From positions 53,362 to 85,361 of the forward strand of contig NZ_NVQC01000036.1 in the NCBI RefSeq assembly GCF_003044035.1: DNA of 32,000 nt, written 5' to 3'. Positions 1 through 32,000 of this stretch are shown here, in pieces; positions within the stretch are counted from its first letter, which is position 1; the number at the start of each line of letters is the position of its first letter. The notes below the pieces were generated by a model, which saw nothing but the letters and a program-made list of their open reading frames with translations, was not told the DNA's origin and did no database searches. The position numbers were made by a program, and so were the translations under genes. The stretch comes from Candidatus Methylomirabilis limnetica (lineage in GTDB: Bacteria; Methylomirabilota; Methylomirabilia; Methylomirabilales; Methylomirabilaceae).

Positions 1-172
1 GCCTTTTCAATGACTTGTCAAGGTTCACCGGGACCGCGCCTCCGGTCGATCGGCGAGGCAATAGACATCGCACCTACCCCATTTTAAGAGTGAGTACATA
101 TTGCCAACAGACCTACCATCCGCGCCGTTTTTCCCTTGTCTTCTCAACAATCCATCTGTATGCTTTTCAATA

Positions 173-184
173 TAGACTAGTCTA
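173..184 (+). promoter_or_regulatory. Perfect 12-bp palindrome TAGACTAGTCTA in the leader of the antitoxin-toxin operon; candidate autoregulatory operator
   Basis: The palindrome was read directly. It lies 25 nt upstream of the ATG at 209 and just upstream of GGAGG at 199-203. The function is inferred only from the usual operator-in-promoter layout of type II TA operons. Confidence 0.3.
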
Positions 185-208
185 AGACCAGTATGACTGG
201 AGGCATTC

Positions 209-448
209 ATGAAAAGTATCGGAGCGTATGAGGCGAAAACGCATCTGCCTGAGCTGTTAGCGCGTGTCGCCAAAGGAGAGAAGATCACGATCACCAAATA
301 CGGCGTCCCGGTCGCTACATTGCAGCCTGCGGATGCCGCGAAGAAGACCCCCGTGCGGGAGATCATCGACCAGATGAAGCGATTTCGCAGCGGCCACCAC
401 CTCGGCGGACTATCGGTTCGCGACATGATCGAGGAAGGCAGACGTTGA
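209..448 (+). CDS. Type II antitoxin, Phd/YefM family, partner of the downstream PIN toxin
   Basis: 79-aa ORF with GGAGG 5 nt upstream. The N-terminus MKSIGAYEAKTHLPELLARVAKGEKITITKYGVPVATLQP has the Phd/YefM pattern. Its stop overlaps the toxin start (TGATG). Confidence 0.85.
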   Translation: MKSIGAYEAKTHLPELLARVAKGEKITITKYGVPVATLQPADAAKKTPVREIIDQMKRFRSGHHLGGLSVRDMIEEGRR

Positions 449-882
449 TGCCCACGCGATTCGTCGTCGATACCTCAGTCGTCATGGCGTGGTGTTTTCG
501 CGATGCCGGAAACCGCTACGCTGATGCTGTCCTTGAGAGCCTCGAAACCGGCGAGGCCCTCGTTCATGCCATCTGGCCCCTTGAAGTCGGTAATGTCCTG
601 CTTGTAGCGGAGCGCAAGAAACGTCTCAGTGAGGCGTCACTGGTTCGCTTTCTTGCCCTGCTTCGTAATCTGCCAATTACAGTCGAACAGGAGACCCCTG
701 ATCGAATGCTAACGGAAATCGTCTCACTGGCGCGGACACATCATCTTTCAACCTATGACGCATCCTATCTCGATCTCGCCATGAGGCTGGGACTACCAAT
801 CGCCACACAGGACGCCCTTTTGGCCAAAGCCGCAAAGACCTGCCGAGTCCCCGCCTTCGATCCGGCATCCGCCCAAGGGTAA
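448..882 (+). CDS. vapC: PIN-domain ribonuclease toxin VapC
   Basis: 144 aa from the ATG at 448; the track ORF starts at a TTG at 445. It carries PIN signatures FVVDTSVVMAW and HHLSTYDASYLDLA and is translationally coupled to the antitoxin. Confidence 0.9.
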   Translation: MPTRFVVDTSVVMAWCFRDAGNRYADAVLESLETGEALVHAIWPLEVGNVLLVAERKKRLSEASLVRFLALLRNLPITVEQETPDRMLTEIVSLARTHHLSTYDASYLDLAMRLGLPIATQDALLAKAAKTCRVPAFDPASAQG

Positions 883-1015
883 CCCTGAAGGCGCCACATC
901 AGCCGTTTTGGACAAATAGGTACGTAGGCAGGTGGTAGGACCTCCGCGAGACTCACCTTTTCTCTTCCACAAACGTAAAATCTGTCGGATCGGCCGTGTT
1001 CTGGAGCAATTCGGG

Positions 1016-1450
1016 ATATAGGGACAGACACTATTTATTGAAATCCTTTCTTGGTCTTCCCATCTGCTACACGTGTATTACTCATCCAGCTTCCTGCGTA
1101 CCTCCCAGATGAACCCGTCTCTTCGCAGTGGTTCTTTCGGGTGTTCCGTGGGTACCCTGGCCTTCCAGCATCCCCTCCCCCCTCGAGGGGGAGGAACACA
1201 GCTACCCTCTTCCCCGGAAGGGATATTGAGATCCCTCGTACCCACGCTAATGCCGGAAGAACCTTTGCAGTGGCTGCTCTGTCATCGTGCGCATTCGTAT
1301 CGCTGTCGTCCCGAAAGACCGCCTGGCGATCATTCCCTCGTTGCCTCACATGATACGGGTGGCCGGGTACAACAGCTCGGGTAATCCGTGGCATGCATGA
1401 TCATTGCAGCGAACACCACGAATTGTCACGATAGTAGTGTAGTGTCCCCA
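1016..1450 (-). mobile_element. Y1-transposase-derived MITE-like element, copy 1 (longest; degenerate right end; carries an extra 135-142 bp internal segment)
   Basis: It begins ATATAGGGACAGACACTA and aligns along its length with the copies at 6953, 8920, 24489 and 30208. The minus-strand remnant reads MPRITRAVVPGHPYHVRQRGNDRQAVFRDDSD. The right TIR is damaged (TAGTGTAGTGTCCCCA). Confidence 0.7.
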
Positions 1451-1512
1451 ACGCTTCTTTACATATCCCGTTTGCCCTGAGCTCGTCGAAGGGTCAAGTA
1501 TTTCAATAGGTT

Positions 1513-1568
1513 CCGTTCATGGTTCGACAAGCCTGTGGTGAGCCTGTCGAACTGCTCACCACGAACGG
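1513..1568. repeat. GC-rich imperfect long hairpin module
   Basis: GTTCGACA (1522-1529) pairs perfectly with TGTCGAAC (1545-1552). The outer arms CCGTTCATGGT (1513-1523) and ACCACGAACGG (1558-1568) have one mismatch. Confidence 0.4.
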
Positions 1569-1584
1569 ACTGTAAAGACTTCAC

Positions 1585-1616
1585 AGGGACAGTACGCTAG
1601 CGTCTGTCCCTATTTT
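1585..1616. repeat. REPIN-like hairpin made of two inverted copies of the MITE terminal core
   Basis: AGGGACAG (1585-1592), an 11-nt loop, then CTGTCCCT (1604-1611) followed by ATTTT. This is the two TIR cores brought together with no internal sequence. Confidence 0.55.
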
Positions 1617-1693
1617 CTTGGAATGAGAGTGGGACGCAGAGCTCGGCGCCGTGTCTCCGAAAACTTAGTCGAGACGAAACCTCTTCGCGCTCG

Positions 1694-2425
1694 TCAGCGA
1701 GAGGCGGACTGATCGGTCCGGAGCAATACCCGCTTGCCCTGGTAGCTCACGTAGACTCCGTCGGACGTGATGCTCTCGATCACGAGGTTGGCGTCGATCC
1801 GCTGGCCTTCGACGTACTTTTGGTTGTTGATGAAGACCCGGCGCTCCGCGGGGACCTCGGAATAGACGTGAACCTGGAGGCGCAGATTCGCGAAGACCTC
1901 CTGAGGTACCGGCAATTCTTGAGACGCCGGCGGTGTTGCCGGGTCTCGCTCCAGAGGCTTCACGGGAGCCGAGGCCACTGCAGGAGCCGGGGACTTCTCC
2001 GGCGCGGTCTCAGGCGTCGGAGGCGCGGCGGACCTCGGGGCAGCCGCTCCGGCGGATGTCACGTGCGCCGGCTTCGTCGCGGCCCGCGAGGCCGCGTCAG
2101 GATTTTGCTCCAGCCGCGACAGGGGCACGGAGGGCGCGCTCCTCGTTGCAGAGGGTGGGACTTGCTCCGGCGCCGCCGGTGCCGGGGATGTCGCGGGCGC
2201 CCGAGTCACGCTCACCAGAGCTCCGTCGGGGACGGAGGGCGCCGGGCGCAGCAGCCACAGCAAGACGCCCACGTTCACGACGATCACCACACCGGCGATC
2301 CACGGCCAGAGGAGCCGGTGCCGTGAAGGAGGCGCCGGCGTCCGGTGGACGGTTGCCGGTGTGGGAACGGCCACCGGGTGTCGATCCCGGTCGGCCTTCT
2401 TCAATGCGTCGAGGATGTAGGACAT
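1694..2425 (-). CDS. gspB: General secretion pathway protein B (GspB/ExeB-like)
   Basis: 243 aa with the typical MSYILDALKKADRDR start, one TM helix (LLWPWIAGVVIVVNVGVLLWLL), a Pro/Ala-rich linker and a C-terminal VHVYSEVPAERRVFINNQKYVEGQ GspB-type domain. It sits directly downstream of exeA. Confidence 0.75.
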   Translation of the reverse strand: MSYILDALKKADRDRHPVAVPTPATVHRTPAPPSRHRLLWPWIAGVVIVVNVGVLLWLLRPAPSVPDGALVSVTRAPATSPAPAAPEQVPPSATRSAPSVPLSRLEQNPDAASRAATKPAHVTSAGAAAPRSAAPPTPETAPEKSPAPAVASAPVKPLERDPATPPASQELPVPQEVFANLRLQVHVYSEVPAERRVFINNQKYVEGQRIDANLVIESITSDGVYVSYQGKRVLLRTDQSASR

Positions 2426-2432
2426 GTGCGGC

Positions 2433-4031
2433 CTATGAGCCTGCTCGCCGGAGGCGAGGTATCTTTGGATCGCGCTGGGCGGCGCTCAAATGGGTCAGCG
2501 TCTCCTTTCCGACGATCCCGTCGGCCATGAGCGACCGACTACGCTGGAAGGCGATCACCCGGGCACGGAGGTCGTTGTCGAAGACCTGGCGATTCCGTCC
2601 TCCTCCGGGGACGCCGTCGAACTCGGCGAACTGCTCTCGCACCCACTCCACGTCCTTGCCGCGCGTGCCCGGCCTGATGGGAACCGAGCTCAACACGGGC
2701 GCCTTCCAGAGGAGAATGAACGGACCATCCCAGTAGAGGTCGATCTCGCTCAGCGGGAACACGTGCCGCCGCCCCCCGACGTCGAGGGTCGCGTTCTGCT
2801 CGTCTAGGGCCACCACCGTGGCATACCGACGATCTCCCGCCGGCGTCGACAGCTCGATGATGGCCGGCAGGTTAAATCGCCGGAGCTTGCCCCACGAGCC
2901 CGTCTTGAAGAGACACTGAAGTCCTTCGGAGCGACCGCGCTCGCAGTCGAGGTTGTCCATGGAGCCGTCGACGTCAAGGCGCCAGCTCGCATAGAGGCTG
3001 GCGAAGGCCGACTGCCTGTCTGCGCGTAGTGAGGGATCCGAGAGGAGCGCCGATAGTATAGCGGACGTCGGGGTCGGATTCATCGCACTCGGGATCACGG
3101 CACGCCGGATCAACCGAGCCTGCCCCTGAGTGACGAGCACCCAAGTGCCGGTGACGAGCACTACGACGAGCACCGCTGCGCCCACCCACTGCCATCGACG
3201 CGCGGACCGCGGCGTGAGCGTCTCACCGAGCACCTCGCTCGCCGCGCGGCGCACCGTGGCGGCCATGACACGACGTTGGTCTTGCGTGTATGCCCCGAGC
3301 AGCGCGCGGTCGCAGATGGCGTTGATCAGCCGCGGGATGCCGCGCGCCGCCCCGTGCACTGAGCGCATCGCCGCATCGGTGAAGATCTTTTTCTTCTGGC
3401 CGGCGATCTGGATTCGATGAACGATATAAGCTCGCGTGTCGTCCTCGGAGAACGCCAGCAGGTGATAGCGCGCGGTGACCCGCTGGGCCAATTGCCGGAG
3501 CTCTTCCTTGTCGAGCAATCGGATCAGCTCCGGCTGGCCGATGAGGATGATCTGCAGCAGCTTCTGGGTTGGGGTCTCGAGATTCGTCAGCAGCCGGATC
3601 TGCTCCAGGACATCGGTGGCGAGGTCCTGCGCCTCGTCGACGATGAGCACCGTGCGACGCCCCTGCGCGTGCGCATCGAGCAGGTGTCGGTAGAGCGCGT
3701 CGACGAAGAGCTTCCCGCTGGTCGTGCCGGCGGGATACGAGATACGGAGCTCGTCGCACACCGCAGCGAGCAGCTCGATATCCGTGAGCCGCGGATTGAG
3801 GATGAGAGCCACGTCCACGCGGGGCGGCAGTTGCTCCAGCAGACACCGGCAGAGTGTCGTCTTCCCTGTTCCAACCTCGCCGGTAAGCTGCACGAATCCG
3901 CCGCCTTCTCCGACCCCGTAGAGAAGGTGTGCCAGGGCTTCACGGTGACGCTCACTCATGTAGAGATAGCGCGGATCGGGCGTCATGGAGAACGGGACCT
4001 CGGTGAGGCCGAAATGCGTCGTATACATCAT
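2433..4031 (-). CDS. exeA: ExeA/GspA-type AAA+ ATPase with a C-terminal peptidoglycan-binding domain
   Basis: 532 aa with Walker A GEVGTGKTT and Walker B LIVDEAQ. The N-terminus FGLTEVPFSMTPDPRYLYMSERHREALAHL is typical of ExeA. It also has a TM helix and a C-terminal PG_binding_1-like segment (RARVIAFQRSRSLMADGIVGKETL). Confidence 0.85.
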   Translation of the reverse strand: MMYTTHFGLTEVPFSMTPDPRYLYMSERHREALAHLLYGVGEGGGFVQLTGEVGTGKTTLCRCLLEQLPPRVDVALILNPRLTDIELLAAVCDELRISYPAGTTSGKLFVDALYRHLLDAHAQGRRTVLIVDEAQDLATDVLEQIRLLTNLETPTQKLLQIILIGQPELIRLLDKEELRQLAQRVTARYHLLAFSEDDTRAYIVHRIQIAGQKKKIFTDAAMRSVHGAARGIPRLINAICDRALLGAYTQDQRRVMAATVRRAASEVLGETLTPRSARRWQWVGAAVLVVVLVTGTWVLVTQGQARLIRRAVIPSAMNPTPTSAILSALLSDPSLRADRQSAFASLYASWRLDVDGSMDNLDCERGRSEGLQCLFKTGSWGKLRRFNLPAIIELSTPAGDRRYATVVALDEQNATLDVGGRRHVFPLSEIDLYWDGPFILLWKAPVLSSVPIRPGTRGKDVEWVREQFAEFDGVPGGGRNRQVFDNDLRARVIAFQRSRSLMADGIVGKETLTHLSAAQRDPKIPRLRRAGS

Positions 4032-4291
4032 GTGACGTGGAAGGGGGCTGCGCTGCCCTTCCTCACCTTCCCCCGCGAGAATCGGAGAGGATGTCGTCGG
4101 CCGTCTTCGGCGGACAACGACGGCGTTGCGCCGGCGGAGCCGTCACCCGACCATCCCTCATTATTCAGCTTGCTGATAGCTGACATCTGATCATCGATGT
4201 GATAAGGCATTGCTTTCGATGACTGGAAGTAACTAATCCGCCCTCCTGGGAGTCCACATTACGGAGGCAACGATCCGGCTAACGATGAGTT

Positions 4292-4380
4292 CAGCGGGCG
4301 GCGTTTACGCCATCCCTGGAATGATTTGTTTGGCACATCCTCTTTGTGTATCAAACCTCAATGGTCGCTGTCCCTATTTT
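4292..4380 (-). repeat. About 89-bp repeat family, copy D, ending in AATGGTCGCTGTCCCTATTTT
   Basis: It aligns in modules with the copies at 22944, 25912, 27647 and 23806. The last 13 nt equal the MITE right terminus. It ends 7 nt before the stop codon of the minus-strand gene at 4388. Confidence 0.65.
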
Positions 4381-4387
4381 AAGAACT

Positions 4388-4735
4388 TTATCGTCTTTGG
4401 CGCGGTGTCTTGCCAGGCTGACACTGAGGATCAGGATTTGCGGATCGCTGTTTCAATAGCTCGCTAATCGTTCCCCTGAGCTTCATACATTGGATCGCAG
4501 TGTCGATGAATGGCTGGGCCAGTTTTGACGAGCCCGCTCTGGCCACCTGATCCGCGCCTTGATTGGCGGTAGCGGCCATCCCCTCATAGATACAGTAACG
4601 CTGGGTCAGCACCTGGGTGGTCATACCCTTCAGTTCAGCATACTCCACATGGCAATTCTCGGCCGCCGCTGAGACTCCGGGCAAAAAGGCGAGTAGTACG
4701 CCAAACGCGACACTTGCGCGTACAACGATTCGCAT
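4388..4735 (-). CDS. Small secreted hypothetical protein (signal peptide, four Cys)
   Basis: I chose the ATG at 4735 because GGAGG lies upstream and it begins the signal peptide MRIVVRASVAFGVLLAFLPGVSAAAE. I recognised no family. Confidence 0.5.
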   Translation of the reverse strand: MRIVVRASVAFGVLLAFLPGVSAAAENCHVEYAELKGMTTQVLTQRYCIYEGMAATANQGADQVARAGSSKLAQPFIDTAIQCMKLRGTISELLKQRSANPDPQCQPGKTPRQRR

Positions 4736-5059
4736 GGCCTTACCTCCTGCCGGATCCGATCCGACTGCTATCTGGCCCATAGATATTTACTGTCCCACCT
4801 TGTACCTTGCCATAGCCGACACTCCGCCACCTGGCTGTGCCAGGGCAATACCCTTGACAAAGTCGCCGCAGCGGTCATAAACGGCCATGTGCCCGGGCCA
4901 GCCCGGGCGGCTACCGTCCGGTGGGGGCGGCATCGAGGTCTCAGAATGGCTGTTGTGTTCACTGGGCACGGAGAGAGCGAGTGGAGACCCCTCTAATGCT
5001 TCCTATCGTCAAAAGCGTGGCGGCTGATTTTTACTTTCGGCGTTCTTATATTTTCTCAT

Positions 5060-5096
5060 TTTTAATTGTCGCTGTCCCTATTTTCCTATTTTCCTG
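5060..5096 (-). repeat. Minimal copy of the shared repeat terminus with a reiterated CTATTTT heptamer
   Basis: AATTGTCGCTGTCCCTATTTTCCTATTTTCC was read directly. It lies about 10-20 nt beyond the stop of the PQQ dehydrogenase gene. Confidence 0.5.
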
Positions 5097-5106
5097 AGAA
5101 AAGACG

Positions 5107-6918
5107 CTAGTTTTCCGGTAAGCCAAATGCGATGACCGCGTCCCCCAGCGGAAACTGGAACTTCTGGTGCCCCCCGGCAGCTACCACTATAAATTGCTTT
5201 CCACCCGCCTTGTAAATGACCGGCGGCGCATTAACACCGGCCCCCGTGTTGAACTGCCACAACAAGCTGCCGTCGCGTGCGTCACGGGCGGTAAATTGAC
5301 CATTGCTTTCTCCCACAAACACCAATCCCCCCGCGCTCGTCGCTACCCCTCCTACCAGGGGTTTATCGGTGTGTACCTGCCATTGAATCTTTCCGGAAGC
5401 GGGATCGATGGCACTTAACCTGCCCGTACCGGACTCCTCGGCGCTGGTTGCTGTAACGTAGATGTCGCTTAATCCCGGCTTACGCTTTTCAGGTGGTACA
5501 TCGTGTACGGTGTATTTAGTCGGCATGTGCACCGCCGCGACATAGATCCAACCGGTCTGCGGGTTATAGGCGGCGGGAGACCAGTCGTTACCCCCGACCA
5601 AACCAGGGGAAATCACGATCCCATCCCGTGTCGGGCGCCGGAAAATATTATGCTGTGGCACGAACGGCTCTGACCGTGATAACAACTTACCGGTCAGGCG
5701 GTTGAGGACATACAGCCAACCAGTCTTGCCGGCCTGGGCCACGGCAGGCGTGAGACGGCCGTTATGCATGGTATCGATGAGGATCGGAGGGCTTGCCACA
5801 TCATAGTTCCACACATCGTGAGGAACCTCCTGGAAGTACCATTTCAGCTGGCCGGTCCGGGCATCCAGGGCAACCAGCGAAGACGTGTAGAGATTGTCGC
5901 CGGGACGGGTAGAGTCATCCATTTGCGGCGCCGGATTGCCGGTGCCGACATAAAGCAACCCCGCGGCCGGATCCAGAGCGGGATGGGTCCACACCGAACC
6001 ACCACCTCTCTTCCAGGCATCTGCGTATTTGGGCAGTGCGGCTTTCTCCGCTTTCAGGTCGCGTTCCAGCGAGTCACCCGCAGCGGTCTGGCCAGAGAAT
6101 TTTCCTTCCCAACCCTGCGTGGGTGTGGAATACCAGCGCCAGCGCAACTTTCCGCTGCCGGCGTCATATGCTGATACAAAAGCCCGCAGACCCTGGTCTT
6201 CCCCGGCAATCCCTACCACCGCATGCGGATCACCTCCCGTGGTTGCCCTCAGCGTGAGGCCGTACCCGGCGCCAGTGACGCCAATGATCACCTGTCCATC
6301 AAATACCAGCGGTGCCATGTTTCCGGAAAAACCTGTCCAGCCGATGACTTTCCATGTTTTCAAGGTATCGGCCTCCGCCAGAAAATCCAGCGACTCCCGC
6401 GCGCCGGCGTTGGGATCCGCAACCGGCACATCCCATAGTACGGCCCCGGTGTTCATGTCGAGAGCGATCAGGCGGGCGTCGACGGTAATCATGTAAATCT
6501 TACCGTAACCCATCGCCACACCACGATTAGTAGGCCCACAACACAATTCCTCTGTCGTGAGCTTGTGCTCGTAACGCCATTTCATCTTCCCAGTCACGGC
6601 GTCCAGGGCAACGACGTGGTTATAGGGTGTGCTGAGGTACATGATCCCGTCGGCAATCAGCGGATTGGTTTGAAACGTGCCCGGTATCCCGGTCTGGTAG
6701 ATCCAGCGGGGGACCAGCCGTTTCACGTTATCGCGATTAATGTCATCAAGTTCAGAGTACCGTTGATTACTGTAGCCATGTCCATAGGTCAACCAGTTAC
6801 TGTTATCGGTATGCGCAGACAAGAGACGCTTGTCGTCCACCCCGTCCGCGGCCATAGCTACTGCCACAAGATTAAAAACACCTACCCCAAATAGAAGGCA
6901 ACGAAATAACGTCTTCAT
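5107..6918 (-). CDS. PQQ-dependent dehydrogenase, methanol/ethanol family (periplasmic quinoprotein)
   Basis: 603 aa from the ATG at 6918, with signal peptide MKTLFRCLLFGVGVFNLVAVAMAADG. It has NWLTYGHGYSNQRYS, the vicinal CC (EELCCGPTNRG), PGDNLYTSSLVALDARTGQLKWYFQEVPHDVWNYD and repeated beta-propeller W motifs. Confidence 0.85.
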   Translation of the reverse strand: MKTLFRCLLFGVGVFNLVAVAMAADGVDDKRLLSAHTDNSNWLTYGHGYSNQRYSELDDINRDNVKRLVPRWIYQTGIPGTFQTNPLIADGIMYLSTPYNHVVALDAVTGKMKWRYEHKLTTEELCCGPTNRGVAMGYGKIYMITVDARLIALDMNTGAVLWDVPVADPNAGARESLDFLAEADTLKTWKVIGWTGFSGNMAPLVFDGQVIIGVTGAGYGLTLRATTGGDPHAVVGIAGEDQGLRAFVSAYDAGSGKLRWRWYSTPTQGWEGKFSGQTAAGDSLERDLKAEKAALPKYADAWKRGGGSVWTHPALDPAAGLLYVGTGNPAPQMDDSTRPGDNLYTSSLVALDARTGQLKWYFQEVPHDVWNYDVASPPILIDTMHNGRLTPAVAQAGKTGWLYVLNRLTGKLLSRSEPFVPQHNIFRRPTRDGIVISPGLVGGNDWSPAAYNPQTGWIYVAAVHMPTKYTVHDVPPEKRKPGLSDIYVTATSAEESGTGRLSAIDPASGKIQWQVHTDKPLVGGVATSAGGLVFVGESNGQFTARDARDGSLLWQFNTGAGVNAPPVIYKAGGKQFIVVAAGGHQKFQFPLGDAVIAFGLPEN

Positions 6919-6952
6919 TTCTCTCCTGCCTTGCAAGTTGTTGGTCTCTCGA

Positions 6953-7248
6953 ATATAGGGACAGACACTCTTTATTGAAATCCTTTCTTGGTCTTCCCTT
7001 CTGCACCACGTGTATTACTCGTCCAGTTTCCTGCGCACCTCCCAGATGAACCCGTCTCTTTGCAGTGGCCGTTCTGTCATCGTGTGCCTTCGAATCGCTG
7101 TCGTTCCGAAAGATCGCCTGGCGATCATTCCCTCGTTGCGTCACATGATACAGGTGGCCGGACGCAACGGTTCGGAGAATCCGTGGCAGGCACGATCATG
7201 ACCGCGGACAGCACGAATCGTCACAATAATAGTGTCTGTCCCTATTTT
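6953..7248 (-). mobile_element. Y1-transposase-derived MITE-like element, copy 2
   Basis: ATATAGGGACAGACACTC ... TAGTGTCTGTCCCTATTTT. The minus-strand remnant reads ...HVTQRGNDRQAIFRNDSDSKAHDDR...KGRPRKDFNKE. It lies between the hydrolase stop and the PQQ-dehydrogenase start. Confidence 0.75.
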
Positions 7249-7363
7249 TACTATTTTTTAATTTTTTACGAGCGTGTAGTTCACTTTATTTTCGATCTCA
7301 CACTACAGCAACCAGGTGTTGATCGCCAACCCGGAGTTACTGCCCTTCATTACGGCCTGATCT

Positions 7364-8764
7364 TCACCTTGTTTCGCAGTTTATTGCGGTCTGCTTCTCG
7401 CTGCGGCTCGAGATCAGGATCATCTGCTTGACGAATTCGATGACTCGAGGATCGTCGATGTCGTTGTGCTCGTGGATCAGTTGCTCGTCGACGTAGACTA
7501 CGAGATACGGGTTGCGACCCGCCGAGTTGGTGGTGCGTTCCAGCACCACGTCACCAAACGTGATCTTGCTGCCGGGCGCGTCGCAGACCCAATCAGCTCT
7601 GGAGCGCTCGAACATCTGGATGCTGTCGGCGGCGCTGGCGGCCTTGAGTTCCTCACGCTTGCGTTCCTCCGTCGGGTAGAGGTGGTGGGTACGATAGGGT
7701 TTGAAATGACCGACGGCGCGGACATTGGCGTCATGTTCGCTGATCGTTTCCGTCTGACCGGTCTCTGCATTTCGGCGCTGGCGATCGTGCGTTTTCTCGA
7801 AAATGGTCGAGAACCAGCGCCCGATCGGAAAGGCGTAACGGGTTGCGGCATCGGCCTCGGAGGTCAGCACCAGCACGACCGGCAGTTGTGAGGAGAAATA
7901 GGTGCGCCGCTCGGCAGCCATGTCGCTCATCGGTGTAAACAGGTTGGCCTCAAATGCCGGGTTAATCAGTACCACCAGGTTGCCGAATCCCTCGATGTCG
8001 CTCTTGCGGCCTGCCGGGCCGGTGGTCTGGACAAAGCGGTTTTCCAGAAACTGGGCCACCGCGGTCTGCATCACCGCGCCGCCAAAGCTGTGGCCGACGA
8101 CCACGAGTTTGGTGTTACTGCTGCATAGCGTGTCGTCGTTTTTACTGACCGTACGATCGCGGCAGACTATGCTGTCCTTGGTGAGCTTGATATCCTCCAA
8201 CTGGCTCAGGACCTCGGCGACCCCGCCGTACCCGACTTTCTGGGCGGTGTTTTTGCGGTCCCAGAAGGTGACGTTTTCGAGATATTTCACCGGCAACGAA
8301 CCGCCGCGCCAGCCGAAGTAGATGCCGACCACCTGGCGGACTGGGGTACCCGTTCTCTTGGCCAGAAGGGCCTCGGCATCGCTCAGGTTGGCCAATACGG
8401 CGCGGAAGGTGTTGATATTGGTATCACCAGGCGCGGCGCTGTGCTTCCAGCCGTGCACAAACACCACCATCAGCAGATCGCGGGTACCGGCCCCGGTCTG
8501 GAGTGTCGTCAGGACATCGCGCATCTGCCGGCGGTCCCAGAGCTGGCCCTGGTCGTCGAATTCAATGAATCCGAACAGGTAGCTGGAGCCGTTATTGCCT
8601 GGCAGTTGTTGCAGCGCGTGGGTTTCACACTCAGGCGTGGGTTTCGGCTCCGGGCTGACGCACACGTCCGGGTGGACGGTACGGTATTTCATGTGCGGGG
8701 CGCAGGCCGTCACGGTCAGCAGTGCAAGAACAGTGGTGGCGATTGAGGCGGCTGTTGTTTTCAT
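7364..8764 (-). CDS. Lipoprotein alpha/beta-hydrolase of unknown specificity (DUF900-like esterase/lipase fold)
   Basis: I chose the ATG at 8764 because AAGGAG lies upstream. It has a lipobox LLTVTAC, the nucleophile elbow VVVGHSFGGAV, and VVFVHGWKHS near the N-terminus. Confidence 0.7.
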   Translation of the reverse strand: MKTTAASIATTVLALLTVTACAPHMKYRTVHPDVCVSPEPKPTPECETHALQQLPGNNGSSYLFGFIEFDDQGQLWDRRQMRDVLTTLQTGAGTRDLLMVVFVHGWKHSAAPGDTNINTFRAVLANLSDAEALLAKRTGTPVRQVVGIYFGWRGGSLPVKYLENVTFWDRKNTAQKVGYGGVAEVLSQLEDIKLTKDSIVCRDRTVSKNDDTLCSSNTKLVVVGHSFGGAVMQTAVAQFLENRFVQTTGPAGRKSDIEGFGNLVVLINPAFEANLFTPMSDMAAERRTYFSSQLPVVLVLTSEADAATRYAFPIGRWFSTIFEKTHDRQRRNAETGQTETISEHDANVRAVGHFKPYRTHHLYPTEERKREELKAASAADSIQMFERSRADWVCDAPGSKITFGDVVLERTTNSAGRNPYLVVYVDEQLIHEHNDIDDPRVIEFVKQMILISSRSEKQTAINCETR

Positions 8765-8919
8765 ATTCTTGTGCTCCTTTCCGTATCTCTGGCGCGTCAA
8801 GATTGACGCTTGCGGAAATAGTACGCCGGGCCTGGTGAAGAATCAATCCTCCTACACATACGCAAGAGCGGCATACTGTTGAACCATCCGATGCGTGTTG
8901 AAAAACTAATATAGAACTA

Positions 8920-9214
8920 ATATAGGGACAGACACTATTTATTGAAATCCTTTCTTGGTCTTCCCCTCTGCTACACGTGTATTACTCATCCAGTTTCCTG
9001 CGTACCTCCCAGATGATCCCATCCCCCTTCGCAGTGGTCGCTCTGTCATCGCGTGCATTCGAATCGCTGTCGTTCCGAAAGACCGCCTGGCGATCATTCC
9101 CTCGTTGCCTCACAGGATACGGGTGGCCGAATGCAACGGTTTGGGTAATCCGTGGCATGCACGATCATTGCAGCGAACACCACGAATTGTCACGATAGTG
9201 TCTGTCCGTATTTT
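8920..9214 (-). mobile_element. Y1-transposase-derived MITE-like element, copy 3 (best preserved)
   Basis: ATATAGGGACAGACACTA ... TAGTGTCTGTCCGTATTTT. On the minus strand there is an uninterrupted 58-codon remnant, MPRITQTVAFGHPYPVRQRGNDRQAVFRNDSDSNARDDRATTAKGDGIIWEVRRKLDE. Confidence 0.75.
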
Positions 9215-9230
9215 CTATTTTACTATTTTA

Positions 9231-9355
9231 CGATCTGATGCGGGTGAGATCGACGGCTGCGTCGAACATCGCCATGGAAAGGCGGTCATGCCGCTCGTTG
9301 CCCGCCGGGTCAGGTCGTGGGCGAAGTACTTCGCGTGGTGAGGGGTGAGGCTCAT
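9231..9355 (-). pseudogene. 5' fragment of an SNF2-type helicase gene, frameshifted and cut off by the MITE copy 3 end
   Basis: A hand translation of the minus strand from the ATG at 9355 gives MSLTPHHAKYFAHDLTRRA. After a 1-nt shift it reads DRLSMAMFDAAVDLTRIRS. I recall this as the N-terminus of SNF2-family helicases (M.LTPHQAKYFA.ELTRR....L...L.DA.VDLNPHQ). The fragment is under 60 aa and so is absent from the ORF track. Confidence 0.5.
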
Positions 9356-9415
9356 CGTCGTCGATATCTCAGTCGTCATAGCGTGGTGTTTTTGCGATGC
9401 CGGAAACCGCTACGC
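9354..9415 (+). pseudogene. 62-nt fragment of a vapC 5' end
   Basis: It matches 460-521 at 58 of 62 positions in my manual alignment. It encodes IVVDISVVIAWCFCDAGNRYA and has no remaining gene body. Confidence 0.7.
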
Positions 9416-9976
9416 CGGGACGAAATAGACATCGGTCGGTTTGAACTTGGAGAGGCGCCGGAATTTTGCCCGAACCTTCATCCCGACCCAATCCAGTGAG
9501 GGCTTCAGTGGATCGACGCCGAGCAGCCGTGAGAGGAACAGGGTATCGATACCAGGCCACTCCGCCAGGATCAGCACAAAGGGGGTCTCCTTCAGGAACT
9601 CCTCGCCCCCGAAGTAACAGACCGTGAAGGTGTGGACCGCGCCGACCTGGGGGAGCTCGAACCAGTCGCACTCGCTGCCGCAATCCATACAGTGCAGCTT
9701 AGGCGTCGCGTATTTGTATCCACACTTCGTGCAGACGGTCCCCAAGAGCTTCCCGTTAGCCAAGCCAGCGAAGAAGGGCGAGTCCTGTCCGTAGCTGTGG
9801 ATGTAATCGATTTGGTAGGACTGCTTGATGATGATGGGGGCCATGGCTTTGAGCTGGGCCAGGTCCTTAGGAAACGGGACATTAAACAGAATCGTCCCGT
9901 CGTCGGTCTCTGGCAACGCAACAGACTTTTCCTCGGGTAGCTTCCGACTCAGTCTCCCACGTTTGTCACTCGCCAT
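9410..9976 (-). CDS. DUF35 family Zn-ribbon/OB-fold protein (thiolase partner)
   Basis: I chose the ATG at 9976 because GGAGGAGG lies upstream. It has the Zn ribbon CTKCGYKYATPKLHCMDCGSEC and sits immediately downstream of a thiolase-like gene, the usual pairing. Confidence 0.75.
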   Translation of the reverse strand: MASDKRGRLSRKLPEEKSVALPETDDGTILFNVPFPKDLAQLKAMAPIIIKQSYQIDYIHSYGQDSPFFAGLANGKLLGTVCTKCGYKYATPKLHCMDCGSECDWFELPQVGAVHTFTVCYFGGEEFLKETPFVLILAEWPGIDTLFLSRLLGVDPLKPSLDWVGMKVRAKFRRLSKFKPTDVYFVPA

Positions 9977-10010
9977 TGTTTGCTCCCTCCTCCCATGCAC
10001 CGGCCATGGA

Positions 10011-11321
10011 TCAGACCTTCTCCATGATGCTTACGGTGACGTATGTCCCGGTGCCGGCGTGGCTGTGGATGGCCCCACGTCTGGCGCCCTTGACCTGCAG
10101 CCGGTCGTTACCAAAATGCTTTTTGATGCTTCCTTGTAGTTGCCACAAGGCGAAGACCGCCTGCATCAGGCCGGTGGCCCCCACCGGATGGCCGCAGGCG
10201 ATCAGGCCTCCCGAAGGATTGACGGGAAGCGTTCCGGGCTTCTTGAGCGCAAGACCGTAGTCGAGGTTGGGCAGAAAGGGGTTCCCCTCCTCCGCCCATC
10301 GGCCACCCTCCCCGTACTTGCAGAGGCCCATATCCTCGTAGGTCTGAATCTCGGAGGAGGTATAGGCGTCGTGCAGCTCGATGAAGTCCAGCGCCTCAAT
10401 CGGATTGGTGATCCCAGCCATCTCGTAGGCCAGCTTGGAGGCCATCCGGCCTGCCCGAAATGAATGGACGCCCGGGTACTTGAGACCACGATAGTCGCTG
10501 GCCCGCTCATGCGGGAGCAGCAACACCTTACGGTGAGGTCGGTCGGCCATCCGCATCGCGTCAGTCCCGCGACCGATGCCAACAATCTTGGCCGGTTTAA
10601 GTCGCTTGCCGCTCGCCTTCTCCAGCTTGCTGATCCCCTCCTCGCTGGCCAGAATCGTGGCTGCCGCCCCGTCGGACATGACGCAGATATCCAGCCGGGT
10701 CAGCGGCCAGGCCACCATCGGCGCGCGACGCACATCTTCGATCGTGAGGAGCTTTCGCTTCTGGGCATAGGGATTGTGAAAGGCGTTGTTGTGGTTCTTC
10801 ACCGAGACGTGGGCCATCTGCTCGACGGTCGTGCCGAATTCCTTCATGTGTCGGACCACCATCATCGCGTAGTAGCCGCTGTAAAAACCGCCCACCGGGT
10901 AGTCGAAGCTCACGTCGGAGGCCAGCGCGATAAATTCGTTACCCTTCCAGGTATTCACATGGGACATCGTCTCGAAGCCGTAGGCCACGCACACATCCAT
11001 GAGGCCCGAGGCCACCGACTTCCAGGCCTCTTGAAAACAGAGGCCGCCGGTGGCGCCACCACCTTCGACCCGGTGGCTCGGCTTAGGACAGAGCCCCAGA
11101 TAATCCTGCACCATAATGCCCGACATCAACTGTCGCTGAAAATGATCAGAGAAGTAAGATGCGACCGAGCCATCGACGATCTCAACAAACCGGGGATGCT
11201 CAAGCCCGAGGTCCTTGAGGGCATAGTCGTACGCCTCCTTCACCATCGGTTGGAAGGTGACGTCCGGCCTGGCCTTGGTGAATTTGCTCACCCCTCCAGA
11301 AACCATATATACCGGTCGCAT
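10011..11321 (-). CDS. Thiolase-domain protein, SCP-x / lipid-transfer type (acetyl-CoA C-acyltransferase-like)
   Basis: 436 aa from the ATG at 11321 (MRPVYMVSGGVSKF). It has GGGATGG, the C-terminal NPSGGLIACGHPVGATG thiolase motif, and the DUF35 partner. Confidence 0.8.
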   Translation of the reverse strand: MRPVYMVSGGVSKFTKARPDVTFQPMVKEAYDYALKDLGLEHPRFVEIVDGSVASYFSDHFQRQLMSGIMVQDYLGLCPKPSHRVEGGGATGGLCFQEAWKSVASGLMDVCVAYGFETMSHVNTWKGNEFIALASDVSFDYPVGGFYSGYYAMMVVRHMKEFGTTVEQMAHVSVKNHNNAFHNPYAQKRKLLTIEDVRRAPMVAWPLTRLDICVMSDGAAATILASEEGISKLEKASGKRLKPAKIVGIGRGTDAMRMADRPHRKVLLLPHERASDYRGLKYPGVHSFRAGRMASKLAYEMAGITNPIEALDFIELHDAYTSSEIQTYEDMGLCKYGEGGRWAEEGNPFLPNLDYGLALKKPGTLPVNPSGGLIACGHPVGATGLMQAVFALWQLQGSIKKHFGNDRLQVKGARRGAIHSHAGTGTYVTVSIMEKV

Positions 11322-11459
11322 CGAGGCCCCCTTCTTTTGGCGGTGTGACTCAAGTCCAGCCCAATTTGGACGGCTGGAATTCATCCCCTAAGACCAGAGA
11401 TCTACCTCATGTAGAGTCAAGAGACTACTTCGTCACTAATTGTATAATGAACTACCACT

Positions 11460-11581
11460 CGGCAAGCCGCTGGGTATCGTCTTCTGTTCGGGCCCGTCAT
11501 TCCGTGCTTGACACGGAATCCAGCCGGACCCTCTGGATACCGGCTTCCGCCGGTATGACTAACTCGCGGCAAGCCGCTGGG
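11460..11581. repeat. Intergenic double-hairpin element bounded by a 15-nt direct repeat
   Basis: CGGCAAGCCGCTGGG occurs at 11460-11474 and 11567-11581. The internal hairpins are ATTCCGTG/CACGGAAT (11499-11519) and ATACCGGC/GCCGGTAT (11537-11556). Confidence 0.5.
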
Positions 11582-11601
11582 AATGAACCCCCCCAGTGGA
11601 T

Positions 11602-12009
11602 TCAACTTTTATTTCTGATGTTCCTTTTCACGCACTCGATCGCTTCGGTCGTTGTCGCGCCGGACGTGAAGATGGCAGTAAGCCCGGCTGCTTTCAGTTT
11701 CGGGATGTCGTCGGCGGGGATTGTGCCACCACCAAAGACGAGGATGTCATCGGCCCCACGCTCCTTGAGCAGCTCCATCACCCTTGGGAACAGGTACATA
11801 TGAGCCCCGGACAGACAGGACATGCCGATAGCGTCTACGTCTTCCTGGATGGCCGCGTTCACGATCATCTCCGGCGTTTGCCGGAGCCCGGTGTAGATCA
11901 CCTCCATCCCGGCGTCGCGGAAAGCTCTGGCGATGACCTTGGCACCCCGATCGTGCCCGTCAAGGCCCGGCTTGGCGATCAAGATCCGGATCTTTCGGTC
12001 CTCTGACAT
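11602..12009 (-). CDS. icmB: B12-binding small subunit of a split acyl-CoA mutase (IcmB-like)
   Basis: 135 aa from the ATG at 12009. It has the cobalamin motif D-x-H-x-x-G (GLDGHDRG) and GGGTIP, and lies adjacent to the large subunit. Confidence 0.8.
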
Positions 12010-12089
12010 TCGCACGCTCCTGTAACGGCTTCGGCTGCCTCAATCGGGCAGGGACAAGCCCTGCCCCTACACTGAAATCCTCACGCTGG

Positions 12090-13784
12090 CTAGATGATCG
12101 ACGACTCTTTGTATTCGCCCCAGGCATCGCGAAAGACATCCATGATTTCGCCCAAGGTCGCGTAGGCCCGAACCGCGTCAAGAATCCTCGGCATCAACAG
12201 ATCCTTTCCCCACGAGTCGTTCCCGGCGGCAGCCTGACGGAGCGTCTCCAGCGACCGCATCACGGCATCCTTGTCGCGCGCGCGGCGAAGCGCTTGTACG
12301 CGTTCGATCTGCCGCGCCTCGGCCTCACGGTCGATGGTGAGAATCGGGATCGGGACCTCTTCGTCTTCTGTAAATCGATTCACGCCAACGATGACCTTCT
12401 CACCCCGTTCAATGGCCTGCTGATACGCATAGGCGGCATCGGCGATCTCGCGCTGGGGGAATCCTTTCTCGATCGCCCGGATCATCCCGCCCAGATCCTC
12501 GATCCGCCGAAAGTACTCCCAGACCCCTTCCTCCATCTGATTCGTCAACGTCTCGACGTAGTAGGAGCCGGCCACTGGATCGACCGTGTTAGTGACGCCA
12601 CTCTCGTGCGCGATGATCTGCTGCGTCCGCAGCGCGATGGTGGCGGCTTCCTCCGTCGGGAGCGCCAACGCCTCATCCATGGCGTTGGTGTGCAGCGATT
12701 GCGTCCCACCCAGCACAGCCGCCAGCGCCTGGATCGCGACCCTGACGATGTTATTGCGCGGCTGCTGGGCGGTGAGGGAACAACCAGCCGTCTGGGCATG
12801 TGTCCGCAGCAACCAGGAACGGGGATCTTTTGCCCCGAATCGCTCCCGCATGATCCGAGCCCACAGCCTTCTCGCCGCCCGAAACTTGGCCACCTCCTCG
12901 AACAGGTCGTTGTGGCAATCGAAGAAGAAGGAGAGACGCGGGGCAAACGCGTCGACATCGAGACCCGCTTTGATGGCCTCCTCGACATAGACTATCCCAT
13001 CGGCCAGCGTGAACGCGAGCTCCTGTAATGCGGTTGCCCCCGCCTCCCGGATATGGTATCCGCTGATACTGACGGTATTCCAACGCGGCAGGTGCTGCGC
13101 GCCGAACAGGATGGTGTCGGTCACCAGCCGGACCGAAGGCGCAATCGGATAGATATACTCTTTCTGCGCGATGTACTCCTTCAGGATGTCGTTCTGGAGC
13201 GTCCCGCCAATCTCATGGTACGGAACGCCCTGCTTCTCGCAGACGGCGATATACATCGCCCACAAAACTGAGGCGGGCGAGCTGATCGTCATAGAGGTCG
13301 TGACCTCACCGAGCGGAATCCCCTCGAACAGCGTCTCCATGTCGGCGAGCGAATCGATGGCCACGCCGCACTTGCCCACCTCACCGGCTGAAGAGGGGTG
13401 GTCCGAATCGTATCCCATCAAGGTCGGCAGATCGAAGGCGGTGGATAGCCCCATCTGGCCCTGCTCGAGCAGATACTTGAACCGTCGGTTGGTTTCGTCG
13501 GCGGTGCCGTACCCGGCGAACATCCGCATGGTCCAGAGCTTGCCGCGGTACATCGTCGGCTGAACCCCGCGCGCGTAGGGGTATTCGCCGGGAAATCCAA
13601 GCTCTTTCGCGTAATCCCACTCGGGCAGGTCGGCCGGGGTGTAGAGGCGCTCTACCGGGGTCATGGACGCGGTGGTGAAGCGTTCGGCCCGTTCAGGGGT
13701 CTGGGCGAGGGCGGGCTTCAGCGTCTCGGCCTCCCACCGCGCCTTCTCTTCCTCGATCCGCTTCAGATCTTTCTGCTCGGACAT
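12090..13784 (-). CDS. icmA: Acyl-CoA mutase large (substrate-binding) subunit with the isobutyryl-CoA mutase-type signature
   Basis: 564 aa, collinear with the methylmalonyl-CoA mutase alpha TIM barrel ([37 protein letters not shown]). It has Phe in RMFAGYG and Gln in [11 protein letters not shown] where methylmalonyl-CoA mutase has Tyr89 and Arg207. Confidence 0.75.
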
Positions 13785-13854
13785 GTCAGTCCATCGTCAG
13801 CGTTCATTCGCCAGCGACCAGGGCATTTCGAACTTCGGACCTCACACCCGGAAC

Positions 13855-13923
13855 GGGCGCAGCAAGCGGCGCCCCTACGCAGCCTACACCAAACCCCCCG
13901 TTCCCCCCTTTCGTAAAGGGGGG
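13855..13923. repeat. GC-rich hairpin repeats in the mutase / Fe-S gene spacer
   Basis: GGGCGCAGCAAGCGGCGCCCCTAC (13855-13878) is identical to 19308-19331. CCCCCCTTT-CGT-AAAGGGGGG (13903-13923) recurs in the same form at 15986-16006. Confidence 0.6.
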
Positions 13924-13976
13924 TTGGGGGGATTTGCACCTCGCACCCCCGCTTTTGCAGGGGCAGGCTTCGCACT

Positions 13977-15953
13977 TTACATATCCATACTTTGCGCCAT
14001 CAGCTCTGCTACGTCAAGCGGTCTGGTCCGCCCTATCGCATCCTTGACCTTCAGCGCGTCCTCGAACATGATCAGGCAATAGGGACAGGCGCTCGCCAGC
14101 ACCTGCGGCTCAAGGGCCAGTGCCTCTTCGGTCCGTTCCCAACTTACGCGCTTGCCGATCTTCTCCTCAAACCACATCAACCCGCCCCCCGCACCGCAGC
14201 AGAAAGCGCCCTCACGACATCGGTCCATCTCCTTGACCACAAGCCCAGGGATCGCACCAAGAAGTTGCCTGGGTGGATCGTAGATACCGTTATGTCGTCC
14301 GAGATAGCAAGGGTCATGGAACGACACGACGCCATCTATCGGCTTCTCTGGCCGCAGGCGCCCCTCCTTCACCAGGTCGGCCAACATCTGCGTGTGATGG
14401 ACGACCTCGTAACTGCCTCCCAGCTTGGGGTATTCATTCTTGAGCGTGTTGAAACCGTGCGGGCAGGTAGTGACGATCTTCTTGATGCCATACCCGTTCA
14501 GGATGGCGATATTCTCTTTAGCCAGCGCCTGGAATAGGTACTCGTTTCCGATCCGGCGGGCCGGGTCACCCGTGCATCGCTCCTCTTCCCCCAGGATCGC
14601 GAAATCGACTCCGGCGCGTTGTAGGAGCTTCGCGAAGGCCGCCGCCACTTGCTGATTCCGCTCATCAAAGGCTGCGGCGCAGCCGACCCAGTACAGTATC
14701 TCCGGTGGACCGTTCTCGGCCACGGTCTTCACGCCGAGCCCCTTTGCCCAATCGGTCCTGGAGGCCGACGTACCACGGAACGGATGGCCCCGCTCCTCCA
14801 GACTCCGCAGGGCCTGCTGCATCGTCTCCGGAAAGTTGGCCTCCTCCATCACCAGATGGCGACGCATCTCGATGATCTTTGGGATCGGCTCGATGAAGAT
14901 CGGGCACTCCTGATGGCAGGCGCCACAGGTGGTGCACGCCCACAGGACGTCGTGGGAGATCACCTCACCGACCATCTTTCTGGACTCATCTCCGTCGGCA
15001 ACCAGGCGCATGTGATCTCGCAGATCGATGATGACGCCTTTAGGGGTCAGTGGCTTACCGGTCGCCCAGGCCGGGCAGGCCTGTTGACAGCGGCCACACT
15101 CGGTGCAGGCCTCGAGGTCGAGGAGATCTTTCCATGTAAACTGGTCAATCGCTCCAGCGCCAAAATGCGCAGCTCGATCCAGGTCGATCGTCCGCAGCAC
15201 CCCGGAGCCCTCCTGGTTCTTCAGCAAGATGTTGGCGGCAGCAGACGTGACGTGCATACCCACCCCATAGGGGAGAAGAGCGATGAAGGTGAAGGCCATG
15301 GCGGCATGGAACCACCAGAGGACTTGATGGAGGGCAACCTGCTGGGTCTGTTCAGTCCCGCGAAACAGGACGGATGCCAGCCAGCCGCCAGGCGACCAGC
15401 GCCCCCATGGATCTGCCGTGGCCGCGATCCGAAGCCCCTCAATCAGAAACCCGGTCACCAGGCTGATGAGAAGCAGTGCCAGCAGAGCGTCGTAACTCTT
15501 GGCCTTACGAGGCAGCAGAAGCCGATCGGGTTTAAGGCCATAGCGCCGGGCGAGCGCCATCAGCACGCCGACAATGGCCACCAGCCCGAACAGATCGACG
15601 GTCAGCGACATGAAGTAGAGGTAGAAGCTCCCGCGCAGAGTCGGGATACCGAGATAGTCCTGGAGGGCCACGAGGCAGGTGGCGATAAAGAGGATGGCAA
15701 ATCCCCAGGAGATCGAGCGGTGGAGCAGTCCTGAGAGCGTGTCCTTGGCGATTCGCCGCTGCAAGACGGCATCCTCTACAACGCCTTTGAGCCGGTCCCA
15801 CATACTACCCAAGACCGCAGCAGGCTCCCCCATGAGTATCATGCGGGTATGCCGGTAGATGCCGTAGAGCCAGACGACCAGGAAGGGAAAGAACAGCAGG
15901 TACAGGAACAGGTGCCCCGGGATGTTCCAGTAGATCTCGCGCATGGGGATCAT
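13977..15953 (-). CDS. Membrane-anchored Fe-S oxidoreductase with CCG domains (HdrD/GlpC/DUF224-like partner of EtfAB)
   Basis: It has N-terminal TM helices, two ferredoxin motifs (CTECGRCQQACP and CTTCGACHQECP) and Cys-rich CCG-type segments (FHDPCYLGRHNG, FCCGAGGG, SACPYCLIMF). The start is uncertain: the TTG at 15974, or the ATG at 15953 or 15944. Confidence 0.75.
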   Translation of the reverse strand: MIPMREIYWNIPGHLFLYLLFFPFLVVWLYGIYRHTRMILMGEPAAVLGSMWDRLKGVVEDAVLQRRIAKDTLSGLLHRSISWGFAILFIATCLVALQDYLGIPTLRGSFYLYFMSLTVDLFGLVAIVGVLMALARRYGLKPDRLLLPRKAKSYDALLALLLISLVTGFLIEGLRIAATADPWGRWSPGGWLASVLFRGTEQTQQVALHQVLWWFHAAMAFTFIALLPYGVGMHVTSAAANILLKNQEGSGVLRTIDLDRAAHFGAGAIDQFTWKDLLDLEACTECGRCQQACPAWATGKPLTPKGVIIDLRDHMRLVADGDESRKMVGEVISHDVLWACTTCGACHQECPIFIEPIPKIIEMRRHLVMEEANFPETMQQALRSLEERGHPFRGTSASRTDWAKGLGVKTVAENGPPEILYWVGCAAAFDERNQQVAAAFAKLLQRAGVDFAILGEEERCTGDPARRIGNEYLFQALAKENIAILNGYGIKKIVTTCPHGFNTLKNEYPKLGGSYEVVHHTQMLADLVKEGRLRPEKPIDGVVSFHDPCYLGRHNGIYDPPRQLLGAIPGLVVKEMDRCREGAFCCGAGGGLMWFEEKIGKRVSWERTEEALALEPQVLASACPYCLIMFEDALKVKDAIGRTRPLDVAELMAQSMDM

Positions 15954-15972
15954 GGCAGCACTATTGTACTCC

Positions 15973-16018
15973 AAATCCCCACGCGCCCCCCTTTTGTAAA
16001 GGGGGGATGGGAGGATTT
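15973..16018. repeat. Extended GC-rich hairpin
   Basis: The inner stem is CCCCCCTTT/AAAGGGGGG (15986-16006), flanked by AAATCCCC ... GGGAGGATTT. It has the same core as 13903-13923. Confidence 0.55.
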
Positions 16019-16055
16019 CGTACCTCGCGCTGCAACCCTCGAATCTCGAACATTT

Positions 16056-17045
16056 TTAGCTTTTCGTTAATTCCCGGCAGCGTTCGATCAGCGTGGTCGC
16101 CACAGCTTTCCAGTCGCCGACAATGCCAAACTGAGCCACCTTAAAGATCGGTGCTTCAGGATCAGTGTTCACCGCCACGATATGCTTCGAGCCGGATATC
16201 CCGGCAACGTGCTGGGTCGCGCCGGAGATCCCGAAGGCAAGGTACAGCTCCGGACTGACGTTCCTGCCGGTCTGGCCTATCTGCCAGGATGGCGGTACCC
16301 ATCCGGCATCGGTTGCGGCCCGCGAGGCGCCAATTGCGCCCCTCAGGACCTGTGCCAGCTCCTCAAGGACTCTGAACCCTTCCGGTCCGTGTACACCCCG
16401 CCCACCGCTCACTACGATCTTGGCATCCCCCAGGTTGATGCCGGTCGCCTCTTCCTGGACCTTCTCGATGAGGCGGGTCGTAAGTTGCGAGGCTTCCAAA
16501 GCGACATCGACCCGGATTTCCTCGCCGGTCCGGCCCTCCTCCTGCGTGGCCGGCTCTAGTGTCCGGAGCTTGGCCGTTGCCACGACCGAGTTCACGCGAG
16601 GCCGCACAACCGCCATCGCCTTCCCCCCGTAGGTTTGACGCGTAAACTGCAGCCGGCCGGATGCCTGGTCCAGGTCGAAATCGATGAACTCCGCAACAAA
16701 GGTGGCCTGGAGCCGATAAGCCAGGCGCGGGCCCAGCTCGCGCCCCATCACATCGCCAGGCAGCAACACCACGGTCGGCTGTGCGCGCTCGCAGATCTGA
16801 TGCAGGGCGAGTGTATACGCATCACCTTGGTACCCTTCGAGTAAGGGGTGCTCGGCGCGATAGACCTGATCAGCGCCATGCGCGAACAGCAGTGGGACGT
16901 ATGCACCGACCTCTGTTCCCAGGATGGCTGCAGCCACCGGCTCGGCCAGCTTCTCTTTCAGCCTTCTCGCGCCTGCTAACAGCTCAAGCGTATTTCGTGT
17001 GAGCCTGCCGTTTTTCGTTGTAGCTAATACCAATGTGCCGGGCAT
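16056..17045 (-). CDS. etfA: Electron transfer flavoprotein alpha subunit
   Basis: 329 aa with GAGGAG upstream. The C-terminal FAD-binding region reads VVSGGRGV ... [19 protein letters not shown]. Confidence 0.9.
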
Positions 17046-17068
17046 CCATCTCCTCGCAAAATGCAGCA

Positions 17069-17193
17069 GTCAGCGGTCAGCGGTCAGCACGATTAGAATG
17101 AACATCTGCGCCAACACCTCACCGATGCGATTGCCGCCTGTTTTTGAATCTTCGTATTCACCCTGAAAGCTGACGGCTGATAGCTGAACGCTG
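17069..17193. repeat. Inverted heptamer arrays in the etfB-etfA spacer
   Basis: (GTCAGCG)2-GTCAGCA lies at 17069-17089. Its approximate inverse GCTGACG-GCTGATA-GCTGAAC-GCTG lies at 17169-17193, exactly 100 nt further on. Confidence 0.55.
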
Positions 17194-17196
17194 TTA

Positions 17197-17997
17197 TTAA
17201 ATCAGCTTGATCTCGCGCAGCTTGACCGCCAGGTTCGCGGCTTTTTCCTCCGGCGTATTCCCCTCGATCATCTCGCACCTGGACTCCTTGACCGGGATAT
17301 AGACATCGGTGATCTCGACCCTGGCTGCGCCGGCGCCGATCTTCTCCAGGTCAAGCCCAAGATCCGCTGCCTTCCAGACGGGGATCATCTTCTTGGCAGC
17401 CGCCATAATATCTTTCAGTTTAGCGTAGCGGGCGGTGTTCGTCTCGTCAGAGCTGATGGCGGCAAGGAACGGGGTCTTGGCTTCGATCAGTTCGTACCCA
17501 TCCTCGACCACTCGACGGACGACCACCTGTCCATCCTTTACCTCGATTCGGGTCACATATCCGACGTACCCGATCCCGAGCTCCTCGGCCAGGAAGCCAG
17601 GGACAGCCCTATCAGCCCAATCCCCCGACTCACAGCCGGTCAGGATCAGGTCATATGCGCCTGCCTTGCAGATCGTTTTCGCCAGGACATGGGCAATCCC
17701 TTGCTGGTCTGACCCCGCGAGAAGCGGATCATTGACCAGGATTGCCTCGTCGGCGCCCATCGACAGGGCGCTTTTCAGCGCTGCGATCGTCGTTGCCCCT
17801 CCGACGCTGATGGCCGTCACCTTGGCGCCCTGCTTCTCCTTAAGTTTGATGGCCACCTCGAGGGCATTGGCGTCGTAGGGGCTGATGACCAGCGGGTTAT
17901 TCCCCTGGACCTGCCGCTTGGTCCTGGGATCGATCTTAAACTGACTCATCGGGACCTCAGGATCGATAATCTGCTTGATGCACACAATGATGTTCAT
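17197..17997 (-). CDS. etfB: Electron transfer flavoprotein beta subunit
   Basis: 266 aa from the ATG at 17997 (MNIIVCIKQIIDPE). The longer track ORF starts at a TTG inside the heptamer array. Confidence 0.9.
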   Translation of the reverse strand: MNIIVCIKQIIDPEVPMSQFKIDPRTKRQVQGNNPLVISPYDANALEVAIKLKEKQGAKVTAISVGGATTIAALKSALSMGADEAILVNDPLLAGSDQQGIAHVLAKTICKAGAYDLILTGCESGDWADRAVPGFLAEELGIGYVGYVTRIEVKDGQVVVRRVVEDGYELIEAKTPFLAAISSDETNTARYAKLKDIMAAAKKMIPVWKAADLGLDLEKIGAGAARVEITDVYIPVKESRCEMIEGNTPEEKAANLAVKLREIKLI

Positions 17998-18004
17998 ATG
18001 GTTG

Positions 18005-18074
18005 GGTTCACCGTTCAACGTTCAACGTTCAAGGTTCAAGGTTCAAGGTTCAAGGTTCAAGGTTCAAGGTTCAA
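18005..18074. repeat. Tandem heptanucleotide array, 10 units (GGTTCAC, 3x CGTTCAA, 6x GGTTCAA)
   Basis: Units were counted directly from the sequence. The array starts 8 nt upstream of the etfB ATG, in the acd-etfB spacer. Confidence 0.85.
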
Positions 18075-18114
18075 GCCACGTGAGGGCGCCCACGAGGGGC
18101 GCCCCTACGCCGCG

Positions 18115-19254
18115 TCAGTTCAATAATTGGTGCGCGATCACTAAGCGCTGAATCTCGGACGTGCCCTCGTAGATCTCGGTGATGCGGGCGTCGCGAAACA
18201 GCCGCTGAGCCGGAAAATCATAGAGATACCCGTAGCCACCGTGAATCTGGAGCGCCTTCGTGGCGGCCCGGTTGGCGGTCTCCGACGCGAAGAGCTTCGC
18301 CATCGCCGATTCCTTGGTATACCGAAGACCCTTGTCCTTCAGCCAGGCCGCCCGATAGGTGAGCAGCCTCGCCGCTTCGATCTGTACCGCCATATCAGCG
18401 ATCATCCATTGAATAGCCTGAAACGACGCAATCGGCTTATCGAAGGCGACCCGCTCCTTGGCATACCTGATCGAGATGTCCAGCGCAGCCTGGGCGATCC
18501 CCACCGCCTGCGCTGCGATACCGATCCGGCCGGAATCAAGGCTGACCATGGCGATCTTGAATCCCTGCCCCACCTCGCCCAACAGGTTATCCGCAGGCAC
18601 CCGGCAATGCTCGAAGAGCACTTGACAGCAACTGGTGCCCTTGAGCCCCAGTTTTTTCTCCACCCTCGTAATGGTGAAGCCCGGCGTGCCCTTTTCCACC
18701 AGGAAGGCACAGACCCCTTTGGCCCTAAGACTGCGATCAACCGTGGCAAAGACCAGCGCCAGATCAGCCTCCAAGGCATTCGTGATGAAGTTCTTCGTCC
18801 CGTTCAGCACAAAGACGTCACCGTCCCTGGCAACAAGGGTTTGCTGGGCCGACGCATCCGATCCGGCGCCAGGCTCGCTCAGCGCGAAGCAGCCGAGCAG
18901 CGTGCCACTGGCGAGCGGCGTAAGATACCGCTGCTTTTGGGCCTCTGTCCCGAACTTGTACAGGGCATCGGCAATCAGCGAGTTATTGACCGACATGATG
19001 ACGCTGGTCGAGGTGCAGGCCCGAGCGATCTCCTCCATCGCGATAGCGTAGCACACGTTGTCCGCCCCGGCGCCGCCGTATTCCGTGGGGATCGCCACGC
19101 CCATCAGCCCGAGCTCCCCCATCAGCTTGACCGTCTTCTGTGGGAAGATCCCCTCTTCATCCACCTGCTTGCTGAGCGGCGCGACCTCTCTGGCAGCGAA
19201 GTCGCGTACCATCTCCCGGAACAGACGTTGCTCCTCAGTCAATTCGAACTTCAT
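18115..19254 (-). CDS. Acyl-CoA dehydrogenase (short/branched-chain, butyryl-CoA dehydrogenase-like)
   Basis: 379 aa starting MKFELTEEQRLFREMVRDFAAREV. It has GAGSDA and the C-terminal catalytic region IYEGTSEIQRLVIA. Confidence 0.9.
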   Translation of the reverse strand: MKFELTEEQRLFREMVRDFAAREVAPLSKQVDEEGIFPQKTVKLMGELGLMGVAIPTEYGGAGADNVCYAIAMEEIARACTSTSVIMSVNNSLIADALYKFGTEAQKQRYLTPLASGTLLGCFALSEPGAGSDASAQQTLVARDGDVFVLNGTKNFITNALEADLALVFATVDRSLRAKGVCAFLVEKGTPGFTITRVEKKLGLKGTSCCQVLFEHCRVPADNLLGEVGQGFKIAMVSLDSGRIGIAAQAVGIAQAALDISIRYAKERVAFDKPIASFQAIQWMIADMAVQIEAARLLTYRAAWLKDKGLRYTKESAMAKLFASETANRAATKALQIHGGYGYLYDFPAQRLFRDARITEIYEGTSEIQRLVIAHQLLN

Positions 19255-19283
19255 AACCTGTCTCCGCGCACCGCTTCTCGTAG

Positions 19284-19331
19284 GGGCAGGGCTTGCCCTG
19301 CCCTTGGGGGCGCAGCAAGCGGCGCCCCTAC
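19284..19331. repeat. Two adjacent GC-rich hairpins
   Basis: GGGCAGGGC-TT-GCCCTGCCC lies at 19284-19303 and GGGGCGC-N8-GCGCCCC at 19307-19328. The latter is part of the 24-nt repeat also found at 13855-13878, and a related hairpin lies at 12046-12066. Confidence 0.6.
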
Positions 19332-19338
19332 ATAAATC

Positions 19339-20121
19339 CTATTTCCCCTTAAAATTGGGTGGACGTTTCTCCAGGAAGGCGTTCACGCCCTCGGTCTTGT
19401 CCTCCGTGGCAAAACAGAGCGCAAATAGCTTACCTTCATAGGCGAGTGCGCGCTCCAGCGCCATGTCATACCCATCCTCAATGGCCTCCTTGACTGCCTT
19501 GACTGCCAATGGAGCTTTAATCGCCAGCTTGTCGGCGAGCTTCCTCACCTCAACCATCAGTTGATCGGCAGGAATGACCTTGTTCAGCAGACCAAGACCC
19601 CAGGCCTCCTGCGCTCCAATCATCTCGCCGGTCAGCACGAGCTCTTTCGCACGTTGCTTGCCGATCAACCGCGCCAGACGTTGCGTTCCCCCGCCGCCCG
19701 GGATGATCCCCAGGTTGATCTCGGGCTGGCCGATCTTGGCCGCATCTGACGCGTAGACAATATCACACGCCATCATCAGCTCACAGCCGCCACCCAGCGC
19801 ATACCCGTTCACGGCCGCGATGACCGGCTTTGGCAGCCGCTCAATCTGCAGGAAGAGCCGCTGGAGGCGCTGGACGAACATCCAGGCATCCGTCGGACTC
19901 ATCGCCTTAAACTCGGTGATGTCGGCCCCGGCAGCGAACGCCTTATCCCCTGCACCCGTAATCACCACCACCCGGACGCTCGGATCGTCCTGGATCTGCC
20001 GCACGATCCGCTCCAGCTCTTCGACCATCATCCCATTGATCGCGTTCAGCGCCTTTGGGCGATTCAACGTGATAATAGCGAGGCAGCCCTCAATCCACAG
20101 GTCAAGCGTCTGGAAGCCCAT
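19339..20121 (-). CDS. Enoyl-CoA hydratase/isomerase (crotonase family)
   Basis: 260 aa from the ATG at 20121, with GGAGG 5 nt upstream. It has ITLNRPKALNAI, VITGAGDKAFAAGADI and GGGCELMMACD. Confidence 0.9.
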   Translation of the reverse strand: MGFQTLDLWIEGCLAIITLNRPKALNAINGMMVEELERIVRQIQDDPSVRVVVITGAGDKAFAAGADITEFKAMSPTDAWMFVQRLQRLFLQIERLPKPVIAAVNGYALGGGCELMMACDIVYASDAAKIGQPEINLGIIPGGGGTQRLARLIGKQRAKELVLTGEMIGAQEAWGLGLLNKVIPADQLMVEVRKLADKLAIKAPLAVKAVKEAIEDGYDMALERALAYEGKLFALCFATEDKTEGVNAFLEKRPPNFKGK

Positions 20122-20276
20122 GATCACCTCCTATTCCATTCAGGACAAGATCGATGACCCCATCGGTCACGGTTGCAAGATCGTACGTTTTCAAGTTCCA
20201 ACGCTTCAGGGACCAGATTGCGCACCGCTTCGGTGTCCAGTCGCATGGTTGGGATATTTGCATGAATAGAGACGGT

Positions 20277-20594
20277 TTAGACGTGAGCTAAGGCAGGTAA
20301 TCTTTTTATCTTTTTTATTTCCTTCGCAGTTGATGAGTGGGTTACATGATATAAATCCCACGCCAACTGCAAGTTTAGCCAAAACTGTGCCTCCATGCCG
20401 AATAGTTTCTCCAGCCGAAGTGCTGTGTCAGGGGTGATCCCCCGTTTCCCATGAATTAGTTCATTAACGCGAGGATATGAAACTCCGAGCCTTACCGCCA
20501 ACTCGCTCTGCGTTATTTTAAGAGGTTTGAGAAACTCCTCCAGCAGCATTTCGCCGGGATGTGTAGGCGGACCAGATTTAGGTATGCGTACCAT
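20277..20594 (-). CDS. higA: HigA-family antitoxin (XRE-type HTH)
   Basis: I chose the ATG at 20594 because AAGGAG lies upstream. The sequence reads THPGEMLLEEFLKPLKITQSELAVRLGVSYPRVNELIHGKRGITPDTALRLEKLFGMEAQFWLNLQ. Confidence 0.85.
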   Translation of the reverse strand: MVRIPKSGPPTHPGEMLLEEFLKPLKITQSELAVRLGVSYPRVNELIHGKRGITPDTALRLEKLFGMEAQFWLNLQLAWDLYHVTHSSTAKEIKKIKRLPALAHV

Positions 20595-20612
20595 CCTCTT
20601 CTCCTTCATTCT

Positions 20613-20906
20613 TCAGTGGTAATCGATAATCTCGATGTTTTCTACGCCATCATCAGTCCACACAAAACATACGCGGAATTGATCGTTGATCCGTATGCTG
20701 TACTGCCCCTTCCGATCATCCTTAAGGGCTTCCAGAAGATTTCCCGGTGGGATTTTCAAAGATTCGAAGGACATGACCCCATTAAGTTGATCGAGCTTTC
20801 GCTGTGCTATTCGCCAGATTTGCTGAGGACAGGCCTGCCTGGCTTCTCTAGTGTTTTTCCTGTCAAAGATATCCTCTGTGCCCTTGTCACGAAACGATTT
20901 TATCAC
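20613..20906 (-). CDS. higB: HigB-type (RelE/ParE superfamily) toxin, plasmid maintenance killer family
   Basis: 97 aa with a GTG start and GAGGA upstream. It has MIKSFRDKGTEDIF and GQYSIRINDQFRVCFVW. The toxin-first gene order is typical of higBA. Confidence 0.85.
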   Translation of the reverse strand: MIKSFRDKGTEDIFDRKNTREARQACPQQIWRIAQRKLDQLNGVMSFESLKIPPGNLLEALKDDRKGQYSIRINDQFRVCFVWTDDGVENIEIIDYH

Positions 20907-20943
20907 AAGACATCCTCATCGACTTAACTCATCACGATATTAG

Positions 20944-20972
20944 ATTATAACGGATACCGTTATATATGGCAA
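20944..20972 (-). promoter_or_regulatory. Predicted higBA promoter (TTGCCA-N17-TATAAT) overlapped by a 19-bp palindromic operator
   Basis: The minus strand reads TTGCCA tatataacggtatccgt TATAAT. The palindrome TATAACGG-ATA-CCGTTATA (20946-20964) spans the spacer and the -10 box, about 38 nt upstream of the higB GTG. Confidence 0.6.
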
Positions 20973-21171
20973 CAGCTCTTTCGCTGTCACCATTAGGATT
21001 GTCTGCGCGTTCAATCGGGATAAGGATGGGCCTCACGGTCTCTCATTGACTCTGCCCGCTGCTGACTTCTGCAACGTGGTCAGGTCGCCTCTCACCCCCC
21101 CTGGTCCCTGCGGGACGCGTTGCAGATCTCCCTGGGAAAAACACAGAACTTTCGATGCGTAGACGCCGGAT

Positions 21172-22851
21172 TTATCCCGCAGCCTCGCACTCTTCCCCAG
21201 AGGGGGTAGCGGAGGTGAGGTGGGCATAGGGGGACCAGGTTTGTAGGCGCTGGTCTTCTACAGGGGTGCCGATGGTGAAATGGTAGAGGGTTTGGAATTG
21301 GTTGTCTTTGAGGCCCATGAGGTTGTGGACCGCGTCGTCGAAGAAGCAGCCGATGCCGGTGGCCCGGAGTCCGTGGGCTTCGGCTTCGAGGTAGAGGACT
21401 TGGCCGATCATGCCGGTTTCCCAGTAGAGATGCCGATAAAGGTAGGGGGCTTCTTCAACGCTGCGCCGAAAGTCCGCGATCATCCCCAGGGAGAAGGCGC
21501 TGTCTCCGGCAATGTCCTGTTGACAACTCACCGCTGTCGCTTCCCGCATGAAAGGGCCTTCCGTCAACAGAAATAACGGCAAGCCTTCCTTGGCTCGTTT
21601 CCATGCAAATTCAGGACGGCATGCGGTTTTGAGGCGTTCAAATCCAGCCTCGTCGCGCAGGAACATGTAGAGGCCGGGCGCGAGGCCGAGAACGCGATGC
21701 ACGAATAGAAGCAGGTGCACGCGGACGGGGCCCAGCTTGAAATCAAATGGGACGGTATCTTCGCGCGGTAGAGTTTTGTCCAGCATAGTGAGGAACTGCG
21801 ATTCGGAGATGCTCGTGGCTCCGTCAAATGCCAAGGCACTTCTCCTCTGTCGGATGATGTGGGCGGCCCGGATCCGGGACTCGTCCCCCGGGAAGAATGG
21901 ACGGTGGGGAGCGAGCCAGTGTTGTGTGGGCGTTCTTGGTTTGGGGGCGGCTTCGGCGATCTCCGAAATAATTTCCCAGTCTATATGATCCTCGCTTAGG
22001 CGGTTGGGCCGGCCTTGGAAGGGAAGTCCCACGATTTCGCTGATGAGTTCAGGGGGGAGGTTGGCGGGAATATCCTTCACGTTTGAAGGGTGCGCGTAGC
22101 AAAGGATTTCGGGATGCTCCGCCTCCCCCTCAATCCAAGTCGTCTGGGTTAAACCGAGCACCGCCGCGACGTCTTCATCCGACGCTTCGCTTAAATACGT
22201 GATCTTCCATCCCAAGAGGTTGGCGGCGAAACCGGCTGCGGCAATGGCGTGGCCTAAGTCGTGGTTACAATAGCGGAAAGCCCTCTCCCCGTATTTCCAT
22301 GCTTCGCGCCAGAAAATACTGGTCAGGCCGAAGAGGAAGCCGTCCACGGCGAAATGATTTGTGAGGCGCGCGCAGACCTTTTCCGGAAATAGGGCCCTGG
22401 GTTCCAGCGCGTGGAGGTAGGGGCTGTAATGAAACACTCCCGGCTCACCGGCGATGTTGCCCAGGGTCACCACGTAGCCTTCCGTGGGGTGGAGGTTACC
22501 GCTGGAGGGGTTCATGCGAAGCGCCCATTTATTGCCGCCCGCGGACTTCCAGGCGGAAAGACCGAGCGACAATTCCAAAAAGAGTGACAGGTTTTGGAGG
22601 GAGAAATCCCGGACGGGATTGTCTTCTCTTCGGTACAGGTCCATATGAGCGGCGCCAAGGTCTTTTTCCGTAAATGGCAGATTGAGCCGCGTGAGGCCTT
22701 CATACCATCGGAACGGATTGGGTTGGTTCGCCCAATCCATGTAGCCTAGAGACCTGGCTTGGCGGTCATAGTGGTGTTTTGTTTCTTCGTGGTACCGGGT
22801 GACAGCATCAACGTCGTTCAATTCGGCACCGACCTTCTCATTCGATAGCAT
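21172..22851 (-). CDS. SagB/ThcOx-type dehydrogenase (tandem nitroreductase-fold protein)
   Basis: 559 aa from the ATG at 22851. It has the N-terminal TRYHEETKHHY motif. Its length fits two nitroreductase-like halves, with C-terminal GCFFDD and FTIG motifs. Confidence 0.65.
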   Translation of the reverse strand: MLSNEKVGAELNDVDAVTRYHEETKHHYDRQARSLGYMDWANQPNPFRWYEGLTRLNLPFTEKDLGAAHMDLYRREDNPVRDFSLQNLSLFLELSLGLSAWKSAGGNKWALRMNPSSGNLHPTEGYVVTLGNIAGEPGVFHYSPYLHALEPRALFPEKVCARLTNHFAVDGFLFGLTSIFWREAWKYGERAFRYCNHDLGHAIAAAGFAANLLGWKITYLSEASDEDVAAVLGLTQTTWIEGEAEHPEILCYAHPSNVKDIPANLPPELISEIVGLPFQGRPNRLSEDHIDWEIISEIAEAAPKPRTPTQHWLAPHRPFFPGDESRIRAAHIIRQRRSALAFDGATSISESQFLTMLDKTLPREDTVPFDFKLGPVRVHLLLFVHRVLGLAPGLYMFLRDEAGFERLKTACRPEFAWKRAKEGLPLFLLTEGPFMREATAVSCQQDIAGDSAFSLGMIADFRRSVEEAPYLYRHLYWETGMIGQVLYLEAEAHGLRATGIGCFFDDAVHNLMGLKDNQFQTLYHFTIGTPVEDQRLQTWSPYAHLTSATPSGEECEAAG

Positions 22852-22943
22852 GCTCAACAATGAGATTACAAGATACGGGGAGCAGCCGCGAAGCGGTCGG
22901 TTTCGTGCCCATGGTTCTCCCGGATCGTAACGACGGGAAGGGA

Positions 22944-23030
22944 CACCGGCGCGGCGAAGCCATGTCCGAGTTGATGCCTTGGTGATCAGCCGATGCAGGC
23001 AAATCGAAACAAATGGCCACTGTCCCTATT
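22944..23030 (-). repeat. About 89-bp repeat family, copy A
   Basis: CACCGGCGCGGCGAAGCCATGTCCGAGTTGATGCCTTGGTGATCAGCCGATGCAGGC...AAATGGCCACTGTCCCTATT. It starts 35 nt beyond the stop of the VIT gene. Confidence 0.7.
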
Positions 23031-23065
23031 GCACTGAGGTGTCGCGTTCCTTGACCCCATAGATC

Positions 23066-23755
23066 TCAAGCGGCTACCCCAAAAAGGGCGCCAACTCCAG
23101 TGGTCAATGCCATTGCCAAGGCCCCCCAAAAAGCGATGCGCGCGACAGACGCAATCACGGGTGCGCCCCCTGCGCGTGCAGACAAGAAGCCCAACACTCC
23201 AAGAAAGAAGAGTGAGCTACCTGCGACACCCCACATGAGTGCAGAAATTGGAAACAAGAGAACTATCAGAAGCGGCATGACCGCGCCAACGGCGAACGTA
23301 CCCGCCGAGACTAATGCGGCTTGCACTGGTTGCGCGGCCATTGTGTCGGATATACCCAGTTCGTCTCGTCCATGTGCGGCAAGCGCGTCATACTTCATTA
23401 ACTGACTAGCAACGTTCGAGGCCAGCGTCTCATCCAGCCCACGCTTCACGTAAATGGACATCAATTCCGCGTGTTCCTGCGCTGGGTTCGCAGCCAGTTC
23501 TTTGCTCTCCCGAGTCAGATCCGCGCGCTCGGTATCGGCTTGTGAACTGACCGAGACATATTCGCCGGCAGCCATTGACATGGCGCCAGCGACAAGGCCG
23601 GCAACTCCTGTAACCAAGATGCCATGAGTGCCTACGCCTGCTGCCGCGACGCCCAAGATAAGGCTGGCAGTAGAAACGATACCGTCGTTCGCGCCAAGAA
23701 CAGCGGCGCGGAGCCAGCCTGTTCGGTGTGTTCTGTGTATTTCACTGGGGCTCAT
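23066..23755 (-). CDS. VIT1/CCC1-family iron/manganese transporter
   Basis: 229 aa from the only ATG, at 23755; the track ORF starts at a TTG. It has HRTGWLRAAVLGANDGIVSTASLILGVAAAG, a central acidic loop and C-terminal TM helices. Confidence 0.8.
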   Translation of the reverse strand: MSPSEIHRTHRTGWLRAAVLGANDGIVSTASLILGVAAAGVGTHGILVTGVAGLVAGAMSMAAGEYVSVSSQADTERADLTRESKELAANPAQEHAELMSIYVKRGLDETLASNVASQLMKYDALAAHGRDELGISDTMAAQPVQAALVSAGTFAVGAVMPLLIVLLFPISALMWGVAGSSLFFLGVLGFLSARAGGAPVIASVARIAFWGALAMALTTGVGALFGVAA

Positions 23756-23805
23756 AGCGTCTACCGCGTAATGGATAAGTTCATTGCTACTCCCAACGTG
23801 TGGCT

Positions 23806-23850
23806 GAGCGGCGGCGTTTACGCCATCCAAATGGTCACCGTCCCTATTTT
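23806..23850 (-). repeat. Deletion derivative (45 bp) of the 89-bp repeat family, copy E
   Basis: GAGCGGCGGCGTTTACGCCATCC joins directly to AAATGGTCACCGTCCCTATTTT. These are the two end modules of copy D with the middle missing. Confidence 0.6.
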
Positions 23851-24034
23851 AGTAAGCGATCGGCGGTGAGCGGCTCTGTCACCAGTCCGCTTCATCGGCT
23901 GGTTGGGCAGCTATTCGAAATCTTCACGATGTGGGGTCGCAGAATGGAAACCGCCTCGTGCCATTCCATGGGTTCATTCTCCTCCAAGTCTGCCCAACAG
24001 ATATTAGCCGCCACTCCTTACACAGACTCGATGA

Positions 24035-24427
24035 TTACTCAATCACCTTCACGCCATCTACAAAATAGTCCGTTTCTCCATCCCACACCATATTCTTTAT
24101 GATCTGTTGATAATGAAGCGATACTTGCTTGCCTTCTAATTTCATCAGGATGTCTGCTGTCGCATTATCGCGTACAGAGAACGCCCAGATACTGTTCACT
24201 TGTGCCGTATTTGGAATATTGCCCATACCGCCAATGTTCAGCTCGCCTTCGTAGGTTTTAAACACATATCCCTTTTTCGAAAACTTAATCAGCACCCCTG
24301 CTCGGCTACCTTCACTGTAGGTATAGTTGAAAATGAGAAAAGTGCTGACGACTCCCGCAATCACTATTGCCAGCACAATGAACATCCATTTTTTACCGGA
24401 CGATTGTTTTGATACCGTATCAGCCAT
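24035..24427 (-). CDS. Hypothetical membrane-anchored small protein
   Basis: 130 aa with one N-terminal TM helix (WMFIVLAIVIAGVVSTFLIF) followed by a beta-rich domain. The gene looks more AT-rich than the window average and has no clear Shine-Dalgarno sequence. Confidence 0.6.
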   Translation of the reverse strand: MADTVSKQSSGKKWMFIVLAIVIAGVVSTFLIFNYTYSEGSRAGVLIKFSKKGYVFKTYEGELNIGGMGNIPNTAQVNSIWAFSVRDNATADILMKLEGKQVSLHYQQIIKNMVWDGETDYFVDGVKVIE

Positions 24428-24488
24428 GTTGTTGTTTTCTTTCGATGCTAAACCAGCGTTTCATTTGAACACTTCAGATAGGATATTG

Positions 24489-24789
24489 ATATAGGGACAG
24501 ACACTCTTTATTGAAATCCTTTTTTGATCTTCCCCTCTGCTACACGTGCCTTATTCGTCCAGTGTCATGCGCGCCTCCCAGATGAACTCGTCTCTTCGCA
24601 GTAGTCGCTCTGTCATCGTGCGCATTCGTATCTCTGTCGTGCCGAAAGACTGCCTGGCGATCATTCCCTCGTTGCCTCACAGGATACGGGTGGCCGGATA
24701 CAACGGTTCGATCAATCCGTAGCGGGCACGATCATGACCGTACACACCACGAATTCCACGATACGCGTGCGCGTGTCTGTCCCTATGTT
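24489..24789 (-). mobile_element. Y1-transposase-derived MITE-like element, copy 4
   Basis: ATATAGGGACAGACACTC ... GCGTGTCTGTCCCTATGTT. The right end lies 3 nt from the stop codon of the 167-aa gene, and the left end lies 62 nt upstream of the 130-aa gene start. Confidence 0.75.
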
Positions 24790-24792
24790 CCA

Positions 24793-25296
24793 TTACGCAG
24801 ATGCATCCGTATCACTATCAAGACCTCTCACCTTCTCATCACCATGATCATCGTCATCCCCAGCATCATCTTCCTCAAACGGTGTACCAGGAAAATCATC
24901 ATCTGAGAGTATGGGTGGTGCATCAGAGTTAAACAACGCCATAATCCATACATCCTTATTATCTGAGTCGAATATAAAGGACACACCTTTGCCATATCGT
25001 TCTCGTAATGTCTTTAATACCGGGTGCGTGGAACGGACTTTCTGGAAGAAGTCTGTTATAGCATCGTGCTCTTGTTTCTCCAGTTGTTCAAGCTCCAATT
25101 CAACGTGTTCCAAGGCGAGTTTGGCTTTCTTTGCCATAAACTCCGCATGGTCGGCAAGACGCTGAGATTTTTCCAGTGCAATATCGGTCATTGTTTGGCA
25201 TTTAGCACGAAGCATCATAATCTTGGAATGGTCCATGAGGGAATCTGGATCGGTCACTGGTATACGCATGGGTTCTTTGAGCAATGCGACTTTCAT
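24793..25296 (-). CDS. Hypothetical protein with a coiled-coil N-terminal half and a strongly acidic C-terminal tail
   Basis: 167 aa with a strong AAAGGAGG upstream. I recognised no family. The tail reads DDDFPGTPFEEDDAGDDDDHGDE. Confidence 0.6.
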   Translation of the reverse strand: MKVALLKEPMRIPVTDPDSLMDHSKIMMLRAKCQTMTDIALEKSQRLADHAEFMAKKAKLALEHVELELEQLEKQEHDAITDFFQKVRSTHPVLKTLRERYGKGVSFIFDSDNKDVWIMALFNSDAPPILSDDDFPGTPFEEDDAGDDDDHGDEKVRGLDSDTDASA

Positions 25297-25378
25297 GGTG
25301 CCTCCTTTAAATGGCGATAGAGGTGGAAATGGTCTTGGGGATAGTCCTGGAAATGGTTGGTACCGGGTATGGCGCTCC

Positions 25379-25762
25379 TTATTTTATTAATTTCGTCGAT
25401 GTGCAGCACGTAGAATCGAGATGGCACGACCAGGCAGCGCCAATTTGTTTGTGCAAGGCGCGGGTCTCCAGAGGTGATGACAACAAACGGGAAACACGCG
25501 GGATGGAAAACATCACCGTATCTGGAGCTACTCCGGCAGGCAGTTCGATTTCCACCGTCATTTCCTGGCCGTCGATGACCGGCAACCAGTACGTCCGCGC
25601 TTCATCGCTTGTGTCGCCAGCGGCACGATTGCGGGCGAGGGTTTCCATGATCTCCTGGCCTGAGACCTCGAACACTTGCTCCGAGCGTCGCGTCAGGGCG
25701 GGCGGGTCGGCCGCCAGCGATTCCGCGAGCTTCAGGCGCACGAGGTCGTGGGATATTGTCAT
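25379..25762 (-). CDS. Hypothetical protein (weakly supported)
   Basis: 127-aa ORF with no Shine-Dalgarno sequence. The first 90 or so residues look protein-like and the C-terminal 35 look degenerate. It follows repeat copy B. Confidence 0.35.
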   Translation of the reverse strand: MTISHDLVRLKLAESLAADPPALTRRSEQVFEVSGQEIMETLARNRAAGDTSDEARTYWLPVIDGQEMTVEIELPAGVAPDTVMFSIPRVSRLLSSPLETRALHKQIGAAWSCHLDSTCCTSTKLIK

Positions 25763-25911
25763 CGTCAGAAGGATACGCTACGCCACATCGGTCCTGAAGG
25801 GAAGGACAATTCTGTCGGAGGACCGGCTGGCTTCCGGCACGAGCACCCACGCGATGCCTCGTTGATGGCCTCCGCACGCCGGGAAGTCATCGCGACTCCT
25901 CCGCCCGCGCC

Positions 25912-25998
25912 AGCAGCGCGGCAAAGCCGTGTCAGAGTTGATGCCCTGGTGATCAGCCGACGTAGGTGAATCTACACAAATGGTCGCTGTCCCTATTT
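25912..25998 (-). repeat. About 89-bp repeat family, copy B
   Basis: It aligns with copies A and C and ends AAATGGTCGCTGTCCCTATTT, 19 nt beyond the stop of the OYE gene. Confidence 0.7.
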
Positions 25999-26017
25999 CC
26001 AGCAACTGCGGGATACC

Positions 26018-27118
26018 TTATGCGGAAGAAGAGGGGTGATATGGCGCATAGTCCGTATATCCTTCAGGCCCAGATGTATGCCATCGCGACATATCTTCAG
26101 CAGGGTTGACAGGCCAATTATTCCGGAATCGTTCGGGTAAGTCAGGATTTGTGATAAAAGGTCGGCCAAAGGCGATCATGTCTGCATGGCGTGCTGCGAT
26201 GCGCTCTTCTGCTGTTTCTTTGGTATAACCGCAGTTTCCAATAATGATGCCGTGAAACAGTGGCCTGAATTCCGCTAAGGTCATCTGTACACCTTTCCCA
26301 TGAAAACCAAAAGCCAGCCCATCCATGATATGCAGATAACCAAGTTTCAATGCATTTAACTTTTCGGTAGCATAAAGATACGTCTGCCTAAAGTCATCAC
26401 TGCCCATATCATTAAACGCGCCGTTTGGCGAGATGCGGGCCCCGACCTGTTCCGGCGGCCAGACCTCAAGCACCGCTTCCAGCACTTCTTTAAAAAAACG
26501 GAATCTGTTTTCAAGACTGTCACCATATTGATCGTCGCGGTGATTGGTTTGCGAATCAAGGAATTGATTGATCAAATAGCCATTGGCGCCGTGCACTTCT
26601 ACCCCGGAAAACCCGGCGGCCTTGGCATTCTTTGCCGCCTTACGGTAATCATTCACGGTGGTCTGAATGTCAGCCAATGACAGTGGTCGTGGAGTTTCAT
26701 ATGGCTTATTGCCGAGAGGGGTGCGGATGTGATCACCGTTCAGCTTCACAGCAGAAGCGGAGACAGGAAGGTCACCATGATGGAAATCACTGTGCGAGGC
26801 CCTACCGCAATGCCATAGCTGAAGAAATATGGGCGTGCCTGTTGGTGTGACTTTGTCCGTGACCTTCCGCCAGCCCTCGACCATCTCATCAGTAAAGATT
26901 CCCGGAGAGTCAATCCAGCCAATGCCCTGTTGTGAAATCACTGTCGCTTCGGTTATCAGAAGCCCGGCACTTGCTCGCTGGTAATAATGCTCTGCCATAA
27001 GATCATTCGGCACGCGCTCCTTACCAGCACGCCCCCTTGTCAGCGGTGCCATGACGATGCGGTTTTTCAGGTGCAGTGTGCCCATTGAGAGTGAGTCAAA
27101 TAACCTGCTGCTTTTCAT
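26018..27118 (-). CDS. Old Yellow Enzyme family NADH:flavin oxidoreductase (alkene / N-ethylmaleimide reductase-like)
   Basis: 366 aa from the ATG at 27118, with AGGAG 5 nt upstream. It has MAPLTRGRA, FLQLWHCGRASH, HGANGYLINQFL and AFGRPFITNPDLP. Confidence 0.9.
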   Translation of the reverse strand: MKSSRLFDSLSMGTLHLKNRIVMAPLTRGRAGKERVPNDLMAEHYYQRASAGLLITEATVISQQGIGWIDSPGIFTDEMVEGWRKVTDKVTPTGTPIFLQLWHCGRASHSDFHHGDLPVSASAVKLNGDHIRTPLGNKPYETPRPLSLADIQTTVNDYRKAAKNAKAAGFSGVEVHGANGYLINQFLDSQTNHRDDQYGDSLENRFRFFKEVLEAVLEVWPPEQVGARISPNGAFNDMGSDDFRQTYLYATEKLNALKLGYLHIMDGLAFGFHGKGVQMTLAEFRPLFHGIIIGNCGYTKETAEERIAARHADMIAFGRPFITNPDLPERFRNNWPVNPAEDMSRWHTSGPEGYTDYAPYHPSSSA

Positions 27119-27646
27119 GTAATCTCCTACTCTTAGTCTTTGCGCTATAGATCTTTGCAGGAGAATGCGGGGCTGAGCCGGCCTAAGCGGCCGCATCGCG
27201 TGCCGCCACGTTGATGGATGGGTGAGGCGCCATCACTGCCAACAACGCGGTTCAGGAATTACACTTCTAAGAGGACACACCCTCCATCTGTTGTGAGTGA
27301 TCCGTGAAGTTCGCCAGGCGGGCGAGTCGCGTCATGACCGGCATCACGCCATACGCCCAACGCGTGGTCATACAGACGGCCGCTGAGCCTACACACGTCC
27401 TCCGAGTAGGGATGAGTTTTCCTCCACGTGGAGATGTATCGGTATCCAGTAGGACGCGTGTCGATCGTGTGTATTCACCGGTTATTGGGTCGATGCTGAG
27501 CGTACGTTCCTCGGCCATTCCTTCGAGCCCCTTGATTGGCGTCTACCGTGTCCGGCGTTCTGTGCTCAGGGTGTTGCAGTCGATCATCGTAGATTTCGTC
27601 ATTCCATGCCCGGTATGTCAAGGAGATGGCGCCGAACAGCGAGCAT

Positions 27647-27735
27647 CACCGGCGCGGCGACGCCGTGTCCGAGTTGATGCCCTGGTTATCATCCGATGCA
27701 GCTGAATCTACACAAATGGTTGCTATCCCGATTTT
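27647..27735 (-). repeat. About 89-bp repeat family, copy C (slightly diverged terminus CTATCCCGATTTT)
   Basis: CACCGGCGCGGCGACGCCGTGTCCGAGTTGATGCCCTGGTTATCATCCGATGCAGC...AAATGGTTGCTATCCCGATTTT. Confidence 0.65.
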
Positions 27736-27877
27736 ACGTGGATCGGCGTGTACCGCCGCCTCGGCCTTGCCGGCGGCTTAGAGGACGTCCGGCTATTCGG
27801 ACTCCAGGAAGGCGAACTGGCTCATGTCCCCAGTACCGGGATGTCGCGAGTTTGTCGCAAGTTGTGTCGCAGCTCCG

Positions 27878-28169
27878 TCACGGATCTCCCACGAGCTTCT
27901 GATGGCATGATGTGCAGAAGTGACGGCGCTTGCAGGAGAATGCCAGGAGATATTCATGGCCGCGATCCTTGCATTTCACACGGGCAAAGCCGTTGCGCAA
28001 ATCGCCGCAATCCCAGGTAACGGAATATCGTCTGCCCTATTTCAGGTGGCAGATACCCCAAGCGGGCGTGATACCGCTCCTCGTGTACCCGCTCCAGTTC
28101 CTCGAAGAAGTCCTCTACGCATCGGTAATAGTCCGATAATCTGGGATTGCGCGGGGTGTAGAGCGCAGA
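27878..28169 (-). pseudogene. N-terminal zinc-binding-domain fragment of an IS91-family transposase; frameshifted, with no start and no catalytic domain
   Basis: A hand translation of the minus strand gives LYTPRNPRLSDYYRCVEDFFEELERVHEERYHARLGYLPPEIGQTIFRYL. After a 1-nt shift near 28012 it reads DCGDLRNGFARVKCKDRGHEYLLAFSCKRRHFCTSCHQKLVGDP-stop. It is not in the ORF track because it has no start codon. Confidence 0.65.
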
Positions 28170-28186
28170 TCACTTGTTTTCCACCC

Positions 28187-29473
28187 TCACACTACCGTGC
28201 CGGCGGGCACGATCGCCCCCTTCGACACAACCAGGATGCCGTCGACGATGGCGATACCGTCGCGCACATGGCCGTTGGGCTTACCCACCGGGTTGAGCGT
28301 GACGTTGTCGCCGATACGGGCGTTCTTGTCGATGATAGCGGTGCGGAAGTGGCAGTTGCGGCCGATGCCGATATTGGGGATACCGTTGGCGGCGTTGGCC
28401 GCGAAGTCGACATCCGACTCGTAGTAGTCGGCGCCCATCATCACCACGTCCTCAAGGTCCACTCCTTCGCGCAGTACCGAACGGATACCGACCACGCAAC
28501 GTTTGATGTGCGCCTGACTGATGATGCTTCCGTCGCCGATGATGGCATGGTCGATCGTGCAGAGGTTTACCTTCGTCGCCGGCAAATAGCGGGCGTGCGT
28601 GTAGATCGGATCGATCTGGGTGAAGAAGTTGAACGACGGCAGCGGATGGGCGAGCTGGAGGTTGGCCTCGAAGAAGGCGCGCACGGTGCCGATGTCCTCC
28701 CAATACCCCTCGAAGAGGTGGCTGAAGAGGCGCTTCTTGCCGAGGAGACCGGGGATGATCTCCTTGCCGAAATCGGTCATGTTGTTGTCGAGCGCCTCCT
28801 GCAGGACTTCGCGTTTGAAAACGTAGATACCCATCGAGGCCAGGCAGCGTTTTTCGGTGGAGCGGGTCTTGAGGAGTTGCTCGATGGCGGGGCTGACGGC
28901 GAGGCTCTGGATCACCTCCGGGTCCTTGGGTTTCTCGACGAAGGAGTCGATCGAGAGGTCGTCATGTACGCGCATCAGGCCGAGGCCTGCGATGGCGGAG
29001 GTCGGCAGCGCGATGGCGGAGATCGTCACATCGGCGGCAGTACGGATATGCTGGTCGATGATCTGGCGGAAATCCATCCGGTAGAGCTGGTCGCCCGAAA
29101 GCACGAGCACGAGATCGTGCGGGTAGGTGCGGAAATGGGTGAGGTTGCGCCGCACAGCGTCGGCAGTGCCCTGATACCAGTCGGTGGTCTTCTCGGTCTG
29201 CTCGGCCGAGAGGATGTCGACGAAGCCGCCACCGAAGGGGTCGAAGTTATAGGTATTCTGGATATGCCGGTGCAGTGACGCGGTGTTGAACTGCGTGAGC
29301 AGGAAGATCCGGTTGATGCCGCTGTTGAGGCAGTTGCTGATCGGGATATCGACGAGGCGGTATTTGCCGGCGAGCGGCACCGCCGGTTTGCAGCGTTCCT
29401 TGGTTAAAGGATAAAGCCGGGTGCCCCGGCCGCCGCCCATGATCACTGCCACTACTGGAGAACGTGTTATCAT
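28187..29473 (-). CDS. glgC: Glucose-1-phosphate adenylyltransferase
   Basis: It has VIMGGGRGTRLYPLTKERCKPAVPLAGKYRLVDIPISNCLNSG and a C-terminal left-handed beta-helix region. I chose the ATG at 29473; the track ORF begins at a TTG at 29512. Confidence 0.9.
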   Translation of the reverse strand: MITRSPVVAVIMGGGRGTRLYPLTKERCKPAVPLAGKYRLVDIPISNCLNSGINRIFLLTQFNTASLHRHIQNTYNFDPFGGGFVDILSAEQTEKTTDWYQGTADAVRRNLTHFRTYPHDLVLVLSGDQLYRMDFRQIIDQHIRTAADVTISAIALPTSAIAGLGLMRVHDDLSIDSFVEKPKDPEVIQSLAVSPAIEQLLKTRSTEKRCLASMGIYVFKREVLQEALDNNMTDFGKEIIPGLLGKKRLFSHLFEGYWEDIGTVRAFFEANLQLAHPLPSFNFFTQIDPIYTHARYLPATKVNLCTIDHAIIGDGSIISQAHIKRCVVGIRSVLREGVDLEDVVMMGADYYESDVDFAANAANGIPNIGIGRNCHFRTAIIDKNARIGDNVTLNPVGKPNGHVRDGIAIVDGILVVSKGAIVPAGTVV

Positions 29474-29571
29474 TTTTTCCGCGAAAGTGTGAAGCCGAAG
29501 GGTCTCGGGCAAATGCCTTGCGCCGACGGTAGCGCAGGCAACAGCATCGTAAAACTAAAAACCCGGACATT

Positions 29572-30015
29572 ATGTGCGGTATCGTCGGCGACGTAGGCAC
29601 ACAACGTGCGGTCAACATCCTCCTCGAAGGCCTCACGCGCGTGGAGTACTGCGGCTATGACTCCGCCGGTGTCGCCGTCCGGGGGAAGGGGCAGATCGCG
29701 GTGGTCAAGAAGATCGGCCGCGTCGATACCCTCGCCAAGCTCGCCGCCCCGCGCACATTCCGCGCCACCACCGGCATCGGCCACACCCGTTGGCCCACCC
29801 ACGGCGACGTGACCGACGCCAACACCCATCCCCACCTCCGCTCCGACGGCACGTTCGCCCTCATCCACAACGGCGTGATCGAGAACTACGTTGGCATGAA
29901 GCGTTTCCTCATCGAGAAGGGCGTCACCTTCCAGTCAGAGACCGACACCGAGGCGCTCGTCAACCTCTTTGATAGGAATGTGCTTTTTGAGTTGAGAAGA
30001 TACCACCCGAAATAA
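29572..30015 (+). pseudogene. glmS: Truncated glmS: only the N-terminal glutaminase domain of glutamine--fructose-6-phosphate aminotransferase
   Basis: It begins MCGIVG (Cys nucleophile) and has GIGHTRWPTHG and HNGVIENY. Similarity to GlmS ends after SETDTEALVNL at about 29968, and 15 unrelated codons follow before the stop. The roughly 480 codons of SIS domains are missing. Confidence 0.75.
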
Positions 30016-30207
30016 GAGTGCGTCAAGAAGATGCCTGCCCACGTCATCCGCACACGCGTCATGCGGCATCCTCATATTCCGGCACGTAGTGAGCCTCTTC
30101 ATATTCACCCACCTGACTATCGGCGTACACGAGCAGCGGGTCTGCTTCCTCCGTGACCGGCGGCCCTCTTCCTCGTTGCGGCTGTCGCTTCGGAATCGGC
30201 GTGCTTA

Positions 30208-30501
30208 ATATAGAGACAAACACTCTTTATTAAAATCCTTTGGGTCTTCCCCTCTGCAACACGTGTATGACTCGTCCAGTATCCTGCGCACCTCACAGAT
30301 GAACCCGTCTCTTTGCAGCAGCTGCTCTGTCATCGTGCGCATTCAAGGCTCTGTCGTTCCGAAAGACCGCCTGGCGATCATTCCTTCGTTGCCTCACATA
30401 ATACGGGTGACCAAACGCAACGGTTCGGGTCATCCGTGGCATGCACGTTCATGACCGCGAATACCACGAATTGTCACGATACTAATGTCTGTCCCTATTT
30501 T
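30208..30501 (-). mobile_element. Y1-transposase-derived MITE-like element, copy 5 (most diverged left TIR)
   Basis: ATATAGAGACAAACACTC ... TAATGTCTGTCCCTATTTT. The interior is collinear with the other copies. Confidence 0.7.
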
Positions 30502-30722
30502 AATCGCTTCGCGCAAGGTTTCTTATGGCGGACGGTGCATCCCCACCAGAAGTCGGCAGCAATGGCCTTCCCCCCCGGACCATTTCTCAATGTAAGAGTC
30601 GAGCTGCTTCCCCCGCGAAGGTTAAAGTAACTTACGCAGAAGTCGGCGCGGTCGGCCACCTCAATGGTCTGTTGCAGTACCGGCAGGAGCGATTGCTCGA
30701 TGTTGTCTAATATCCTAGGCAT
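30502..30722 (-). pseudogene. 5' fragment of a PLD-like-domain helicase gene; one frameshift, one in-frame stop, cut off by MITE copy 5
   Basis: It reads [38 protein letters not shown] 1-nt deletion in the G5 run (30610-14) shifts the frame to [28 protein letters not shown]-stop-ETLREAI, which runs straight into the MITE terminus. I recall this pattern from the N-terminal PLD/NucT-like modules of large helicases in restriction/defence loci. Confidence 0.5.
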
Positions 30723-31156
30723 CGAAGAGGGAGGATGCTCGCTTCAGGCAACGGTGACAAAGACAGGGGAACCTCTGGGTAAGCTGTGCGTCTCGCAAGG
30801 AGCGGGGGAGCCCCCCCAAGCCCTCGGGACGGCAGCTAGGCGGGCGCCGAAGGCGAGATGCAGAGAGCGGCAGGCAACGACCGAAGACAGTCAGGCCGGA
30901 GGGGAACTGGCGTGGTAACGCCAGCCACGAAGCCATAACGTTTAGCTCGAAAGAGGGAGAGTCTTCCGCAGGCAATCTCCCGTTGACCGTGATTGATGAT
31001 ATGCGTATCATCGGAGCATTCCGTTAAGGATGTGCGCCACGCAGAACGAAGGTGGACATTTTCGCTTCTCACTTTCTTCGAGCGGTGCACGCAAGATAAC
31101 CTCGGCGGAGAGGCAATCCAGACAGTCGAGGTGAAGCAGGCACGGGAGGTGAAACT

Positions 31157-31378
31157 ATGGAAGACCGGATCAGCGTGGACCCCAAGGTCTGCAGCGGAAA
31201 GCCGTGCATCCGCGGGACTCGCATCATGGTAAAGAACATTCTCGGAATGCTCGCAGGGGGGTACACGATCGAGAAAGTGCTCGAAGCCTACCCGGATCTA
31301 ACTCGCGAAGACGTGGCGGAAGCTCTCAGCTATGCTCGCCAAGTAATCGACGAGGAGAAGGTTGTCCAGCGTGCCTGA
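31157..31378 (+). CDS. DUF433-family protein (putative antitoxin of a DUF433/DUF5615 pair)
   Basis: 73 aa reading ISVDPKVCSGKPCIRGTRIMVKNILGMLAGGYTIEKVLEAYPDLTREDVAEALSYA, the DUF433 pattern. Confidence 0.8.
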   Translation: MEDRISVDPKVCSGKPCIRGTRIMVKNILGMLAGGYTIEKVLEAYPDLTREDVAEALSYARQVIDEEKVVQRA

Positions 31379-31762
31379 GCCGTTCGCGGTCCTTTTCGAT
31401 CAGAACGTACCCCAAGCTGTCGCCCCACGTGGCTTCGCGGATTGCGGCCTTCGTGGGACGTGCACCACGCGACCGAGGTAGGTCTGGCCGGGAGGAGTGA
31501 CCGTGAAGTCTTCGACTGGGCTCAGGCGTGTCAGGCGATCATCATCACATTCGACGAGGACTTCGCGGACCAGCGATCCTTCCCAGTTGGAGCACACTAT
31601 GGTGTTGTTCGGCTTCGGGGGTGGCCCACGACGATCGAGGAGACTCAGGACGCACTCGAGCGCCTCCTGGTAGAGGTTTCCACCAGTGAACTTTCGGGTT
31701 CACTGGTGATCGTTGGTCGTACTCGCATCCGCGTCCGGCCCAGCTGGCCAGGCATGTCATAG
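31371..31762 (+). pseudogene. DUF5615 (PIN-like / Mut7-C-like) gene with an apparent frameshift in a C-run
   Basis: The GTG at 31371 overlaps the DUF433 stop and gives VPEPFAVLFDQNVPQAVAP, the family N-terminus. The body, TWLRGLRPSWDVHHATEVGLAGRSDREVFDWAQ...ITFDEDFAD, lies in another frame (track ORF 31442-31762). The switch is at CGCCCCACG, about 31421-31429. Confidence 0.6.
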
Positions 31763-32000
31763 CCAAGAATACGCAGGGACAGCGCTGCGTCGGGCAGGAG
31801 TCGAGATACAAACTGGGCCACTCGCGGAAAACAGCATTGTTGTCCTTTCTGTTTTAACAATCTCATAAAATATTGGCTCTTCGCGTAATCGAGTGGGTGA
31901 ATTTAACATGAAATCCTCTGTAAGCCTTGTGGCATCTGGTAAAATCCGGTCTGCACCCCTTGCAGAAAACGGGAGGATTTCTCAATGGCTATTTCAACCA

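Follow-up and report, generated by a model that had tools for sequence, protein, structure and literature searches.

The 32,000-nucleotide stretch of Candidatus Methylomirabilis limnetica DNA analysed here (hereafter, the window) raises the question of what its short, dispersed intergenic repeats are and how they came to be there. The initial annotation had placed four copies of 87-89 bp, a deletion derivative and a minimal copy in one undescribed family that shares its 3' end with larger MITEs, and had offered three readings: REP-like substrates of the same Y1 enzyme, one-ended derivatives, or a multicopy small RNA. We find it probable that the units are non-autonomous, decaying derivatives (MITEs or "TIR repeats") of a TIRYT-type Y1 (HUH tyrosine) transposon.

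Six repeat copies of more than one kind

All six repeat sequences were found where they had been reported, and all are given here on the + strand. Copy A (4289-4380) starts with GTTCAGCGGGCGGCG (4289-4303) and contains a small hairpin, GGCG-TTTA-CGCC (4300-4311); after a diverged interior comes its terminal repeat, CAATGGTCGCTGTCCCTATTTT (4359-4380). Copy F (5063-5092) is a lone terminal repeat, TAATTGTCGCTGTCCCTATTTT (5063-5084), with reiterated CCTATTTT behind it (5085-5092). Copy B (22938-23030) comprises a left-end remnant, AAGGGACA (22938-22945), a palindromic interior, a subterminal piece, GATCAGCCGATGCAGGCA (22984-23001), and the right terminal repeat AAATGGCCACTGTCCCTATT (23011-23030). 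Copy E (23806-23850) consists of AGCGGCGGCGTTTACGCCATCC (23807-23828), in common with A, and the terminal repeat AAATGGTCACCGTCCCTATTTT (23829-23850). Copy C (25890-25998), for which the family homology is clear from about 25911, has its subterminal piece at 25951-25968 and its terminal repeat, AAATGGTCGCTGTCCCTATTT, at 25978-25998. Copy D (27631-27735) has a degenerate left terminal repeat, GCCGAACAGCGAGCAT (27631-27646), a palindromic interior, a subterminal piece (27687-27704) and the right terminal repeat AAATGGTTGCTATCCCGATTTT (27714-27735).

The proposed family of four stands for three of its members. Repeat finding in the window recovers B, C and D as one 88-nt family with 83-85% identity, and global alignment gives pairwise identities of 81-83%. 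A falls outside this family, with an identity to B/C/D of only 60-62% that comes mostly from the shared terminus. When the terminus is removed, the interior of A aligns to that of B/C/D with a score of 13, compared with a shuffle mean of 13.6, and the 5' and central modules once listed as common to A and B/C/D are not demonstrable directly. A is linked weakly through a metagenomic relative, L149, by GTTC[A/G]GCGGGCGGCG in common, a score reached by 2 of 1000 shuffles. The 45-bp copy E had been called a deletion derivative; it is identical to A at 22 of 23 nt in addition to the terminus, a score that none of 1000 shuffles reaches, and we take it to be a true deletion relative of A. F, called a minimal copy, does have the terminus, but consists only of the terminal repeat plus the reiterated CCTATTTT. 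Judged from these alignments, the repeat group is mixed, with B/C/D as one family, A and E as a separate pair and F as a lone terminal repeat.

All units are intergenic, in one orientation, and lie shortly past the stops of - strand genes. Specifically, A is 8 nt from the stop of a - strand ORF (4388-4780), and C is 20 nt from the stop of a - strand Oxidored_FMN (NADH:flavin oxidoreductase family) gene (26018-27196). The region is an ordinary chromosomal one, with genes for methylmalonyl-CoA mutase, ETF, acyl-CoA dehydrogenase, a nucleotidyl transferase with a GlgC-type domain, Oxidored_FMN and a VIT family protein. All 11 elements of the window (A-F and five MITEs, M1-M5) point the same way, and the + strand GC skew of the window is weakly negative (-0.03). 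Window and related metagenome contigs together hold unit copies at no fewer than eight different loci. Three strains (L001-L003) are 99.5% identical to the window across the stretch with A, F and M1-M3; they align without large gaps, so these five elements are present in all three. No empty insertion site was found.

The terminus matches the end of a Y1 transposon

Seventeen matches to GTSKCTGTCCCTATTT with three or fewer mismatches lie in the window, compared with 0.52 expected, and none of 100 shuffles reaches 17. Ten of these matches lie in the five 296-bp MITEs and six in A-F, while the remaining one (14077-14092) falls within a CPYC-coding stretch and was dismissed as chance. The 13-nt terminus reported as common to all copies is indeed far above chance; A and F have it exactly, C and E match it at 12/13 positions, and B and D at 11/13. 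The terminal 16-mer has no or one change in A, C and F.

The shared 3' module, as it reads in copy C, is the canonical terminal inverted repeat (TIR) of a transposon of about 750 bp; we call terminal repeats of this kind TAGGGACAG-type. In a scan with one genome per species, the exact 20-mer AATGGTCRCYGTCCCTATTT was found in at least 120 genome loci of many phyla, and the matches listed include Omnitrophota, Nitrospirota, Planctomycetota (including Kuenenia), Elusimicrobia, Clostridia, Desantisbacteria and Desulfobacterota. One listed match is in a bin labelled Aenigmatarchaeota. Among the matches listed, the 20-mer stands alone, in short TIR pairs (44-74 bp), in MITEs (129-273 bp) or at the ends of full elements; the left-to-right pairs number 39 in the first of these size ranges, 12 in the second and 8 at 744-793 bp.

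Of the 8 long pairs, seven surround a single ORF, about 224 aa long (in L026, two of these pairs have the same gene in common), while the eighth, in L006, has an unrelated ORF inside. The ORF has the form MPRIARxVxxGYPHHVTQRGNYRQ...NHVHF...RGRPKK, including GYPHHVTQRGNYRQ; it has an HUH motif and a catalytic Tyr, with NHVHF and RYVENNPVRA both present, and the stop codon abuts the repeat. It matches Pfam Y1_Tnp with an E-value of 8.8e-16, reaches 65 bits with NCBIfam REP_Tyr_transpos, under the cutoff of 80, and only 25 bits with the NCBIfam IS200 model. The C-terminal half of the protein, an extension of about 100 aa, has no Pfam match at E <= 0.01, and the HTH-like extension of subclass 2.1 (Bac_DnaA_C, HTH_23, HTH_28) is thus not seen in it. 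A PDB sequence search with the protein found nothing. The autonomous element is laid out as a 21-nt TIR, AAATAGGGACAGCGACCATTT, a short promoter region, the 224-aa Y1 gene and the inverted repeat directly after the stop. Several mid-sized elements retain the start or the end of the Y1 ORF and are internal-deletion derivatives, like M1-M5. The terminus of the units is the terminal inverted repeat that flanks autonomous Y1 transposase genes. By tblastn, neither the window nor the related contigs have an intact Y1 gene.

The larger MITEs of the window, all assigned to the - strand and to a variant-TIR family, are M1 (1016-1616), with TIRs ATATAGGGACAGACACT / GCGTCTGTCCCTATTT, a - strand remnant of the Y1 N-terminus and two nested insertions; M2 (6953-7248), a 296-bp copy with the remnants LPRILRTVASGHLYHVTQRGNDRQAIF and ...KGRPRK; M3 (8920-9214); M4 (24489-24789); and M5 (30206-30501). 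Their reported derivation from a Y1 element is borne out. The N-terminal remnant ...GHLYHVTQRGNDRQAIF is seen in translation, the - strand translation of M2 ends ...KGRPRK just inside the far repeat, and a full-length Y1 query in tblastn matches its N-terminal 38-52 residues in five of five MITEs, always on the - strand. It is doubtful that the same Y1 enzyme served both families, because the termini differ: the 89-bp units have the canonical ATGGTCGCTGTCCC, as in other phyla, whereas the 296-bp MITEs have the variant ATAGTGTCTGTCCC.

Extent and interior of the B/C/D unit

When metagenomes were scanned for the central module, 47 loci matched. True relatives are present in five (L124, L135, L157, L163 and L149), and the other 42 are mostly chance matches in coding sequence. 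Two further partial copies in L163 were found by nhmmer. In the alignment of D, L124 and L163, about 17 nt more are common on the left and homology begins at GCCGAAC (GCCGAACRGCGAGCAT), which places the length of the B/C/D unit at about 106 nt, not 87-89 bp, with a start about 17-20 nt further 5' than first stated.

The unit had also been described as one-ended, with no obvious inverted partner. For B and D this has to be revised. The left end of B holds AGGGACA, an exact 7-mer that pairs with TGTCCCT of the right end, and the left end of D (GAACAGCGAGCAT) matches the inverted terminal repeat at 11/16 positions. In D, L124 and L163 the left boundary is homologous, and 9-11 of 16 positions match there; under a window-wide null, a match of 11/16 anywhere within 128 nt has a P of about 0.05, and one of 10/16 a P of about 0.2. 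The left repeat is absent from C, its ortholog L135 and L157, and F likewise has no partner-end remnant, so that the earlier description is only partly contradicted. Taken together, the B and D remnants allow a modest reconstruction of a putative left repeat.

Internally, B/C/D form an imperfect palindrome that includes a small hairpin, CGCGGC-GAA-GCCGTG, which is kept in every B/C/D copy. Similarity of this interior to the local MITEs is not above shuffles, and against full-length elements nhmmer aligns the terminus only. An origin of the interior from the local 296-bp MITEs or from full-length coding ends was rejected on these grounds. Because the interior resembles neither, descent from Y1 elements is traced only for the terminus plus the subterminal piece. 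By eye, ...RCRQI* resembles the C-terminus ...RGRPKK*, over a very short stretch.

Coding capacity, RNA structure and drift

The units are non-coding, as had been concluded before. Variable sites are spread 12/12/10 across codon phases, and no frame is free of stops in all copies; a protein-coding unit was rejected on this lack of codon periodicity and on the stops.

A multicopy structured small RNA, as the initial annotation had also proposed, or a 3'-UTR regulatory or terminator element under selection after the - strand genes, would suit the intergenic position of all copies shortly after - strand stop codons, their single orientation and the hairpin kept in all B/C/D copies. Nevertheless, we consider such an RNA very unlikely. 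Rfam has no match at the gathering threshold in the window and, at E <= 1, none that overlaps the elements in seven related loci, and a known RNA family was rejected on this basis. On either strand, fold z-scores of B/C/D range from -0.07 to -1.6, with no excess stability over shuffles, and none of the 20 predicted consensus pairs has compensatory changes. The fold-and-covary check suggested for the copies is therefore negative, and a stable or covarying RNA was rejected for B/C/D. Nothing that resembles a terminator or a promoter overlaps B, C, D or E, and a terminator or promoter was rejected for this reason. A TnpB/IscB guide-RNA scaffold at a transposon right end was also discarded, as the units are too short for one and no TnpB/IscB gene lies close by.

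The region around C is 93.7% identical to its ortholog, L135, over 1.7 kb. Within it, the element is 90-91% identical, the flanking spacers 88-90% and the neighbouring gene 94.8%, with 36/393 third codon positions (about 9%) different; the terminal repeat is identical at only 17/21 positions. Element divergence equals third-codon-position divergence, consistent with neutral decay and contrary to a selected RNA. This single orthologous pair, of 109 nt, indicates that copy C drifts at an approximately neutral rate.

The same comparison argues against the idea that the units are still active substrates of an intact canonical-repeat Y1 transposase elsewhere in the genome, as proposed for RAYTs/REPINs. 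The terminal repeat is perfect or near-perfect in A, C and F, the canonical repeat is the form that adjoins intact Y1 genes in other phyla, and several copies lie within 32 kb. However, copies differ from each other by 17-19%, the terminal repeats of B, D, L135, L157 and L163 carry 1-5 substitutions, the neutral divergence of the C/L135 pair includes the terminal repeat, and the window and related contigs lack an intact Y1 gene. Present activity is improbable.

A structured repeat in other phyla

Just inside the spacer that precedes the terminal repeat, 18 nt of B/C/D, TATCAGCCGATGCAGGCA, match TATCTGCCGTTGCGGGCA at 15/18 positions. In Desulfobacterota/Nitrospirota MAG loci, the 18-nt piece TATCWGCCGWTGCRGGCA, a spacer of about 11 nt and the terminal repeat occur together, with the same distance from piece to repeat in L004, L024, L062 and L070 and a looser one in L017. 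In these five loci the 18-nt piece makes up the 3' tail of a structured repeat, 80-130 nt long, which is also found without any terminal repeat. The structured repeat has a stem, CAGATAAC/GTTATCTG, a stem of about 11 bp with wholly different sequence between copies, and an inner hairpin, AAGGGC-GAA-GCCCTT. It brackets hicBA and a RelE/ParE-like toxin gene (by eye from translations), and an Mrr-like gene plus a toxin-antitoxin (TA) pair, DUF4258-like plus zinc-ribbon MqsA-like (also by eye).

A covariance model of the structured repeat detects 11 copies, all within the five loci apart from one weak match in L087 (E 0.52), and in the window it has no match at E <= 1. Covariation is 0.187, compared with 0.125 in shuffles (0 of 500 reach the observed value) and 0.04-0.08 for slid partners, on a model-fitted alignment that leans towards the structure used for fitting. 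In the long stem, 8 of 11 pairs change on both sides. No Rfam match overlaps the structured repeat, a viral-contig scan for the module found nothing, and literature searches with the module sequence returned nothing relevant, only unrelated primers. A module match in L049 lies inside an integrase ORF and was set aside as chance.

Because the 18-nt piece belongs to a separate structured repeat, B/C/D may be a fusion of a palindromic repeat and a transposon end. In the composite origin that this suggests, the palindrome of B/C/D would be a separate host repeat (attC- or REP-like) with a lone Y1 terminal repeat at a fixed distance, and spread would be via palindrome recombination or another enzyme, not via Y1 acting on two ends. 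Several of the observations above agree with such an origin: the co-occurrence of piece, spacer and terminal repeat in the five loci, the existence of the structured repeat without a terminal repeat, its placement around hicBA and other toxin or TA genes, and its covariation. Like attC, the repeat is framed by ...AAC / GTT..., and B/C/D on the gene strand end GTTCGGC or GTTGGGC. However, the covariance model matches nothing in the window at E <= 1. The genes next to B/C/D are of an ordinary metabolic kind (VIT family, Oxidored_FMN, nucleotidyl transferase with a GlgC-type domain, nitroreductase). An integron integrase was not seen in any locus examined; the tyrosine recombinase fragment in L049 adjoins a tRNA, and the match there is inside coding sequence. 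The exact AGGGACA partner end in B also argues against a lone terminal repeat. The composite origin is the chief rival of the reading that we prefer, and we regard it as unlikely. An integron cassette array in the window itself, raised by the placement of the units after - strand genes in one orientation, is not supported, as the neighbours are metabolic and are not accompanied by an integrase.

A bolder idea, and a rather improbable one, is that the unit with the 18-nt piece, conserved between this organism and the Desulfobacterota and Nitrospirota MAGs in which the structured repeat flanks toxin-antitoxin and defence gene cassettes, is an ancient functional module rather than debris, in which Y1/HUH transposons would target, or be recruited to, attC-like single-strand hairpins, or in which Y1-run cassette mobility would replace the integron integrase.

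Relation to known elements

The class of element to which the units are assigned is already described. TIRYTs, within the TIRtrons, are RAYT-like Y1 genes with long TIRs and a shared GGGGWSAS motif, and the associated TIR repeat families are moderately abundant and occur single, as dimers or in groups (Di Nocera et al. 2013, PMC3733652). TIRYTs have been equated with TnpA-Y1 subclass 2.1 (Quentin et al. 2018, PMC6006769). In the searchable literature the terms TIRYT and TIRtron occur only in these two papers, and the sequences of the 21-nt repeat and of the 89-106-nt derivatives are absent from it, searches having returned only unrelated primers. The unit matches an IS-end family and is not the undescribed family it had been taken for, while the earlier suggestion of REP-like substrates or derivatives of a Y1 enzyme was essentially right as to class.

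The elements resemble TIRYTs and TIRtrons in having a Y1/HUH gene between long TIRs, not REP hairpins, and dispersed non-coding repeat copies that are single, in dimers or in groups. The repeat here has AGGGACAG, which matches GGGGWSAS at 7/8 positions, the first G being replaced by A. A homologue on a P. aeruginosa plasmid, 35% identical and annotated only as "transposase", has TIRs of 37-38 nt, ATAAAGGGGACAGATCTATTTTCCC..., which hold the exact motif as GGGGACAG. In contrast to the described elements, the repeat here is nearly invariant over many uncultivated phyla, the transposase is under the NCBIfam RAYT cutoff and its C-terminal half is without a Pfam match, and B/C/D have an extra palindromic interior and a degraded left end.

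Like REP/REPIN elements (RAYT, TnpA-REP), the units are short intergenic non-coding repeats tied to a Y1 transposase; the 44-74-bp TIR pairs are inverted doublets able to hairpin in single-stranded DNA, and there is a strong orientation bias with a position downstream of genes. A REP is defined by a 5' GT[AG]G at the foot of a self-complementary hairpin of 20-40 nt, whereas the single repeat here is not self-complementary and has no GT[AG]G at a hairpin foot. The transposase here is multicopy and IS-like (about 750 bp, in many genomes), unlike the single-copy domesticated enzymes of REP systems.

With IS200/IS605 elements and their PATEs and MITEs, the units share a Y1 transposase of Pfam PF01797 and a small element; no target-site duplication is visible at the ends, and the orientation bias fits single-strand transposition. 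IS200/IS605 ends, however, are dissimilar subterminal hairpins without TIRs, whereas those here are 21-nt inverted repeats.

Similarity to attC lies in the imperfect palindrome of 60-130 nt framed by ...AAC / GTT... (framing judged by eye), in one orientation throughout with placement directly after ORFs, and in the module of other phyla, which brackets toxin-antitoxin cassettes and keeps its structure while its sequence is turned over. On the other hand, no integrase was seen, about 20 nt past GTT are conserved, which is atypical of attC, the R''/R' consensus (RYYYAAC, GTTRRRY) is only loosely matched, and the neighbours in the window are housekeeping genes.

A model for the origin of the units

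Descent from a TIRYT-type Y1 transposon, the reading that we prefer, would account for the units as follows. B/C/D would be copies of one derivative of about 106 nt, composed of the right repeat, the 18-nt subterminal piece, the imperfect palindrome and a degenerate left repeat. A and E would represent a second, smaller derivative, and F a lone terminal repeat. By analogy with IS200/IS605 and REP/RAYT systems, a Y1 transposase acting in trans would once have mobilised the units, and its substrate would be single-stranded DNA folded back on itself through either the two ends or the palindrome. Single-strand transposition would in turn leave all copies in one orientation. The single orientation of the units, shared with the genes, and the GC skew of the window fit strand-specific transposition, and selection could also explain them. 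Cutting and rejoining would, by the same analogy, occur without target duplications, and none are visible at the ends. The copies would now drift neutrally as intergenic fossils.

Implications

Two parts of this analysis are worth a further look, namely the constancy of the 20-nt end across phyla and its link to the structured cassette-flanking repeat. On the preferred reading, the two repeat families of the window represent one poorly studied mobile class, the Y1 transposons with TIRs. In genome annotation, the 89-bp units would be treated as decayed MITEs to be masked, and not as small-RNA genes to be followed up. The 20-nt end, nearly unchanged in Omnitrophota, Nitrospirota, Planctomycetota, Elusimicrobia, Clostridia and other MAGs, offers a simple probe for the element and for horizontal transfer in uncultivated lineages, and it would serve as a defined substrate for a first biochemical test of a TIRYT transposase.

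Nested insertions in MITE M1 and other repeats in the window

Two nested insertions, at 1132-1273 and at about 1440-1597, make M1, one of the Y1-derived MITEs in the window, twice the length of its four relatives. The first insertion contains the palindrome CCCCTCCCCCCTCGAGGGGGAGG, and part of it is found again in metagenome locus L149 at 91-96% identity. This recurrence makes it a third repeat family.

The N-terminal coding sequence of a PIN-domain (VapC-like) toxin, 61 nt of it, occurs twice with 95% identity; the copy at 461-521 adjoins M1, and the copy at 9355-9415 adjoins another such MITE, M3. In L001, a close relative of the window, a Phd/YefM antitoxin gene lies ahead of the first copy.

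The G/C-run palindrome CCCCCCTTTCGTAAAGGGGGG is likewise present with its flanks in two copies (13888-13935 and 15974-16021; repeat families D12 and I2), each located 3' of the stops of neighbouring minus-strand genes, and a similar palindrome exists in related locus L163. This palindrome probably represents an intergenic repeat of the terminator type. About 12 tandem copies of the heptamer GGTTCAA (repeat family D7) occupy 17991-18081, at the predicted start of an ETF beta-type gene (17197-18018, minus strand).

A structured repeat flanks toxin-antitoxin and defence-like genes

MAGs of Desulfobacterota and Nitrospirota carry a structured repeat of 80-130 nt, whose stems covary and whose tail, CTGTTATCTGCCGTTGCGGGCAG, is conserved. 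It brackets genes that were identified by eye from translations as toxin-antitoxin and defence-like. Copies are located at L004:679-757, 1247-1316 and 2818-2895; L070:85-164, 1322-1400 and 2109-2186; L024:1780-1816 and 2159-2238; L062:803-882; and L017:69-147. A Y1 terminal repeat lies 11-17 nt downstream of the structured repeat in five loci. No Rfam match to the repeat was obtained in the related loci at E <= 1. The repeat with this tail may be attC-like or REP-like.

As to the REP-like reading, the start of contig L004 (1-484) holds a frameshifted or truncated Y1 transposase gene of the REP-associated type (...WQGVFGNI / RFWEHMIRDDQDL..YIHYNPVKH...). A copy of the structured repeat lies about 200 nt away from this gene, so the repeat might be the REP-like partner of the enzyme.

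Reiteration and constancy of the transposon end

The last 6-8 nt of the Y1-type element (CTATTT or CCTATTTT) are often repeated immediately beyond its end, as seen in the window at 5085-5092, 7249-7266 and 9215-9230 and in L006, L009, L032, L090 and L116. Specifically, 33 of 163 ends have a further CTATTT in the 40 nt outside them, versus 9 of 163 for an equal-length stretch inside. The reiteration may have been left by slippage, or may mark the cleavage or target site.

Among the matches listed (L004-L123), the 20-nt transposon end AATGGTCGCTGTCCCTATTT shows almost no variation between MAGs of many phyla, namely Omnitrophota, Nitrospirota, Planctomycetota, Elusimicrobia, Clostridia, Desantisbacteria and one bin labelled Aenigmatarchaeota (for example L005:1698-1749, L010:2711-2775 and L019:5377-6123). 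Exact AATGGTCG directly precedes the CTGTCCCTATT core in 157 of the 191 cores among these matches, a count from loci chosen with a pattern that already fixes seven of the eight bases of AATGGTCG. The archaeal bin may reflect contamination. The near-constancy of AATGGTCGCTGTCCCTATTT between phyla suggests either frequent horizontal transfer or a very strong constraint on the end.

Follow-up and report, generated by a model that had tools for sequence, protein, structure and literature searches.

The window, by which we mean the whole 32,000-nt stretch of DNA analysed here, carries ordinary chromosomal genes (thiolase, methylmalonyl-CoA mutase, ETF, acyl-CoA dehydrogenase, GlgC, PQQ dehydrogenase and GspA/B-like genes) and comes from Candidatus Methylomirabilis limnetica, whose proteins PTL34989.1, PTL34993.1 and PTL34991.1 are exact matches of three proteins encoded in it. 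Set among these genes are five repeats that share one orientation and can be aligned end to end; a repeat finder and a five-way alignment agree in placing them where the original prediction had put them (Table 1). The repeat unit measures about 296 bp. Copy 1 alone is longer, and its surplus length is a nested 142-bp insertion at one internal point rather than retained gene sequence: a palindromic element (about 1131-1273; fold z = -4.8) with the 11-bp direct repeat CTTYGCAGTGG on both sides. Relative to copy 2, copies 3 and 5 are 87.6% and 86.1% identical, copy 4 is 86.1% identical across 266 nt, and copy 1 reaches 93% in one half and 85% in the other. An internal 24-mer of the repeat occurs 5 times in the window as against 0.00 expected, and the terminal 10-mer CTGTCCCTAT, with one mismatch permitted, 16 times as against 1.27 expected.

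The inverted termini of these miniature copies are 15-22 bp long, with the common core ATAGGGACAGACACT. The earlier proposal that an inverted repeat of about 15 bp bounds every copy at both ends needs correction in detail: in copy 1 the terminus on the gene-upstream side, near 1436-1450, has decayed to AGTGTAGTGTCCCC, the terminus of copy 3 deviates (CCGTAT) and the left terminus of copy 5 carries two mismatches. Similarly, the ATG that was said to open every copy is kept in copies 1, 3 and 5 only; copy 2 has CTG in its place and copy 4 has no counterpart. Like copies 2 and 4, copy 3 precedes a co-oriented gene, at a distance of about 155 nt.

Table 1. Positions of the repeats, their parts and related sites (window coordinates, except for the last line)
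Feature	Position	Strand	Description
Miniature copy 1	1016-1450	-	Upstream terminus decayed; split by the nested ~142-bp palindromic element
Miniature copy 2	6953-7248	-	End lies 34 nt 5' of the start codon of a PQQ methanol/ethanol-type dehydrogenase
Miniature copy 3, whole	8920-9214	-	From end to end: terminus, promoter-like site, first 30 codons of the gene, junction, last ~43 codons, terminus
Copy 3, gene-upstream inverted terminus	9194-9214	-	Minus strand AAAATACGGACAGACACTATC
Copy 3, sigma-70-like promoter	9164-9193	-	GTGACA, 18-nt spacer, TG-AATGAT; consensus match, putative function
Copy 3, remnant of TIRYT codons 1-30	9069-9158	-	MPRITQTVAFGHPYPVRQRGNDRQAVFRND
Copy 3, deletion junction	9068-9069	-	AACGAC/A/GCGATTCG; common to all copies; corresponds to loss of L134 10091-10545
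Copy 3, remnant of TIRYT codons ~183-225	8935-9067	-	AIR..RKLDE..RGRPRKDFNK; out of frame with the N-terminal piece
Copy 3, gene-downstream inverted terminus	8920-8941	-	Plus strand ATATAGGGACAGACACTATTTA
Miniature copy 4	24489-24789	-	No ATG; 61 nt 5' of a 130-aa gene
Miniature copy 5	30208-30501	-	Recombinant of L139 copies A and B
Back-to-back terminus dimer	1583-1613	.	ACAGGGACAGTACGCT/AGCGTCTGTCCCTAT; minimal hairpin; ssDNA fold -9.5 kcal/mol, z = -2.65
Solo terminus-like site	4356-4382	-	Minus strand AAAATAGGGACAGCGACCATTG; located 11 nt beyond the stop codon of a gene
Solo terminus-like site	5060-5097	-	Followed by the stutter CCTATTTT; conserved in M. oxyfera
Solo terminus-like site	23826-23850	-	AAAATAGGGACGGTGACCATTTG
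88-nt repeat D4a	22944-23031	-	Variant terminus and sequence like the TIRtron 5' end; 5' of a nitroreductase-family gene
88-nt repeat D4b	25911-25998	-	Found by the repeat finder
88-nt repeat D4c	27647-27734	-	Terminus partly decayed
Full-length element (contig L091)	3745-4496		Terminus AAAATAGGGACAGACACTATTT, spacer of about 40 nt, 225-aa ORF, inverted terminus enclosing the stop TAG

The original prediction read the repeats as internally deleted, non-autonomous derivatives of a Y1 transposase gene whose catalytic core is missing, and comparison with full-length relatives bears this out. We scanned contigs with the terminal 15-mer; about half of the listed matches are chance occurrences in unrelated genomes, and among the listed matches are also Methylomirabilis contigs with copies of about 296 bp and a Nitrospiria contig, L091, in which both halves of the repeat are present but lie 750 bp apart. 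A further full-length element, L134, which belongs to another organism, is 82-84% identical to the 5' part of the miniature (L134 9934-10090) and 86% identical to its 3' part (10546-10691), and the 455 nt between these segments (10091-10545) are absent from the miniature copies. The copies align to L091 as well and, at 77-81%, to an element of M. limnetica itself, L155. The deletion takes codons ~31-182, including the NHVH (HUH) motif and the RYVERNP motif with the catalytic tyrosine, both of which are invariant across the family alignment of full-length proteins. A loss of 455 nt, which is not divisible by three, leaves the C-terminal remnant (AIRRHTMTERPL..RKLD..RGRPRKDFNK) in a different frame from the N-terminal one; its stop TAG in copy 3 falls inside the terminus.

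The translated remnants, which the original prediction had assigned to PF01797 on sight, match neither that family nor any other Pfam or NCBIfam model because they are too short, and their homology therefore rests on the alignments with full-length relatives and on BLASTP. The N-terminal remnant is 59% identical to the L091 protein over 32 residues (E 3e-12), and the C-terminal tail aligns with residues 183-225 of the full-length protein. Searches of 5.8 billion proteins with the remnant and with a fusion of the N- and C-terminal remnants returned 3 and 10 short ORFs of other miniature copies, respectively, and no closer master; an exact-protein lookup of P0128 returned no record.

The L091 ORF matches PF01797 (1.5e-16) and reaches 80.6 bits against a cutoff of 80 with the NCBIfam model NF047646 (REP_Tyr_transpos), while the IS200 model NF033573 gives 25.6 bits against a cutoff of 55. 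For P0010, a full-length protein, an AlphaFold2 model based on an alignment of 33 sequences reached a mean pLDDT of 84, and its top fold match in the PDB is 4ER8, the E. coli TnpA-REP with REP hairpin bound (E 1e-6), followed in rank by the TnpA structures of IS608, ISDra2 and IS200; sequence searches of the PDB gave no match, whether they started from one protein or from a profile. The model further contains a helical C-terminal region of ~85 aa, predicted with good confidence, in which a Pfam search detected no HTH domain. With E <= 1e-10 as threshold, the subfamily numbers at least 7,942 proteins; most have a length of ~225 aa, and many come from contigs of ~1 kb. The full-length relatives are RAYT-type Y1 (HUH) tyrosine transposases of 225 aa.

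A metagenome scan with the internal 24-mer, taken together with the earlier loci, yielded 25 copies out of several assemblies, 23 of them with distinct flanks. All 25 share a single deletion junction and a single length, and the idea that full-length genes at the five sites eroded separately into pseudogenes, for which nothing speaks beyond the presence of gene fragments, can be given virtually no credence. Among the 23 distinct copies the flanks show no relation to one another, even directly beside the termini, and a search of them for a target-site duplication or a conserved target revealed neither. The shared junction, the unrelated flanks and the lack of a target duplication together argue that a single derivative spread by transposition. 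Since no empty, pre-insertion site was found, we infer this mobility from the unrelated flanks and not from a presence/absence pair. Segmental duplication or recombination in place of transposition finds a foothold in the inter-copy recombination seen when copy 5 is compared with the L139 locus (see below), yet it is very improbable given the flanks, as is its variant that the repeats are artefacts of assembly. Independent assemblies from JGI, ENA, Logan and NCBI contain the same copies at the same insertion sites, and we can thus set aside the artefact that the original prediction had named as a possible refutation.

The copies are old, and their divergence is evenly spread. Mean pairwise identity is 86.5% and identity to the consensus 92%, the copies are 8-15% diverged from the consensus, and conservation is uniform along the element; the highest copy-to-copy identity, 98%, may represent a single locus in different strains. 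Across the 30 N-terminal codons, substitutions number 69, 60 and 43 at codon positions 1, 2 and 3, and there being no third-position excess, we see no sign of selection on the peptide. The ATG is missing in 11 of the 25 copies and the reading frames vary from copy to copy, as the original prediction had noted for the five window copies. By these sequence comparisons, the copies are non-coding progeny of one deletion event that was followed by spread through transposition.

Copies that share a contig always point the same way (5/5, 3/3, 2/2 and 2/2); for independent orientations, the chance of this is about 0.004. GC skew on the sense strand is positive at 13 of 17 loci (two-sided p about 0.05, confounded with gene orientation), and positive skew on that strand is what lagging-strand-template targeting of the IS608 type predicts. 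Orientation relative to neighbouring genes, as judged from long ORFs, was left out as unreliable in GC-rich DNA. Co-orientation within contigs and GC skew are weakly suggestive of single-strand, replication-linked targeting.

Placing the elements among known systems refines the original prediction, which had favoured a REPtron/RAYT layout over classical IS200/IS605. A RAYT-type Y1 gene bracketed by inverted repeats, and not an IS200, is indeed what we find, but the precise class is the TIRtron with its TIRYT protein (roughly, TnpAY1 subclass 2.1) and not the REPtron, because long inverted repeats, not REP hairpins, flank the gene. Di Nocera et al. 2013 (PMC3733652) describe RAYT-like genes in which long inverted repeats replace REPs, calling the units TIRtrons and the proteins TIRYTs; in their text a GGGGWSAS motif is attributed to many or the majority of TIRtron repeats, not to all, and the repeats are also said to form 'moderately abundant families' as singles, dimers or groups. 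Quentin et al. 2018 (PMC6006769), in their treatment of the group, assign most TIRYTs to TnpAY1 subclass 2.1, with an HTH-like C-terminal extension (Bac_DnaA_C / HTH_23 / HTH_28), and describe no REPs adjoining TIRYTs. In the literature searched, TIRYTs are mentioned only by these two papers, and no TIRYT biochemistry turned up. The elements studied here resemble TIRtrons in the inverted termini of ~22 nt found in L091, L134, L155 and the miniature copies, in the overlap of the stop codon with the downstream terminus, in the extra helical C-terminal region predicted for the protein, and in the dispersed terminus sequences, which in the window comprise one dimer and six solo sites. A core that may correspond to GGGGWSAS reads AGGGACAG in the M. 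limnetica copies (7/8), GGGGACAG in the M. oxyfera copy and GGGGACAC in L032.

They differ from TIRtrons in what has been amplified. As far as the consulted text of the two papers goes, the published repeats are termini alone, whereas the unit amplified here is a 296-bp deleted whole TIRtron that retains both gene ends; the NC10 phylum and the multi-phylum terminus of ~22 nt are likewise absent from the consulted text of PMC3733652 and PMC6006769. Within the same bounds, what is new is the multiplication of an entire TIRtron in deleted form instead of its termini by themselves, the TIRtron class itself being already known. With the REPtrons and their RAYT-REPIN populations (Nunvar 2010; Bertels & Rainey 2011; Ton-Hoang 2012) the system shares an apparently single-copy Y1 gene at a fixed locus under purifying selection, together with short non-autonomous repeats that carry the flanks of that gene and form a long hairpin in ssDNA, and the nearest solved fold is that of TnpA-REP (4ER8). 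In contrast to REPtrons, each terminus lacks both the GTAG tag and the short, self-complementary hairpin of a REP, the unit is ~296 bp with gene remnants and not a REP doublet of ~70-110 bp, and copy density appears lower.

Other comparisons are looser. As in classical bacterial MITEs, which are insertion sequences with internal deletions that are mobilised in trans, the copies are small, have inverted termini and no transposase, occupy many intergenic positions with unrelated flanks, and coexist with a related full-length gene in the genome; unlike MITEs, they lack a target-site duplication (23 copies), and the candidate cognate enzyme is a single-strand HUH Y1 protein, not a DDE one, which makes the lack of target duplication expected. 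Insertion without target-site duplication in these 23 copies and a strand-biased orientation, to which the skew lends weak weight, recall IS200/IS605, from which the family is set apart by its inverted termini and by the score with the IS200 protein model. PATEs are gene-less derivatives of IS200/IS605 that consist of ends only and insert without target duplication; their two ends still form the asymmetric left and right subterminal hairpins known from IS200/IS605, and inverted termini are lacking. The miniature copies are like PATEs in being non-autonomous derivatives of a Y1 element that keep its ends and cause no target duplication, and differ from them in having inverted termini in place of asymmetric hairpin ends. 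We also considered an integron or attC-like cassette array, given the placement of the repeats between genes, and discarded it, since an integrase is lacking and the homology of the repeats is to a Y1 gene unit.

A full-length gene, whose presence in the genome the original prediction had proposed as a check, does exist in Ca. M. limnetica. The 90%-identity cluster of P0010 holds WP_107563546.1, an intact TIRYT of 225 aa annotated as a transposase of this organism, along with M. oxyfera proteins. In 13 of 13 contigs with the exact protein the context is ThiI(-) - TIRYT(+) - NMO(+), and some of these contigs share the sample SRR4754859 with a contig identical to the window. Across the 13 contigs, the gene at the ThiI-NMO locus has the features of a single-copy, vertically inherited gene; L134 and L135 are syntenic with this locus. 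The three TIRYT genes (resident, L134 and L135) show dN/dS of about 0.15, which argues that the resident TIRYT is under purifying selection. The upstream terminus of the resident element, L155, is intact, and its downstream terminus has 3 mismatches in 17. At 77-81% DNA identity the resident gene is more distant from the miniature copies than L134 is, and it is not the recent parent of the miniature family. WP_107563546.1 is likely to be the trans-acting partner of the miniature copies.

Taken together, our data are probably best explained by a family of miniature, non-autonomous transposable elements of ~296 bp in Candidatus Methylomirabilis, which arose once from a ~750-bp TIRtron with AAAATAGGGACAGACACTATTT termini through a deletion of ~455 nt, then spread, and presumably is, or once was, moved in trans by a TIRYT. 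The main competing account holds that the family was amplified in the past by a lost L134-like master and is immobile today, the resident TIRYT neither recognising nor moving the copies. The divergence of the copies from their consensus with its uniform conservation, the presence of the nearest full-length relative in another organism, the lower identity and decayed downstream terminus of the resident element, and the failure to find a closer master among 5.8 billion proteins all point in this direction. Set against it, most copies have preserved a 15-nt terminus core that equals the upstream terminus of the resident element, the resident gene is under purifying selection, and the same terminus core occurs with proteins that are only ~42-57% identical, so that cross-recognition is plausible. 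The divergence of the copies and the decayed resident terminus make an extinct family quite plausible; we consider it possible, while placing it below an even chance.

For the preferred reading, transposition in trans, we propose a mechanism in which TIRYT, from the resident gene or a lost closer relative, would act on single-stranded DNA. When copy 2 is folded as ssDNA, both termini pair into a stem of 15+6 bp (z = -3.9). A single terminus has no internal palindrome and no GTAG tag (it reads ATAG-GGACAGACACT), and pairing is only from terminus to terminus. The two termini may therefore pair as a panhandle resembling a REPIN hairpin, and the transposase would recognise either this panhandle or the individual termini. 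Its tyrosine might cut at the foot of the panhandle, near AATAG/GG and CC/CTAT, and the segment could then be moved by single-strand peel-and-paste, as in IS608 and ISDra2. We offer the cleavage step as conjecture, because the termini lack the self-complementary hairpin that characterised Y1 enzymes bind.

That a derivative with only ~150 nt per end has still multiplied speaks indirectly for transposition of the gene and its termini as one unit, and the miniature copies set bounds on the sequences required in cis. Together with WP_107563546.1 they make up a defined candidate pair of substrate (termini, panhandle) and enzyme, within a class of TIR-flanked RAYT-like genes that is abundant and barely studied. 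They are also a plausible intermediate in the rise of REPIN-like populations from a Y1 element.

The promoter-like site just inside the upstream terminus deserves separate comment. Full-length relatives from several phyla have conserved a TTGACA (-35-like) box beside the upstream terminus, and the -10-like box ends about 6 nt ahead of the ATG. The arrangement suggests that the miniature copies may have retained a near-leaderless promoter, and an outward-reading promoter may be carried into the 5' regions of host genes. One could go further and regard the copies as co-opted, serving as portable promoters or 5' leaders (for example of the PQQ dehydrogenase) or encoding a small regulatory peptide or RNA. 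Such a role would accord with the conserved -35 box, with the position of copies 2, 3 and 4 shortly 5' of co-oriented genes and with that of the D4 units 5' of genes. We find it quite unlikely all the same: the promoter is a 9/12 consensus match, at chance frequency for the region, no segment of the element is conserved above average, coding constraint is absent and the ATG often lost, and a search of Rfam with the whole window found nothing.

Terminus sequences also occur in the window apart from the miniature copies. Its six solo sites have in common AAAATAGGGACAG, followed by CGACCATT. Three of them head the 88-nt D4 repeat, which aligns loosely to the TIRtron 5' end; the D4 repeats are oriented like the miniature copies, and the units are located 5' of genes. 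Around the miniature copies themselves, short repeats form a kind of stutter outside both ends, with extra AATAG units within 30 nt in 9 of 21 upstream flanks (control 1.9%, p about 1e-10) and CTAT[AT] in 6 of 23 downstream flanks (control 3.4%, p about 1e-4). These motifs are strictly side-specific, and among the listed matches family termini of other phyla are flanked by similar stutters. The stutter may originate in target choice or in slippage of the enzyme.

Recombination between copies has left its own traces. Copy 5 is a clean recombinant: its first ~20 nt correspond to copy A of the L139 locus and the remainder to copy B, and in L139 copies A and B enclose 2.35 kb of DNA, including a 496-aa gene, that is absent from the window; here the copies function as direct repeats at which recombination removes or adds genes. 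The interval between ChsH2 and GspA contains, in M. oxyfera, one miniature copy and then a MazG-like gene, and in M. limnetica copies 3 and 2, with a 478-aa gene between them, then the PQQ dehydrogenase gene and a 130-aa gene, each followed by a solo site. Viewed as a mosaic of copies 2 and 3, the single M. oxyfera copy showed no clean pattern, and we dropped that idea. For Methylomirabilis genomics, the repeats matter in that they break assemblies, mediate deletions and sit just 5' of metabolic genes.

A more far-reaching picture, to which we attach little confidence, would join several of these threads: a long-lived, vertically inherited partnership of TIRYT and miniature copies comparable to that of RAYT and REPIN, in which the repeats are still recognisable deletion copies, the stutter would mark the cut-and-rejoin site of a Y1 enzyme on the two-terminus panhandle, and the copies would serve as portable near-leaderless promoters and as gene-swapping recombination handles, including at the PQQ methanol-dehydrogenase locus.

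The terminus itself extends well beyond Methylomirabilis. Among the listed matches, an identical terminus of 15-22 nt is present in Nitrospirota, Omnitrophota, Elusimicrobia, Planctomycetota, Desulfobacterota and other phyla, and perfect, REPIN-like terminus dimers of ~50 nt occur in some phyla, with dimers at Elusimicrobia and Omnitrophota loci. The divergent element L032, whose gene is 42% identical, has a terminus of its own that is not the Methylomirabilis one.

The interval between the flanking genes ChsH2 and GspA, which holds copies 2 and 3 of the miniature element, was compared between the window (3562-9991) and M. oxyfera (L162; FP565575.1, about 557,100-558,900). The M. oxyfera interval contains a MazG-like gene, accompanied by a single miniature copy and by a solo terminus (a terminus-like site standing alone). 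In M. limnetica the interval is occupied instead by two copies and three genes, which encode a hydrolase-like protein of 478 aa, a PQQ dehydrogenase and a protein of 130 aa, with terminus-bearing sequence between all of these units. The DNA that separates copy 3 from the ChsH2-like gene also contains a 61-nt fragment with 95% identity to the 5' end of a PIN toxin gene, which looks like the remnant of a second toxin-antitoxin locus.

Where the window has a single copy 5, contig L139 has two co-oriented copies, separated by 2.35 kb that hold a 496-aa epimerase-like gene. Copy 5 is a recombinant of these two copies, with the crossover at about nt 20-53. Nearby, a 147-aa ORF encodes just one part of a GlmS-like protein, its N-terminal glutamine-amidotransferase domain; the truncation lies some 190 nt away from copy 5 and recurs unchanged in L139. 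At another site, a 693-bp segment present in most related contigs is missing from the window. It amounts to most of a 232-aa gene, of which the window keeps only the first 18 codons, and contig L122 has this deleted form too.

Locations of repeats, remnants and associated features
Feature	Location	Remark
Nested ~142-bp element	window 1131-1273	lies in copy 1; has inverted ends of its own, GGTTCTTTCGGG...CCGGAAGAACC
88-nt repeat D4	window 22944-23031, 25911-25998, 27647-27734	copies 83-85% identical
~50-nt repeat, M. oxyfera	L162 1470-1520, 2630-2680, 3945-3995	GTCAACGGAATTTCAAC..CCATAGGGACAAAGGCCGCC, three copies
Perfect ~50-nt palindromes	L006, L048, L069, L075, L079, L103; L015	one Elusimicrobia MAG; Omnitrophota (L015)
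Partial terminus repeats, examples in window	9210-9245, 7245-7275, 5081-5097	
Partial terminus repeats, examples elsewhere	L144 1130-1176, 1473-1510; L154 3715-3758	
Copy 5	window 30208-30501	
Copies in L139	L139 336-631, 2981-3274	
GlmS-like ORF	window 29572-30015 (+)	
693-bp segment	L124 605-1297	absent at window 23915/23916
PIN gene fragment	window 9355-9415	matches 461-521 of gene 445-882
Out-of-frame stretch of P0015	L134 10225-10290	

Copy 1 is interrupted by a nested element that has an inner palindrome, is flanked on both sides by an 11-bp direct repeat (CTTYGCAGTGG) and gives z = -4.8 when folded as ssDNA; no second copy occurs in any locus retrieved for comparison. The repeat D4 starts with a variant terminus, AAATAGGGACAGCGACCATTTG, and has a minus-strand ORF downstream of every copy (3/3). 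Because it aligns loosely with the 5' end of TIRtrons (transposase genes bracketed by inverted termini), D4 may derive from a second family, as a remnant with only one end, or may be a co-opted leader.

Just beyond both ends of many copies lie tandem 7-14-nt partial repeats of the outermost terminus bases, AAATAGG on the upstream side and CCTATTT/CCTATAT on the downstream side. Their enrichment is strong and side-specific (p ~1e-10 upstream, ~1e-4 downstream), and such repeats adjoin family termini in other phyla too.

Repeats that share sequence with the termini occur in other genomes. An array of small toxin-antitoxin genes in M. oxyfera holds ~50-nt repeats at ~1.2 kb spacing that share ATAGGGACA with the termini. 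The palindromes of Elusimicrobia and Omnitrophota consist of two family termini head to head (AAATAGGGACAGACACTATTTATT-loop-inverse), carried at many loci of one genome; they resemble REPINs.

When compared with the family alignment, P0015, the product of the closest full-length TIRYT transposase gene, has a stretch of about 20 residues (GVQRGPYAVCSIFQQREE) that is read in another frame; the cause is a sequencing error or else a frameshift that was compensated.

Follow-up and report, generated by a model that had tools for sequence, protein, structure and literature searches.

Terminal inverted repeats and MITEs of a probable RAYT-like element, and their orientation relative to neighbouring genes

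Repeats and neighbouring genes in the window

The window, that is the whole 32,000-nt stretch of DNA analysed, contains five MITEs of about 296 nt and seven lone copies of a 20-nt terminal inverted repeat (TIR), AATGGTCGCTGTCCCTATTT, three of the seven belonging to an 88-nt family with one TIR per copy. The 10-nt core GTCCCTATTT, from which an earlier sequence-only reading of this DNA had started, is part (the outer half) of the TIR. The copies and their surroundings are as follows.

1011-1450, minus strand: MITE copy c1, a TIRYT element with an internal deletion, a 140-nt foreign insert (1132-1262), a transposase remnant ORF (1263-1394) and a degenerate 5' (right) end
1585-1616, plus strand: mini-doublet, consisting of a short left arm AGGGACAG (1585-1592) and then the TIR end ...GTCTGTCCCTATTT; 77 nt to the stop of a T2SSB-like gene (1694-2425)
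4360-4380, plus strand: lone TIR AATGGTCGCTGTCCCTATTT, 7 nt to the stop of gene 4388-4780; an imperfect palindrome (4283-4338) with AAC/GTT boxes at its bounds lies 25 nt inward
5064-5100, plus strand: lone TIR (5064-5083) followed by the reiterated terminal heptamer TCCTATTTTCC; 23 nt to the stop of a PQQ dehydrogenase gene (5107)
6948-7248, minus strand: MITE copy c2, 301 nt, the reference copy; 115 nt to a stop at 7364
8915-9232, minus strand: MITE copy c3, element 8915-9214 with reiterated CTATTTT units outside the 5' TIR (9215-9232); adjoins gene fragments
22944-23031, plus strand: 88-nt repeat copy a, TIR plus conserved subterminal block ATCAGCCGATGCAGGCA; 34 nt to the stop of a VIT1 gene (23066)
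23795-23850, plus strand: lone TIR (23830-23849) joined directly to half of a palindrome of the type at 4283-4338; the TIR overlaps the nominal VIT1 ORF start, and the next stop is 185 nt off (24035)
24484-24789, minus strand: MITE copy c4, whose 5' TIR comes within 3-4 nt of the stop of gene 24793-25296; the same copy is found in a related strain (contig L156)
25911-25998, plus strand: 88-nt repeat copy b, 19 nt to the stop of an Oxidored_FMN gene (26018)
27647-27734, plus strand: 88-nt repeat copy c with the degenerate TIR ATCCCGATTT (27715-27734), which faces only a transposase gene fragment
30203-30501, minus strand: MITE copy c5, adjoining a truncated gene

Exact GTCCCTATTT occurs seven times on the plus strand of the window and not at all on the minus strand, and with at most one mismatch 17 matches were found where 1.23 are expected, a number equalled in none of 100 shuffles. 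All 11 plus-strand copies listed by the sequence-only reading are present where it placed them, point in one direction and exceed chance by far. A scan with the 20-nt TIR recovered 11/11 of these sites together with four of the five MITE left ends, which are on the minus strand; the fifth left end (near 30203) is visible by repeat search and alignment. The distances to minus-strand stops that had been claimed (at 24793, 4388, 5107, 26018, 23066, 1694 and 7364) agree with the ORF table. The two termini described as abutting truncated genes do so, the fragments being N-terminal helicase-like (9231-9355) and N-terminal PLD/helicase-like (30502-30722), both on the minus strand.

A single TIR arm has neither self-complementarity nor a GTAG/CGTC tag. 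An Rfam scan of the window and 12 related loci gave no family at the repeats, a tRNA search of the window found none, and a literature text search for the motif returned unrelated primer matches only. A structured-RNA reading of the 88-nt repeat was dropped, its single-strand folds being no better than those of shuffles; the three-sequence consensus fold contains one compensatory pair.

The elements sit at points of rearrangement and gene truncation. The inner boundary of 88-nt copy b (25916/25917) is a synteny break relative to contigs L059 and L132, and at the site of c5 the related strain contig L133 has two direct copies flanking an extra 2.35 kb.

Parent element, hairpin doublets and spread

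The five MITE copies align end to end and encode MPRITRAVVPGHPYHVRQRGNDRQAVF... on their minus strand, the layout being TIR, leader, the first 44 codons of a gene, its last 20 or so codons, and TIR; more than 30 further copies were found in related contigs. A profile of the MITE-encoded stretch matched 1190 proteins, and PF01797 was found in 8 of the 10 longer ones checked, while a word-indexed protein search with the remnant returned other remnants only. Full elements, which occur in MAGs of many phyla, have a TIR of 20 nt or more at both ends and were located for instance at L033 (5946-6691), L047 (5377-6123) and L055 (6960-7709); they measure about 747 bp (746-750 bp) and carry a sole gene, for a 222-aa Y1/HUH transposase (PF01797). 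The L047, L055 and L033 proteins contain NHVHF and RYVENNP, RYIERNP or RYVERNP (motifs NHVH and Y[VI]ExNP), and full-length relatives match PF01797 with E values of 4e-16 to 5e-15. Two of the transposases are only 55% identical. Against NCBIfam, REP_Tyr_transpos (NF047646) scored 65 bits with a cut-off of 80, and IS200 (NF033573) scored 25 bits with a cut-off of 55. The C-terminal extension of about 95 aa matched no Pfam family at E<=0.01, including the expected HTH domain, and a phmmer search of PDB sequences with a full-length protein gave no match. The window and its lineage yielded no intact transposase gene, only a disrupted one in L008. At the level of sequence, these comparisons show the MITEs of the window to be internally deleted copies of a TIR-flanked Y1/HUH element.

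When the two flanks of each MITE copy and lone TIR were joined and compared with all loci, no empty site was matched; neither a target-site duplication nor a conserved flank was seen in the flanks of the copies compared.

Across the genome loci 40 TIR pairs were found, 28 of them hairpin doublets of 46-150 nt, such as a 52-nt hairpin at L014 1698-1749, with folding energies of -24 to -26 kcal/mol (z-scores -9 to -13). In 35 of the 40 pairs the two arms agree at the variable positions, against 31% expected. The window has only one rudimentary doublet (1585-1616). The 20-nt TIR is near-identical across MAGs labelled as belonging to more than 15 phyla (GC 33-68%), a few of them labelled archaeal.

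Orientation, gene strand and replication strand

The sequence-only reading had held that the termini lie always just 3' of a co-directional gene and that their orientation follows the gene. Nearly all credible genes of the window are on the minus strand, so orientation relative to genes, to strand and to replication is inseparable within it, and two copies (23830-23849 and 27715-27734) fit the rule less well than the others. The single reverse-oriented case offered in its support (31774-31783, AGGGACAGCG) matches 12 of 20 TIR positions and carries little weight. In 20 other contig sets of this lineage, about 12 sites had a co-directional gene at the GTCCCTATTT end and about 7 a divergent one, clear-cut in four cases; these counts are approximate because genes were called by our own ORF, length and Markov heuristics, which miss atypical genes. 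Proteins of 444 aa (gene 102 nt away), 497 aa, 306 aa and 302 aa (gene 113 nt away) are encoded by the four strongly coding divergent genes, and such genes diverge from the GTCCCTATTT end in L131/L138, L133, L136 and L151/L154, which refutes the claim that orientation follows the gene and breaks the strict positional rule. The uniform direction is real in the window, but amounts to a tendency that is not strictly linked to genes. The sequence-only reading had itself named the sharing of one strand by nearly all genes of the window as a possible cause of the pattern, and this is mostly what the apparent gene-directed rule reflects; in itself the rule is no new principle.

Within contigs the orientation of copies is consistent (5/5 in the window, 3/3 in L154, and 2/2 each in L133, L137, L139, L156 and L157), with one discordant lone TIR in L140. 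With the MITE masked, 16 of 21 lineage loci are richer in G on the strand that is sense for the transposase (p=0.027), and across phyla the same holds for 11 of 12 full-length genes, which hints at a replication-strand effect read from GC skew in short loci. Across phyla GC skew and gene strand are correlated at rho=0.87 and are not separable there.

We favour, with a probability of roughly 65%, the reading that the GTCCCTATTT termini are the TIR ends of a TIRYT or 'TIRtron' RAYT-like element, and that their uniform orientation is a regional strand effect and not a per-gene rule. The relation to IS200/IS605 and REP elements suggested by the sequence-only reading holds in kind, the TIRs belonging to the element of a RAYT-like Y1/HUH transposase; the strand-specific single-strand insertion that it also suggested is argued by analogy. 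By comparison with IS608/ISDra2 and TnpA-REP, the transposase would act on single-stranded DNA in which both TIRs are paired as a hairpin or panhandle, and would cut at the TATTT boundary, moving one strand. Such single-strand transposition would imply that copies enter strand-specifically in a manner tied to replication, and the copies would survive mainly downstream of genes. A lone TIR cannot form the hairpin that this model requires.

Two other accounts of the orientation were weighed against this reading. In the one, the element would recognise gene 3' ends or terminators and insert co-directionally with the upstream gene, an account that all window copies fit and that the lone TIRs across phyla favour by facing a gene 3' end in 32 cases and a 5' end in 16 (p=0.03); among 38 lone TIRs with both neighbours called, 21 lie between co-directional genes in tandem, 10 are anti-directional, 7 are between convergent genes and none is in a divergent intergenic region, and the TAG within AAATAGGGAC is the stop codon of several ORFs. 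Targeting of gene 3' ends as the sequence-only reading proposed it thus survives as a 2:1 tendency and fails as a strict rule. The divergent genes at about 7 of 19 lineage MITE sites (four with strong coding scores), the 8 of 20 lineage loci in which most coding runs counter to the element, and the one third of lone TIRs across phyla that are reversed, often 15-50 nt upstream of a start codon, all speak against it, as does the constant orientation of copies on one contig even where neighbouring genes differ. Its strict form is already ruled out by these counter-examples, and gene-directed targeting in general seems to us unlikely. In the other account the orientation of insertion is random, and the pattern arises from survival (loss from promoter regions and from head-on orientations), a one-strand window and descent or local duplication. 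The strand composition of the window suits it, as does the absence of bias of lone TIRs across phyla relative to bulk gene strand or GC skew (36/65), and a position downstream of genes, with unidirectional or convergent ORFs on either side, is general among REPs (PMC3733652). Under random orientation it would be improbable, where flanking genes differ, for 11 of 11 MITE-MITE comparisons within contigs to agree, and for lone TIRs to agree with one exception, and the GC skew that favours one strand in 16 of 21 loci is a further point against an account to which we give correspondingly low odds.

The lone TIRs might instead be parts of integron cassette 3' ends (ORF, TIR, attC) or insertions aimed at attC hairpins, and a cassette architecture would explain TIRs placed just after co-directional genes. 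This is suggested by the AAC/GTT palindrome at 4283-4338 near a TIR, half of which type is fused to the TIR at 23795-23829, and by a conserved block, TGCCYGCAWCGGCWGAT, that comes after the TIR both here and in MAGs of other phyla and that in L126 opens a 70-nt palindrome, CAGATAAC...GTTATCTG; a MITE in L005-L007 has small genes around it, with repeats ending in GTTAGGC between them. The window is largely housekeeping and contains no integrase gene, its palindrome folds no better than shuffles (z -0.4 to -0.7), the L079 relative folds as a cloverleaf and not an attC hairpin, and the block accompanies only about 8 of 57 lone TIRs; we regard the cassette reading as very improbable. Canonical attC sites at the TIRs receive no support from the folds; two home-made attC searches beside lone TIRs found nothing and were uninformative, as they also missed the candidate at 4283-4338. 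A broader and speculative proposal, which we doubt, is that one tyrosine-transposon lineage with a near-invariant 20-nt end across MAGs labelled as more than 15 phyla seeds doublets, MITEs and one-TIR modules, and that modules with TGCCYGCAWCGGCWGAT mark strand-specific insertion beside hairpin sites (attC-like palindromes, cassette 3' ends). If it were true, TIRYT elements would form a new class of mobile DNA that targets hairpins, is biased towards one replication strand and reshapes gene ends.

The 20-nt TIR, the natural mini-hairpins of about 50 nt, the MITE and the intact 747-bp elements offer a concrete substrate for tests of binding, cleavage and strand bias. The repeats also break metagenome assemblies (contigs with the VIT1 gene of the window are nearly all shorter than 2 kb), mark gene truncations and a 2.35-kb insertion/deletion between strains, and could be mistaken for regulatory motifs or terminators.

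Comparison with known systems

TIRYT, or RAYT group 1, is the largest and least understood class of RAYT-like transposases. No biochemical test of any TIRYT was found in the literature searched. TIRtrons were described as encoding TIR-associated tyrosine transposases, their TIR repeats being single units, dimers or groups (Di Nocera, De Gregorio & Rocco 2013, PMC3733652), and TIRYT corresponds to RAYT group 1 (Bertels et al. 2017, PMC5581495) and to TnpA-Y1 subclass 2.1 (Quentin et al. 2018, PMC6006769), whose HuH (NHVH) and Y (Y[IV]xxNP) motifs are taken from Table 1 of the latter paper, in which no repeats were found associated with this transposase class. The present elements share with TIRtrons a Y1/HUH gene between long TIRs in place of REP hairpins, both motifs, a protein length of about 220-240 aa, the occurrence of TIRs singly, as dimers and in groups, and a wide, patchy taxonomic spread; the TIRtron motif GGGGWSAS is matched at 7 of 8 positions by the usual arm, AGGGACAG, and variant arms are GGGGACAG. 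They differ in having one near-identical 20-nt TIR across MAGs labelled as more than 15 phyla, a multiplied 296-nt deletion derivative with both gene ends, and a family of 88-nt repeats that combine one TIR with a second conserved block, and whereas a C-terminal HTH (Bac_DnaA_C, HTH_23 or HTH_28) is reported for subclass 2.1, Pfam detects none here. These distinguishing features (cross-phylum TIR, 296-nt MITE, 88-nt family and Pfam-undetected HTH) were not found in the searchable literature.

Bacterial MITEs such as NEMIS/Correia, RUP and ERIC resemble the window MITEs in their size of about 300 bp, 20-nt TIRs, lack of an intact gene, high copy number and position beside genes and at rearrangement points; the elements described here derive from a tyrosine (HUH) and not a DDE transposon, and a target-site duplication was not found. 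With IS200/IS605 elements (IS608, ISDra2) they share the Y1/HUH catalytic domain (PF01797), the apparent absence of target duplication and, by analogy, an expected single-strand, replication-coupled mechanism that would give strand-biased insertions. IS200/IS605 elements carry subterminal hairpins instead of TIRs, their transposases have a Y---Q motif, and the left end is preceded on its 5' side by a short conserved target, whereas the ends here are mutually inverted repeats and the Y motif ends in NP, in keeping with the low score of the IS200 model. The REP/REPIN-RAYT systems (Nunvar 2010; Bertels & Rainey 2011, PMC3116915; Ton-Hoang 2012) have the same transposase class and likewise comprise short non-autonomous repeats and inverted hairpin doublets that are extragenic and mostly downstream of genes. 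Here the arm is non-palindromic and untagged, the NCBIfam RAYT model stays under its cut-off, and, whereas REPINs are lineage-specific and vertically inherited, the TIR is common to many phyla.

Repeat families and identity of the element

Two repeat families of the window were defined by repeat finding and self-BLAST, and both share a 20-nt end sequence, AATGGTCGCTGTCCCTATTT, here called the terminal inverted repeat (TIR), which includes the core described in the sequence-only reading. The outer part, GTCCCTATTT, has seven exact matches in the 32-kb window, all on the plus strand, and 17 matches with at most one mismatch (1.23 expected; no shuffle equals this number). Every one of the 11 plus-strand sites listed earlier was recovered, and the distances noted to minus-strand stop codons are consistent with the ORF table. 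In the two cases read as truncated genes, the minus strand carries N-terminal pieces of helicase-like genes.

Repeats and associated features of the window, with strand where assigned
1011-1450, 6948-7248, 8915-9214, 24484-24789, 30203-30501: ~296-nt family, five copies (MITEs c1 to c5)
22944-23031, 25911-25998, 27647-27734: 88-nt family, each with the second conserved block
4283-4338: imperfect palindrome, whole, 25 nt from a TIR
23795-23829: imperfect palindrome, half, fused directly to a TIR
5085-5100, 7249-7262, 9215-9232, 8901-8917: reiterated terminal heptamer
9231-9355, minus: N-terminus of an SNF2-like helicase, gene fragment abutting c3
9352-9415, plus: PIN N-terminus, 95% identical to 461-521, at a MITE end
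30502-30722, minus: PLD/helicase-like N-terminus, gene fragment abutting c5

On the minus strand each 296-nt copy codes for MPRITRAVVPGHPYHVRQRGNDRQAVFR... and then, past a deletion, for ...RDGFIWEVRRKLDE*. A profile of this 44-residue remnant matched 1190 proteins at E<=0.001, and the Y1 transposase domain PF01797 was present in 8 of 10 longer matched proteins checked. Scanning AATDGTSDCYGTCCCTATTT against one genome per species gave at least 120 loci; the matches listed include MAGs labelled Omnitrophota, Nitrospirota, Planctomycetota, Elusimicrobia, Gemmatimonadota, Desulfobacterota, Chloroflexi, Clostridia and others, with a GC content of 33 to 68%. Among these matches 40 inverted pairs of the motif were counted: 28 hairpin doublets (46-150 nt), six pairs of intermediate size, five of 600-900 bp and one larger. 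The four variable TIR positions are identical between arms in 35 of the 40 (31% expected). The doublets fold into near-perfect hairpins. Three pairs of 746-750 bp among the matches listed enclose a 221-223-aa gene with NHVH, Y[VI]ExNP and PF01797, and the gene start adjoins the ...GTCCCTATTT end, as does that of the window remnant; two full-length elements have the same TIR despite 55% protein identity. The 296-nt MITEs of the window are therefore copies of this element with internal deletions, and the remaining window sites are lone TIRs. The repeats are thus real, being ends and derivatives of a TIR-flanked Y1 (TIRYT-type) transposon, and the identity of the ends and of the transposase family is established. 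An intact parent transposase gene was not found in the lineage loci searched, and no empty MITE or lone TIR sites were found among the loci compared.

Orientation relative to genes and to the strand

The sequence-only reading held that GTCCCTATTT-type termini always lie just 3' of a co-directional gene. The facing of minus-strand gene 3' ends stands in the window, with a poorer fit for the copies at 23830-23849 (nearest next stop codon 185 nt away) and 27715-27734 (facing a transposase gene fragment only). Little weight attaches to the single reverse-oriented example (31774-31783), which agrees with the TIR at 12 of 20 positions. Because nearly all credible genes of the window are on the minus strand and the plus strand is C-rich along its whole length, gene-following and strand-following orientation cannot be told apart in the window.

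Searching metagenomes with a 20-mer from inside the MITE gave a lineage set of 29 loci. Some of these match segments of the window as orthologues (92-98% identity); the gene calls for the set are our own and approximate. At unique lineage sites the gene at the GTCCCTATTT end is co-directional in ~12 cases vs ~7 divergent, with strong coding scores for four divergent neighbours (comparison contigs L131/L138, L133, L136 and L151/L154). In 12 of 20 loci most of the coding runs in the direction of the remnant. Across phyla, with doublets, gene-adjacent ends and intragenic hits excluded, lone TIRs among the matches listed point to a gene 3' end in 32 cases and to a 5' end in 16 (p=0.03). Of the 38 for which both neighbours were called, 21 lie in tandem co-directional, 10 in tandem anti-directional and 7 in convergent contexts, and none in a divergent one. 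Full-length genes among the matches listed are co-directional with the upstream neighbour in seven cases (three not) and with the downstream neighbour in nine (two not). These counts thus indicate a tendency to lie downstream of genes and co-directional with them, which is the general REP pattern (PMC3733652).

MITE orientation is concordant within each contig (5/5 in the window, 3/3 in L154, and 2/2 each in L133, L137, L139, L156 and L157), lone TIRs agree with their contig with a single exception in L140, and the concordance persists in L133 and L154 despite oppositely directed genes between the copies. With the MITE masked, 16 of 21 lineage loci have a G-rich transposase-sense strand (p=0.027), as do 11 of the 12 full-length genes across phyla among the matches listed. 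A replication-coupled strand bias is a feature of IS608 and ISDra2, and the strand pattern is consistent with a bias of this type, although with loci this short it is only a hint. Among the matches listed across phyla, GC skew itself follows gene strand (rho=0.87), and the orientation of lone TIRs is unbiased relative to either skew or gene strand (36/65). Given the divergent lineage neighbours and the one third of lone TIRs at 5' ends, a strict gene-linked rule is unsupported, and the data leave a 2:1 preference for the 3' side of genes together with a regional strand concordance that replication or selection may cause.

One-TIR modules, end details and rearrangements

A second conserved block, TGCCYGCAWCGGCWGAT (TGCCYGCAWCGGCWGATMRC), lies 10-25 nt inward of lone TIRs in the 88-nt family and at L012, L022, L052, L098 and L126 (several phyla), and in places adjoins AAC/GTT-bounded palindromes. 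The imperfect palindromes, with RYYYAAC/GTTRRRY-like boxes and the core GGCGTTTACGCC, occur twice in the window and at 3775-3835 of L079, a Deltaproteobacteria MAG contig. In sequence they resemble attC sites; folding of the palindromes did not support a canonical attC. In groundwater contigs (L005 541-700, 1441-1560) a MITE copy lies within an array of small same-strand genes, ABM/antitoxin-like, parted by ~130-nt repeats ending GTTAGGC, a layout resembling that of integron cassettes.

Directly beyond the TIR, the terminal heptamer C[CT]TATTT (CTAATATAG at left ends) is repeated at 23 of 174 ends vs 2 of 174 controls, and this repetition may be relevant to cleavage. A Y1/HUH enzyme would pair the TIRs on single-stranded DNA, cut at the TATTT boundary and transfer one strand, and insertions would survive chiefly downstream of genes.

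The element is associated with rearrangements. In L133, from a related strain (97.7% identical; L133 336-3275 compared with window 30034-30718), two direct MITE copies surround 2.35 kb in which an NmrA-like/DUF2867 gene is encoded on the opposite strand; the window counterpart has one MITE copy and lacks this segment. The two-copy arrangement of L133 points to recombination between the copies or, alternatively, to a unit resembling a compound transposon. L154 (3919-5580) has this same layout around a 301-aa gene. L059 (2569-3198, labelled Candidatus Methylomirabilis) shares with the window a MITE copy (88% identity) and a 232-nt flank (89%), which points to the lineage of the window's host.

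Other features of the window were also recorded. Public contigs with its VIT1 gene are almost all <2 kb (longest <5 kb; L001-L004), probably because assemblies break at repeats. MITE c1 has a 140-nt insert (1132-1262) with a C-run/G-run hairpin, and similar CCCCCC...GGGGGG palindromes each follow a housekeeping gene (13891-13935, 15974-16018); insert and palindromes appear to form another family of repeats, unrelated to the TIRs. Between glgC and the third copy of the 88-nt repeat, 27880-28090 (minus) contains pieces of an IS91-type transposase (Zn-binding N-terminus, FARVKCKDCGHEYLLAFSCKRRHFC) and of the C-terminus of an rve integrase. A 7-nt tandem repeat (GGTTCAA/CGTTCAA, ~11 units, 18005-18081) lies at the 5' end of an etfB-like gene (17197-18018). 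A conserved 44-nt stretch (GGTTTCGTGCCCNTGGTTCTCCCG..., 22900-22943) upstream of a nitroreductase-like gene (21172-22860) also occurs at L079 2672-2715, an unrelated MAG, and has no Rfam match.

Comparison with known systems

The repeat motif was absent from the searchable literature, where TIRYTs rarely come up. In its arrangement the element fits the TIRtron/TIRYT class of Di Nocera et al. 2013, whose RAYT-like genes are enclosed by long TIRs carrying a GGGGWSAS motif and whose TIR repeats are single, dimeric or grouped (PMC3733652). Quentin et al. 2018 treat this class as equivalent to TnpA-Y1 subclass 2.1 (NHVH, Y[IV]xxNP, median 238 aa), for which they report no REP-like sequences (PMC6006769). 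The class is also the RAYT group 1 of Bertels et al. 2017, the largest and most IS-like of their groups, except for group 6, which falls within IS200 (PMC5581495). The full-length protein scores 65 bits with the NCBIfam RAYT model, below its cut-off of 80, vs 25 bits with IS200, and by this measure is nearer RAYT. The earlier suggestion of an IS200- or REP-like element was correct in kind, the ends being TIRYT-type and the transposase of the Y1 family.
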